From the NCBI RefSeq assembly GCF_009914755.1, contig NC_060941.1: 64,000 nt of DNA; one strand, given 5' to 3'. Every line of letters starts with the position of its first letter. Within the stretch, counting starts at the first letter, position 1. The notes under the pieces are model-generated. The model made no database searches, had not been told where the DNA came from, and worked only from the letters and a program-made list of their open reading frames with translations. Shown one piece after another: positions 1 through 64,000 of this stretch. Made by a program: the position numbers and the translations under genes. Source of the stretch: the human T2T-CHM13v2.0 reference genome, Homo sapiens.

Positions 1-1015
1 CACAAATGTGGAAATGTCAGCAGCGTTAAAACTCAGAAAGCAAGAAAGAAACAGGTCACCTTTGCTCTTGGTATATTGTATTTTCAACTGGGCTGGAGAA
101 ATGCCTTTAGTCTCTTGGAGCAGTGGGCCACTCCTGGAAGCTGGAGTGGGCCAGGAAGGAAAAGACCTCTGAGGGTGATGGGGAGTGGGAGCATGATGAG
201 AGACCAGTCTCTTAAGCTGCCAGAGTGTTAGTTTCCTCAGATGCAAAGTAGGGATGATAATTATAATAAGGTCCAGAAAGTTCTTAATTAACTACAAATC
301 TACCATAAATGTTGGATACTGCTCTCTTTTTTTTCTAGCAACTAGGTCAGCGCTTGGCACACAGCAAGTGCTCAATAAATGCTCTTTCCTATCGTTTTTC
401 TTCCCATAAGCCTTGAGGTTGGCTAACATTAGTTTAGACAGATACGAAAATATCAGATATGACCTCCCTCAGGTGTGCTTGGGTTTTCTGGGAGATGATG
501 TTAAAGAGAAACTTTTCTGAGATTTGAAGGAGAACTTTGAGTGTATCAGTGGTTTAGGGAGGGAGGTGCTTATAATCCTCAAATTAGACCACAGAGGGGG
601 CTCCTGCATCATCAAACGGGCTCTGTATATGTGTGTCTCTGTGTGTGTTGGGGCAGCAGGGTGTGTGAGCAAGTGCTGTGTGTGAATGAATATGTTCACG
701 TGTGTATGGATGGATATGCCAGGGCTAGTATGAGGCCTGCGAGGTGTCCAGGGTGCATCATTTAGGGAGGAACTCACTCTCAGGGAATGACCCTGTACTT
801 GCATGAGCCCAAGAGTTATTGCCTCCTGGAATGTAGTATCTTTCACACCTCACCCTAGTCTCAGACTTGAGATAGTCATGTGTGGATAGAGAAGGGATAT
901 CATTTAAACTGCAGTTGACAAGGAAGAGCCAATCCCCTTGTCCTAAAGAGCCTTCCAAAACAAGGATGAATTTCCTTAAGTTTTGGATTTGCAGCGATCT
1001 TTAAGGTATCCAATC

Positions 1016-1215
1016 CAGTGGTAATCAAATGTTAGTGTGCATCAGAATCAACCGAGGAGAGCTTGTGAAACCTTCACATTCCCAGACCCCATCTCCAAGA
1101 TTCTGATTTGGTCGGTCAAGGCTGAGGGACCTGGAATCTGCATGTTTAACATGAACGCTTTCCCCATTCCAGGTAATTTTGACATGGGCTGTCCAGGACC
1201 AACCATGGAGAAACT
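1016..1215 (+). mobile_element. MER5-family hAT-Charlie non-autonomous DNA transposon relic
   Basis: cagtggtaatcaaa...tgcatcagaatca...gattctgattt...ggaatctgcatgtttaac matches recalled MER5A/B consensus. Confidence 0.75.
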
Positions 1216-1299
1216 CTTCTTAGAATTGGAGTGACCACATAATTCATCATCCAATCCAAGCCACTTTGGAGAGTGAAATGAATTTGTTGTAGTTTAAAT

Positions 1300-1496
1300 C
1301 AGGAGTTGGCAAACCGTGACTGTTTTTGTAAATAACATTTTACTGGAACACAGCCACGCTCATTTGTTTAGGCATTGTCTACGGTTGCTTTTAAACTACA
1401 ATGCTAGAGTTGAGTGGTTGCAACAGAGACCCCATGACTTGCAAAGCATAACATATTTATTATCTAGTCCCTTACAAAAACAGTTGTCAACCTCAG
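1300..1496. mobile_element. MER58A-like hAT-Charlie element
   Basis: caggagttggcaaac...tttttgtaaataacattttactggaacacagccacgctcatttgttt...gttgtcaacctcag; flanks gtttaaat/gtttggat resemble an 8-bp TSD (6/8). Confidence 0.85.
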
Positions 1497-2198
1497 GTTT
1501 GGATTATTATTCAGTAAATATTTACCCCCATACCTAGTAGCTACCTTAACTATAGTTTAATCTTCCTTTCACTTAGAAGGATCTTGAAGCCCAGAGTGGT
1601 TAGAGTTTGGGCAAGCATATTTTGGACAATACTTGGATGTCTCATTCTAAGTTGGGTTGTGGATACACAGTTGAGAAACCTCTAAAAGGATGCCTAGTGG
1701 CTGTTGGGATAAACTAGAGGGGGCTCTGAGGAAGGTTGGGTTAAGTTGAAGGTTTGCCCTGGCTACTGATGCCCCTTTGTCATTCTCAGACTGACACTCA
1801 GACCTACCTTAGACTGACATCTCTTGAGATGAATGCTCCCCACCCACTCCTGAACAAATAAATAGCAAGAAAATGCAAACAGAGGGAAGTCGCATCAAGA
1901 ATAATTACAGAGCAGTCACATATTTTGATTTAAACTTAATGTTGCTTAGCAAAAGAGAATGTGCTGTGAACAAACAGAGATCAATTCACACCACTATCAA
2001 GTGGCAGGTGGTATTAGTAGAAGATGGCCTTAAACCTCTCTGGGAGCCTCAACAATACCACTCACATGGTGCAGAAGGATAAGGTCCCTCCCAGGAGGCT
2101 CCTCATAAGGAAGTTAGCAAAGGGGAAGCAGCCACTTGTGAAATCCTTACTCATTGTTAGGGCTTTGAACTGCAAATTGGCTTTTTGTGGAGAGTCGA

Positions 2199-2256
2199 GT
2201 GTGTGTGTGTGTACATGTGTGTGTGTACGTGTGTGTGTGTACGTGTGTGTGTGTGC
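2199..2256. repeat. Interrupted (TG)n microsatellite, uninterrupted purine-pyrimidine alternation
   Basis: (GT)n punctuated by gtac at 14-bp period; degenerate TG-rich tail continues to about 2390. Confidence 0.95.
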
Positions 2257-4374
2257 TGACAGACACATTTGTGCAGGTTTATGTGTGTGTGTTTTGTAAG
2301 CATGTGGTTCTTGTGTGTTTGTAAGTCTATATGAGTTCACATGTACATACATGCATGTGGTATGTATATGATTATGTGCATGTGTGTTTTCTATTACCTG
2401 ATGTTGCTAGGGCCTGTCTTCTTGCCTGCTGTGCTCCCAATAGCCTGACCATTCCTGGGGGAATCACATGATGGTCCTACTCTCCATTGACTAAGTCCAC
2501 ATTATGACACGACTGATTATTAACTCTCAATCCAGTCTGCTTAGCCCCCAACTCTGGTTTGGGGGCTTGCAAGATATGGAGGTCACCTTCCTTGATGCAT
2601 GCAGCCTCATCGGATCACTTTTGCTTATCTGATGATGGCAGAGTTTCTGGGCAAAGCTCAGATCTTCTCCACAGCTGCCCCTCCACACCTCCTCATTCAT
2701 TCCAGATTGAGTTTGCCTTGGTGGTTAATCCCCATGATGCTGTTCCATCATCCCCTTCAGGAATGGCCAGGATAGAGCCAGGTGGGCAGGGCAGGCTCTA
2801 GGGACTCGGTTGGATGGGCCTCCAATGCTACTCAGGTGGACCAGAAGCATGCACATCCAAGGGGCATATGTGAACTTTAGCTAAATAGGTGAGCTGAGGT
2901 CAGCATTCAGAAGTAGCTTCAAGCAACAGGTCTGAAGGATAAGAGGAAGGCTAAGTCTGGTCAGGGAATAGGAGCGAGCAATCCTCATTCCAAATTGTAG
3001 CAGGAGAGAGGCAAAGCAGACAAAGACAAAAAGCTGTGAGCCCCTCGGAGAGGCTGAGAGCCCAGATGGGTCCTGCCCAGGTGATCCAGGGCCAGGACAA
3101 CCCACTTACACGTTCAGGGCTAGACCAGGCTGACCTAAAAGGCTCTCCTCCAGGAAGCTTCCCCTAACAAAGTCCCTTTATTCTTCTACACTCAGAGGAC
3201 TTCTGCTCCCTCTTCTAATCCTCTCTGATGTAGTTCCGTGATTCTTAATAGATTCCACTGGCTTCTCCAAGAATTTGCCTAACTTCCTTGGACACTTCCT
3301 CGCCTCTGGACATTAGCTGCTTATGGTCCAATCCACTCCCTGATGCCTGTCATTGGCTTCCTCACTTTATTACTGGTTTTCGCATGTGTCCAAATCTTAC
3401 CTCTCTAGCCAGACTAAAAGCTCCCCTGACATGGGGGGAGTCTACGGCTTGTTTTTTCCTATGCCATTCGCTTGTATGTACTCAAGCCATCTCTTCTAAC
3501 TGGTGGGTTGACATGGCTTTGGGTATCATAAAGCCTTTCGTACATGAGAGACTTTCAGCCTCAGCCTTATTTTCTTCCCTCTGCATTTTCCAGTCTGTGT
3601 TCACTTCTGTGTTCACTTCCACTCCATGGCCCCCAGGCTCAGCCCTGCCTAATTCTTGAACCAACTCTGGCTCCTCTCATTATCACTACCCCCAATCTGC
3701 TCATCAAAATGAAATCCGATCTCTTCTCTGTGTGAAAGTCATGGGGGAATCCCCACAGAAGCCCCTGAAAAGCGACTGTGCCTTTGCCCAGACTTTGTCC
3801 CGTCTACCTGGACCGCCCTGTGTCTTGCAAATATTCACCATTTGTCAAGGCTTGAATTCATCACCTCCTCTTCGAAGCCTTCCCAGATACCTCCAGGCTG
3901 AGTTGCGTGTTCCAGCAACTGTCCTGCCCTGACGTGAGTCTCAGCTTCACAAAAGCACTTAGCACAACATGGCGTCAAAATTGGGTTAATGTCCAACTTC
4001 CCCAGCAGATAATTGGTTAGTTGAGGGCAGGGATCATGTTTCAACCATCTTTGTAATTCTCTGTCATGCATTCCCCAGTGCCCAATACAGGGTGGATGCT
4101 CAGTAAATATTTTGAATGACCCCCAGGACTGGTTGCTAGAGGAGGCCAGCTTTTCTCTGAAGCAGGGGGAGCAGATGCCTGTTGTCAGGTGGTCATTGGC
4201 AGGGACGTCCAGATTTGGAAAATGAAGACTCTTCCTGCAGCAGCATCCAGGCACATACAGGCCAGTTGGCTGTCATTTTTACCTGGCAGGGAGCGGGGCA
4301 CCAGGAATGTCTGGAGCAGATAGTAGCTTCCTGGGACACGACGGGTGGAATCAGCTTCTAGTGAAGGAAGAACC

Positions 4375-4570
4375 TGGTCAGAACAACTGAATTATAATCC
4401 TGACCTGGCCACTTACCACTGCATAGCCCCAAGCCAAGGATTTACTCTCCCTGGGCTTCAGTTTCCTTGTCTGTAAACTGAGGCTAAAAAGTCCCTGTCT
4501 TGCAGGGTGGGAATGAAAGTTAAATGAGATAGTGTGTTGAATCAGTGTTCACAGGGCTTCCTTGTTTATA
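4375..4570 (+). mobile_element. MIR SINE
   Basis: gccacttacc...cttcagtttccttgtctgtaaactgagg...ttaaatgagata MIR core. Confidence 0.75.
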
Positions 4571-5834
4571 GTAGATCTCTCTGTGGTCTCTCCTCCCACT
4601 TAACCCTGCTCACACATTTTTTCAGGTTATTAACCCACTACTTTAAGAATGTATATATTTATTTGCATCTGGGAGACAGGCCACTCTTTGGGGACAGAGA
4701 CCATGTCTTAGCTCTGTATTCTTGGTGTCTGGCCTATATAGGGGCCAACATTTACTCTTGAATGAATGAATATAAATGGCTAGTTGGGAGAGTCATGCCA
4801 CTATATATGCAACAAAACCTTGGTTTTTTTTTTTTTAGCTGGGGACAGCGGCTTGAATTAACAAACCAAAAGAACATTTCTAAAGCAAAACAAACAAAGT
4901 TTAAAAAGAACTTTCCAATTTATAAGCCACCACTGGAACTCCTGACTACCAAAATGTTTCCAGATAGAGGTCTTGCCAAGAAGGCTGTCATGTGCAGATA
5001 AGGCTCATTTGTAATTAGTAAGTGTCCATTTGCATTCAAATGCAGTAAGGGGCTCCAGTTCTTAAAAAGAATCTGTTCTCCAGAGTAGTCTAAACATGAC
5101 CCATGCAATGTCAGAGATTAGCAGTTTTTCCCCTTAGTAACATTCTTTGGTGCATTTCTCCAATAAATATTTATTAAGTTCTTTCTGAGTGTCAGGTATG
5201 ATTCGAGGCACTGAGAAAGTACCGATGGGCAAGGCAAGATCCCTATCCTCACATATGTTATGATTCAGTGACAGGAGATGGTCAATAAACAAATAAGTAA
5301 GAAAAATGTGAATGGAAAATATGGGGGGCCTATGCCTCTTCTTGGAGGCTGGGCTCCCTTAAGAAAAAAAAGACAATATGGAGCAGAGATTTAAAACAGG
5401 GTGATGTGCTTGAGTTATTGGGTGGCTGCTTTTGATTGGGTGGTCAGACCAGGAGAAGAGGAAATCCCAAACAGAGAGAAAATCTGGTACAAATGCTGTG
5501 AGGTGGAAAGAGGTTTACATATTCAAGTTGGGAACAAGGAAGAAGACAAACGCAAATGAAATTGGCAAGGAAAGCAAAGACTGAATCATACAGGGCATTA
5601 TCATTCCTGGGGAACAGATTCTGGATATGGTTCCAAGGGCAACAGGTAGGTTTAAATGGGAGTGATATGATCTGACACGTCTTTAAAAAGATCTCTTGGG
5701 TGCTTGCATGGAGACCAGGAATGAAAGGCACCAAAAATGAAAGCCAGAGACCAGTTAGGAGGTAATTCCAGTAGAATGATGAGAAATGATGGTGGCTTGG
5801 AGTAAGGTGTTGACAGCAGAGACAGAAACAAGGA

Positions 5835-6173
<339 letters not shown>

Positions 6174-7515
6174 CTATGTACATTTTCCAATGTATTTTGG
6201 AAGCAGAATCAAGAGCCTTTGGTGATTGGTTGGCTGGAGGAGAGGGCAGTGAGTCAGAGAGGAGTAGAAGGGAACTTCAAGATATTTAATTTAGCTTGTG
6301 TCAGCGTAACAGTGGTGGTATTTTCTGAGATAGAAAGAATCGGGTGGGGTGGATATTTGGGATTTTCTATGTGTATATGAAAATGCGTGGGTATGCACAC
6401 CTGTGTATGTGTGTGCACATGCTCGTGCACATGTGCCTGTGTGGTAGAAACTGGAGTATTCTGGGATCAAGAGTTTTGCTCTGGCCACATCAAGTTTGAG
6501 ATACCTGTTAGGCATCCGTGCAAAGATATCAAGCAGGCCACTGGATATTTGCAACTTGAGCTCAGATAAGAGATTAAAGCTGAAGATATAGATCTGGGAG
6601 TTGTTTGCATGTAGATTACTAAGGGAAATGAACATAGATAGGAAAGAGAAGAACCCCAGACTGAGCCCTGAGGTGCTTCAATATTTGGAGTTTCAGCAAA
6701 GAAGGAAGAACTTACAAAGAAGAGCAAGACCGAGGAGCCAGTGAAGTGGGGATGAGACCTGAAAGTCACCAAAGCCTAGAGCGGAAAGTGTTCCAGGAAA
6801 GAGCAATAAGAGGGGGAAATGTGGACAGTACAGACACCTTTTCAAAAAAGTTTTGTTGTGAAGAGAAATAGACACGGAGCAGCTGCTGAAGAGTTTGATG
6901 GAGTGTGTGTGCTTCATACAGATGATTTGGAAAGACCTTTGCACACCAAAGGAAATGATGCTAGAGGAAAGGAGGAATGGACGGTGAGTGGGAGGTGGAA
7001 TTATAGAAGCAAGCTCTTGGGAAGGAAAGATGAATGGGAACCAAAACACAAGAGGAGGGGTGGCCTTTGAAGGAGTGGGGACACTTCATTCATAGAGACA
7101 CGAGGAAAGGCAGAGAAGATGGATTCACATGAGCATCTTTTCAGTATGGAAATCTTAGAGAGTGTCTACCTAATTGCATTCAAGTATGTGATAAGGATCG
7201 TTGCTGTTGCCTCTGAGTATGTGTGTAAGTATTTTTGGGGGAAGGGTGCAGGAGTTTTTGAGTAGAGTAAAAGGTATGAAACAGTCGTTACAAAGAATAG
7301 GCAAGTGAACCTACTAGGAGAGTGTGTAGGATTGCCAGGCAACACCAAGTGCCGGTTTGAGTCTTCTGGCCATGAATTTAAAGTTAGACAAATAAATGTG
7401 TGTGGGAAAGAAATTCAAAGTGTTTGGTAGAGAGTGGGTGTTAGGACAAAGCATATGATCAAAGAAAGATTCTAAGAAGGGTCCTGGGGGTGAGATGTAT
7501 AGGATCACTAATTTA

Positions 7516-8077
<562 letters not shown>

Positions 8078-8819
8078 TTAGCAGTCGCTGTGAATGATGA
8101 TAGAAATATTAGGACCCAATGAGACTGGTGAAGGGGGCTTTGATCCAGGTAGAAGCAACAAGGAGTTCTAGGTGGTGGAAAACAAAGGCTGATGACACTA
8201 ACTTCCAAAGAACTCTGCGTGTGTATGTGTGTGTGTGGAGGAGATATATGGTTAGGAGGCCACAAATGGGAGCAAGAAGCAGAACAGCAAACCCTCTTTA
8301 ACCCTAGATTACAGGCACATGAGAGAAAAAACATCTCCACTCACGAGTTGCAGGTGATGCTGTTGTCTGGAATGGGCTTAGGACAAGAACCTGAAAGGAA
8401 TATTCAGGGAAGGGTGGTAGTTGTTGGGGTATTTGCTGCCCGCAGATCATGAGCTTCAGAGGGCACAACACCAGGGTGAGAGGGTTAGGAAATTGGGTGA
8501 GATTAGGGTGCATGGAGCAGTGAGGGGATGAGGCTTTATGATGATGGACACTGAGAGGGCATGGGATGTAGTGGGGATCTCAGCTGAACAGAGGTGTGGG
8601 ACTGATAGGATTGGGCCTGTGAGTCCCTTGGGAGAAGATGGGTTCAAGCTGGTCTCTTCTCTCCTGAGGTTGCATAGTGGTGGTCAAAGGGGTGGGGTTT
8701 AGGTGGTACCTTGTGCAAAAGGTACCACCTAACCTAGAGCAGGGATCTCATGTGTCCCCAGCCCAGACCACCGAGGTCAATAAGCAAAGCAGGCTGGGCC
8801 ACGACTGTGGGAAACCTGA

Positions 8820-8985
8820 TCGGTGCTTCCCAGTCTCCAACAGGCAAACAAATCCACTAGGGATCCTGTTTGAATGCAGACTCTTATTCAGTAGCTCTGG
8901 GATTGATCCCGAGATTCTGTGTTTCTGAAAGTGCTGGGTGACACTCTTATTACTGATCTATGGACCACACTTTGAGTAGTGAAGA
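8820..8985 (+). mobile_element. MER5A1-like hAT element
   Basis: aatgcagactcttattcagtag...gagattctgtgtttct...atggaccacactttgagtag. Confidence 0.7.
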
Positions 8986-8994
8986 CTGGAGAGT

Positions 8995-9232
8995 CTGTGG
9001 TCTGCTGAAAGGAGCGGCTGCTTCTCACCTGTACCTATTGTTGTCATATGACAGAGAAGGCTCACTATGGTCTTCTGATTTCTGAAGAGAAGCCAGAAAT
9101 CTGGATTTTTATGTAAAATCATCCCATTTAAGAATATTGGCAAATAATTAAAAATGTAAAATGCTCTGTGGACCAAATAAAACATGTGTGAGGGTTGAAT
9201 TCTGCTTATAACACCACTGCTTGTGATTTCTG
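8995..9232. mobile_element. MER112-like hAT-Charlie relic
   Basis: tcttctgatttctgaagagaagccagaaatctggatttttatgtaaaatc resembles recalled MER112 core. Confidence 0.6.
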
Positions 9233-10286
9233 ATGGAGAGGAATCCAGGCAGAGTGAGTATCAGGTGAGCACTGGACTGGGGTCAGTTATTATGGGTCAC
9301 AGAGTCAGCTTGGCCTTTGGCACTAGAGGTCACCATTCGTAAGGCACCTTGATGTTGAAAAGCAGTTCTCCAGGCATGTGGGCTGATGCCCTACCAGGCC
9401 ACCTTCATTCTTACCTCCCCAAGAACTTTGTTCTTCCTGCTCCCCTCATCCCGAATGCCCTCCAGCTCCACCCAAAGCCGAATCTATCCCACTGACTTTC
9501 AAAGTGGTTTAGGTGGCAGAGTGCCTGGAAGCTTCAGTTTTCTTTGTGAAATGCCATGAAATATTGACATATTTAATTCCATCACTCATACCAGAAATGA
9601 TTTTTCTAGCAGGAAATACAGCTGTATTATATGTACTCAAGTCTCTGCAACTCAAAAAGAAAATAATCACACATAAAATATTTTGAAGAAAACACATTCC
9701 TGGTTTCCCATTAGCATTTATTCCCACTTGTTTCATTCTTTGTGTCACTTCCAGCACTGACTAGTAGATAAGTGGTAGTCGGCACTCAAAATTTAAGAAC
9801 AATTTATGAAAAAAAAAGCCTTGATATAGAGAAAGTATCTATTCATTAAGCTAATGTGTTCTGGGAATTGGAACTTCTTTTATTCTATTTAGTGGTGAAA
9901 ACTCTCAGTCTTCCTTGTGGGATGGTAGTGTTCCAAGAAAGACTGGGCCGACAATTTGCCCATGTCTTATCGGTTCTTCACAGTCGGTGGAGACCCACCT
10001 TCCCTATTGAGTCTCCTTGGATTCTACCTGTTCCTTTTTATCATCCATATGACTGAGGTGCTATGCCCCAAACATGTATTTATTTCCTGATTACATGTCA
10101 TCTTAGGTCGGTGTGGCATGTGTCTATGCCTTGCTGCCCAGACATAAGCTCATGCAGGCTGGGACTATGTCTTGCCTCTCTGCTGAGCCAGCAAAGGGCA
10201 AATAGCAGCCTCAAGACTAGCACCCTGTGTTCACGATCCTTGGGCATTTTAGAGCTTTTCTGAATCACTTAATTTACTTAATCACT

Positions 10287-10603
10287 GGCCAGGCACGGTG
10301 GCTCACACCTGTAATCCTAGCACTTTAGGAGGCTGAGGTGGGTGGATCATCCGAGGTCAGGAGTTTGAGACCAGCCTGGCCAACAGGACGAAACCCCGTC
10401 TCTACTAAAAATACAAAAATTAGCTGGGCGTCGTGGTGTGCGCACCTGTAGTCCCAGCTACTCAGGAGGCTGAGGCACGAGAATGGCTTGAACCCGGGAA
10501 GCAGAGGTTGCAGTGAGCCAAGATTGCACCACTGCACTCCAGTCTGGGCAACAGAGCGAGACTCTGTGAGAAAAAAAAAGAAAGAAAGAAAGAAAGAAAG
10601 AAA
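10287..10603 (+). mobile_element. Full-length Alu (AluS-like), (GAAA)n tail
   Basis: ggccaggcacggtggctcacacctgtaatc to gagactctgt plus A/(GAAA)n tail. Confidence 0.97.
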
Positions 10604-10939
10604 TATTTAACCACTAACTTCTCTCTGCATCTCAGGACCTCAGCAACACCTAACCTTCTATGAGTCACAGAAAAACTAAGAATCTGATGATCTTTTAGTT
10701 TCTTGTTGCAAAAAAAGAAAAAAAAAGCCCATTCATAGAAGATAGCATCATAGTATCAGTTTAAAAAAATCCCTGAATCTCTCTTTCCTTAGAACGATCT
10801 CCAGGAAATGTGATCTCTTTCTGTTCTAACATTTTGGGATTCCACAGCATTTCCTCATTTCCTTTCGTGTTCCATCTCTGTCCTGTCTTACCTCTCAGGG
10901 AGAATCAGCTAATTCTTTTTCTCCTTGATGTTCTTAGTA

Positions 10940-11100
10940 TAAGGACTATCTAGCCTTTGGTGTCAGAAAGCCCTTGAGTTGCTTATCAAATATGTGACTT
11001 GACAAGGTACTTGAATTCTTTAAGCCTCAGTATCTATGTCAGGAAAATGAGGATAATACTAAGATCTACATCATAGAATGAATCTGAAGGATTCAATGGT
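10940..11100 (+). mobile_element. MIR SINE
   Basis: tgtgacttgacaaggtacttgaattctttaagcctcagtatc...aaaatgaggataatac. Confidence 0.65.
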
Positions 11101-11949
11101 ATTTGGCCCCCCTCCTCCCCTCCTCCTCTCTGACTGCCCCTCCCTACTTCCAAAGGCCCCCTTTCTGTTTGGAGGCTGACTTGGTGTTGGCACAGTTCCA
11201 GGTCTAAGCACCATGAGCAGCCCCACTGTGAATGGATGGACAAGAGGTCCAAGCTGGCCTTAGGCCAGACGTTCATCTCTTCTCATGCTGCCACATTAAG
11301 CCATTCAGGAAACATTAGCTCCCAGGTTGAGATGTTTCCCCACAGGTCTAATGATTTCCCATCTTCTCTCATCAGATGTGTCCCTATTTACACAGCCCCC
11401 AGGTACAGAGCCCACTGGGCACTTTTCTCCATGGGATACTCCCTCAAAGTGAATCCCTACCTCTCAGCAGCATGCTCCTCTCACACATACTGTATTTAGG
11501 TCTCATGTTTCCCTACCTCCAAGCTGTACTCGTGATTATGAAATGCTTGATTGTGGTGCCTGTCGAAATGCATTCATAATGCAACTTTAAGTCTCACAGA
11601 AAATTTTCAGGGGAAATTAAAGCCTTGGGAAGACCAGCACCCTGTGTTTATGATTCTTGGGCATTTTAGAGCTTTTCTGAAGGTTTTCTTTATCCTTGCA
11701 CTCAGAACAGGGAAGGAAGAGACATGTAGATGTGGCATGGAGTGCTGGGGGATGAGGATGGGGGAGTCGGAACCTCTTGGTTCTGGCCCTGCCACTCCCC
11801 AGCTGAGACTGTGTGAGCAGCAGCAAGTCTAATGACAGCTCAGGTTTTTAGCTGTCTTCTTCCTTCTGCATGCTCAGGACTCACCGCCTGTCTGATGTCT
11901 GCTCCTCAGCCTCCTAGATGGTCCTCCCCTTGAGTGTTTTGTCTTGTGT

Positions 11950-13012
11950 CTTCATCTCTTTGCTTCCTACTCCCTGGGTTAGCACCTCCACTCCCACAGC
12001 TACAAATGCCACCCCTCTGAGCATGGTTCCTCAGTCTCTATCTGTAGCTAAAATCTCCAACTCCTTCCATCTGAATCTCGACTTTACCTGGATACCTGGC
12101 AGGGACTTCAAAATCAACATGCCCAGAACTGAACTCACACTGCATCCCACTCCTTCCAGGTCACCCATCTTGGTGACTAGCCCTGTTCTCTCCTCAGGCA
12201 CAATAGTCCAGATATCTCAGAAGTGCCCAGTGAGCCCCCTCCATGAGATGCACTTGAAGCCAGCCCATTACCCCCCAAGGCTGCCACCCCCTACATGGGA
12301 GGCCCTTCTTACCTTGTGCTTGCACCTCTTACTAATGATGAGGCCTGGGCTGACTAACATGGCTCTCCCTGCTTTTGTAAAATGAGAAGCTTTAGAGAAG
12401 ATGATCTCAGAAGACCCTTCTGACCCTATCTGTCTTTATTTCAGTTATCATCCATCGAACTCTGTGGCTCAAAACCTTGCAATAGTCTTGACCCTGGATT
12501 GTCCAAACCACCCTCCCAACTTTGCAAGACTGGAGAAAATCCTGTGATGTTCTCCATGACTGACTCCTGCTGCCTTCCTTGCTGGCCTCCACACCACCCT
12601 CATGCTTTCAGTTTCAGTGTGCAAGGTGCATGCACCTCAACACTCAGCAGGTCCTCACGTTCACCTGCTGCCTCTCAGGCTCCATCCTGTGCAGTTTCTC
12701 TTCGGCTGTTAGAGTTTCTCTCCCTCTTTCCCTTCCTGGCCTTCTCTCATGCCCCTTACCTTCTCTTTCCCATGGTCTGTTGGGTGAACCCTCCCTCATT
12801 CTTCAAGGTTCAGATCAAGCCTCACTCTTCACAATACCCGACCCCAGAGCTAATATCTGTAGCACTGTTTCAGTAGAGATGCACCAATAACATTTACCCA
12901 TCTGCCTCTCCACTGGATTCTGAGCTCCTTAAGCGTCCTGACTTTGCATTCCCAGAGCCCAGCACAATACTTGCACAAAATTCAGGTTCAATAATTGTAT
13001 TGTGATTGAATG
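11950..13012 (+). mobile_element. Fragmented L2 LINE
   Basis: acttcaaaatcaacatgcccagaactgaactc and 3' end ctgagctccttaag...cccagcacaatacttgcaca...ttcaataattgtattgtgattgaatg. Confidence 0.6.
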
Positions 13013-13227
13013 GCTCCCTAAATCTATAATATTCAATCTCATTAATTTGGCATTTTTAAGACTCTTTCCATTCCAGATCCACCAAACTGTTAGCTGTTTC
13101 CCTTAAAGTGCATTTTACTTAGACATTCACCCTTCCATAATCATGCACTGAACATGCCCATTGCCGTGGTGGGAACTTTTGACCCTCGACCTCTACCTGT
13201 CTCATGCCCATAAGTCTCTATCTATTC

Positions 13228-13526
13228 TTTTTTGTTTGTTTTTGAGACAGGGTCTTGCTCTGTCACCCAGGCTGGAGTGCAGTGGTGCAATCACTGCTCA
13301 CTGCACCCTTGATCTGGGTTCAAGCAATTCTTCCACCTCAGCCTCCTGAGTAGCTGAAACTACAGGTATATGCCACTGCACCTGGCTAATATATATATTT
13401 TTAATTTTGTAGAAACAGGGTTTCACTATGTTGCCAGGACTGGTCTCAAACTCCTGGGCTCAAGTGATCCTCCTACCTCAGACTCCCAAATTTTGGAATT
13501 ACAAGCGTGAGCCACCATGCCTAACC
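13228..13526 (-). mobile_element. Alu (AluJ-like)
   Basis: Antisense Alu; gagacagggtcttgctct and aactcctgggctcaagtgatcctcct are AluJ-type. Confidence 0.95.
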
Positions 13527-13773
13527 TTACCTTATTTATTCTTTAAGGCCCAGCCAAATGTCACTTTTTCCTCTTCCTATTCTGGATCCAGGAGTGACCT
13601 CTTCTTCCTAGGAGTCCCATAGGTCTTGGAACCATTTTTATGATCCTCAGTTCTTTGGGTGTTATAATAGAGTGATTCAGTCAATTAATTCATCTTTAAA
13701 TACATGTTCTTCAGGGCTGCTCTGACCAAGCACAGGGTCTCCATCAAGGCTATACTTGGCATGTGTATCTTAG

Positions 13774-14132
13774 AGTATTAGCCCATTCTCTTGCTGTGAA
13801 TAAAGACATACCTAAGACTGGGTAATTTATAAAGGAAATAGGTTTAATGGACTCACAGTTCCACATGGCTGGGGAGGCCTCACATTCATGTTGGAAGGCA
13901 AAAGAGGAGCAAAGGCATGTCTTACATGGTGCGGGCAAGAGGGCATATGCAGGGGAACTCATCTTTATAAAACCTTCAGATTTGGTGAGACTTATTCACT
14001 ATCATGAGAACATCATGGAAAAGACCTGCCTCCATGATTCAATTACCTCCCACTGAGTCTGTCCCACAACATGTGGGAATTATCACAATTCAAGATGACA
14101 TTTGGCTGGGGACACAGAGCCAAACCATATCA
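13774..14132 (-). mobile_element. THE1 (C/D-like) MaLR solo LTR
   Basis: gtattagcccattctc...aagacatacctaagactgggtaatttataaagg...ggggacacagagccaaaccatatca. Confidence 0.93.
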
Positions 14133-14149
14133 CATGAGTCTCCTCAAGA

Positions 14150-14830
14150 TCTCTACCAATGGTGGTTCATGACGGTCTTTAAATCCACTCATCCTCATGC
14201 TCTCCATCCCCACTATGAGCCCCCTGGAGGAGATCCCTCATCTCTCACCTGGACCAGAGCAATAGCTTCCTAACTGGTCTTCTCACCTCCACTGCAGCCA
14301 GCATGAAATATAACTATGCAAATGTGACCAAGCTATCCCCCACATAAGATCCTTCAGTGACTTCCCACTGCTCTTGGGATAGAGGCCTAAACCCTCAGCC
14401 AGGTCTATTCCACCAGCTCTCCCTGCAGCCCTACCCCCATGGCTTCCTGCTTGCTCTCTGCTTTCCAGCAGTGTGGTCCTTCTATGTGCTCTGGGTTCCT
14501 TCCCACTCCAGCCTGGGCCCAGGCTCTTCCTCTACTGGGAACATTCTTTCTTCAGCTTTCCCAGGGATCTGATGGGCCCCTACTCATCCTTCCAGTCTCA
14601 ACTCAACATCACTTTTGCTCCTGGTTTCCACTCCTATGGCAGCTCCCCTGTTTATATGCTCAGCATTTATCCCAGTTTGTCAGCCTCCTAGGATGATTAC
14701 TTGAAGGCAGAGCTCGTGTCCTTTTATTTACCATTGCCCTCTCCCCTCTGCCTCTGTCCCCACACATGTGCACCTATTTCCATGTCCAGCAGAGAGCAGG
14801 CACCCAGTACACATCTGCTGAATGCGTGCT
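14150..14830 (+). mobile_element. L2 LINE fragment
   Basis: catctctcacctggac...aatagcttcctaactggtctt, ccttcagtgacttcccactgctctt, 3' end gcaggcacccagtacacatctgctgaatg. Confidence 0.6.
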
Positions 14831-14995
14831 GACATTCATGGGCTGCCCTTAACAGACTGGGAGCAGCCTGTGGGCAGGAGATGCAGCTTATTAATCTTGG
14901 TTGGAAACAGCAAGTTGTGTTGTGTCCATGTGTGTAAGTGTGGGTATGTGTATATTCGGAGTGCTAATTGGTGCCAGATAAAACAAAAAGCAATG

Positions 14996-15222
14996 TGGAT
15001 CACCTGAGATCAGGAGTTTGAGACCAGCCTGGCTAACATGGTGAAACCCCAACTCTACTAAAGTTATAAAAATTAGCTGGGTGTGGTGGCATGTGCTTGT
15101 AGTCCCAACTACTCGGGAAGCTGAGGCAGGACAATCACTTGAACCCAGGAAAGGCAGAGGTTGCAGTGAGCCAAGATTGTGCCACTGCACTCCAGCGTGG
15201 ACAACACAAGACTCCGTTTCAA
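14996..15222 (+). mobile_element. 5'-truncated Alu (AluS-like)
   Basis: Starts at tggatcacctgag; 16-bp TSD aaaacaaaaagcaatg (14980-14995) / aaaagaaaaagcaatg (15223-15238). Confidence 0.95.
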
Positions 15223-15654
15223 AAAAGAAAAAGCAATGAAGCCCATGTACAGGAATGTGAGAATGTGAGAAACAGATTCAGAGAAGCAGTCTGGGGGTCA
15301 AAGCCCATCTGAGCAAAAAACAGTAAAGCAGTGCCTAGGTTTCCATTGCATAGTGTCCTGAGAAATTTTCTGGAGCAGGATTTGGCATGGGGGTGTTTAG
15401 ATGGGGGCGGGGGCTTTAAAGACCCAGGCTCCTTCCTCCCTTTTGAATTTCTTAAATGCACAGCTTTTAAGATTGTAAATTATTTGATTGTAAGGAGCAT
15501 ATTTTATCTATCTTGGTTTCCTCTGTTCCCATAACAACCCTTGATAAATAGTAGAAGTTTCATAAATGTTTGCTGAATTGGATTGACTTTATCCTAATCA
15601 TAGCCTGAGCCCTGGTAAGATCTGTTTATTCATTCAACATTTACTGTTTATCTA

Positions 15655-16100
15655 CTATTCATTCATTCTTTCAACATTTTTTGCATACCTACTAATTGCT
15701 AGGCAATGGGGCTACAGCTGTGAACGAGGCAAAGTTTCTTGTTTGCTCAGAGCTTAAAGTGTAAGGGGAATTGAGACAGTATAATCAGTACTGAAGTAGG
15801 AATGATCAGGGGAAAAGGGATCCCAGAGAAGGGTAAACGAACCTAGACCTGGAGCTAGAGGTAGTGGTCAGGGAAGGCTTCCTGGAGGAAGTGACTTCCA
15901 AGATGAGGCCTGACAAATGAGTAGGAGACAACCCAGAGTAGGGGATAAGCGTGAAGAGTATTTAAGTCAGAGAAACAGCATGTGTAAAAGTTAGAGAACT
16001 CCACATCATTCACTGATTCACCAAGGCAGGTGTGAAGGATAGGGGTAGGGTAGCAGTGAGTGATGAGGCTGGCCCCTGAGTGACACCTGGCCTGATTATA
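15655..16100 (-). mobile_element. L2 LINE 3' fragment
   Basis: attcattctttcaacattttttgcatacctacta...tggtcagggaaggcttcctggaggaagtgac. Confidence 0.75.
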
Positions 16101-16883
16101 GAAAGTGCTGGGCCAGGTACTTTAATTAATTCTTTTCTATTAAGGCTTCAGGACAACCCTATAAGGCATGGATCATCATTCCATTTTATTCAGATAGAAC
16201 TCAAGAAAATTCAGGGGCTCAAGGAAGTTCTCCCAGTTGGTTAGCAGTGGGGCCAGGCTTCAGATCTATGTCCCAGGGCTTTCCCACCCCTGAACCACCT
16301 CCAGATTCTGAGGCTATGCAAGAGGAAAGGCATTCATGCTGGGCGGACATTGGACCAGAAACACAAGCACACCCCTCCCTGATGATGTGGGTGCAATCTG
16401 CATTCCTAGGCTCACTGGCTGGTCTCCACCATAATTACTATCTTCTGTGTGCCACCTGGATGGAGCAGGAAGGGGAACTAGAAAGGCCACCACTACAGAC
16501 AGCACTTTTAACACGGAGCGTGTTAACCTCTTGTCTTAATAGTATTCAAATGAGGCCCCCAACCCAGTGCACTCAGGGCCAACACCTGGCTGCACAATTT
16601 GGATGGAGCGCCTCAGTCCCGAGGAGCATGAAGATCTCATTATGTAATTAGGTCTTTGGAAAATGAGCTATTATTCTTTGGCTCTGCAATCACGGGCTTG
16701 ATGCAGCTTAGGGATCCAAGGGGATGCTGGGGGTGTGTGTCTGTTGCTCACTGCTGCTGCTGCATGAAGACTGTTACAGAGCAAGACATCTCCAGAACGT
16801 CCCAACCTCTGGGAGGAAGGAAGCGGGACTTCTTTCCTCATCTTCCAACAGGGAACAGCTTAGGGATTAGGGACCGTCTAGAT

Positions 16884-17204
16884 CGGTGGTTCTCAAACTT
16901 CTTTGAGCATCAGAATCCCCTGGAGGAATTGTTAAAGCGTAAAGCATAGGTTGCTGGGCTCTACCTCCAGAATTTCAGATTCCATTGGTCTGGGCTGGCG
17001 ACCGAGAGTTTGCCTTTCTAACAGGTTCCCTGGCGGTGCTGATGGGAACTTGTTAGACCTCAGCCCAGACCAACTGAATCTGAAATTCTGGAGGTAGAGC
17101 CCAGCAACCTATGCTTTAACAGTTCCTCCAGGGAGTTTACTTCAGAAGATTGTAATTATGGTAGAGACCAGCCAGTGATCTGGGGACCGCACGTTGAGAA
17201 CGGG
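16884..17204 (+). mobile_element. MER5A interrupted by a templated inverted insertion
   Basis: Left end cggtggttctcaaactt...gcatcagaatcccctggagg; right end tggggaccgcacgttgagaac resumes after 17178. Confidence 0.85.
16918..17133. repeat. Long near-perfect inverted repeat (hairpin)
   Basis: 16940-16997 vs reverse complement of 17061-17118 = 56/58; outer 15-bp and inner 14-bp arms each with one mismatch. Confidence 0.97.
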
Positions 17205-17649
17205 GCCCTCTGGAGTAAACTGAGGCACCACCTAATCCCCAGCTTCCTCAGGAAGTCCCTCCAAGTCCTCACCATCAGATCTGAACTCCTCATTGTTCAC
17301 ATATGCACAGGGGGTACAGTTGAGCTTCAAAGTTTAGCGAGGGAGAGAAGAAGGACAGGTGTTATTCCTATTTTTCATATCAGGAAGCTGAAGCCCAGGT
17401 TCCAATGACTTAGAATTGGTAGAACTGGTAATAGAATCTAAGTCTTCTGTTAGCCATTGCAACAACTGGCCAGACTTAAATTTGCTCCAGTAGATCTTAG
17501 GCAGTTAGTTATTTCCTTGAGCTCAGGGCAGTTGGGACCACTATCTAGGCACCCAAATCTATATGCTTATCTTCTCCCTGGGCACCCAGCTAGACCACCT
17601 TTCCTGCCTTCTTTCTAGTCGGGTAAGGACGTGTTACCAATCTCTCTCC

Positions 17650-17917
17650 TTTGGAATGCAGTGGGAGTGATGAGTTCTTCCAGGCCTGGTCCATATAAAT
17701 CTCCCACATGTATTACTCCTGATGCTCGATGGAATGTCAAATTCCAGGGTGACTTTGGAAGTTGTGAGAACCTGGAGCCCTGAGTATGTATGTGGAGGAG
17801 AGTCATCTGTGAGTGGAACAACTATCTAGAACTTTATATAATAAACTTCCATTATGCTAAGCCTCCTAAATTCTGGGGTCTATTTGCTATGATGGCCTAA
17901 CCTGCTCTAATTAATAT
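17650..17917 (+). mobile_element. MLT1-type MaLR LTR 3' fragment
   Basis: ataaacttccattatgctaagcctcctaaattctggggtctatttgcta...ctaattaata resembles an old MLT1 3' end. Confidence 0.55.
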
Positions 17918-17919
17918 GG

Positions 17920-18102
17920 TTAGTTTCTTAAAGTATGATCTCAGGATGACTTGCATCAGAGTCACTTGCTTTCTTAAAAGTGAGATGCCCAGGCTTCATC
18001 CCATCCCTACTGAAATGGAGTCCTTGGCTGCAGAATCTGGCAAAGCTGTATTTTAACAAGTATCCCAGGTAGTTGTTATGCACACTGAAGTTTGACAATC
18101 AT
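17920..18102. mobile_element. MER5-family hAT relic
   Basis: tttcttaaagtatgatc...gcatcagagtcac...ctgtattttaacaagtatcccaggt...tgcacactgaagtttga. Confidence 0.7.
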
Positions 18103-18113
18103 ATATTCTGGAT

Positions 18114-18404
18114 CTGGGGGTTGGCACACTATAGCCCACAGCCAAATGTGGCTCGCCACCTGTTTTTGTACAGTCTGTGAGCTAAGAATGGATTTTGGTT
18201 CAACAAAAAAATCAAAAGGATAATTGTATTTTCTAACGTGTGAAGAGTGTTATTGGACTACAGCCATGTTCATTTGTTTGTATATATTTTTGGCTGCCTT
18301 TTCACTCCAACGGCAGAAGAATAGTTGAGTCAGAGACGATATGGTCTGCGGAGTCTAAAATATTTACTATCTGCCCCTTCACAGAAAAACTTTGCTGACC
18401 AATG
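18114..18404. mobile_element. MER58B-like hAT-Charlie element
   Basis: ggggttggcacactatagcccacagccaaat...gagctaagaatgg...aaaatatttactatctg...tttgctgacc; 8-bp TSD ttctggat/ttctagat (7/8). Confidence 0.85.
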
Positions 18405-19664
18405 TTCTAGATCCTAAAATTTTACTTTGTAAAATGCCTCCTGATGGATAGTAATGTGTAGCAATGACATCATGACCTATGGATTTAGAGTCCCTTGTGA
18501 CATGGACATGAGAGAACAAATATTATCATTCATTCATTCACGTATTCATTTTTGTAGTGGACATTTATTGGATGCTCTCAAAGTGCTGGGCATTGAGTTG
18601 CAAAAGGGAACATGATGAGTGCACAATACATAAGCTTGGCAATTATGCTTTTTCCATGACAATGAAACTCATTATTAAATAAGAGACTAAACAATCACTA
18701 ATCTCTAATTACTGTATAAGAATGTCACATGTTATTTCACAGGGACTTTTGTAGAAGGTGTTAACAGAAAGGTTCATGCTAGGAGACAACTGCTCCTATT
18801 GAAGATCCTTCATTTTATAGTAATGGAAAATAGTAAAGGCTGAACTCAAAGCAATTGCAGAGAGTTAGGGACCTCTTTGTATTTTCTTTCTTTTAACACG
18901 GAATGATGTGAACCAGTAGAAGAGGTAAAAATTTCCCAAAAGACAACACCTCCCTTAAAGCTAGGTATAGCTAGTCATCTACAAATTTCTAGCCAAAAGA
19001 AACAAGATAAATCATGTGGAGAACTTTTAGAAAGGTTCCTTAAATAGCGTGGACTTAAGAAGGTGGGGAGCCTCTTTGCCCCCCCTTTCTCTTCCAGCAA
19101 CAATGGAAGAGAAAGAAGGTTCGGAACTCCCTGAGATGACAGTTGGGAGAGAGATGATCTAGATATACTTGAACATCATGGCCTTGGCCACCTAGCAAGC
19201 TCTAGGCAGGTGGAACAGGTGAGCCAGCCAGAGCAAGTTGAAAAGATGCTAATGGGAAGGCCAAAGAGACATAGCTAACTCCCACATGATCCAAACACAA
19301 ATTAATCTCTGAGAATTTGGTTCTAAGGTTGAAATGTAGGTAAGGTGCAAGAGGTTTCTAGGTAGCACTGATTCTCAGTATTGGGTATGGTCTAGCTTTT
19401 AGGTCAAGGAGGTATATCCAAGTCAATGAAATGAATTCCTGAAGAAGGATTCGATCTTAGAAGAAAGAGTCAATTGAACATGAATCCATGGTATGAGGCC
19501 ACCACTACCTACTTGGTCAGGGGTTCATGGCCAAGCTCCAGTTCTGGTAGAAGCAGCTAAAAGTCAATAGCAGAACCAGAGCAAAAAATCAGACAAGCAG
19601 TGAGGCCAAGTAGCAATGCTCAGGGCTCAAGAGGTACCTAGAACTTAATTATCATCCATGCACC

Positions 19665-20085
19665 AAAAACTTCTCCCCTAAAGCTAAATATAGCTAGCCA
19701 TCTAAAAGCTCTAGCCAAAAGAAATAAGAGAAATCATTTGGGGAACTTGTAGCAAAGTTCCTTAAAGGGCACTAACTTAAGAAAGTAGGGCACCTTTTTG
19801 CCTTCCCTTCCTGTTGCCTCCCAGAATACAGATGTGATGGGTGATGCTCCAGCAGGCATCTTGGGCTATGAAGTGACTTTGAGAAAGGAAGTACATGCTG
19901 GGATGGTGGGACTGAATTCCATGGGAGCCTGCATCTCTGTTAAGCCTGAAGCAGCCATGAAGCAGTCTTTGGTTTGCTTGTCTCCAGACTTCTTTTATAT
20001 TCTATAAAAATAACTTTTTATCTTATTTAAGCCAGTTATTTGGGGTTTTCTGTTACATAAAGCTGAACTTACTCCTACCCAATAC
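19665..20085 (+). mobile_element. ERVL LTR (LTR16/LTR33-like)
   Basis: gctccagcaggcatcttgggctatgaag...ccagacttctt...tcttatttaagcca...ggggttttctgttaca...aataca 3' end. Confidence 0.65.
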
Positions 20086-20096
20086 ACCCCCTATCC

Positions 20097-20395
20097 AGGA
20101 GCATTTCCTAGTATGGAGTACATGTGTCACTGATAGTAGACAAGCCATCTTTAGATAGCATTAACTCAGATGAGCATGGATCTATGATTATGTATTTATT
20201 TTAATATATACTAGAGAAAATATAGCCAGCACTTCAAACTTGTGATTTCATGGATAAGGCTCATGCTGGTATTTACATTTAAAAAGAAAGTCAATTTAAA
20301 ATAAATGGTTGAATAAATAATAGAACAACCAGCTTGCAAGAACGGCAACTGTAGTGAAGGTAGAATTTGAATGACTGAATGTTTGCAAGCAGTGC
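20097..20395. mobile_element. Probable hAT-Charlie non-autonomous element (family uncertain)
   Basis: AT-rich about 300 bp bounded by degenerate cag..tttccc / tttgcaagcagtg Charlie-like termini. Confidence 0.4.
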
Positions 20396-23300
20396 CATAG
20401 GGAATGATGGTGAAACTGGACCTGCCTTGTTGGGAGACCCAGTGCTTACCTTGCCTACAGCAGGGGCTCAGTAAATGTCTGTGGAATGAATGACAACGTA
20501 CACAACTTTCTCCCTGAATGGGCTCCAGCTTCTCTCTGAATACCCTTGCCTCTGCCTGTAGCCCACCTCCTCCCTGCCTCTGGATAAAAGATCCTAAGCT
20601 CTTTCTTTGTGTATTTTTCTAATCTTCTAATATGCAATTGTTGTTTTCAAAGCACAAGTCAGTTACCTGCTCTTGGGGCTTTTACTTTTCAGGTTTTCTT
20701 AAACGGAACTTTTAGCCTTGGCCATTTCACAATTCTTTGTTTATTTCTTTCTCACACTGGCTCATTGGTTGGGCCCCATTTCATGTGGTTGAAATAAAAA
20801 CAGAAACTGCCTCCCGTATAGAAGATCTATGGCTACTTGTTTCTCTAGAGTATTAATATATTTTTCACTTGTGGCCACATGGAGCCCTAACTAGAACCTG
20901 TCTCCTAGGGATGGGAGGAAAGAGGAATTCCCTTGCTTTTAACCAGCTCAGCTACAGCAGGGACCTCCCACTGCAGAACCTCCCTTAATCTCAGCATTGT
21001 TCCAAAACCCATCAGAAGAACAGTGAGCCTGCCCTGGGTTTGCAGACCACTTTACAGAGCTTGGAGTGCTTTCAGATCTCTAATCTGAGTTTCTGCCTGT
21101 ACAAGGAGACCTGGAACCCTTGTTGGTCTTCAGTCCTTTGGGCTCACTCGCTATTGCAAAAATCTGGAAAAGGCTGGGAGGAGCATGTAGATAAGGAGGA
21201 CCCAACCTTGAATGGAGGATAAATGAAATGTCTAAGGAGGAATAATGATGTGCTGTGTTCCCATTAAGATGAACCATGACATTATGGGAACTGGGCTCAG
21301 GGAACAAAGGGGAAGCCCACTTGGGAATTCATGTGGGATGGTGGAGAGAAAGAGAAATGGTATAAAGGATGCCCAAATGTCTTGGAGAGCATTGAGAACC
21401 AACTGAGGCAGAGTGACGAGAAGTGGCTTCTGCAATGTGGACCTGATGGTGAGAGGTGGAGCTGTGGCTAGGAGAGTAATAACCAAATAGCCTTATGCAC
21501 CTGCAACCTCTGGTTAGCTCCATTGGTACACAGAAGTAGGAAATATTAACAAGAACCAACTTCTGGAAGTCTGGTTTTTAAATGTTGGTATCTGTCAGTA
21601 TGATCTGTGTTGGTGGTAACTGCCCTACCTGTTGTAATAATACCCAGCATCCTATCTAAGCTTTATGATAACAGTCAAGAAAGCAGGGCCAGGATGATAT
21701 CCCCATTTTATAGTAAAAAGACTGAGGTTTAGAGAGTCTTACCGAAGGTCATACTGATGATGGGTAGCAGAATTTAGTCTAGATGCCAGGACTCCAGTTT
21801 CCTTTCCATCACCCCAGTGACTCTGCACTTTGTGATTCACAAAGTAAGACATATGGAACAGTTCTTGCCCTTGCTAATGTAACAATATCCTTTTCCTTGT
21901 AACTACTGCCACTTCAGCCTTCCTCTGTGTATCTGGCATCTCCAGTGGGTCTATATCTACTTGATTCTTCTCTCCTCCTTGACCTTCGCTTGGTTTTATG
22001 GTCTCTCCAATGACTTCTTTATTTCTCTTTTTTCTCTTCCAGACGAATTTAATTAAGAGAAAAATTTAGAGGTTGGCACTAGTTTCTGCTGTGTGGTATA
22101 CCTCGGGTAGAACTAGTTGGGAGTGGTGGACACTCAACTTTTCTTCCATCCTTTCCTCCTACATAGATTGGCTGGGTGCCATGCTCTGTGTGGGAAGCAA
22201 GAGGAAACAGGAACAACTAGGGGAAACCTTACTTGGGCTCTAGACCTCTTGGAGAATCTGATGAACAATTTAGCCTCTCTCCCTTAAAATGTACTTGTCC
22301 CCATTTGACCAAGGTTTTTGCTTGAAATTATAGGGTTCTTGAATGCCTTGAAGCCTACCTGTAAATGCCAGAGACGTGTGGCTAAGAAGGGGTGGAGGGT
22401 GGTGCAGCTCTTGATGGGCAAATAGCTGGTGACACTGTAATACAGTCAGTGCAGAGAGGAAGACAAGTAAAGAGCTAGAGGAGTGCCTGGGTACTGCCAG
22501 TCTGAAACCAGGAAGGTCAGGTCTGCAGAGTAAGCTCTGGATGATGTTGGGGAACACAGTGTGGGGCAGAGGCCAGGAGTTTAAACTGGATCAAAGCAGA
22601 GATCTTGCAGGTAAGAGGGCATTTAACTGGGGAGTGTCAGTGCCTCCCTCTTGAAATGGTGGTGACAACATCTTTCTCACAGGATTCTTGGAACTGTGAA
22701 AAGATAATGGATAGGAGAGCCCTTACTCCTGCATTGTCTCCACTGACCCTTGTGCCTCTCCAGGGCAGGGACCTTGTGTTTTCACAAAATCCCTAAGATC
22801 TAGAACAGTGCCTGACATGAAAGAGACGCTCTTCAAATGTATATGTATTACAATCACCAGAGCAGGCATTGTTTGAGCATCTACTGAATAAGCAAATGAA
22901 TGGAGGGAGGCAGACATGGAGAAAATGGTTTGATTCTATCCCAAGGGGGTGACATATCAGCTTTGGAATTGCCCATCTTACACAAATAAATGTTGTCCTA
23001 AAACTATATGTGTGTAAATTGAAGTCTGATAAGAAAAATCCTCTTAATGACTTTGATAATAATTTCAGAGAATCTTTGCTTCTATTTCCTCTTGATTTAA
23101 AATTGGCAGTTGCCTAATATATGGGCCCCAACAGCACTTTTTTCTATAAAGGAAGAAATGCCCAGAAAGTCAACTCTTAAGTGTACCAATAATGAGGGGG
23201 GAAGAAAAGAGGTCACTAGTAAACTTTTACATTTCAAAAGACTGCCATTTTCCAAGCAGAAACTCTTCAAATGTCTCAATTGACTCACCCACAGAACCAG

Positions 23301-24466
23301 GGGCAGGGGGAAGAGCAGAAGACAGCCTGCACCCAGCCTCTCAGAATTAAATTATTAGCTCCATTTTACACTTTAGAAAAGCATGGCTTAGAAAGGTTAA
23401 GTGACCTGCAAAAGCAAGTTCAAGGTGGAATAAGAGGCAGTGACTTTTCCGTTGGTTGCTGCAAATGAATGTTAGAGAAAAACTGAGATTTTATAAAACT
23501 GAGGTGACTCATAATGTAGAAAATCCTCCTCTCTGCTCCCACCTCTTTCCAAGCTTTGTTCATGAGGCAGTGTTTGCACAGGAAGGACAACAACAGCTGG
23601 ACACACCTGGGTCAGAAACCTAGCCCTGCGTTCCGAGCTGCATGGCCTCTGCCACTGAACACCAGTGCGCATGTCCATTTACCACCCACCCTGCTCTGTC
23701 TGGTCCCCATTCACAGGTCAGTTGGGCCCAGCTCTGGGGGATGAGTGTTGGGAAATGAGGAGAATCCAGAGAAAAGTTGCCACGGCAACAGGGGAGCAGT
23801 GGTGGCTACTCTCTAAGGTGATCTATGGCTCCACACACGTCAGAAGGTTTGCTTGTTTGCTTTCCATCTGGACCCTCCAAGCTTCCGGGCACATTGGGGG
23901 AATATTAATGGCACTCCCTCCCTCCTCTCACCCTTTCCTGGGGCAGCTACCTGGGCTTTGGGTACCACCTGCAGCCAGCCTCCCGGAGACAGTCTGGAAA
24001 GCTGCTTTGGTTGCTAGTCTTCTTTCCTCACTGCATAATGGACACATCATGTCTCAGAGCTGGAAGTGATCACAGAGATCTTTCTGGCCCAATGCTCTTG
24101 TTTGATGTGTGGGGAAACTGAGGCTCAGGGAGGTACAGTGACGTGTTCAAAGACACCCTGTGAATAAGGAGAAGGGTCACAAGTGGAACTCATAGTCTAG
24201 GGCTCTTTCTGCAGCACCTTCTTGCTTCTCTGGGGCTAGGAAGAAAGGCTACTTAGAGGCAAGTTACCATAACCAACTGACTTTGGCCAAGACACATCCC
24301 TTCCCTGGGCCACAGTTTCTCATTCTGATCAATAAGAATTGGAATTTGTGGTTGATGATTCTCTGCACTGTTAATAGAAATGACATAACCTTTTTGAAGA
24401 CTCAAAAAATGGGTCAAAATGGGACTTACAAACCAACTTCTGACTCCACTAATTTTTCTTGGTGTC

Positions 24467-24844
24467 TGACATGGTTTAGCTCTGCATCCCCAACCAAATC
24501 TCATGTTGAATTATAATCCCCAGTGTTAGGGAAGGGACCTGGTGAGAGGTGATTGGATCCTGGGGGTGGATTCCCCCTTGCTGTTCTCGTGATAGTGAGT
24601 GAGTTCTCATGAGATCTGGTTGTTTAAAAGTGTGCAGCACTTCCCCCTTCTCTCTCTCCTTCTGGCCTTGTGAAGATGTGCTTGCTTCCTCTCTGCCTTC
24701 CACCACGATCGTGAGTTTCCTGAGGCCTCCCCAGCCATGCTTCCAGTACAGCCTGTGGAACCATGAGCTGATTAAACCTCTTTTCTTTATAAATTACCCA
24801 GTCTCAGGTAGTTCTTTATAGCAACGTGAGAATGGACTAATATA
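24467..24844 (+). mobile_element. MST (MSTA-like) MaLR solo LTR
   Basis: tgacatggtttagctctg...ccaaatctcatgttgaattataatcccc...attaaacctcttttctttataaattacccagtctcagg...ggactaatata; 5-bp TSD gtgtc/atgtc. Confidence 0.93.
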
Positions 24845-24899
24845 ATGTCTTTACAGAAGTCACGTCAGTTTCCAGGAGCTAACCAATAGCTTAGCCATG

Positions 24900-25520
24900 A
24901 ATTCCCCTTCGTTACTGTGTCTGAGTACTGCACAGCCCTCCTAATAAGTTTCCCTGCTTCCAGTCCAACTCCGCAGTCAAGTATCTAGGTTGATCATCCT
25001 GAAACCCACATCTGGCCAGGCCATCCTCCTTTTCTTGCTTAAAACCCAGTCATGGGCCTTCAGGGTCAACATCAAGCTCTTTAGCACGGATATGAGGCCT
25101 TTCCTGAACACAGCATTATGCCAGAGTCCTTTATCATTACCCCTCTGCTTCGGTGTGACCACAATGTTTCCTAAACATGCTTGGATGTCTCCAACTTCAT
25201 ACATACAGAACCCTCTGCCTTTGTCCACCTCACCCCCTTTTTGCTCCACTTGTCCTAACTCCAATTCGCTCTTCAAGATCCAGCTTGGCTATTTCCCTGA
25301 CACTCTGAAGTGTTCCTCTGTGCTCCCTCGGCACCTGGTACTTATCCCTGTTAAAGCTCTTCTCATGCTGCATAAGTATTGTATTTGTTATCTGCCTCTT
25401 TCATGAGAATGCAAGCTCCTAGGGTAGTAACTGGGTCTTGTTTTTTTTTTGATTCCCTAGTGTTTCCTGTAGAGTCTGACATGTAGGAGGTACTTAGGTT
25501 ATACTTGCTGAATGGCTGGA
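24900..25520 (+). mobile_element. L2 LINE 3' fragment
   Basis: ctcctaataagtttccctgcttccagtc...gaatgcaagctcctagggtag...atgtaggaggtactt...acttgctgaatgg. Confidence 0.65.
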
Positions 25521-26319
25521 TAAATCTCACTTTAGAAGATTCGTTCATTATCAAGTTATAGGGAGTTGTCTAAAATTAATTCCAAGTTTAAGTCGTGAGT
25601 ACCTGTTACACACTGTGTTTGTCAGCCTATCAATTCCTTTTACCACAAGAGGTCATCCATAAAATGTTCCTTGGCTTGAGTGTCAGAAGACCCTTAAACA
25701 AGTCTTTATTCCTGGGGATGTCACTTCTTCTTCCTGGCCATTAGCTATATAACAACAGGTTGGGCCTGATGACTTAAAAAAAAAACCTTACTTTATCCCC
25801 TTTTTATTTCATTTCCCATAATTCCAAGATATCCAATCAGCAGTCAACAGATAGCAAGTGTAGTAGCTGAGGTCAGAATAGGAAGAAAAAAGTCTATTTA
25901 TTTAAAGTTTAATTATAGCTGAATTTGGGGAACATGGACATTGGCAAGGTAGGACTTGCCTAGAGGGGCCCCAAATAACTGTCCAGTTGAGCAGGAAGGA
26001 GTAGACAGATACCACAGATACAGTTCAGGTTGGTAAGCTAAGGCAGGTTGGAATAGCCAGATGGTGCCTGGGGTCAGGATCAGTGCCTGGGGTCAGCATC
26101 AGTGACTAGGTTGGCAAGGCTGCTCTAAGAACAGAGGCTGTTTGCTTCTGGCTGATGACCCTCCCATGATGCTATGAGTGGGGACAAAAGGCCAGCAGTG
26201 GAGCCCTGCTCTTGACTGGCACAAGGTCAAATTCATCATCATTGATTCTTAGAGATGATCTTAGTAACTGTCAATTCACTGACTTTATCTGAATAAAATC
26301 TGAAGTTTTAAGCTAGTTT

Positions 26320-26802
26320 TATGGTTGTATAATTCTGGAGAAAGACCAAACTCTTGGGGACAGCATTCAAAGTTCTTCACTGTCTTTCTCTCCGGTCTCA
26401 TCTCCTTCCTCTTATACTCTCTTCCTCCCACTCTCTCTAGATGCTCTCAGCTCTTTGAAGGCACTCTACTTTCCCATGCCTTGCCTTGGTACCTGCACAT
26501 GCACTGCCTTCCTCTTCTCTCGTCATATTCTCCTGGACAGCTCCTACTCATGACTCAAAACTCAGCTCAGCTGTCACCTTCTCCAGGGAGCCTTCTTTGA
26601 CATCTTCTCCCTCAAATCTAGATCAAGGATCCTTTCTTATCCTCCCATGGCTTGCAGCGTTCTCTCTTATAACCCTCACTAAACTATTTGTTTATTTAAT
26701 TGCTTTCCCACTAAGAACATGAGTTCCTTGAGGACAGAGATTCTTATCGCTGTATCTACAGGGCATAGCAGAGTGAAATAGTCAATGATTTTTTGAGTGA
26801 AT
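26320..26802 (+). mobile_element. L2 LINE 3' fragment
   Basis: aaactcagctcagctgtcaccttctccagggagccttctttgac...tgagttccttgaggacagaga...ttttttgagtgaat. Confidence 0.65.
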
Positions 26803-28061
26803 AACTGTATTATAATTTTTTTAAAAAAGGAACTATAACCATCTAAGTCCATCTTATAACCATCTAAGTTATAGTTTTCTATCAGCATTGGACAAAACTG
26901 AAATTGGGCTTTAAGTCTTTGAGAACTTTGTACACCCTGTTAATAAATACTAAGAAGAAATGTTTGCAATGAGCATACACTTTGTTAGGGGGCAAATAGT
27001 TTCACTTTCAGTGTTTCGTGGACTAAGCATTCCCTTTGCTTATAAAACTTTGCAAAAATTATGCATGTTCTGCGTGCTAGGTGCTAGAATTCAGCCAGAC
27101 AAAGGGTGTGTACCAGGCCCTGCTGAATTAGCATCTTTGTATGGTAATGAAGCGTGAAGAGTGGCCTTTTGCTGTTTCTTTGTGACTCTGTTCCTTCCTG
27201 CTGGTGCTTCCAGTGGCATTTCCTTCAGGGAATTCTATTAGGAAGTAGATTCTTCAGGAGATGGATTGAGCTGGGAGGGAGCCAGAGGCTCAGAGGTGAG
27301 TGTATAGGGCAGGCCTAGAAGAGGCACAGAGAGTGAAGTTGTGTAACATACAAAGTACTAAACTCCACGAACTCCCTTAAGGAACTCTGGTGTAGGGAAG
27401 ACAATTGCTCAAGTGCTGGTGGCACTAACCCTCTGGCGTTTCACCTCTCCCTTGAAGTACTCCTAATTTGATCTTTCCACTGCTTCTCTCTGTAAAAGAA
27501 TCTCACTAAAGAAAGATACAAAATGCTCCACAGCTAAGACAAGCTCCCCAGAGAAAGTTGCCAAGGGAGGGGCAACTGCACCTTTGCTGCCCAGAGTCTG
27601 CCTCCCCATGGGGGCTTACTCTGATACCTGCCTCCCTTCATGCCTGCTGTCAGGGGTACTCACTCTTTTTTTGTTTCTAATTCTGTTGTGAGCAAAATCA
27701 GAGCCTTCCTTTGGTTCTTCTCAGCATCATTAACAGGCTTGCTTTTCAGAAAGATCTTTAGTAAAAACTCAGGGCAATTGATAAAGATAAGACTGCCACC
27801 ATTGTTAACAAGGACCACAAAACAAAACAATAACCTAGCTGAGATAGAAGAGTGCAGAGCTCTTGTCCATTATAACGAGGCCCCTGGAACTTGCTTTATT
27901 TTTCTCTAAAGGAATATGCCAAGCACCTTCTTTGTTCGAGCTTAGGTATTCTCTTCTGAAGTCTACTTTCTTTCAAGAAGAGGCCCAGTATTTATACCTT
28001 TATACTTCCACACAAACTGACCACTGTAGCATGAGACAGTACCACAGAGAGAAGTTGGACA

Positions 28062-28633
28062 AGATGGTAGACTATATTTTCCAAAATGGACTCATGGATA
28101 TGTATCCCATTCCACAAGTTCTTACAGTGTGGCATGACACCTCTCCATTAAGAAGTTAAATCTATGCTCTCTCTTCTTGAACCCAGTGGACCATTGTAAC
28201 AGCTTTGATCAATGGGATACAGTGGAAGGGTACTGTATGACTTCTGAGTCTAGGTCATAAAAAGTGAAATGGTTTCCACCTGGTGTCAGCATGCACCTTG
28301 GGAGCTGACATGTAAGAAGTCTGGCTACCCTAAAGCTGCCATGTTGGAGAGGTGGGATAGAGAGGCCACATGGAGACAGAAAGAGATGTCCATGGAGTTT
28401 GTTGTTGGAGTTTTCCCAGCCTTAACCACCAATGGGTGAAACTTCAGATAATTCTAGCCCCAAGCCCTGGAGGTTTCTAGCTGAGGGCCCAGACTTCAGG
28501 GATCAGAGAACAGACTTCCCTGTGGAGTCTTATTTGAATTCCTGACCCAAAGAGGGCATGAGTTTAATAGATGGTTGTCTTACACCACTGGATTTTGGGG
28601 AAATTTCTTATGCAGCATTAGATAATCAAAACA
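28062..28633 (+). mobile_element. MLT1H-like MaLR solo LTR
   Basis: tggtagactatattttccaaaatgg...tgacttctgagtctaggtcataaaa...gaattcctgaccca...tatgcagcattagataatcaaaaca. Confidence 0.8.
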
Positions 28634-29454
28634 AACAAGGAGAGCATTTTCCCAACGTTAGCACTGAGTTGCGTGACTTAACCTCCACCACTTTCTACTT
28701 TCCATGTTACCACTGACCCCTGGCACTTTTCCCCTCTTGATTTCTCCCCCATTTAAGGCTTCATCTTGCCCCTTTATTTGGACTTTGCTTCTTTGGCCAC
28801 CATCTTTCCTCTCTCCTCACCAATGATGGAGGTTCTGCTGCTTCTGCTGGCTTTCTTTCTCTGCCCTCCTTTCACCCGTCTTAGCTCAGGATCCTCTCCC
28901 ATGCCACAAACTTTCCACAGGGAGGCCCTGGAGAGGGACATGGGTACCAGGTGCTGGATGGCTGGGGAAGGCAATGTCCTTGTTGGGAACCTCACTTCTC
29001 AGGTGGCATTTACTCAGATATAAACCCTCCAGACACAAGTCTGCCACCTTCCTGTTCTTGAAGATGGAGAAAGCAAGATGGAGTGAACATGATAAAGGCC
29101 CTCTGCTTCCCTATGAAGATTATCCTTGGTGGTGAATAAAACAATGGGAGCAAATGCAAAAAGATCCCAGAAAACTAAAATATCAAAGGGCAGTGAGTGT
29201 TCCAACCAAAGATCTCAAATTGCTGATAGGATTTCCAGGAGGGTCACCAAGAACCTGCCATAGACCCCACTTCCCTAAGAATAGCAGACTCTGACACATG
29301 GAGAGCCAGTAAGAGTTAAAAGCAGAGTATTTCTCTAGTACCTGAATCCACTTTGAGAATGAGCTGGCTGCCTTGAGAAGGTGATTTGTGAGCCTGAGTC
29401 ACCTAATTGGAACAAGCCCAGAGGTAGCAATTAGACAATGTCAAGTCCTTGCTC

Positions 29455-29835
29455 TTCTCTTACTTGTTGTGTGACTGCTGACAAGTCACTTTACTTTTTT
29501 GAGGCTTCCTTTCCCTTTTTGTAAATGGGAATAATTCCAGCCTGCCTTGCCTCCTTCCAGGACTGCCATGAGGATAACATAGCATGATGCACAGGAAGAC
29601 ACTTTAATTGAAAGCATAGCACATGCCATGCTGGGTACTGGGCACTCTACTGATGTCATGTCACTTATTCTTTGTAACAATCCTGCAAGGTAGGAATGAT
29701 TACCCCATGTTACAGAGGAGGAAACAAAGGGGCAGTGGGACTATATAACTCCCCAAGAGCACATGGCTAGTAAGAGGCAGAGCTGGCATTCCAACTCAGA
29801 TTTTTCCGGTGCTGAAGCCAATATTCTTTCCATTA
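29455..29835. mobile_element. Two abutting MIRs in opposite orientation
   Basis: Sense tgtgtgactgctgacaagtcacttta...tgtaaatgggaataat then antisense attaccccatgttacagaggaggaaacaaagg...cacatggctagtaagaggcagagctgg. Confidence 0.75.
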
Positions 29836-30871
29836 GAGCATGATTACTATTAGTGCTGTTGTTGTTATTGAGTTATGCCTCTTCTGTGATCCATTTCGAG
29901 AGCATATTCTTAGTATAAGGAACACAATGAGGTATTTGGGTCTCATGGAAGGGTACCTGCTTGTCCCCAAATTCTCTCACTTTTAACCCCATAAGCCATA
30001 CTCCAACTAAATTAATCAGATTTCTGCAGCATTGTCTCCCAAAGAGGTCTGGATTCCTAAGACTGAGGTCCTCGGGGCATGCAGGGCCAGAGATGATGCA
30101 ACCAATGATGTGGCTGAGAAGATGACTATTTCCAGTGCCTGCTGATGGCATAAGGGAGACCAGGCAGCATTCCCCAGGACAGCCACCTTAGGGACAGGCT
30201 GATGGGAGGCTCAGTTTCTGCAACCTACAGGGAGCAAAAATCTGAGCCTGCAATGCAGGCAAATCTAGCCTGGACAAGCTACCTGAATTGGAATGAGCAG
30301 GAGAATTTCAGCATGTTCTCCTCACAATGCTCCCTAAATGACTTTTCTGATCAAAGAACACCACCCCCAACCCCAACAAATGGGCAACCTCGCAGTACTG
30401 GGAAAATGAGCAGCTGGGCATGCAGACCATGCTCTGCTTTCCAACAAATTAGCCTAGAACATGTGTATTCTGCCTATGGAGAATCAACATAAGGGGAAAT
30501 GTAAATGCAAGTGCAAGGCCTTCATTAAAGACAGCTCTCCTGCAAGCAAAGGCTGGAGGGGAGGGGTCTGGTTCTTTAGCAGTCAAAACCAAAGCAAGGT
30601 CTGTTACTCAAAGACCCTGGCCGTCTCTGGAAGCAGGGTGGAGGGAGGGGTGAGGAATTCCACACCTCCCAGCTGGAGGAAAGCTCAGAATGTACCATGC
30701 AAATTCTTTGATTAGCATTGGGAAATCATCTCCAGAAACTAGTTGATTCCCACTGGGATTCTCTCTAGCACAGCAGGGTACAGTAGGAAAGCAGGATTTG
30801 GAAAAGACTCCCAGTCATGCCATTTATGAGCCTGCCACTTGGGCAAGTTCCTGGCTCTGAGCATGTACACG

Positions 30872-31412
30872 TGTTACCGGAAAGGGGTCCCGATCCAGAC
30901 CCCAAGTTCTTGGATCTCACACAAGAAAGAATTCCAGGCAAGTCCGCAGTGCAAAGCGAAAGCAAGTTTATTAAGAAAATAAAGTGGTGAAAGAATAGCT
31001 ACTCCATAGACAGCGTAGGGTGTTCAGGAAAGTAAGAGGAGGAACACGCCCACTCTAGGTATAATGCTTCTTTATATACAGGATAACAAAAAAGTCATGG
31101 GGAGATGTGCTTTGCTATATCACAAGGGTTTGTGATAAAAGATTAGTTTTCTTTATTACTATATTTTGCAAGAATTGATATTATTGTCTTTAAAGCAAAA
31201 TTAAGAATGCTTCTGTTCTCAAGATAGTGGGATATCAGGATATTCCTGAGTCTGGGTCTGTTTAGTAAATGTTATGAATCTGTCCCCTTAACTGTAAACA
31301 TCTAGAGGCTAGGAATAGCTAACTTGCTGGGAATGTAGCCCAGCAAGTCCCAGCCTCATTTTTCCTAGCCCTCACTCAAGATGGAGTCGCTCTGGTTCAA
31401 ATGCCTCTGACA
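30872..31412 (-). mobile_element. MER41-family ERV1 solo LTR
   Basis: Termini tgttaccggaaaggggtcccgatccagacccc and caagatggagtcgctctggttcaaatgcctctgaca are the reverse complement of MER41 ends. Confidence 0.92.
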
Positions 31413-33734
31413 CTTGTATGTGCTTGTGTGAGCCAAAAGAAAGCATTGCTGAAAGCAAGAGGCTCACAGGGAGAGGTCACACAACACATGGCCCAGGAAG
31501 CCACTGAAAAACTACAACAAAAAATAATTGAGCTCTTTGAGGCCTGATGGGAATCTTACTAAAACCTTCCTTTCCTCCTTGAGGCTTGATTTTCACATCT
31601 TGACTCTGCCACTGACTCATCTGTGTGACGTAGTCTTATTCACTTTCCCTTCACCTGTGGGATGGACATACTGGTGCTCATCAGGGCCAGCAGAGGAATT
31701 CAAACGATGTGACATGTCTGAAAACACTCGCAAACTATAAATATACTTTGGGATTTTTTTTTTAACAGGGAGAGGGTGAAAATAAAAGAGAAAAGCAAAT
31801 TTCAAAGCAGTGTGTTCTTCCTCTTTGTGTGAATGAGGTCTACTGGGACTCTAATCCTTAGAGATTGTTCTTTAGGGCTCTGAGAAGATTGGCTCCAGAG
31901 CCTTTAAAATGATTTGGAAATTGAAAAGAGAAAGTTAAAGCCATGTATGAATTTGTTTGTGCAGGGCATAGGAGCAGACGGTGAGGACAGGGGTATGTAG
32001 AAGATCACCACGTCATCCCAGGTGGAGGTGAGCTGGGGAGGCAGTGAGGGTGGTCACAACACTGAGTGTGAAGGCTCTAGCCCCAGAGGAATTCAGATAG
32101 GAATAACACTTAAGAAGAACTCCCCCAGACCCTCTCTGCCTCTCCTGAAGCTGGAGCTGCACTAGATGAAATGGCATAGGGGCTGAGCCAGCTCAAATAC
32201 TTCCTGCTGCGAGTGTCCATGTTTTTAAGAACTGTAGCAGGGCTGGGCTCTCAGGGGGATCAGGGTGTGGGAAGTGGCAATCAGAAGGCATACAGATGTT
32301 AAGGAGGAGTGATAGGTAGCTGGTGTTAGCACAGAAGTACAGTGGGGCTTCTGGCTCTGCTGGCAGTGAAAAAGCAAGATCAGAAGGTGCTACATTGTCC
32401 TTGAGTGATCTCCTTTGTGGGTGGCCTGTGTTTCCTCACCTAGGACATAGGATCAAAGCTCTGCCTACCCCCTGGGGCCCGGGGGAATGAGACAAAGCAG
32501 CAGGTAAGAAAGGGTTTAGGGGCATGAAGCCAACTGAATGGGTGAGGGGCTGGTGGCCACCATCTGCAGGTGACCTTCTGGAACTACCGCCCTTCCCAGC
32601 ATCTTCTCCCTACTTGGCTGCTGGGACCTCATTTGGACCTCACCTTGGTCTCCACATGGACCCTCTGGGCTCTGTAATGTTACTCTCCCACCTCCCACAC
32701 TCTGGCCTCTCATGCTCTCTTCCTGAGTCCCCAGCCACATTCCCACCCCATTGGAACCGCTGGCCATTGGGATCTGGGCAGCCCATAGCCCCCTGGGAGG
32801 TAACAGCTCCCAGTGGTGAAACAGCTGTGATGGGGCTTCCACGCATTGTCTGCACCTCAGGGTGGGAGGTCCGTCTTGGCTGAGGGTAGATGCCCCTCAT
32901 CGTGGTCTCAGCAGTGGAAGGACAGGCTTGGCCAGGCCCAGGAGGCAGGAGGGGATCTGTTGCCTGTTACAGGAGAGTTCTCTTTTCTCTCTCTGCACTT
33001 TTCTCTGACCTCACATCTAATTTGGGTTAGGGCGTGGGAACACCTCCATCAGTGATGCCCCTGGGGTTCTGATGCTTTGGGCAAGGGTGGGGACTTAGGA
33101 TAAGCAGAAAGGGAATGGCTTTGAAGCTTTCAAGGCAGAGCTAAGGAATACTGTGAGTAAATCTGTTCCATGCCAAGAAGAGAACCCAGGAGGAAGGATA
33201 ATATGTCCCTGGATCCTATGGCACTTATTTGAAATGGGTTCCATAGAGCATGTAATCGACCTGGTCAGAAATGCAGAGGAATAATATTTCAGATGCTAGG
33301 TGGGGACAGGGTGTTCTGAAACCACCTTTGCAAAATTATGACAGTAAGAGAAATCTGACATAGTTGATTCCATCTTGCTTCTGACCTCTAAGCTGTCCTT
33401 GGTCATTCCTGGGCATAGGCCCATTCCTGGGCAAAGGCCAAGCTAACTTTCAAAGGAATTTAGTTTATAGTTTAACTTATAGTTAAACAAGGATGATAAT
33501 AGCTGCTTCCTAACAGTATTCCCCTCCCTGTTTGAGGGCTGTAACTGCCTTTGTGAAAACTAATGAGGGACCACAAGATTAGGATTCTGAGAGAGGCCTG
33601 AACTCTGCTAGACGTAGATGCAGTTTCTATAATCCCTTATTGCTCAGGAGTCATGTGGCTAGAGGTCACAAGATTTGTGACTTCCCCAATTGCTCCTGTA
33701 GATAACATCACTATTATAAAACCTAAGATTGGTC

Positions 33735-34032
33735 TTTTTTTTTTCTTTTCTCAGATGGAGTCTTGCTCTGTTGCCCAGGCTGGAGTACAGTGGCGTGATC
33801 TTGGCTCACTGCAATCTCCGCCTCCTGGGTTCAAGCGATATTCCCTGCTTCAGCTTCCCGAGTAGCTGGGATTACAGAGGCCCACCACCATGCTGGCTAA
33901 TTTTTGTATTTTTAGTAGAGATGGGGTTTTGCCATGTTGGCCAGACTGCTCTAGACCTCCTGACCTCAGGTGATCTGCCCATCTTGGCCTCCAAAAGTGC
34001 TGGGATTACAGGCATGAACCACTGCGCCCTGC
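33735..34032 (-). mobile_element. Alu (AluS-like) inside LTR8
   Basis: Antisense full-length Alu. Confidence 0.96.
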
Positions 34033-34039
34033 TGTTCTT

Positions 34040-34352
34040 TATTTTTTATTTATTTATTTACTTATTTTGAGATGGAGTTTCACTCTTGCGGCCCAGGCTG
34101 CAGCACAGTAGCATGATCTTGGCTCGCTGCAACCACCACCTCCTGGGCTCAAGTGATTCACCTGCCTCAGTTTCTTGAGTAGTTGGGATTACAGGTGCGC
34201 ACCACCCAACCAAGCTAATTTTTGTATTTTTAGTAGAGACAGGGTTTCACCATGTTAGCCAGGCTGGTCTTGAACTCCTGACCTCAGGTGATCCCGCCTG
34301 CCTCCACCTCTCAAAGTGCTGGGATTACAGGTGTGAGCCACCGCACCCGACC
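34040..34352 (-). mobile_element. Alu (AluS-like) with (TTTA)n tail, tandem with previous Alu
   Basis: gagatggagtttcactcttg...gtgagccaccgcacccgacc. Confidence 0.96.
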
Positions 34353-35139
34353 CAATTGGCCTTTTGATTTTTAGACTTGCATTTTGGCAACTGTCTGACC
34401 TCATCTAGACCGGTGACTCATGACTCAATGGGTCCCGTGGCACCCCCAAGAGGTGGACTCAGTGCACGAGGATGGTTTTCCACACCCCTATGATTTCATC
34501 CACAACCAACCAGCAGCACCTATTTCCCAGCCCCTCTGCCCACCAAATTATCCGTAAAAACCCTAAGCTCTGAGCTTTTGGGGAGACTAATTTGAGTAAT
34601 AACTCCCTGTCCTACATGGTTGGCGTTATGTCAATTAAACTCTTTCTTTACTGCAATGCTGTGGTCTCAGTGAATTGATTTTGTCTGTGCAGTGGCAGGA
34701 AGAACCCAACAGGTAATTACAGTTCTCTCAGCATAGTAGTAGACAGAGAAAGTGTGAGCGTGAGGTTATGCAGCCCAGACCAGGAGTCCAGGGAACAGGG
34801 TTCTTGCCTCAATGTTTCCACTTGGCACCCACAGGACCCTGAGCCTATTTTTCACTGATGAGGGAGGAGTGTCTGAATGGTTAAGTACCTTCTATATGCT
34901 TGACAAAGCACTAAGCACCTTTGTAGAGAGATGATCTCGTTTACTTTGAACCACAGCCATGAGAGTTATGGAGAATAACCTCTATTTTACCGACAAGGAA
35001 ACAGAAGCCCAGGGAGGTTGGGACCGTCAGAGATTCTGCTTCACTAGGTCTCTACTGAGCCCAAGAATCTATTTTTTAAAGAAATCTGAGTTTTTAAAAT
35101 GCTCCTTAGGTAATCCTGAGCCAGAATTATTAATTAATT

Positions 35140-36285
35140 ATTTATTCATTACATAGTAAATACATAGTATGTCAGAGGATGATAAGTGTTACATAGAAAA
35201 TTAGGCAGGTTAGGCAGGCAGAGAGCCCTGTGGTGGGGGTGTTTGCTCTCTTATCAAGGTTTGTCAGATAAGGCCCCACTGATGAGGTGACATTTGAGCA
35301 GAGACCTGAAAGAAGCAAGGAAGTGAGCCATGTGGCTCTCTGAAGGAAGAATCTCCCGGCAGAGGAAACAGCACATGACGGGCTCTCAGGCAGGCCGTGC
35401 CTAGCATGTTCAAGAAGAGTAGAGAGGCAGTGTGGTGGGGGCAGAGAGCGAGGGGGAGAGTGGCAGGAGAAGAGGTCAGGGAGGTGCAGGGACAGGCTAT
35501 GAAGATTCTTGCAGGCCTTTGTAAAGACTTTAATTTTGATTATGAAGTTTACGGCACACTATTAAAAGGCAGTGAGCAGATACGTGCCAGGGTATGGCTT
35601 GCGTTTTAAAAGGATAGTTCTGGCTGCTGTGTGGACTGACTACAGGGGCTGACAGTGGACTGACTACCGGGACTGCAAGGGAAGAAGCAGACAGACCAGT
35701 TTGGAGGCTCCAAAGTCATCCAAGGGAAGGTCACAGTGGCCTGAACCCTGGTGGATGCAGGGGAGGTGGTGAGAAGTAGTCAAAGTCTGGAAATATTTCT
35801 GAGGGTAGAGCTATTTGCTAATGGAGGTAGCAATGCAAGGTATCGAAAAGGACAGGAGCCAAAGATGAATTCCAAGTGTTGTCCTGAGTAACTGAAAGTG
35901 CTCAGGAAACCTGTTGCCTGAAAGTAAGTGAGTAGCAGCTAACTAAGGTGGGGAAGAAGGAAGGACATGTTGGTTTTGGGGGTGGAGATAAGAACTCAAG
36001 TTATCGACACAATGAGTTTAATATGTCTGTTAGACATCTGAATGGAGACGTTGAATAGGCAGTTAAGTTTATGAGTGTGGAGCTTGGGCGATGTGTGGAC
36101 TAAATATATAAACTAGGGAATTGTTAGTATATGTTTGGTATTTAAAACCAATAGACTGGAAGACATACCCTAAGGATTAAAAAAAGATGTCTGTGCCTTG
36201 GGACACTCCAGTATTTAGAGGCTGGAGAGATAAGGAGAATCAATATGATTGAGAAGGAGTGGCCAGTGAGTAAAAAGACAGTCAA
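35140..36285 (-). mobile_element. L2 (L2a-like) LINE fragment
   Basis: gaggtgacatttgagcagagacctgaa, ttttaaaaggatagttctggctgctgtgtgga, gtctgttagacatctgaatggagacgttgaataggcag. Confidence 0.85.
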
Positions 36286-36418
36286 AAAAGAATACAAATA
36301 CAATAAAGAGTCAGGAAAGAAAAATACAGCTGGGTGAGAAATGAGCTAATGGGGTGCTCCTTTGAATCACATTTTTTCCCCATCAAATTGTGTAAGTCAT
36401 CCCCAAATTGTCCATTTC

Positions 36419-36498
36419 TTTTTTTTTATTATACTTTAAGTTTTAGGGTACATGTGCACAACATGCAGGTTTGTTACATATGTATACATGTGCCATGT
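36419..36498 (-). mobile_element. 80-bp 5'-truncated L1PA (young primate L1) 3' end
   Basis: ttattatactttaagttttagggtacatgtgcacaacatgcaggtttgttacatatgtatacatgtgccatgt; perfect 14-bp TSD aaattgtccatttc. Confidence 0.95.
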
Positions 36499-36889
36499 AA
36501 ATTGTCCATTTCAAGCTGCTTTTCAAAGTGCATGGAATAATCAATCTTATCTTAAACTTATTGAGAACTAATTCTGTGCTGGGCATTCTTTAGGTGTTTT
36601 ATGCATATCAACACATTCAATCCATCGCAATTCTGAGAAGCAGGCACTGTTACTACCCCTGAATTAAAAGCAAGGAAATTGGCAAAAAGAGAAGCTAAAC
36701 TACTGCGAAAGTTCACACAGCTCCAGAATCCATGATCTTGACCATTTCACTACCCTTCCTCTATAAGCAGAATTCTTTAACCAACTTATCTGAGCAATTA
36801 TCCTTCTCCTCCTGCTCCTCTGCCATTGCTGCCACTTCTTCATTTTCTTCCTCATTACATTATCATCATCATCATCATCTCATGTAGCG

Positions 36890-37095
36890 GTTGTTGGGCA
36901 CTAACCATGGCCTTGGGCACTCTTCTACATATTCTATACAAATTATTTTTCAATTCTCACAATCACCCCGGAGAGAGATTTGAGGATCCCCATTTTGTAG
37001 GTGAAGAAATTAAGGATCAAAGAGGCTAAGTAATTCATTCATTCCCTATAATCTTTAAGAAGAAAAGCTGGGTTTCAAATTCAGATCTGCTAGGA
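36890..37095 (-). mobile_element. MIR SINE
   Basis: ccccattttgtaggtgaagaaattaaggatcaaagaggctaagtaatt...gggtttcaaattcagatctg. Confidence 0.7.
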
Positions 37096-37108
37096 TAGAA
37101 AGTTTTTT

Positions 37109-37405
37109 TTGGAGGGGGGGAGCGGAGATGGAGTCATGCTCTGTAACCCAGGCTGGAGTGCAGTGGCTTGATGTCTGCTCACTGCAACCTCCTCCTCCTG
37201 GGTTCAAGTGATTCTCCTGCCTTAGACTCCTGAGTAGCTGGGACTACAGACACTTGCTACCACATCCAGCTAATTTTTGTATTTTTAGTAGAGATGGGGT
37301 TTCACCATGTTTGCCAGACTAGTCTCAAACTCCTGACCTCAAGGGATCCACCTGCCTCAGCCTCCCAAAGTGCTGCAATTACAGGCGTGAGCCACTGTGC
37401 CCAGC
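37109..37405 (-). mobile_element. Alu (AluS-like) with C-rich tract before the tail
   Basis: Antisense Alu; TSD tagaaagtttttt / tagaaagttcttt. Confidence 0.95.
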
Positions 37406-38929
37406 TAGAAAGTTCTTTATTTAGATAAATACAGCTGGAGAATACTTCTTACAAGTGAAAGACTTTTAAAATGGCTGTAATGGCTCCTTGAGAATTTCTC
37501 TCTTCTAAACCTAGCTCTCACTGGCTTCTCATTGCCAATCTTTTATGTCCAATTTCACAATGGCTTTGACCCAATCGCATTCATCTTATACTGTCCCTTC
37601 TCTCTGCCTTACCCTCCAGGCAAAGAGGAGTACTTGTGATTTCCCCAATATAATTCTTATCTTCTGCAACTTGTCCATTTTCTTTTCTCCTCCTGGTCCC
37701 TAGTCCTTTTCCATGCATTCTGCAATCTGGATGACATCACACCATTCTTCTAGGCTCAGCTCAAACAATTTTTTCTCTGTGAAGACTTTTTATGTCTTCT
37801 CAACCCCTAGCTCCTCTGACCTTCATCTCCTGTTTCTGATTGTGGAGCACATATGACTCAGCCAGTTCAGATGCTGGCACCTTGGTCAAGTCATTGCCCC
37901 TTTTTGGGCCTCAATGCAAGAATATGAAAGAATCCAGAGATCACTGCATGCTATTTTATCAAAATATGAGAATAGGACAGAGTGGGGCTCCATAAGGCCA
38001 CTGAGCAATACCAGTTCAGCAGCCAAATGGGTTGCCCTGAATAACAGGTCCCTTCTCACCACGACTGCTCAGCAGATACCCCCTGGTAGGCACAAGGTGG
38101 CACTGGATAGCACTCTCTGCTCTATGCATGGCATAGAGGCTGTGAAGCCAGTAGATCTGGGAGTCAAGTCCACTTACAGCTGCGTGATCTTGAGCATGTC
38201 ACTTTTTCCAGTGCCTCAGTTTCCTTCTCACTTTCTAAATTTTGAATGATAGCTTCATCAGAGATTGTTGTGATCATATGCATGACACATATACATGTTC
38301 TATACATGCTCCTTCACTGCCTTCTCTGCTAGCTAAACATTGTGGCCACCAGCTTTGCTTGAAAGGCAGGGAAGCCCCCTGTTCCTCTGATATTTAGTGA
38401 ATTCCTAGACAGAGAACATCTGGACTCTAAACCCCAGAGGCTTCCTCAGCTGGTTCAGAGGGCTAGCAGCTGCAGGCCCTCCCATGAATGATGGGTTTGT
38501 CTGCAGGCCCAGGGAAGTGGGCTGTCCCTGCAGGCCTCCCCTCCGCCTCACCCATCCTTCCTGCTGGCTCCATTCTGGGTGGTTCATGCTCTGCCCCTTG
38601 ACACTCTCTGATTCCTCAGTGTGGGTAGAATTGCCTCAAGAAGTAGGGTGGTCAAACTGACAAAATATGTAGCAAATTAGATTACGCAGCAGGCTTTTGG
38701 TGAGAGGTGATTTTAAAGATGCCAGTGATTGGAAATGAACTGGCAGGAAGGCAGCAAATCTCAGAAAAATGTTAGATGGTGGGGATTCTTCATATCAGTG
38801 GATGTTTCTACTTAACTGTGGCTGTGCCACGGCTTCATTTCTTAGGCCTTGATGTTGTCCACCTGAAATGGAGCTGAGCTTTGGATCTGGACAGGAACAG
38901 CAATGGAGCAAGGCAGTTGGAATCTGACA

Positions 38930-39445
38930 CAGCAGAATGAACTTGAGATTTGGAGGGCAGAAATCCTTGTGAGTGACCTGGGGCAAGTGACTTAACCTCT
39001 CTGGGTCTTATTTTCCCAACTACTTTCCAGGGTTAGTATCATGATTAAGTGACAGCCAGTACATAGGGAGCATACTTTGTAACTAAAAATTATCCACAGA
39101 TATTAGCATTTAAGGGTTATTGGAGCATTAAATGAGATAACATATGGGAAGCATACAGTTAGTGACTGGAGCAGAGGAAAGGACACATAGTTGGTGGCTT
39201 TCACGGGTAGTGATGGTGATGGTTTTAGGAGGTGACATGGTGTAGCCCTGCCTTCAAATGCAAGCTCTGTCACTTACTTGCTGTGTCAGAGACTGAACAA
39301 GTTACTTACTCCTCCTAAGCCTTGTTTTTCTCATCTGTAAAAGGGGGCTGATAATATCTTACACTCTGGCAGTTGCGAAGTTCAGATAAACTCAGCAAGG
39401 AAAGCACTCAACGCAATGACTGGGGCACACTCATAAGTTATTTAC
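38930..39445 (+). mobile_element. Tandem MIR SINE fragments
   Basis: gtgacctggggcaagtgacttaacctctctggg and ctctgtcacttacttgctgtgt...tctcatctgtaaaagggg. Confidence 0.75.
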
Positions 39446-40019
39446 CCCTTTGTCAGAAATGAGAAAGCTGTTTGGTTCTAAGCACTTTATCCACAACTGG
39501 TCTCCCACATATCCAGATTTTATAGGACTCCTAGCTCCTGGGACCTTTTAAGGGGGTGAGGATTCCCGTGGATGCCCCAGTATTTTCTGAGGGCTTCTGT
39601 TTCGCTCTTCAAACCTCACACTCACACCTTTTGCCTCCCTCTCGCACCTTGTGCTGATCCTTTAGGGAGCCCTATATGATGCAGGCAATAGACCAGCTCC
39701 ATTTTCTTCCTAGGAATGTGGCGAGGACCATCAAGGTGATCTGCATCACCTTTAGATGATCAGCTATGGTTCACACATTAGTTACTGCTCTTATTCATTT
39801 TACCGTTGCTAATAGAGGGCATTGGTGGTGAGGCCAAGGGACTGCCTGGCTCTCAAGGTGAAAATGGGTGTTAAAGAGAACAAACCAAGCTCACTCTATT
39901 CCATGTACATCTCTTTTATTATCATTTAAACTTGACTTTAGTATCTGGCACCGAGTAGGAATTGAGTGTCTTGCACAGAATAGGTCCATAGTAGGAATTT
40001 GTTAAGAATTGGTTACAGT

Positions 40020-40367
40020 TGCTGGGCACGGAGGCTCATGCCTCTAATTCCAGCACTTTGGGAGGCTGAGGTGGGCAGATCACTTGAAGTCAGGAGTTGG
40101 AGGCCAGCCTGGCCAGCATAGTGAAACCCCATCTCTAGTAAAAATACAAAAATTAGCCGGGAGTGCTGGCACGTGCCTGTAATCCCAGCTACTTGGGGGG
40201 CTGAGGCAGTAGAATCGCTTGAACCAGGGAGGCAGAAGTTGCAGTTAGGTGACATCGCGCCACTGCACTCCAGCCCAAGCAACAGAGGGAAACCCTGTCT
40301 CAAAAAAAAAAAAAAAAAAAAAAAAAAAAGAAAGAAAGAAAGAAAGAAAAAAAGAAAAAGAAAAGAA
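40020..40367 (+). mobile_element. Full-length Alu with long A/(GAAA) tail
   Basis: TSD aagaattggttaca (40004-17) / aagaaatggttaca (40368-81). Confidence 0.97.
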
Positions 40368-41574
40368 AAGAAATGGTTACATTGACTCTTATCATGTACA
40401 TGATGATGATGATGATCATGATGCGTAAACATTGATTAAGTGCCTACTGTATGCTAGGCACTCTATGTGCATGCTATTTAAATTCTATCTTTGATGTAGA
40501 AAGTGTTACCTTCATCTTATGCAGGAGAAAAAACAACAAGGTCAGGGAGGTCAGGGAGTGACAGGCTTCCATCACACAACAGCCCACGACAGAGACCCAT
40601 CTGTCTCCAGATGTTTTACATCCAGAATCTATATTCTTCTCCTCAGGGTCTAGGCCAAGCTGTCGCTGGAAAGTGGTCATCAGCTTTTCAGTGGTTGATC
40701 CCTCTGCTGCCTTGGAGAGCATAGTCATGGGCTGTGAGGCTGCCTCCTTTGTCCCTCATCAAGGATGCAACATTCCCCAAAGAGCCCTTGAACTGCAGGA
40801 GGCCTGAGTATGGGTCTGCATTTTTAAAAGGCGGAGGTTCCTTCTCAAGTGCCTCATAATTGCTGCTATTCCACAGATTGGCAGCCCTGATGTTCCTTTG
40901 GCCTCTGAAAGGTCCAGTCTCTCTGTGTGAAATCAATGGAGTGGCACCTGGGTGGCTGACCTTCTTCAGGCTACACTCCTTACTGTGCACCCTCTGCACA
41001 CTTGCCTAGAATTGCCCCAGTGAGAAAAAAGTGGGCCAAAGAGGCCCTTGGAGGGATTTGTATTTTAAAGAAGAGCTGGAATCTCGGCTCACAGTTCGAG
41101 ATGGCAGGGTTTGGGCCAGGAGAAGGAGAACTGTGGCTTTTCCCAGCAGGAGCTTGTAGCACTTGGCCGGTGGCTGTGCTTGCTTTGTCCGTAGAGAACA
41201 AAGTGAAGAACTCTTATTCCATCTCCAGCAGACATTAATGTTGTTCAGAGAGGATTTATTGGCTCTGAAACCAAAGCTAGCCGTGTTATTTACTGGAAAT
41301 GCCATGGCAGGAACTCTCCTTTTTAATAAACCAGAGGAAAACCTGACTTGTTTGGAGCAGGCTGGTTCACACCCATCCTGGGCTGAGGCACCAAGAGCAT
41401 GGGGGGAGGAACTTTCTTTGCTCAGGCGCTGCCGCCTCTGCCTCTCACAGCTGGAACCAGTTGCTTTCATGCCCAGCAAGTCCAGCCCAGCCGCAGGCTT
41501 CCTTCACATAGCCTGCTGGTCTGGGCTTCCGGCAGCATCTGCCTGTGTGCTTTCATCCAGGAGGATAGGGAAAA

Positions 41575-42070
41575 TGCTGGCCCTGGAGTCAGATAGTTCC
41601 AACTCAACTCTGCTGCCAGCAGTATGTGCCCCGGGGGGGCACTGAAACTCTCTTTGTGAGGTGTGGCTAGTGATGATAACACCCACTTGGGAAGTTCATT
41701 TGGAGGAGAAAATGAGAAAAAGTATAGAAAGAGCTGCTCATGGTATCCGACACAGGGTAGGTGCTCAAAATATGGTAGCTATTCCTATGATCATAAAGGA
41801 TATTAAAGCATAGGTCATGGCAAAGTCAGGCCCAGCCTCAAATCCCAACTCCTCCATTACTAGCCGAATGGCCTATACCAAGTTCCATAAAATTCTCTGA
41901 ATCTTGGATTCCTTTGCAGAAATATAAACTGTACTTTGTTCTGAGGGTTACTGTAAAGATGAACCAAAGTGAGGGATACACACTGGCACTGTTTTTGATG
42001 CATAAGAACTCAGGGAATGCGTAGTAATATATATTTAATTGCTGCATGGTGGGTGTTCAATGCCCCTCAG
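41575..42070 (+). mobile_element. Two tandem MIR SINEs
   Basis: gccctggagtcagatagttcc...taggtgctcaaaatatggtagctatt; second ctcaaatcccaactcctccattactagc. Confidence 0.65.
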
Positions 42071-43689
42071 TTCTTTGTTGTAGGACCCCATGTTAGTCCC
42101 ACGTTGGATCTCCCTGGTGCTGAAGGGTTGTACTGTGCTCATATTGTTGTGGGTCACCTGCTCTGCCAGACACCGGGCGCTGTCTCTGCACTTGACTTCC
42201 TTCCAGGACTCAAGTGGGAGAAATATTCTCAGCAGGTGGGCCTAATTCCTGTTCCAATACCTTTCAGAATCCATCTGAACTTAGGGCAGGAATCTGGGCC
42301 ATGCAGAGCTCAGATTCAAAACAGGATGCAAACAGACACAGATTAAAAATGAGAACCTTTTTTTCGGTTGAAAAGAAGAATCGATGATGCTGAAGTTTTA
42401 GACCAAATTTGTTCTTTTCCAGAGACACTACACTATGGATACGGTGGGAGGCCTCTCTATCAGAAGGCTGGTGAAAGATATGTCTCCGGACCCCAAAATG
42501 GCCTTCTTCACAGCAGGAGGCTGCATCAAAAGCAGTATCTCTTATGCTACAAACACAAGTGATGGATCCATGAAGCTTCAGCCCCATACTATGTGAAGTC
42601 ACATAAGGAAAATAGGAAGGTGCCCATCATGGGTTTGCCCTGCAGACCTATTACATGTCAGACACTGTGCTGCATAATCCACAAACAGCTCATTCGATTC
42701 CCTGTAACATGAGTTTGACTATCCTTGTTTTATAGAGGAGGATATTGAGGATCAGAGAGGCTAAGGAGCTTGTGCAGATTTCACAACTAGTAAGTTCTCT
42801 GAAGCAGGGACTGCGTCATCTTCATCTGTTCATGCACCAGTGGTAAACAAAATACTCAGTACATGTTAGCAGCTTGACAAGTGTTGTAGCAAATGAGGAC
42901 AAATAAATTTTCTAGCCTTGTTTTCTACTTACCCCATACTCCCAAATTTCTTACTGTTTCCCAGACTTGCCATGTCTCTTTCTGGTCCATGTTTTCAGGT
43001 CTGCCGTTCCCTGTGCCTACAAGATCTTTCTCCTGTCTTCACCTAGAAAACTCATTCCCTGCCCACAGAATGAGTTCAGGGAATATAAAAAACAAACAAA
43101 CAAACAAACAAACAAACAAACACCACACACAAAAAAACAAACAAAAAACCTCCCATTCCTTCTTCAAGACCTACCTCAGATGTCAGCTTTTCTGTGAAAA
43201 ATTTTTAAAGTCCTTTCAGTAGAGTTAGTATCTCCTATGTTGGGTCCCATAGCAATTTGAGTACCCCTCTCTTAGAGCACTTATTACGTGGATTTCAAAA
43301 AGTGATTTTATACCCTTTCCTTTCATTAGATCATGAGTGGTTTGAGGGTGAGGCCATGTTGGGATTGCCTTTGTGCCTGGGTGTCTATATCTTGGAGGGA
43401 AAACCATGCCTTGTCTTCTTGGAAATATCCCTTAAGCAGATTCACTTCTTTTTTAATTTGAAAGTAGCATGTTCGGCTCCTACCTCCTGGGAGTGGAAGG
43501 TACTTCCCAGGTTGTTGATACCAAGAAATGGATACGCAGAAAATTATCATGAAGTGACTGGCAATTCCAGGCTTTGTGGCAGAAACTCATCCCAATATCA
43601 ATAGTAAATTGATCTTTTGACTCATACTTTGCTTTTCTGTGAGTTTGACACACGTGGATCAATTCCTCCATGTCTCACTGTCTGGACAT

Positions 43690-44590
43690 CTAGAGACAGA
43701 GTCAGGTTAGCCCCCACCAGGGCCCCACCCTGGGCCTCTGCTCTTGGCCTGACAAATTCAATGTTTCTTTCAATGACTCAGACAAATACAATGAGCTTTT
43801 GCTCATCACATTTTCGGATGACAAAACAGTGGCAGGGATGGTGATTATGTCAGATGACAGAATCAGGATCCAAAATGATCGCAATAAGCTGGAACAAAGG
43901 GTCAACCAATTTAGCAGGGATTAATACTGGGTCCAGAAACTAACTGCACAGGGAGGGATTGGAAGGGGGTGGCGTGACTTAGCAGAAGCATCAAAGGCTT
44001 GTTTACTCAGGAGTGAGTTAAACACAAACCAGAGAGTGGTGTGGCTGTTAGGAGTGGAAGCTAAGCATGCATTATTAAAAGTAGAGGAACTAGAAGGAAG
44101 GAAGAGATTGTCTCCCTGGACTTGGCTGTTGTCTGTCAGCACCTGGAATGGGATACTCACTTCTGGCCCCCACCTGTTAAGTAGGGCTTTGTCCCAAAGT
44201 GGTTCATGTCCCTAGGAAAGTGATCTGATACTGAGACATCTCAAATCCAAGAAACCTAGGGAATGTTACCCTGTAGAATAGGCACTTAAGAAGGAACATG
44301 ATTGCCCTTTCCAAATACCCAAGATTTTGTCACATTGAAGGGTGATTTTGTAAGGCTAATGGACAGATTTAATATTAATTGGTAAAAGTGTCAGCCAGAC
44401 ATATCTCTGTTCTATATAAGAAAGAATGCTCTAATAAGTCAGTGCTGTTCACTAGGAGAATGAGCTGCCCTGTGATGCTAGGATCTTTTTTTTATGTGAA
44501 CTGATTGTCAGGAGTGTTATGGGAGGGATTATGATGTCGGAGGGAAGTATCAACTTCCAGGTGCCATCCACATTTGACAGGCTAAAATTC
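43690..44590 (+). mobile_element. L3/CR1 LINE relic (RT core to 3' end)
   Basis: 43757-43921 translates FNVSFNDSDKYNELLLITFSDDKTVAGMVIMSDDRIRIQNDRNKLEQRVN, collinear with the CR1 RT FNIFIND...KFADDTKLGG...IQ.DL..LE; downstream cacttctggccccca, atataagaaagaa, atgagctgccc are L3 landmarks. Confidence 0.85.
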
Positions 44591-45024
44591 CAAGTTATGT
44601 CTGTTTACCTGTTACTTTAACACTGTGAGTTTCCCTAGACTCCCCCAGTCCAGTGAGGAGGAGAATGGAAAAGTGGGTATTATTAGAGATGCACTCCATG
44701 CTGTATCTGTTCTGCCAAGGGCGGATTATTGACCTTGGAAGAAGGACGTGTCCTTCAGTCCTCTCTGTGCTCAGATAGAATTCTTTCTGTAAGGTTCCTC
44801 CTTTTCCTTTGCAAATAGACTTAGCCCTCTAGGCCAGCCCAAGCCAATCTGAGTCCCTAGAACATGAGCCCAAGTCCCCTTAACTGGTACTCACACTCCT
44901 TGATAACTATGTTGTTTACATTTCATATCCATGGGTCTCATATGCCCAATGCCATCATAAATACCCAGAAGGCAGGGCCATCTCTTCTGATGTGAAGCCC
45001 ATCCCCCATAATGCAAGGATTAGG

Positions 45025-45260
45025 AGTGAATGCTCTAAAGTCAGACAGACATAGGTCCAAATTCCAAATTCCATTTCTCTCCTTTATTAGCTGCATGGGC
45101 TTGAGCAAGACATTAACCTCTCTGGGGCTACTTGTCTGTAAAATGGGAATGATAACAATACCTGCCTCATACTTTGTTGTAAGAATTAAATAAAATGTAC
45201 AAGTGAAGAACTTAGCAAAATGTTAACACAGGTCAAGTGTTCGACATGCATTAGCCACTA
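45025..45260 (+). mobile_element. Near full-length MIR
   Basis: gctctaaagtcagacagacataggtccaaattcc...ttgagcaagacattaacctctctg...gtctgtaaaatgggaatgataacaatacctgcctcat. Confidence 0.85.
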
Positions 45261-46199
45261 ATACTCTGCTGTGAGTATAAGACTGAATAGACTATCTTTG
45301 GCTGCTGCCCACTCTTCAGCCTGGGTTTTTCCCGGGCTCTTCACTCTGGCCTCCCTCCCCAGCCCCTGAGCCCCTCCCTTTGGGTTTCACCAGGAGCTGT
45401 TCTTTTCAGCACCCTGCTTTCTCCTGAGTGAACCCCACCATTTAAGCTGTGGCCACTGTTCCTGCATCCCACCGTCTGTCTTCAGGGTACATCACTCTCT
45501 CTCCTCCCACATAAAACCGTTCCAATTCTGACTCAGATTTTTCTTATTTCAGGGGTAAGCTGTTCTCTCACATGCCTTGCATTTTAACAACTTTCATTAC
45601 TATTGCTCATTTTGATCTGTTTAATAACATGTTTTAAACTAATCTCTTGTAATAAAAGGATTTCATTACTAATGGAGACAGCTGCGTAATGCAGCAAGTT
45701 CATTAGTTTTACTTTTCTGATGAGGCCTGCCGGAGTGAAAAGTTCTGCAACTCTGCAGAGTTTTGGCAGGAAGCTTTGCCTGGTGAAGCTGAGAAGAAAG
45801 AAGTGTCCAGTGTGAGGACAGATCCATAGGCTGCAGAGAGAAAAGACACAAACTCTGCAGTTTGTGTCTGCAAAGACTGGGTGGAATGGGCAGAGGAATC
45901 CCTGTCTGGAGGCCAGGTGATAACTGTGAGGAGGAATGGCAAAGCCCTGATGGAGATAAGATAGTGTACTGTGAGCCAGGGGCTCTTATGATGGTGATCA
46001 GCCAAGGTTTACAGGACCCACCTGCCGGACTGCTCCCTCGCAGAGATAATGACACCTACCTCTCTACCTTGGCAGTTGTCTGTTACTATACACATAACGT
46101 GATATTTACTTATCTAACAGACTGAAGGCACTATGTCTTATTCACCCCTGTATTCCTAGTATCTATCCAGACTGGCACAAGGAGATGTTTGCCAAACTG

Positions 46200-46960
46200 A
46201 AACAAATTCTTTTCCCTCTCTATTTTCTCTCTATGTGCTCTCTCCCAAATATATGCAGCTTCAACAGCCAAGTCTAGGCTGATGACAGAAACTTTTATCT
46301 CCACCCTTGACCTCTAGAGACCCACCTGTATCCCTAGGTGTCCACTTTGCTTCTCCATGTGACTGTCTGTCTCATATTCACCTTCTACTTCATCTATCTA
46401 AAGCTGGATTTCTCACTTTCCCCTATATTCCACCTCTCTTACCACCCCTGAAGCTTTCCAAGAGTTATTCATTCCAGTGAATGGCACCACTGTATACTCA
46501 GTTGAAAACCTGGGAGTTATCCTTGCCATCTCTCTCTGCCTTACTGCTGTGATCCAATTAGTCACTAGGCTATATTGATTTTACCTATTAAATAGAATTT
46601 GAAACCATCCACTTCTCCCTCAATGACTTTACTGCCACCTCTCTGAGCTGCAGCCATCCCTCACCTGGACTCTAATTTATACCTAATGCCACATCATTCT
46701 CCAACCAGGAGCAAGAGTGATCTGTTGGGTCACATACGCCCCTGCTCTATGGTTTTTAACCTAAGAGCAATCCCATTAACATCCTTAATGTGGTCCATGG
46801 GTCCCTGGAAAGAGTGGCCCCTTCTGATCTCTCGGCCTCATTTAGTGTCATTTACTGCGTGACTCGCAGACTTCCTGCGTGTCTTTTATTTTAGTTCCTC
46901 CAACACATCAAGTTGCTTCCCTCAGAACCTTGGCCTTTGCATTTCCATGAAGACCTCTGA
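46200..46960 (+). mobile_element. L2 LINE fragment
   Basis: cagtgaatggcaccactgtatactcagttgaaaacctgggagttatccttg...atccacttctcc...ctcacctggac. Confidence 0.7.
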
Positions 46961-47011
46961 GTGGCTCGTGTGTGACTGGCACTATGCTAAGCGTTTACAT
47001 AAATTCTTTGG

Positions 47012-47043
47012 GGTGTGTGTGTGTGTGTCTGTGTGTGTGTGTG
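47012..47043. repeat. (TG)n microsatellite replacing an Alu tail
   Basis: gtgtgtgtgtgtgtgtctgtgtgtgtgtgtg. Confidence 0.9.
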
Positions 47044-47256
47044 TTTTGACAGAGTTTTGCTGGGATTTTAGCTGCTTTAGAGTTTAGCTGGGTTTACAGG
47101 CCCCTGCCACCAAGCCCGGCTAATTTTTGTGTTTTTAGTAGAGATGGGGTTTCACCGTGTTGGCCAGGCTGGTCTCGAACTCCTGACCTCAAGTGATCCA
47201 TCTGCCTCAGCCTCCCAAAGTGCTGGAATTACAGGTGTGAGCCACTGCACCTGGTC
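47043..47256 (-). mobile_element. Alu with internal right-arm deletion, inserted in a MIR
   Basis: Left monomer intact; TSD tttacataaattcttt (46994-47009) / tttacatgcattcttt (47258-47273). Confidence 0.9.
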
Positions 47257-47799
47257 ATTTACATGCATTCTTTCATTTACAAATCACAACAAAGCTAGAC
47301 AACAAGTACTCTTCTATCTCCATTTTATAGATGAAGAAATTGAGGCTCAGAAAGATTAAGGAACTCATCAAAGGATTCAGACCCAGCTGTGACCCAGTCC
47401 TTGCGGAACAAGCCAAGTGCTAACAGGAGTGTTTGTTGGCTCTTTTCTCAATCAGATGTCCAAGTCAGCAGAGGGGACTTCCTTCTCAACCAGGGAGTTA
47501 GTCCTGTACCAACAGAGAAATGGTTAGGACCTTTATCATTTTTCTCTTTCTGCAACCTCTTTCTCATTCTTCTGGCAAGACACAGACCCTCTCTCACCTA
47601 GCCAGATGTAGTAGGCTGAGCAATTCTGCGCGCCTGCGCCACTCCCACTTTCCGCTGCCCCGAAACAAATCAGATCAGAGTCTCTGGAACCTGTAAATGT
47701 CACCTAATATGGCAAAGACGCTGCAGCTGTGATTAACTTAAGGCTCTTAAGATGGGGCCATTACCCTGGCCCGGAAAGCAATCTTCTAAGAGAGAGGTA

Positions 47800-47882
47800 C
47801 ATACAACAATGTAACTATAGTTAACAATACTTTATTGTATACTTGAAATTTGCTAAGAGGGGAGATCTTAAATTTTTTCACC
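47800..47882 (+). mobile_element. L1M (L1MA/MB-like) 3' UTR fragment
   Basis: tacaacaatgtaactatagttaacaatactttattgtatacttgaaatttgctaagag..gagatcttaaatt. Confidence 0.8.
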
Positions 47883-47884
47883 TA

Positions 47885-48229
<345 letters not shown>

Positions 48230-48789
48230 TCACTGAGGCAGATTGAAGTGATGTGGCCACTGGCCACAAGCCAAGAAATGCCAGCAGCCAGCAGAAGCTG
48301 AAAGAGGCGTGGAATCGACTCTTCCCCAGAGCCTCTGGAGGGGGTACAGCCCTGCTGATGTCTTAACTTCAGCCTAGTAATACGTATTTTGGACTTTTGG
48401 CTTCCAGAACTCTGACAGAATAAATATCTGTTGTTTTAAGCCCCTCACTACATGTGAGAATGGGCCCAGGACTGCTGGCCACACAGTTTTCACCTTTGTA
48501 GAAAAGGTGATCTGATCAAAGTACACCCATACCACAGAGAATGAAGGTGGGTGGAAGTTCCAGCCATCCCAGAGGCTGGCTGCTTACCCTCTACCCCACT
48601 TCTCATGTGTGCATATTCATGGATGGTCTTTTCCCCTTTCTTAAGGATACAGACTTTCATCAGCAGTGATCACTCATTCACCAGGATGGCTCTGACTGCA
48701 TTTCTAGGAATAATTTGGTCCAGACCTGCCTCTCATGGTAATTGACTAGTTCACCACATGGCATAGAGTAGTGCTGTGAGCCCAGGTGT

Positions 48790-49510
<721 letters not shown>

Positions 49511-50104
49511 TACAGGGAGGTCACCCCAATTCTGTTAGTGGATTCTAGGCTCAAAGGGAAATCTCATCAAATATGAAATATTGCTGGGCAGGGTTTCAGC
49601 TAATATGTCAGCAGAGCAAAGACAACATGAAAAAACTATGAGGCTAGCTGTGATGAGTGAGGCTGGGTAGGAAATTAATGATGACTCATTCAGGACTAAG
49701 ACATCTAGCCCATTAGTTAAATCTGTCTGCAGAGGAAAGATCAAGGAAGAGATTTGGAAAGCACTTATCACAATAGCCCCTGACAAGAATATTCTGTCTG
49801 TCTTCATGCATGTGAATCTGTAGGCAAGCATGCATTCCTGAAAATCCTGAGATACTTGGGAAACTATTTATGAACAGGAATGATGATAAGATGAGTTTGG
49901 GGAAATGAGGCTTGAGCACAAACAACATTTTCCAAGGGTTGTGGGTAAATAACAATGATGAGTGAAACACAATACACTTCATCAAGCAAGTACGAATGTC
50001 CAACTCTGTGCTGGGCTCCATGTGGAGCCTCAAGAATCACGGCCTGCTGAGGCCCAGCCTGAGACTGGCACATGCTGCTCCTTCTGCTTGAAATGTCTCT
50101 TTCT

Positions 50105-50403
50105 GGCTGGGCGTGGTGGTTCACGTCTGTAATTCCAGTACTTTGGGAGGCTGAGGCAGGTGGATCACTTGAGGTCAGGAGTTTGAGACTGGCCTGGCTA
50201 GCATGGCAAAACCCTGTCTCTACTAAAAAGACAAAAATTAGCCAGGTGTGGTGGCACACGCCTGTAATCCCAGCTACTCAGGAGGGTGAGGCAGGAGAAT
50301 CACTTGAACCCAGGAGCCGGAGGTTGCAGTGAGCTGAGATCACGCCACTGCACTTCAGCATGGGCCACAGAGCGAGATTCGGTCCCCCTTCCTCAAAAAA
50401 AAA
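50105..50403 (+). mobile_element. Full-length Alu (AluS-like)
   Basis: ggctgggcgtggtggttcacgtctgtaat to gagcgagattc plus A-tail. Confidence 0.96.
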
Positions 50404-50490
50404 GAAGCCCCTTTCCCTCTTCTCTTTTCTTCCTTTAGTGAACTCTTCTCTTTCTTTAAAAGTGCAGCTCAATTGTTTTGTTTGTATTCA

Positions 50491-51054
50491 TGTAGTTAGT
50501 AATTATATATTGCTATGCAACAAATAGCCCCAAAATTTTGTGGCTTAAAAAACTCACCATGTATTATCTCAGAGTTTCTGTGCAATCCAGGAATCCAGAA
50601 ATGGCTTAGTTTGGTGCCTCTGCCTCAAGGTCTCTCACAAGGCTGTAGAGTGTCTCCCAGGGCTGAAGACTCAACATGGGACTTCTGTGGTTGTTAGTGG
50701 AATTCAGTTTCTTGAGGACTGTTGAAATCCTCACTCGGCTGGGAGCCAACAAGTCCTCTGCCGCTAGGACCTCTCCACAGGGCAGCTCATAAAAGGGCAA
50801 CTGGCTTTACTCAGAATGCGTCAGAGCGCACGGGACAGCATGCAAGACGAGAGCCTCAGTCTCTTTGGAACACAGAGACAGGCTCTTTGAGTCTGTTTGT
50901 CATCTCAGAGGTAATATCTATCACTTTTGCCATATTTTCTTCATTAGAAGCATGGCACTCAAGGCTAACCCACACTCAAGGGGCAGGGATTACATAAGTG
51001 CTTGAATACAGGAGGAAGAGATCACTGGAGCTGTCTGAGAGGCTGCCTGCTGCA
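50491..51054 (-). mobile_element. MLT1 (F/G/H-like) MaLR solo LTR
   Basis: tattgctatgcaacaaatagccccaaaattttgtggcttaaaa...caggaatccagaaatggcttag...cccacactcaaggggcaggg. Confidence 0.8.
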
Positions 51055-51679
51055 TGCTGCTTTCTCCAGGATGGAGCAGCTGGCAGACAGAGAAAGAGGG
51101 AGGAAATTGTATAGCCTCCACAACATCTCTAACAAGTCTTCCTTAATCTTCTCCTAACAATGTCCCAGATTCTGATTTGCTGCTCAGAATATGAGAGCTG
51201 AAATGGACTTTAGAAGTTATCTTGTCCACTATCCTTATTTTATAGATGATGAAAAATACATAGAAGGGGTGTATGGCCTTCCAGAAGGGATAAGATTATT
51301 TGCAGAATGGGACCTAGAACTCAGGTCACCTGCTTTTTCCAAGTGAACTTCATCCTTCTACTCTCTCCCACCTACTGTCTTCCTGATCTTTTACAACTTG
51401 ATCAGCATTGGTCATTTTATAGAAATTATTCTCTCAAAGGTCACCTAAAAACATCTTGGTCAAGCATTCAATCATGAGTTACTTTTTGAGTTCTCACCTC
51501 TTTTGGCTTCCATGAGACCACAGAGGTCTGGTCCTGGCTTCTCTTAGTCCTCCCCCTGCACTAAGCAAAAAGTTTTTTACAATATCCCAGAGACTCAGTT
51601 CTTTGCCTTTGCCCTTTTCCTGACATCTAAGTCCTTGATGGACTTATGTGGTCTCAGGACTTTGACGATCACCTCTCCT

Positions 51680-51768
51680 TGCCTTGACCTTGAGTTGCAC
51701 TCAATTCCCCCAATATCTAAGTGCCTTGACCTTGAGTTGCACTCAATTCCCCCAATATCTAAGTGCCT
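51680..51768 (+). repeat. Perfect 42-bp tandem duplication
   Basis: tgccttgaccttgagttgcactcaattcccccaatatctaag x2 plus tgcct. Confidence 0.98.
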
Positions 51769-51839
51769 GTTGGGCGTGTTCACTGACATGTCAATGTTAA
51801 TCATATATAAACTCATCCATGTTAGTATGAAGACCTCCA

Positions 51840-52065
51840 ACTATCATTTATTGAACTCATATATGTGCCAGGTCCTATGTTAAGTGCTTTAATTATATTT
51901 TCTTATTTAATCCTTCCAAGAACACTCTACAGTAAATAATAATCACATTTTGTAGATGAGAAAACTAGGCTTAGAGAGGTTAAAGTGACTTGTAGGATAT
52001 CCTATAACTTACAACTGATCCATGTTCTTTTGATTCCAAAATTTTTGCTTTTAAGCACTGTACTC
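51840..52065 (-). mobile_element. MIR SINE
   Basis: catttattgaactcatatatgtgccagg...cacattttgtagatgagaaaactaggcttagagaggttaa. Confidence 0.85.
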
Positions 52066-52244
52066 ATGATCTCCCCAAAACCGCTCCTCTGGTCTGTCTT
52101 ATTTCTGTTTCTGTTTTGCCCTTCGCCAATGGATTCAAAATCTTGGAGTTTAAAACATGCTATCATGTGGAACACCTCTAACACCTCTATGTCTTTGCAT
52201 GTGTTCTTTCTGCCTGAAAGTCCCCTTTTTCTTTCTTTTCCTTT

Positions 52245-52295
52245 CTTCCTTCCTTCCTTCCTTCCTTCCTTCCTTCCTTCCTTCCTTCCTTCCTT
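52245..52295. repeat. (TTCC)n microsatellite in Alu tail
   Basis: About 12 TTCC units within a pure pyrimidine-rich tract 52221-52334. Confidence 0.95.
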
Positions 52296-52325
52296 TTCTT
52301 TCTTTCTCTGTCTCTCTTTCTTTCT

Positions 52326-52618
52326 TTTTTTTTTGACAGAGTCTTGCTCTGTTACCCAGGCTGGAGTGCAGTGGTGCGATCTTGGCCCACTGCAACCTCC
52401 ACCATCTACTGAGTTGAATAGATTCTTATGCCTCAGCTTCCCAAGTAACAAGGACTACAGGTGCCCACCACCACACCCAACTAATTTATTGTATTTTTAG
52501 TAGAGACGGGGTTTTCCCATGTTGCCCTGACTGGTCACAAACTCCTGAACTCAGGCAATCTGCCTGCTTTGGCTTCTCAAAGTGCTAGGATTAGGGGTGT
52601 GAGCCACTGCACCCGGCC
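52326..52618 (-). mobile_element. Alu (AluS-like)
   Basis: gacagagtcttgctctgttacccaggctggagtgcagtgg...gagccactgcacccggcc. Confidence 0.95.
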
Positions 52619-53964
52619 CCTTATCCTAATCATCAGTATGCATCTCCTCCCCTGACCTCCTCCCCTCTCTCCTGTCACCACACTGCCAAGATTATTACTT
52701 CTTCCACGGTGTCACATGGTCAAGTCACAGTGAGCTTGAAATTTGCCTCACTGGCTAGGTCTTGCACAGGAACCAAGGCATCCTAATGTTGAAATGGTGC
52801 CAGAGAATGCCCCTATGACAGTAGCTAATCCCTGAGCTATAATGGTTTGGATATCTATGGGCATTCCTCTGAACGCTATACTTTATAGAAGCAGAGACCA
52901 TAAATGTTCACCTTTGCAGCTCCTGTCCTGGCAGCAGACACATGGTAACCTAGTCATCTTTGATGCATCTCATTCCTTTAATTCCCACAGCTAATTAGTA
53001 GATAAGCCCTGCAGACTGTTCTTTGTTAGATTTTTCTTATCTCTTTCTCAATTTCAATTTCTCTAGCCCCCATCCCAAGTCTATGTCTCCTACCTCTCAT
53101 GCAGCCCATTGTAATCACTTCCAAACTCACCTCCTGGCCAGCTCCTTGCTGCCTTGTCCGGTTCATTCTGATGATTTCTATTCTATTAACATTTATTTGT
53201 ACACATTGCTTGCCTGCTCAATGGCTCCCTGGTGCCTATAAAATAAAGCCCAAGCTCCTGATCTTGGCTTTCAATAATCTTCCCAATGTACCTTAATGAC
53301 TTATCCCACCCTCCAGTCTCAGAGTCATTGTGGCACTGTATGAATGACCTGTTGTAGCCATTCACCATGGCTTTAATGCTCCTCTGAGTTCCACTTCCAT
53401 GTCATCGCTCATGCTTTTCCTTCTGTTTGGAATGCTCTTCCTTCTCCCGCCCACATATCTGAACTGTACCGTGTGTTCACATCCCAGCTTAATCCTCACT
53501 TCTCCACCAGCCTTCTCTAACCACCTGAGCCATAGCAACTTTCCTCATCCAGTGTAGGAGAAAAAGCTTGAACCACACTATCTGAGAGCTATGGATCAAC
53601 ATTTCAACCATCGACTAGTTGTGCTGCTTTGGGAAAGTTATATAACTTCTTAGGCTTAGCAAAATGGGAATAATAAAACCTATCTCATAGGGCTGTGGAG
53701 AGGATGAAGTAGGGGAATATATGTGCTGAAAGGAAGTTCCAGTTGGTGATCTAAGTTATGGCATCCTAAGATTCAGATGGAACCAGGCACACCTGGGGGT
53801 TCATGGAGTAGACCCACAATGCCATCCTGCACCAAGAGGAAGAACTCATCATCCATGATGTCTAAGAGTCCAAGCCACTGGGCTTGACTGAGGCCATATG
53901 TTGCTGACAAGGACCAAGCATGGAATGAAGGGTCTGGGACAGGGGACCATGCTTCTCAATTTAA

Positions 53965-54160
53965 ACTCCAACACTTCTACTTAGCCATGTAATCTTGGGC
54001 AAGTTTATTCACCTCTTTATGTCTCTCTTTCCTTGTTTCCAAAGTGGGGATTAAATATGGAATCTATTTGATAGGATTAATGTGACAATAAGTGAAACAC
54101 GCATAAAGAGTTTAGCACACCTCTGGCACACTGTAAGCTTTTAATAAATGCTAACTATTA
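53965..54160 (+). mobile_element. MIR SINE
   Basis: acttagccatgtaatcttgggcaagtttattcacctct...taagcttttaataaatgctaactatt. Confidence 0.75.
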
Positions 54161-54384
54161 TGTTTTATATTGTTATTCTCCAGCCTAGTCTCTATGGAGT
54201 TTGCTACATCCCAGGGTGACAGGGCTATAAGTAAAAATGGAAAGAGATGTTTCACTAATCATCCCTGGGGGAGCCCAGTGGGAGCAGAGGGAAGCCTGCT
54301 CCTAGCATCTGTTATAGAGGGTAGTGTAGGTGAGAATGGTGCCACAGAAAACAGCCTAAAACTGGGTCACCCATCAGAAGGGGT

Positions 54385-54562
54385 AGAGCATCAGCTCTCA
54401 GCCCTGGCTGCAAGTTGGAATTTGGTGCTTTCAACAAATGCTGATACTTGGGCCTCACCACCAGAGTTTCAGATTCAAATTACTGGGCTGGGCCCACATA
54501 TGGATTTTTTTTGAAAGCCTCTCAGGTGATTCTATTGTGTAGCTAGGGTTGGAAAACACTTG
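54385..54562. mobile_element. MER5B-like hAT relic
   Basis: ctctcagccctggctgcaagttggaat...ctcaggtgattctattgtgtagctagggttggaaaacact. Confidence 0.7.
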
Positions 54563-54672
54563 GTCAAGGAAATACAGTGGTCAAGGTTAGAATAATGTGA
54601 GCAGGGTATGAGGGACAGAGAGAGAAGAGGTTCAGAGACTAGAGCAGAGCTGAGGGGACATGATCCCAGAGA

Positions 54673-54783
54673 CAGGGCTGGGACTAGGGTGAGCCAAGTG
54701 AGGCACCCAGGGAGGCAAAATTTGTGGACAGTGAGTGCCTCCTTAAGTTTTGTACCTTAGACTCCTAACTTGCTTCACCTTAG
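54673..54783. mobile_element. MER96-like palindromic hAT MITE
   Basis: cagggctgggactagggtgagccaagtgaggc...gcaaaattt / agttttgtacc...acttgcttcaccttag. Confidence 0.7.
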
Positions 54784-54924
54784 AACATTCCTGCCTAGAA
54801 ACATTCCTGGGGGCTTGCAGCAATGTCTTAAATGTTTCCCATGGATGCTGGTATTGGTTGGTCATGTCGTTTTTGAATCATATATACAAAAAGGGAAAAG
54901 ACTAAATTTCTACTCTCATTGATC

Positions 54925-55690
54925 ATACATCCATCCACCTACCCATCTGCCTATCCATCCTTTCATCCACCTACACACCCACTCATTCATTCACCCATCC
55001 ATCCACGCATCCATCCATTTTTCCATTCACCCATCCATCTATCCATCCATCCCTCCCTCCCTCCCTCCACCATCCATGCACATATCTATCCAACCTTCCA
55101 TCCACCTACCCATCCATCCACTCATCCATCATTTATAATTTCATTCATCTTTCTATCCACCCATCAATCATCCATTCTTCTACTCATCCACACATTCCCC
55201 CCCACCCACTCACCCACCCATTTACCCATCCACCCTTCCATCAACCTATCCATTCATCCATCCATCCGTCCATCCATCCATCCATCTTTCCATCTGTATT
55301 AGTCCATTTTCACACTGCTGATAAAGACATAACCGAGACGGGCAATTTACAAAAGAAAAAGGTTTAATTGGACTTACAGTTCCACATGGTGGGGGAAGCC
55401 TCACAATCATGGTGGAAGGCAAGGAGGAGCAAGTCACATCTTACATGAATGGCAGCAGGCAGAAAGATCTTGTGCAGGAAAACTCCCCCTTATAAAAATC
55501 ATCAGATTTTGTGAGACTTACTCATTATGACAAGAACAGCATAGGAAAGACCTTTCAATTACCTCTCACTGGGTCCCTCCCACAACATGTGGGAATTCGA
55601 GATGAGATTTGGGTGGAGACAGGGCCAAACCCTATCACCATCCATCTGTCCATCCATCTATTTGTCCATCCAGTCACTCCTCATTCACCC
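54925..55690. repeat. Degenerate (CCAT)n tetranucleotide array split by a THE1 LTR
   Basis: ccatccatccat... 54925-55294, resuming 55638-55690. Confidence 0.92.
55295..55637 (-). mobile_element. THE1 (A/B-like) MaLR solo LTR
   Basis: tgtattagtccattttcacactgctgataaagacata...gccaaaccctatca; perfect 5-bp TSD ccatc. Confidence 0.95.
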
Positions 55691-56419
55691 GTTTATTCAT
55701 TGAACAAAAATATATTGAGAGCCTATTATACGTAGACACCTTTGTGGGCATGTTGGGAATTCTGTCTCTGGCCTTATGATGGGGAAGACCAGAAACTTTG
55801 GAGCCAGGGTCTGGGACAGAGGGGCAAGGCAAGTGTGATTTTCCCATGAGATGCCTGGTAATTTGGAAGAAAGAGCAATGACTTTGGCACTTACCAGTTG
55901 ACGGATTTTGACCATACTTCTTAACCTCCCCAGATGCACTTTCAAAATTTATGAAATGAGAACATTAGGTGGTGGGGATGATTGAATAAGCACCTAATCA
56001 TATAAGGCCTGATTCACAGTAGATGTTTATAACAAAGGCCAGAGAAGCTGTAAATGGAATTGGAAGAACCGTCAGACTCTTGTCTTTCACTTTTTAATCA
56101 ATTGGAGGAGAATATCAGATTTTCCCTACCTAAACAGACCTCGTCATAACCAGAGAAACTTAAAACTTGAGATTAGAAGGAATGGTCATTTAGTCTCATT
56201 CCCTCATTTTACAAATAAAGAAACAGACCCAGAGAGGGGCAGTGCCTTGGCCAAGGATGTGTAGCAAGAAGCTCAGGATACTCAGTCCAAGTTCTCATTG
56301 CAGCATCCAGGAGCAGATGCACCTCTGGCTTCTGCTAAATAGAAAATCAACCTTTGTAACAATTACGGTTCTGAAACTGGAATTGTCACAATAGAGACAA
56401 GGATCAAAATATCACATTT

Positions 56420-56640
56420 CCTGAATATCTGCTATGTACTAGGCATACATAGGCCTGTTATCTCACTCAACCTTTATAAGAACGCATGAAATGAAGTATT
56501 ATGATTATTTCCTTTATTTTACCGATGTGGGAAACTGAGGCTCAAATAAATTAAGTGATTTTCTCAGGAACTTATTGCAGGGAAGTGGTGGTGCTGGGCT
56601 GGGACCTAGGTCTTTGTGACTTCAAAGCTCATACTCTCTG
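56420..56640 (-). mobile_element. MIR SINE
   Basis: tttaccgatgtgggaaactgaggctcaaataaattaagtgattttctcagg. Confidence 0.8.
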
Positions 56641-58169
56641 GGCTTTACCTCATTGCCTCACTTATAGAAGTGGCCCCCAAATAATTTATAAACATCTATG
56701 TGCCTAGGACTGTCCCTAAATCACTCATTTGAGGCTAAGGTAGAGGACTGATAGCATTTCTCATCATGGGGACATAGTTAGATCACCTGTCTAACAGTCT
56801 TTCATATAATCCTGAAAATATATCAGAAGGAACTTCAGTGATGGAGATAGGCATTGGGAAATTTACCTAGTCCACTTCTCTGCCTCCTCAAGTACCTGAA
56901 ATTCTGCCATTAGCTGTTCATTTCCTGGCTGATTTGCGGCTCTCATCCTGAATAACTAGAAGTAGGGATGAAGGCACTGTAGGTTATAATAGCTAGGCAC
57001 AAGTGAGTTTATTCTTCCCTCCCCTACCTGTTGAATTCTGACTCATCTTTCAAGGCCCAGCACAAATGTCATCAAACACTAGAACTTACAACATATTCCG
57101 AGTCATCCCTCTGTGCTGTGGGGTAGGAATACAAGGATTATTAAGGAAGCACAGGTCCTGCCTAGATTGCTCACTGCCTGGTGGGAGGCCAGCTGAGAAA
57201 ATGCACAATTACAGTGCAAGGTGGAAAAGACAACAGAGGACACAAACACAGAGGTGTTCAGAGGGGACTCCCAACCCTAAAGAGGGTGGGATCAGAGACT
57301 ATGCCTGTTGCCAAATTCCCCTGGAATACAGTTTCTCCACCCTTAGTTCTCACCTAGCACTTTGCATGACCCTGTCAAAGCACTTATCTAGGTTGGCCAT
57401 TTGTGAAGGTCCATTTCTTTGTCTGTCTTAGGATGTGAGCTCCTTTGGTAGAAGTCACTCTGCTCTGTAGTCCCTGTAACTAGCAGGGGACCTTACATGC
57501 AGCAGGTGCTCAGTAAATGACAATTGAAGGAAATAATTAGAGGAAATATGGGATGGTCTGAAGACAAGAGATTGGTGGCAGGATTAGGAAACTTAGAAGA
57601 ATGATATAGACATGTGAGGGGAGAGAAGCTGGTGGCAGCAGGTTCCTCTAAAGAACATTGGATCTACTTTTCATTTTTACTAGAACTGTCCCTGGGGATC
57701 TGGGACAGGGTAGAGGCCAAGAGATAGCCCTTGGAACCCTAGAGAAAGAGATTCTTCAGCCTCCCATCACCCCATCAGCAAAAGGTCAGTGCAACAAGAA
57801 AGCTCAGGGCATAGCTCAAGGCCTAGCTGGAGGAGCCCCATTGGGCATTTTCCATCTTCCACTTCTACAACACTTTGATTTGCTCTTCATGTTGATTGAG
57901 ATCCCAGTTTTATTGCAAATAATTAACTGCATCATATTTTAAAATCGTTCTTTAGTCGAATCTTATTCTTTTTGAGTCACAGTGATTTATATTTGCCAAA
58001 TAATGACCTTCTCAATCAGGATCATAGTGGAAAAAAAATCTTAGAGTGTGAAGTTTCACATGATGGTGGGAGCAGTGCAGGGGATGGAGGAACTACAGGG
58101 AGATGCCTCTGTCTATTCTCTTTCCTTGGTGTCCTGACACTAACCGACTCTATGTTTTTGTTTTTCCTT

Positions 58170-58380
58170 GGCTTGACCACCTTCTAACATACCATATAGT
58201 TTACTTATATACTGTGTGTATTCTTTATTGTTTATCTTCCCCTTCTACATTAGAACAAAAGCTCCAAGAAGTTAAGAATCTTTTCTATTTTGTTCACTGA
58301 TGTATCTCCAGCATTTTAGAATGGGCCCCGGAATATAGCAGGTGCCCACTAAATACTTGTTGAGTGAATTAATAAATAAA
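58170..58380 (+). mobile_element. L2a 3' end
   Basis: aagctccaagaag...tattttgttcactgatgtatctccagca...tagcaggtgcccactaaatacttgttgagtgaat. Confidence 0.8.
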
Positions 58381-58504
58381 AGAGCACGGGTTAACACAAT
58401 GTAAGTTTCAGAAGCCACCCTGGATAAAGGGAGGAGATAACTTACAAAATTTCAAGCCCATGACTTTTGGAAACCTGTTGGAACCAAGACAGCATTGGGC
58501 CTCT

Positions 58505-58695
58505 TGGTGATGATGGTAGCAGTCATTGTGGTTATGATGCTGACGATAATAGTAAAGGTGATTATGTGGTGATGGTAGTGATGGTGATGGTTATAATAAT
58601 GATGATGGGGATGATGGCAGTGATGATGGTGATGGTGGTGGTGATGATGATGATGATGATGGTGATTATGGTGATGATGGTGTTGGTGATGATGA
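58505..58695. repeat. Degenerate (GAT/GGT)n trinucleotide array
   Basis: gatggtgatgatgatg...; yields the M/V-rich spurious ORF 58467-58706. Confidence 0.92.
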
Positions 58696-60929
58696 AGAGA
58701 GAATGAACTCCCTCACCCTTGAACCTCAGAGTCTATGGAGTTTTTTCACATCATTTTCACTTTGGTCTTCACAAAATCCTTCAGAGCTAGCAGCAGTCAA
58801 CATGATTGCCACCTTTTTCAGAAACCACTAGGATTTAAAGTGATGAAGTGACTTGCCCGGGGCTACACAGCCATTGAAGACAGAACCAAGATGGCAACTC
58901 AAGTCTTATTGTCCAGAAGAAGCTACCATTTACTGATTTCCTCTTGTGTGCTAGGCATGCTGCAAAGGGCCTTGTTTTCCTCTTTTCTGGGAATTTGGGA
59001 GTCATAGACTGGGACATATCATCACAGATACCTTGGAAGTGATTTAGGTTCAGATAGTGATGCTGCCATTTTGTGGTGGCCATTTTCTACTCTGTATCCA
59101 GAGAAGCAGAGAAAAGAAGGCTGGAGGGAGAGAGAAGAATACCATATAGAGATGAGCAAAGAGGAAGGATCAGATGGTCCCAGGGAAAGAAATATGGGGT
59201 TGGAGGTGCTGTGGTTTCTGATGCTTTCCTGGGCCTTGAGTTCTGTCCTTCATGAGGCCCTTCTTTCTCTACTGCCCCTGGGCTCTACTTATAAATCCAA
59301 CTTCACCCAAGATGGCATTACAAGGAATATGTTCACTTCAAACAAAGGATCTCTGACAACCTGTTTGCTTAGCCCTTAAGAAATCAACCAGACAAGACTC
59401 CTTTGCTGGAGGATAGCCAAAGGCACACTGGGGTGAGGGACGATCAGGAGGAGGGCTTGTCCTTGCAATTCCCAGTGATTACATCCCCCTTCCCCCTCTG
59501 TCTCCCTCTTCTACACTCTCTCCTGACCCAGACCAACCCACTCTTCATCCTTGGGTGGTGTTGGGAACAACAACAAAAAATCTCCGATGAACCATCTAAA
59601 TCCCAGTATGGCCTGTTCCCCACAGCATGCTGGCCACCATATGCAGGCATAGTGTCCAGACCTCATCAGTCACTATGAATCAGCTTCTGCTTTCAGTGTG
59701 GTCACAGTTTTGTGATGCCCCTTCCCCTTAATCTCATCATAAGCATCCTTTTCCCAGCCTCCTGGCATTTCTGATGGGAGAGAAAGCCACAGGCAGAAAG
59801 CCTTGCCCAAGAGTTAGCTCTCCTAAAAGGAGCGTGTGTGTGTTTGTGTGTGTGTGCACCATGGTAGTGGTGGGCAGGACCACACCGTCTCTGGGTTCAG
59901 TGTGGCCACCATTCCACCCTACATAGCACTTAAAACCTCATTTCTTTGGGGAATAGAAAAGTGAACTCTGCAGACAAGCCTGGGACCCTATCTGTCTCAT
60001 TAGTTAACTTCCCAAGAAATTTCTCTGAGAAGGTAACAAAATAAGCAGACCTGGGTTACCATAGAGACCTGTCTGCACAGGCCTGGGCCAGATGTCTGTT
60101 CTGGACCATACATTATTAATTTCTTCCTTGCCAGTGAGGAGGCTGGTCTGGGTTAAAACTGCAAACCACTAAATTTGGTTTCCCCACCAATTTCTCTCTT
60201 TTCTCCTCAAACTGCAAAGTCATCTTGAGGTAGGATATATGGAAGGGACCTGTGAGATGGGGGACAACTGATTGGCTGAGGTTCTCTGTGTGTGAGGTGC
60301 CAGACTCCATGCTCCACCTATGTGTCCTTGTTGAAGATCTCATTATAAGGAAGAAGCAGTGCTCAGGGAATCTGTCAGGGTCTAAAATTTCAACAATGTG
60401 GACTGTCTTCAGACCAGTCTTCTGGTATGGGAAGACCAAGCAAAAAGAAGTGAGCTTAGAGGACAGTAGAAATGAGTTTGAGGGGAAGGAGCTAAAGAGA
60501 AATGTGGAGGGTGAATGTTGGCTGGAGTAGATTTGTGTCATTTGTGAGTGTTGATGACCTCTCCGACTCTACTCCCTTCTTGAAGTATACCTGATAATAG
60601 GGAGATTTATGAGCCAGAAATCTCTCTTTTGGGAAAAACTGGAGCTTCTATTCTGAGAGCTGAAAAGGATCTAGCATCTTCTTAGAACCATGCAAGCAGC
60701 ATACAATCAGGACTTAAAAAAAGATCATTTATTACCATTTGATTCCATTCCAAGGCCTATTCTATGCAAACCACTGTCCAGGGGCTGAGAATTCAAGTTG
60801 TTCATATCTTCCCTTTCACCTGTCCTCACTGTTGACTCTTTCTGGTTCCTACCTGCCCCCTATCCCTGCCACCCCTGCCACCCCTGCCAGCCTCTCTATT
60901 ACAAACAGGCATCTCTGTTTTCAAACTGC

Positions 60930-61340
60930 CTATAGGTTGAGTTGTGATGGTTTGGCAACAGTTTGGTGACAAACACTTCCAAAATCTCAGTGGATTCTCA
61001 GTGGATTAAAACAACACAGATTTATTTCTCACACTGCACCTCTAAAGCAGGTCACTGGAGAGATGCCATATCGTCGTCACTCAGGGGCCCAGGCTGACAG
61101 AGAGTTGGCCATGTGAATGACATCGCCGTCTCAACACTCTAACAGAGGAGAACACAAGGGGAATCACATGCCAGCCTTGAAGTGCTTCCATCCGGGAGAG
61201 CCACCTGTCACTTCCACTCTTATTTAACTGGCCAAAGGAAGTCACACAGACATGCCTAACTCCATAAGGCTAAAAAAGCATAATCTTCCCTTGTGTTGGA
61301 AGAAGAGAACCAGAACTACTGGTAAGCACTACCAATGTGT
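60930..61340 (-). mobile_element. MLT1 (K/L-like) MaLR LTR
   Basis: aaaatctcagtggattaaaacaacacagatttatttctc...cactcaggggcccaggctgac...tggccaaaggaagtcacaca. Confidence 0.75.
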
Positions 61341-62335
61341 GCTTCGCCATCTGTAATCTACCTCCCTAATTCCTTTCTCCCCCTCTTCCCTCTCTGATCA
61401 TCAATCTGAACTCCATTCCTTGATCCCTTGCCATTGTAGTGTTAACCTCTTCCATCCCTTCCTTTGCCTCCATGCCCTTCTCCCTAACTCTGCCACCTGC
61501 TGGCTCCCCTCCTGCCCTCCTTTGTCTGTTTTCCACCCAGCCCCTGATGGTCATGCCTCCATCGCTTGGCTGCACTGGATAGATGTGATGGAATACAACC
61601 TCAGCTCTAACTCTGCAAGTTTCTCTTGCCCCTAATTGAGCTTAATGATTTATGTCTTGTAATGGACACAAATGGGCAAGAATTCCTGGATCTCATTAAT
61701 AATTTTAAGTATGCCAGAAGTAGGATTTTAAATCCTAAGCAAAAATTAAATGACCATAAAATCTTTGTTCACTTCCCAGGAGACAATCCTGTTTCAACTT
61801 GACAGCTTAATTAAATGCTGGGTAAATTGGACACAACACTTAATAAACAGGACTTGGCAGGCCTGGAAAGGAGAGAGCAGAGAGGTGAGGATGGGAGAAA
61901 ATGAAGCTCACAAAGTAACAAAAGGAAATTAAGTTATGCGAGGTCTCTCTCCCATAGTGTGACCTTTCTGGGAGCTTCAGATATGTTTAAATGACACGAA
62001 TGACCCAGAAGATTGTGAAAGAATTGATTCTCTTCTTTGACTCCAATTCCCTCCATGGCCATATTGTTCCACAAGGCAAGAAAGCTGTTGTCCAGAAATA
62101 TTCTTGGAGGTCTTTGCAAGATCTCCTTTGGATGTTTGACTCCTCCTGGACCAAGTTTCTTGCAAGCCTCAAGCCCACTGGGAAAGCTGCTGGTAGGCTG
62201 GAGCTGAGGGGTTAGATCTGAGGGGCCACACTGCATGGAGGGCTCCATGCACAGGCTCATATCTTAGTCTTCATATTTTCTTCTACTTTATGGTCTTGCC
62301 TTATCCTGGATAAGGCTTTTTGATCATGACTTTGT

Positions 62336-63070
62336 TTATTTTATTTTATTTTTTTAAGTTCCAAGGTGCCTGTGCAGGATGTGAAGGTTTTTTACATAGG
62401 TAAACATGTGCCATGGTGGTTTGCTGCACCTATCAACCCACCACCTAGGTATTAAGCCCAGCATCCATTAGCTCTTTTCCCTAATGCTCTTCCTGCCACT
62501 GTCCCTCAACATGCCCTAGTGTGTATTGTTCCCCTCCTTGTGTCCATGTGTTCTCATTGTTCAGCTTTCACTTAAAGTGAGAATATGTGGTGTTTTGTTT
62601 TCTGTTCCTGTGTTAGTTTGCTGAGGATAATGGCTTCCAGCTTCATCCATGTCCCTGAAAAGGACATGATCTCACTCCTTTTTATGGCTGTATGGTATTC
62701 CATGGTGTATATGTACCACATTGTCTTTATCTAGTCTATCATTGATGGGCTTTTGAGTTGATTCCCTGTCTTTGCTATTGTGACTAGTGTTGCAGTGAAC
62801 ATACGCGTGTACGTATCTTTATAATAGAATGATTTATATTCCTTTGGGTATATACTCAGAAATGGGATTGCTGCATCAAATGGCATTTCCAGTTCTAAAT
62901 CTTTGAGGAATCACCACAGTGTCTTCACTGATCATTAGAGAAATGCAAATCAAAATCACAGTGAGATACCATCTCATGCCAGTCAGAATGGTGATGATTA
63001 AGAAGTCAAGAAACAGCAGATGCTGCTGAGATTGTGGAGAAATAGGAACGCTTTTATACTGTTGGTGGGA
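62336..63070 (-). mobile_element. L1PA 3' end with 5' inversion (twin priming)
   Basis: Antisense L1 3' end 62336-62926, then sense-oriented ORF2 piece ctgatcattagagaaatgcaaatcaaa...gttggtggga; TSD atcatgactttgt / atcgtgactttgt. Confidence 0.93.
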
Positions 63071-64000
63071 TCAATCGTGACTTTGTATGGTCAAAATATT
63101 TCCACCTCTACTAATAATCAGATTCTTTAGATTCTGCTGCCTCTACCATAAACATATGCTCAGCCTGGGTCCTGGCTGCACACCTCCATTGCTAGTGACC
63201 ATGCAGGGCTCACCAAGAGTTCATGAGTGCACTCGGGCAGAGCCTGTGAGAGCCTTTGGTTACTATTCTCTTTAGCATCTTTAGCAGAATACAGGTGTCT
63301 CATCATATAAATACACTCACAATATATTAATAGAATTTGAAGATTTAGAGGTGGGCACACAGCTTCTACCTCCACTTCCTTCTTCCCTTCTGCCTTCTCC
63401 TCAGTCAGAATTACTTTTCCATTAACATTTGGGAAGATCATATCTCTTCTCCATCAGTTGTCTAGCTGGGTTGAGCTTATCTTGCATTTGAAGTAATTTA
63501 CTTATGGGCAGCTGCCACATGCTGCTTTAGTTAAATTAAGACTGTCTATCTTACTTGCACAGAAAAAATGTTTTAAACAAATCAAGAGATTAAAATGTGT
63601 TTAAAAGTATTTTATTCTTCAGTGAAAAGCCTTGTTTGGTGGAATTGGCTACAAGCCCCTGAGTAAGTGAAAATAATCGCTCAGACAGGTGTGGGATTTG
63701 CTGTACTTAGTACAAGAAACAAACCTTCCTTCATCATCAGGGAAGAAACCAGCCTTCCTCATCAAGTAACCAACCTCCATCATCATTTGACATTACCCTT
63801 TTACTTCTATTAAAGAATCTTGTAAACCTAAAGCTAGCAGAAACCTTGGCAATCATCTGGGTGAACAGTTTACAGGTGAAGAAGCCAAGCTCCAGAGAGA
63901 GGAAATGACTTTTCCAAGCCCCACAGTGAATTGCAGCTGGGACATCAGAAAGATGGCTTCATGAGTCAGTGAATGATAGTAACTTACAGAGAGACCCATG

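What the first reader, a model, noticed from the sequence alone, without database searches (positions are those of the whole stretch)
16412..17204. Fossil serial template-switch event: three inverted local copies inside a MER5A
Seen: MER5A runs normally to 17043, then the sequence is (1) reverse complement of 17017-17030 at 17044-17057 (13/14), (2) 3-nt linker cct, (3) reverse complement of 16918-16997 at 17061-17133 (70/73, ignoring a 7-bp taaagc duplication in the left arm), (4) 9-nt linker agtttactt, (5) reverse complement of unique DNA at 16412-16447, about 700 bp upstream, at 17143-17178 (34/36), and then the MER5A right end resumes. Donors step progressively further upstream on the opposite strand. 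Overall about 5% divergence, far below that expected for independent ancient MER5A copies. Established: FoSTeS/MMBIR and Pol-theta repair give chained templated insertions. Inference: one primate-era germline event in which a nascent strand hopped three times along the opposite strand before rejoining.
Basis: partly seen in the sequence, partly recalled or inferred. Interest (0 to 1): 0.8.

Follow-up and report, generated by a model that had tools for sequence, protein, structure and literature searches.

The report
Fossil chained inverted templated insertion
An old transposon fossil in an ASIC2 intron carries a 135-base insert stitched together from backwards copies of nearby DNA, a clear but ordinary scar of a DNA-copying enzyme that jumped between templates long ago.

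Summary
All 26 other genomic copies I aligned lack these 135 nt.

The insert is built almost entirely from reverse-complement copies of local DNA:
- RC(17017-17030), 13 of 14 matches.
- A 3-nt filler.
- RC(16918-16997), 70 of 73 matches.
- RC(16412-16447), 34 of 36 matches. This donor is unique in the genome.

I add one piece. It overlaps the next piece by 4 nt, which is a microhomology.

The long inverted arm shares 12 private substitutions with its neighbour. It is 96% identical to that neighbour and a median of 74% identical to other copies, so it is a local copy and not a second transposon.

The best reading is one multi-template templated insertion (template switching or MMBIR-like, or Pol-theta snap-back). 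Arm divergence of 6 of 123 suggests an age of about 10-50 My.

Single-event origin and dating could not be tested, because no primate orthologues are reachable with these tools. The class is well documented, including germline events with up to five templates. This is a clean new example, not a new phenomenon.

The parts
16412..16447 (+). Donor of piece S5: single-copy DNA about 700 nt upstream of the insert
   Evidence: Its RC matches 17143-17178 at 34 of 36. The only other match in the assembly is that inverted copy.
16876..16883 (+). Left target-site-duplication-like octamer of the repeat element
   Evidence: The alignment to 26 other copies shows a TCTAGA-centred flank directly before the element's first base. 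It matches the right-hand octamer 17208-17215 at 5 of 8, read by eye.
16884..17043 (+). Left part of the old DNA-transposon fossil.
   Evidence: At least 40 scored copies in the assembly are 69-78% identical. The element differs from the majority consensus of 26 copies at 37 of 184 positions.
16918..16997 (+). Donor of piece S3 (left arm of the long inverted repeat)
   Evidence: Inverted pairs I1 (58 nt, 97%) and I3 (24 nt, 92%); 70 of 73.
16933..16939 (+). 7-nt tandem duplication in the left arm only, so it arose after the event (its placement within 16933-16946 is ambiguous)
   Evidence: Absent from the right arm and from the majority of the 26 other copies (alignment).
17017..17030 (+). Donor of piece S1
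   Evidence: Its RC matches 17044-17057 at 13 of 14. At the one mismatch the copy keeps the family-consensus base and the donor has changed.
17044..17057 (+). S1: inverted copy of 17017-17030, separated from its donor by a 13-nt spacer
   Evidence: Background rate for such a 14-mer is 5 of 20333.
17058..17060 (+). 3-nt filler (CCT) with no detectable template
   Evidence: Extending the donors on either side gives no match. No local match of 8 nt or more covers it.
17061..17133 (+). S3: inverted copy of 16918-16997 (right arm)
   Evidence: 70 of 73 to the left arm. Identity to the 26 other copies is a median of 74% and at best 80.6%. There are 12 shared derived substitutions.
17134..17146 (+). 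S4: inverted copy of downstream 17209-17221.
   Evidence: Pair I9; 12 of 13. Background rate 9 of 20333. The overlap is shown.
17143..17178 (+). S5: inverted copy of unique DNA 16412-16447
   Evidence: 34 of 36; E = 2.7e-6 against the whole assembly.
17179..17207 (+). Right end of the repeat element, resuming after the insert
   Evidence: Aligns to the right end of the 26-copy consensus. Eight nt that most copies have are missing at the join: 18 nt here against 26 nt in 17 of 26 copies.
17209..17221 (+). Donor of piece S4. It spans the right target-site-duplication-like octamer (17208-17215) and 6 nt of flank.

Best explanation
This is a neutral fossil of one complex templated-insertion event.

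Inferred steps:
1. A growing DNA 3' end left its template inside the old transposon at about 17043/17044. The cause was either a stalled or collapsed replication fork or a resected double-strand break.
2. The end was extended on the same-sequence strand in the opposite direction. It copied 17030 to 17017, and then 3 untemplated bases were added.
3. It copied 16997 to 16918, then 17221 to about 17209.
4. It moved on a 4-nt microhomology (CAGA) to copy 16447 to 16412.
5. It rejoined the original template at about 17179, where about 8 nt of the element are missing.

The result is an insertion of about 135 nt that forms nested inverted repeats with its donors.

Shown: the anatomy, the local origin of every piece, and that the insert is absent from paralogous copies.

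Inferred: that it was a single event; the enzyme pathway (template switching of the FoSTeS/MMBIR type is somewhat favoured over Pol-theta snap-back because of the 73-nt tract and the 630-nt reach); and an age of roughly 10-50 million years.

No function is implied.
For: (1) Every piece matches nearby DNA in reverse complement: 13 of 14, 70 of 73, 12 of 13 and 34 of 36.

(2) Together the pieces cover 132 of 135 inserted nt. This is the only such locus in the 64-kb window.

(3) The long arm is a local copy made late in the element's life. In its 73 columns, 58 are unchanged, 12 are derived and shared by both arms, 2 are derived in the left arm only and 1 in the right arm only. Its identity to the 26 other copies is a median of 74% and at best 80.6%. 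In the whole-genome search its best match besides itself is the left arm.

(4) Piece S5 comes from DNA that is unique in the genome.

(5) All 26 aligned paralogues lack the insert.

(6) S4 and S5 overlap by a 4-nt microhomology. TGAT recurs at both borders of the insert (17040-17043 and 17176-17179). G17044 is shared between the element and S1.

(7) Mismatch rates do not differ between pieces (chi-square p = 0.82).

(8) At 3 of the 4 mismatches inside the element, the inserted copy keeps the family-consensus base and the donor has changed. This is as expected for an old copy of the donor.

(9) The mechanism class is documented, from passages I read:
- Short-range template switches that create hairpins (PMC5453318; bioRxiv 10.1101/2021.11.26.470150, including a case of two adjacent switches).
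- Pol-theta switching between snap-back, in-trans and untemplated synthesis (PMC4912351).
Against: - No outgroup sequence could be examined, so neither the ancestral state nor the simultaneity of the pieces is shown.
- Microhomology is absent or unresolvable at three of the five junctions.
- The three upstream donors are colinear in the inverted orientation. A single long fold-back copy would give the same order.
- S4 rests on 13 nt with one mismatch.
- Gene conversion between the close inverted arms could have lowered their divergence, which would make the date too young.
- The homogeneity test has little power (7 mismatches in all).
Confidence: 0.7

Rival explanations
1. One long fold-back (hairpin-primed) inverted duplication of all of 16412-17030 (about 619 nt) was made first. 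Two later deletions in the right arm then removed RC(16998-17016) and RC(16448-16917).
For: The three upstream-derived pieces lie in exactly the order and orientation of one continuous inverted copy, and all the pairs are nested. Long palindromes are known to be unstable (my knowledge).
Against: - Neither gap is a clean deletion. A 3-nt and a 9-nt sequence foreign to the deleted stretches sit at the joins.
- The 9-nt one, together with the next 4 nt, matches downstream DNA in reverse complement at 12 of 13 (background 9 of 20333).
- The centre of symmetry (14-nt arms, 13-nt spacer) is kept. Palindrome resolution usually removes the centre (my knowledge).
- It needs three complex events where one suffices.
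Confidence: 0.15
2. Several separate short template-switch or repair events hit the same spot at different times and built the insert stepwise.
For: Loci with two successive template-switch events are described (PMC10710096 passages, mir-4713 and mir-3086). The divergence data are too few to exclude different ages.
Against: - Four independent rare events would have to land within 135 nt, in a window where no other such locus exists.
- The pieces abut directly or overlap (a 0-nt join, a 4-nt overlap and one 3-nt filler).
- The mismatch rates are similar.
Confidence: 0.1
3. A second, independent copy of the same transposon family inserted in inverted orientation, or the matches are chance.
For: Both arms of the long pair are family sequence. 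Other genomic copies match both arms at 70-88%.
Against: - 12 shared private substitutions, and 96% identity between the arms against a median of 74% to other copies.
- One piece is unique non-repeat DNA.
- The inverted part has no transposon ends.
- The background rates.
Confidence: 0.02
4. Assembly artefact (a chimeric fold-back read).
For: None found. Reads could not be inspected.
Against: The arms differ by 6 substitutions and a 7-nt indel, and the copy skips 19 and 470 nt of the donor. A fold-back read artefact would be a continuous, identical copy (inference).
Confidence: 0.02

Closest known systems
Short-range template-switch mutations (four-point model; PMC5453318, bioRxiv 10.1101/2021.11.26.470150, PMC10710096; passages read)
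   Same: A tract that is the reverse complement of nearby sequence is inserted, copying then returns to the original template, and a hairpin-forming inverted repeat is created in one step. Adjacent double switches have been reported.
   Different: - The reported events are mostly short: mean 11.6 bp, and the longest in unmasked DNA are 97-180 bp, in the preprint passages.
- In one filter of that study the distance between switch points 1 and 4 is limited to 250 bp.
- Here there are four tracts (14, 73, 13 and 36 nt) in one chain, with donors up to about 630 nt away and on both sides of the join.
MMBIR-type templated insertions (MMB-TI; PMC8421209, passages read) and FoSTeS/MMBIR in general
   Same: The template is inverted and close by, multi-template chains occur (germline events with up to five templates), and copying returns to the original template without gross rearrangement.
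   Different: That paper reports microhomology at most junctions (138 of 155 and 135 of 148 resolvable germline junctions with at least 1 bp). Here only one junction shows a clear 4 nt and two more show 1-4 nt that depend on an unknown ancestral state. The event is also old, so the junctions may have mutated.
Polymerase-theta end joining with snap-back synthesis (PMC4912351, passages read)
   Same: Reverse-complement copies of the break's own flank, short untemplated filler, repeated switching of mode, and a small deletion at the site.
   Different: The median insertion reported there is 7 bp. Here one tract is 73 nt and one donor lies about 630 nt from the join, which fits a processive replicative template switch better (inference).
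Serial replication slippage (seen only as cited in PMC5453318; original papers not read)
   Same: Several consecutive slippage or switch steps produce complex insertions that include inverted pieces.
   Different: It was described for disease mutations. I could not compare details.

Membership tests
Template-switch / templated-insertion mutation (TSM, MMB-TI) | The inserted tract is the reverse complement of nearby sequence | tested here: met
   Four tracts at 13 of 14, 70 of 73, 12 of 13 and 34 of 36. The background rates are far lower.
Template-switch / templated-insertion mutation (TSM, MMB-TI) | The original sequence continues on both sides (return to the first template) | tested here: met
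   The element aligns to 26 paralogues on both sides of the insert.
Template-switch / templated-insertion mutation (TSM, MMB-TI) | The ancestral allele lacks the tract (orthologous outgroup) | not testable with these tools
   No primate or other mammalian genome is reachable. The only proxy is that all 26 paralogous copies lack it.
Template-switch / templated-insertion mutation (TSM, MMB-TI) | Microhomology at the switch junctions | tested here: inconclusive
   4 nt at the S4/S5 junction, 1 nt at the entry, up to 3-4 nt (TGAT) at the exit if the ancestral copy already lacked 8 nt, none at S1/S3 (3-nt filler) and none at S3/S4.
Template-switch / templated-insertion mutation (TSM, MMB-TI) | All parts arose in a single event | not testable with these tools
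   Indirect only: the pieces abut, and their mismatch rates are homogeneous (p = 0.82, low power).
Polymerase-theta mediated end joining | Dependence on the enzyme; short templated tracts from the immediate flanks | tested here: inconclusive
   S1 and S4 have donors within 27-75 nt. S3 (73 nt) and S5 (donor about 630 nt from the join) are atypical (PMC4912351 reports a median of 7 bp). Dependence on the enzyme cannot be tested on a fossil.
   At least 40 scored genomic copies. The consensus of 26 copies shows about 14-nt terminal inverted repeats and TCTAGA-centred flanks. The local octamers match at 5 of 8 (read). The family name itself was not checked against a repeat library, because none was available.

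The most novel reading that the evidence does not exclude
In one step the event created a near-perfect hairpin of about 230 nt. The predicted RNA MFE is -152 kcal/mol on the ASIC2 sense (minus) strand and -163 on the plus strand. It lies inside an intron of a neuronal gene. It may therefore be a de novo source of small RNAs or an ADAR-edited double-stranded RNA, as described for template-switch-born primate miRNAs (PMC10710096). No Rfam family reaches its threshold here, and no expression data could be consulted.
Probability: 0.05. Interest if true: 0.45.

Novelty: new member of a known kind. Interest (0 to 1): 0.3.

Why it matters
This is a tidy, fully resolvable example of a multi-template, short-to-medium-range templated insertion fixed in the human genome.
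- It has four templated tracts and five junctions, with donors on both sides of the join and up to about 630 nt away.
- It sits between the roughly 10-100-bp template-switch mutations catalogued in primates and the kilobase-scale FoSTeS/MMBIR rearrangements of genomic disorders.
- It shows how such events are missed or mis-annotated inside old repeats.
- The transposon gives a built-in ancestral reference, which makes the case useful for teaching or benchmarking.

It does not change what is known about the mechanism.

Tried and rejected
- **Rfam, permissive thresholds, 16300-17400:** 5 weak matches, none near its gathering score (best MIR168 at 25.8 against 66; mir-544 at 23.2 against 66.5). 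No known RNA family.
- **The 36-nt pair as terminal inverted repeats of another transposon spanning 16412-17178:** rejected. The 36-mer has no other genomic copy. Only the right flank is element sequence, whereas an insertion into the element would leave element sequence on both sides.
- **Transposon-excision footprint (hairpin-opening palindromic nucleotides):** rejected by inference. Such footprints are a few nt and lie directly at the break. They are not 73-nt tracts with a 13-nt spacer.
- **Skipping across stems in a folded template:** I looked for inverted repeats bracketing the skipped donor stretch 16448-16917. The pair list shows none at the boundaries. The nearest, I10, pairs 16906-16917 with 16304-16315, which lies outside the copied region.
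- **A template for the 3-nt filler:** none found.
- **Literature on MER5A classification:** the search and the one passage read (PMC3758187) gave nothing useful.
- **Supplementary files of the cited papers:** not opened. Catalogues of template-switch loci held there could already list this locus.

Full report
**What is there**

The sequence and the repeat scan show a set of nested inverted repeats between 16412 and 17221.
- 17044-17057 is the reverse complement (RC) of 17017-17030, at 13 of 14.
- 17061-17133 is the RC of 16918-16997, at 70 of 73. The left arm carries 7 extra nt.
- 17143-17178 is the RC of 16412-16447, at 34 of 36.

**The host element**

A search of the window's own 3.1-Gb assembly with 16400-17210 found 48 matches. 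Apart from the self and inverted-self matches, these are copies of one repeat family, matching 16874-17046 at 69-78% identity. A few shorter stretches match the inverted arm at up to 88%.

I fetched 26 of these copies (6 loci and 20 regions) and aligned them with the local element.
- The family is about 190 bp long. It has terminal inverted repeats of about 14 nt and TCTAGA-centred flanks, which fits a hAT-type non-autonomous DNA transposon.
No repeat library was available to test it.
- The local copy runs from about 16884 to about 17207.
- It differs from the 26-copy majority consensus at 37 of 184 positions. The other copies have a median of 18% and a range of 11-27.5%, so it is an old copy.
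- All 26 other copies have a gap across 17045-17176. The 135 nt are therefore an insertion private to this copy.
- At the insertion point the local element has 18 nt where 17 of 26 copies have 26. Two copies (L025 and L026) have shorter intervals of their own there. About 8 nt are therefore missing. They were lost either in the same event or before it.

**The insert is local copy, not a second transposon and not chance**

Evidence from the 73 columns of the long arm:
- 58 are identical in the left arm, the right arm and the consensus.
- 12 are derived and shared by both arms.
- 2 are derived in the left arm only and 1 in the right arm only.
- The right arm is 96% identical (70 of 73) to its neighbour. 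Against the 26 other copies its median is 74% and its best is 80.6%.

Evidence from the genome and the window:
- With the insert alone as query, the best genomic match besides itself is the left arm on the opposite strand.
- The 36-nt piece comes from DNA with no other match in the assembly. The tool warns that its counts are lower bounds.
- A 14-mer with a reverse-complement partner (at most 1 mismatch) within 100 nt occurs at 5 of 20333 sampled positions of the window. For 13-mers the figure is 9 of 20333 (positions 16300-17300 were excluded from the sample).
- A scan of the whole window found 17044-17178 to be the only 135-nt window with at least 30% of its bases in exact 11-mers that recur reverse-complemented within 800 nt. 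It scores 69% against a window-wide base coverage of 1.15%.

**A fourth templated piece**

That donor lies downstream. It spans the element's right target-site-duplication-like octamer and 6 nt of flank, so it is the older partner.

The last 4 nt of this piece (17143-17146, CAGA) are also the first 4 nt of the next piece. That is a 4-nt microhomology at the switch. Only the 3 nt at 17058-17060 remain without a template. In all, 132 of the 135 inserted nt are templated locally, and the donors are not all upstream.

**Junctions**

- Entry: G17044 fits both the element's continuation in the family consensus and piece S1, giving 1 nt of microhomology.
- S1 to S3: no microhomology, with a 3-nt filler.
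- S3 to S4: a blunt join.
- S4 to S5: 4 nt of microhomology.
- Exit: TGAT occurs at both borders (17040-17043 and 17176-17179). This would be a 3-4-nt microhomology for the return if the ancestral copy already lacked the 8 nt. Otherwise there is none.

Since the arms have diverged by about 5% since the event, some junction identity may have been lost.

**Polarity of the differences**

- At the S1 mismatch and at the two adjacent S3 mismatches, the inserted copy keeps the consensus base and the donor has changed.
- At the third S3 mismatch the inserted copy has changed.
- The 7 extra nt (about 16933-16939) are in the left arm only. The right arm and most of the 26 other copies lack them, so this is a tandem duplication that arose after the event.

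This is what an old copy of the local donor should look like.

**Age**

The three reader pieces differ from their donors at 6 of 123 positions (4.9%; exact 95% interval 1.8-10.3%). With per-lineage rates of 0.5-1.2e-9 per site per year (recalled, not from a call), the point estimate is 21-50 My. The interval spans about 8-110 My.

Within S3, 12 shared against 3 private changes put the event in roughly the last tenth of the element's substitution history (inference). Mismatch rates do not differ between the four pieces (chi-square p = 0.82), but there are only 7 mismatches, so power is low. Gene conversion between the arms would make the date too young. "Primate-era" is plausible but not shown.

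**Mechanism**

The anatomy is that of a chained templated insertion. A 3' end that had copied the element up to about 17043 was extended on a strand of the same sequence, running backwards, in four bouts. It then rejoined the original template.

This could have happened at a replication fork, where the nascent leading strand switches to the lagging-strand template, as in the template-switch, FoSTeS and MMBIR models. It could also have happened on a resected break end that folded back on itself, as in Pol-theta snap-back synthesis. The sequence cannot separate the two.
- The 73-nt tract and the 630-nt reach lean toward a replicative switch.
- The 3-nt filler, the small deletion and the two very near donors would also suit end joining.

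From the passages I read:
- PMC5453318 and bioRxiv 10.1101/2021.11.26.470150 describe thousands of short template-switch mutations in humans. The mean tract is 11.6 bp and the longest in unmasked DNA are 97-180 bp. One locus is explained by two adjacent switches.
- PMC10710096 reports over 6,000 hairpins made this way in primates.
- PMC4912351 shows Pol-theta alternating between snap-back, in-trans and untemplated synthesis.

The phenomenon is thus established. This locus is a large, multi-template instance of it.

**Rivals**

- *Fold-back copy plus deletions.* A single fold-back copy of 16412-17030, followed by two deletions, explains the colinear order of the three upstream pieces. However, both "deletion" joins carry foreign bases, one of which is itself templated from downstream. 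The palindrome centre also survives. I give this 0.15.
- *Stepwise accumulation.* This needs several rare events to land in the same 135 nt. I give it 0.1.
- *An independent inverted transposon copy, or chance.* This is refuted.
- *An assembly artefact.* This is very unlikely, because the arms have diverged and the copy is discontinuous. I could not inspect reads.

**Consequence**

The insert and its donors can fold into a long hairpin. For 16910-17140 the predicted RNA MFE is -163.4 kcal/mol on the plus strand and -152.1 on the minus (ASIC2 sense) strand. No Rfam family reaches its threshold. I regard the locus as a neutral intronic scar. A role as a small-RNA or editing substrate is possible but untested.

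**What could not be done**

The decisive comparison is with orthologous sequences from apes, monkeys, a lemur and a non-primate mammal. It is outside these tools. I did not open the supplementary locus catalogues of the cited surveys, so I cannot say that this locus is unlisted in print.

Noticed in passing
window 8699-8732: A 34-nt near-perfect palindrome: 17-nt arms, no spacer, 94% complementary. It was the main other hit of the background scan for close reverse-complement 13- and 14-mers. From recall it resembles the ends of a small palindromic mariner-type element, but this was not tested.
   Followed up: partly
window 16915-17042: A weak Rfam match of the transposon's left part to the mir-544 precursor model (23.2 bits against a gathering score of 66.5; E = 0.11). 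It may only reflect family-derived sequence in that model. It is far below threshold.
   Followed up: no
window 16933-16946: A 7-nt tandem duplication (two TAAAGC-type units differing at one base) in the left arm only. It is absent from the inverted copy and from most of the 26 other family copies, so it is a small slippage event younger than the insertion.
   Followed up: yes
window about 1286, 19085-19103, 32039-32129: Isolated 13-mers with a reverse-complement partner (at most 1 mismatch) within 100 nt, found in the background scan. The repeat finder (seed 8, minimum length 13) reported nothing there, so they are probably chance or short low-complexity matches.
   Followed up: partly
loci L025 and L026 (other copies of the family): Two of the 26 other family copies have their own short deletions (intervals of 16 and 20 nt instead of 26) at the same GCTG-repeat stretch where the local copy is interrupted. 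This suggests the short repetitive stretch is prone to slippage or breakage.
   Followed up: no
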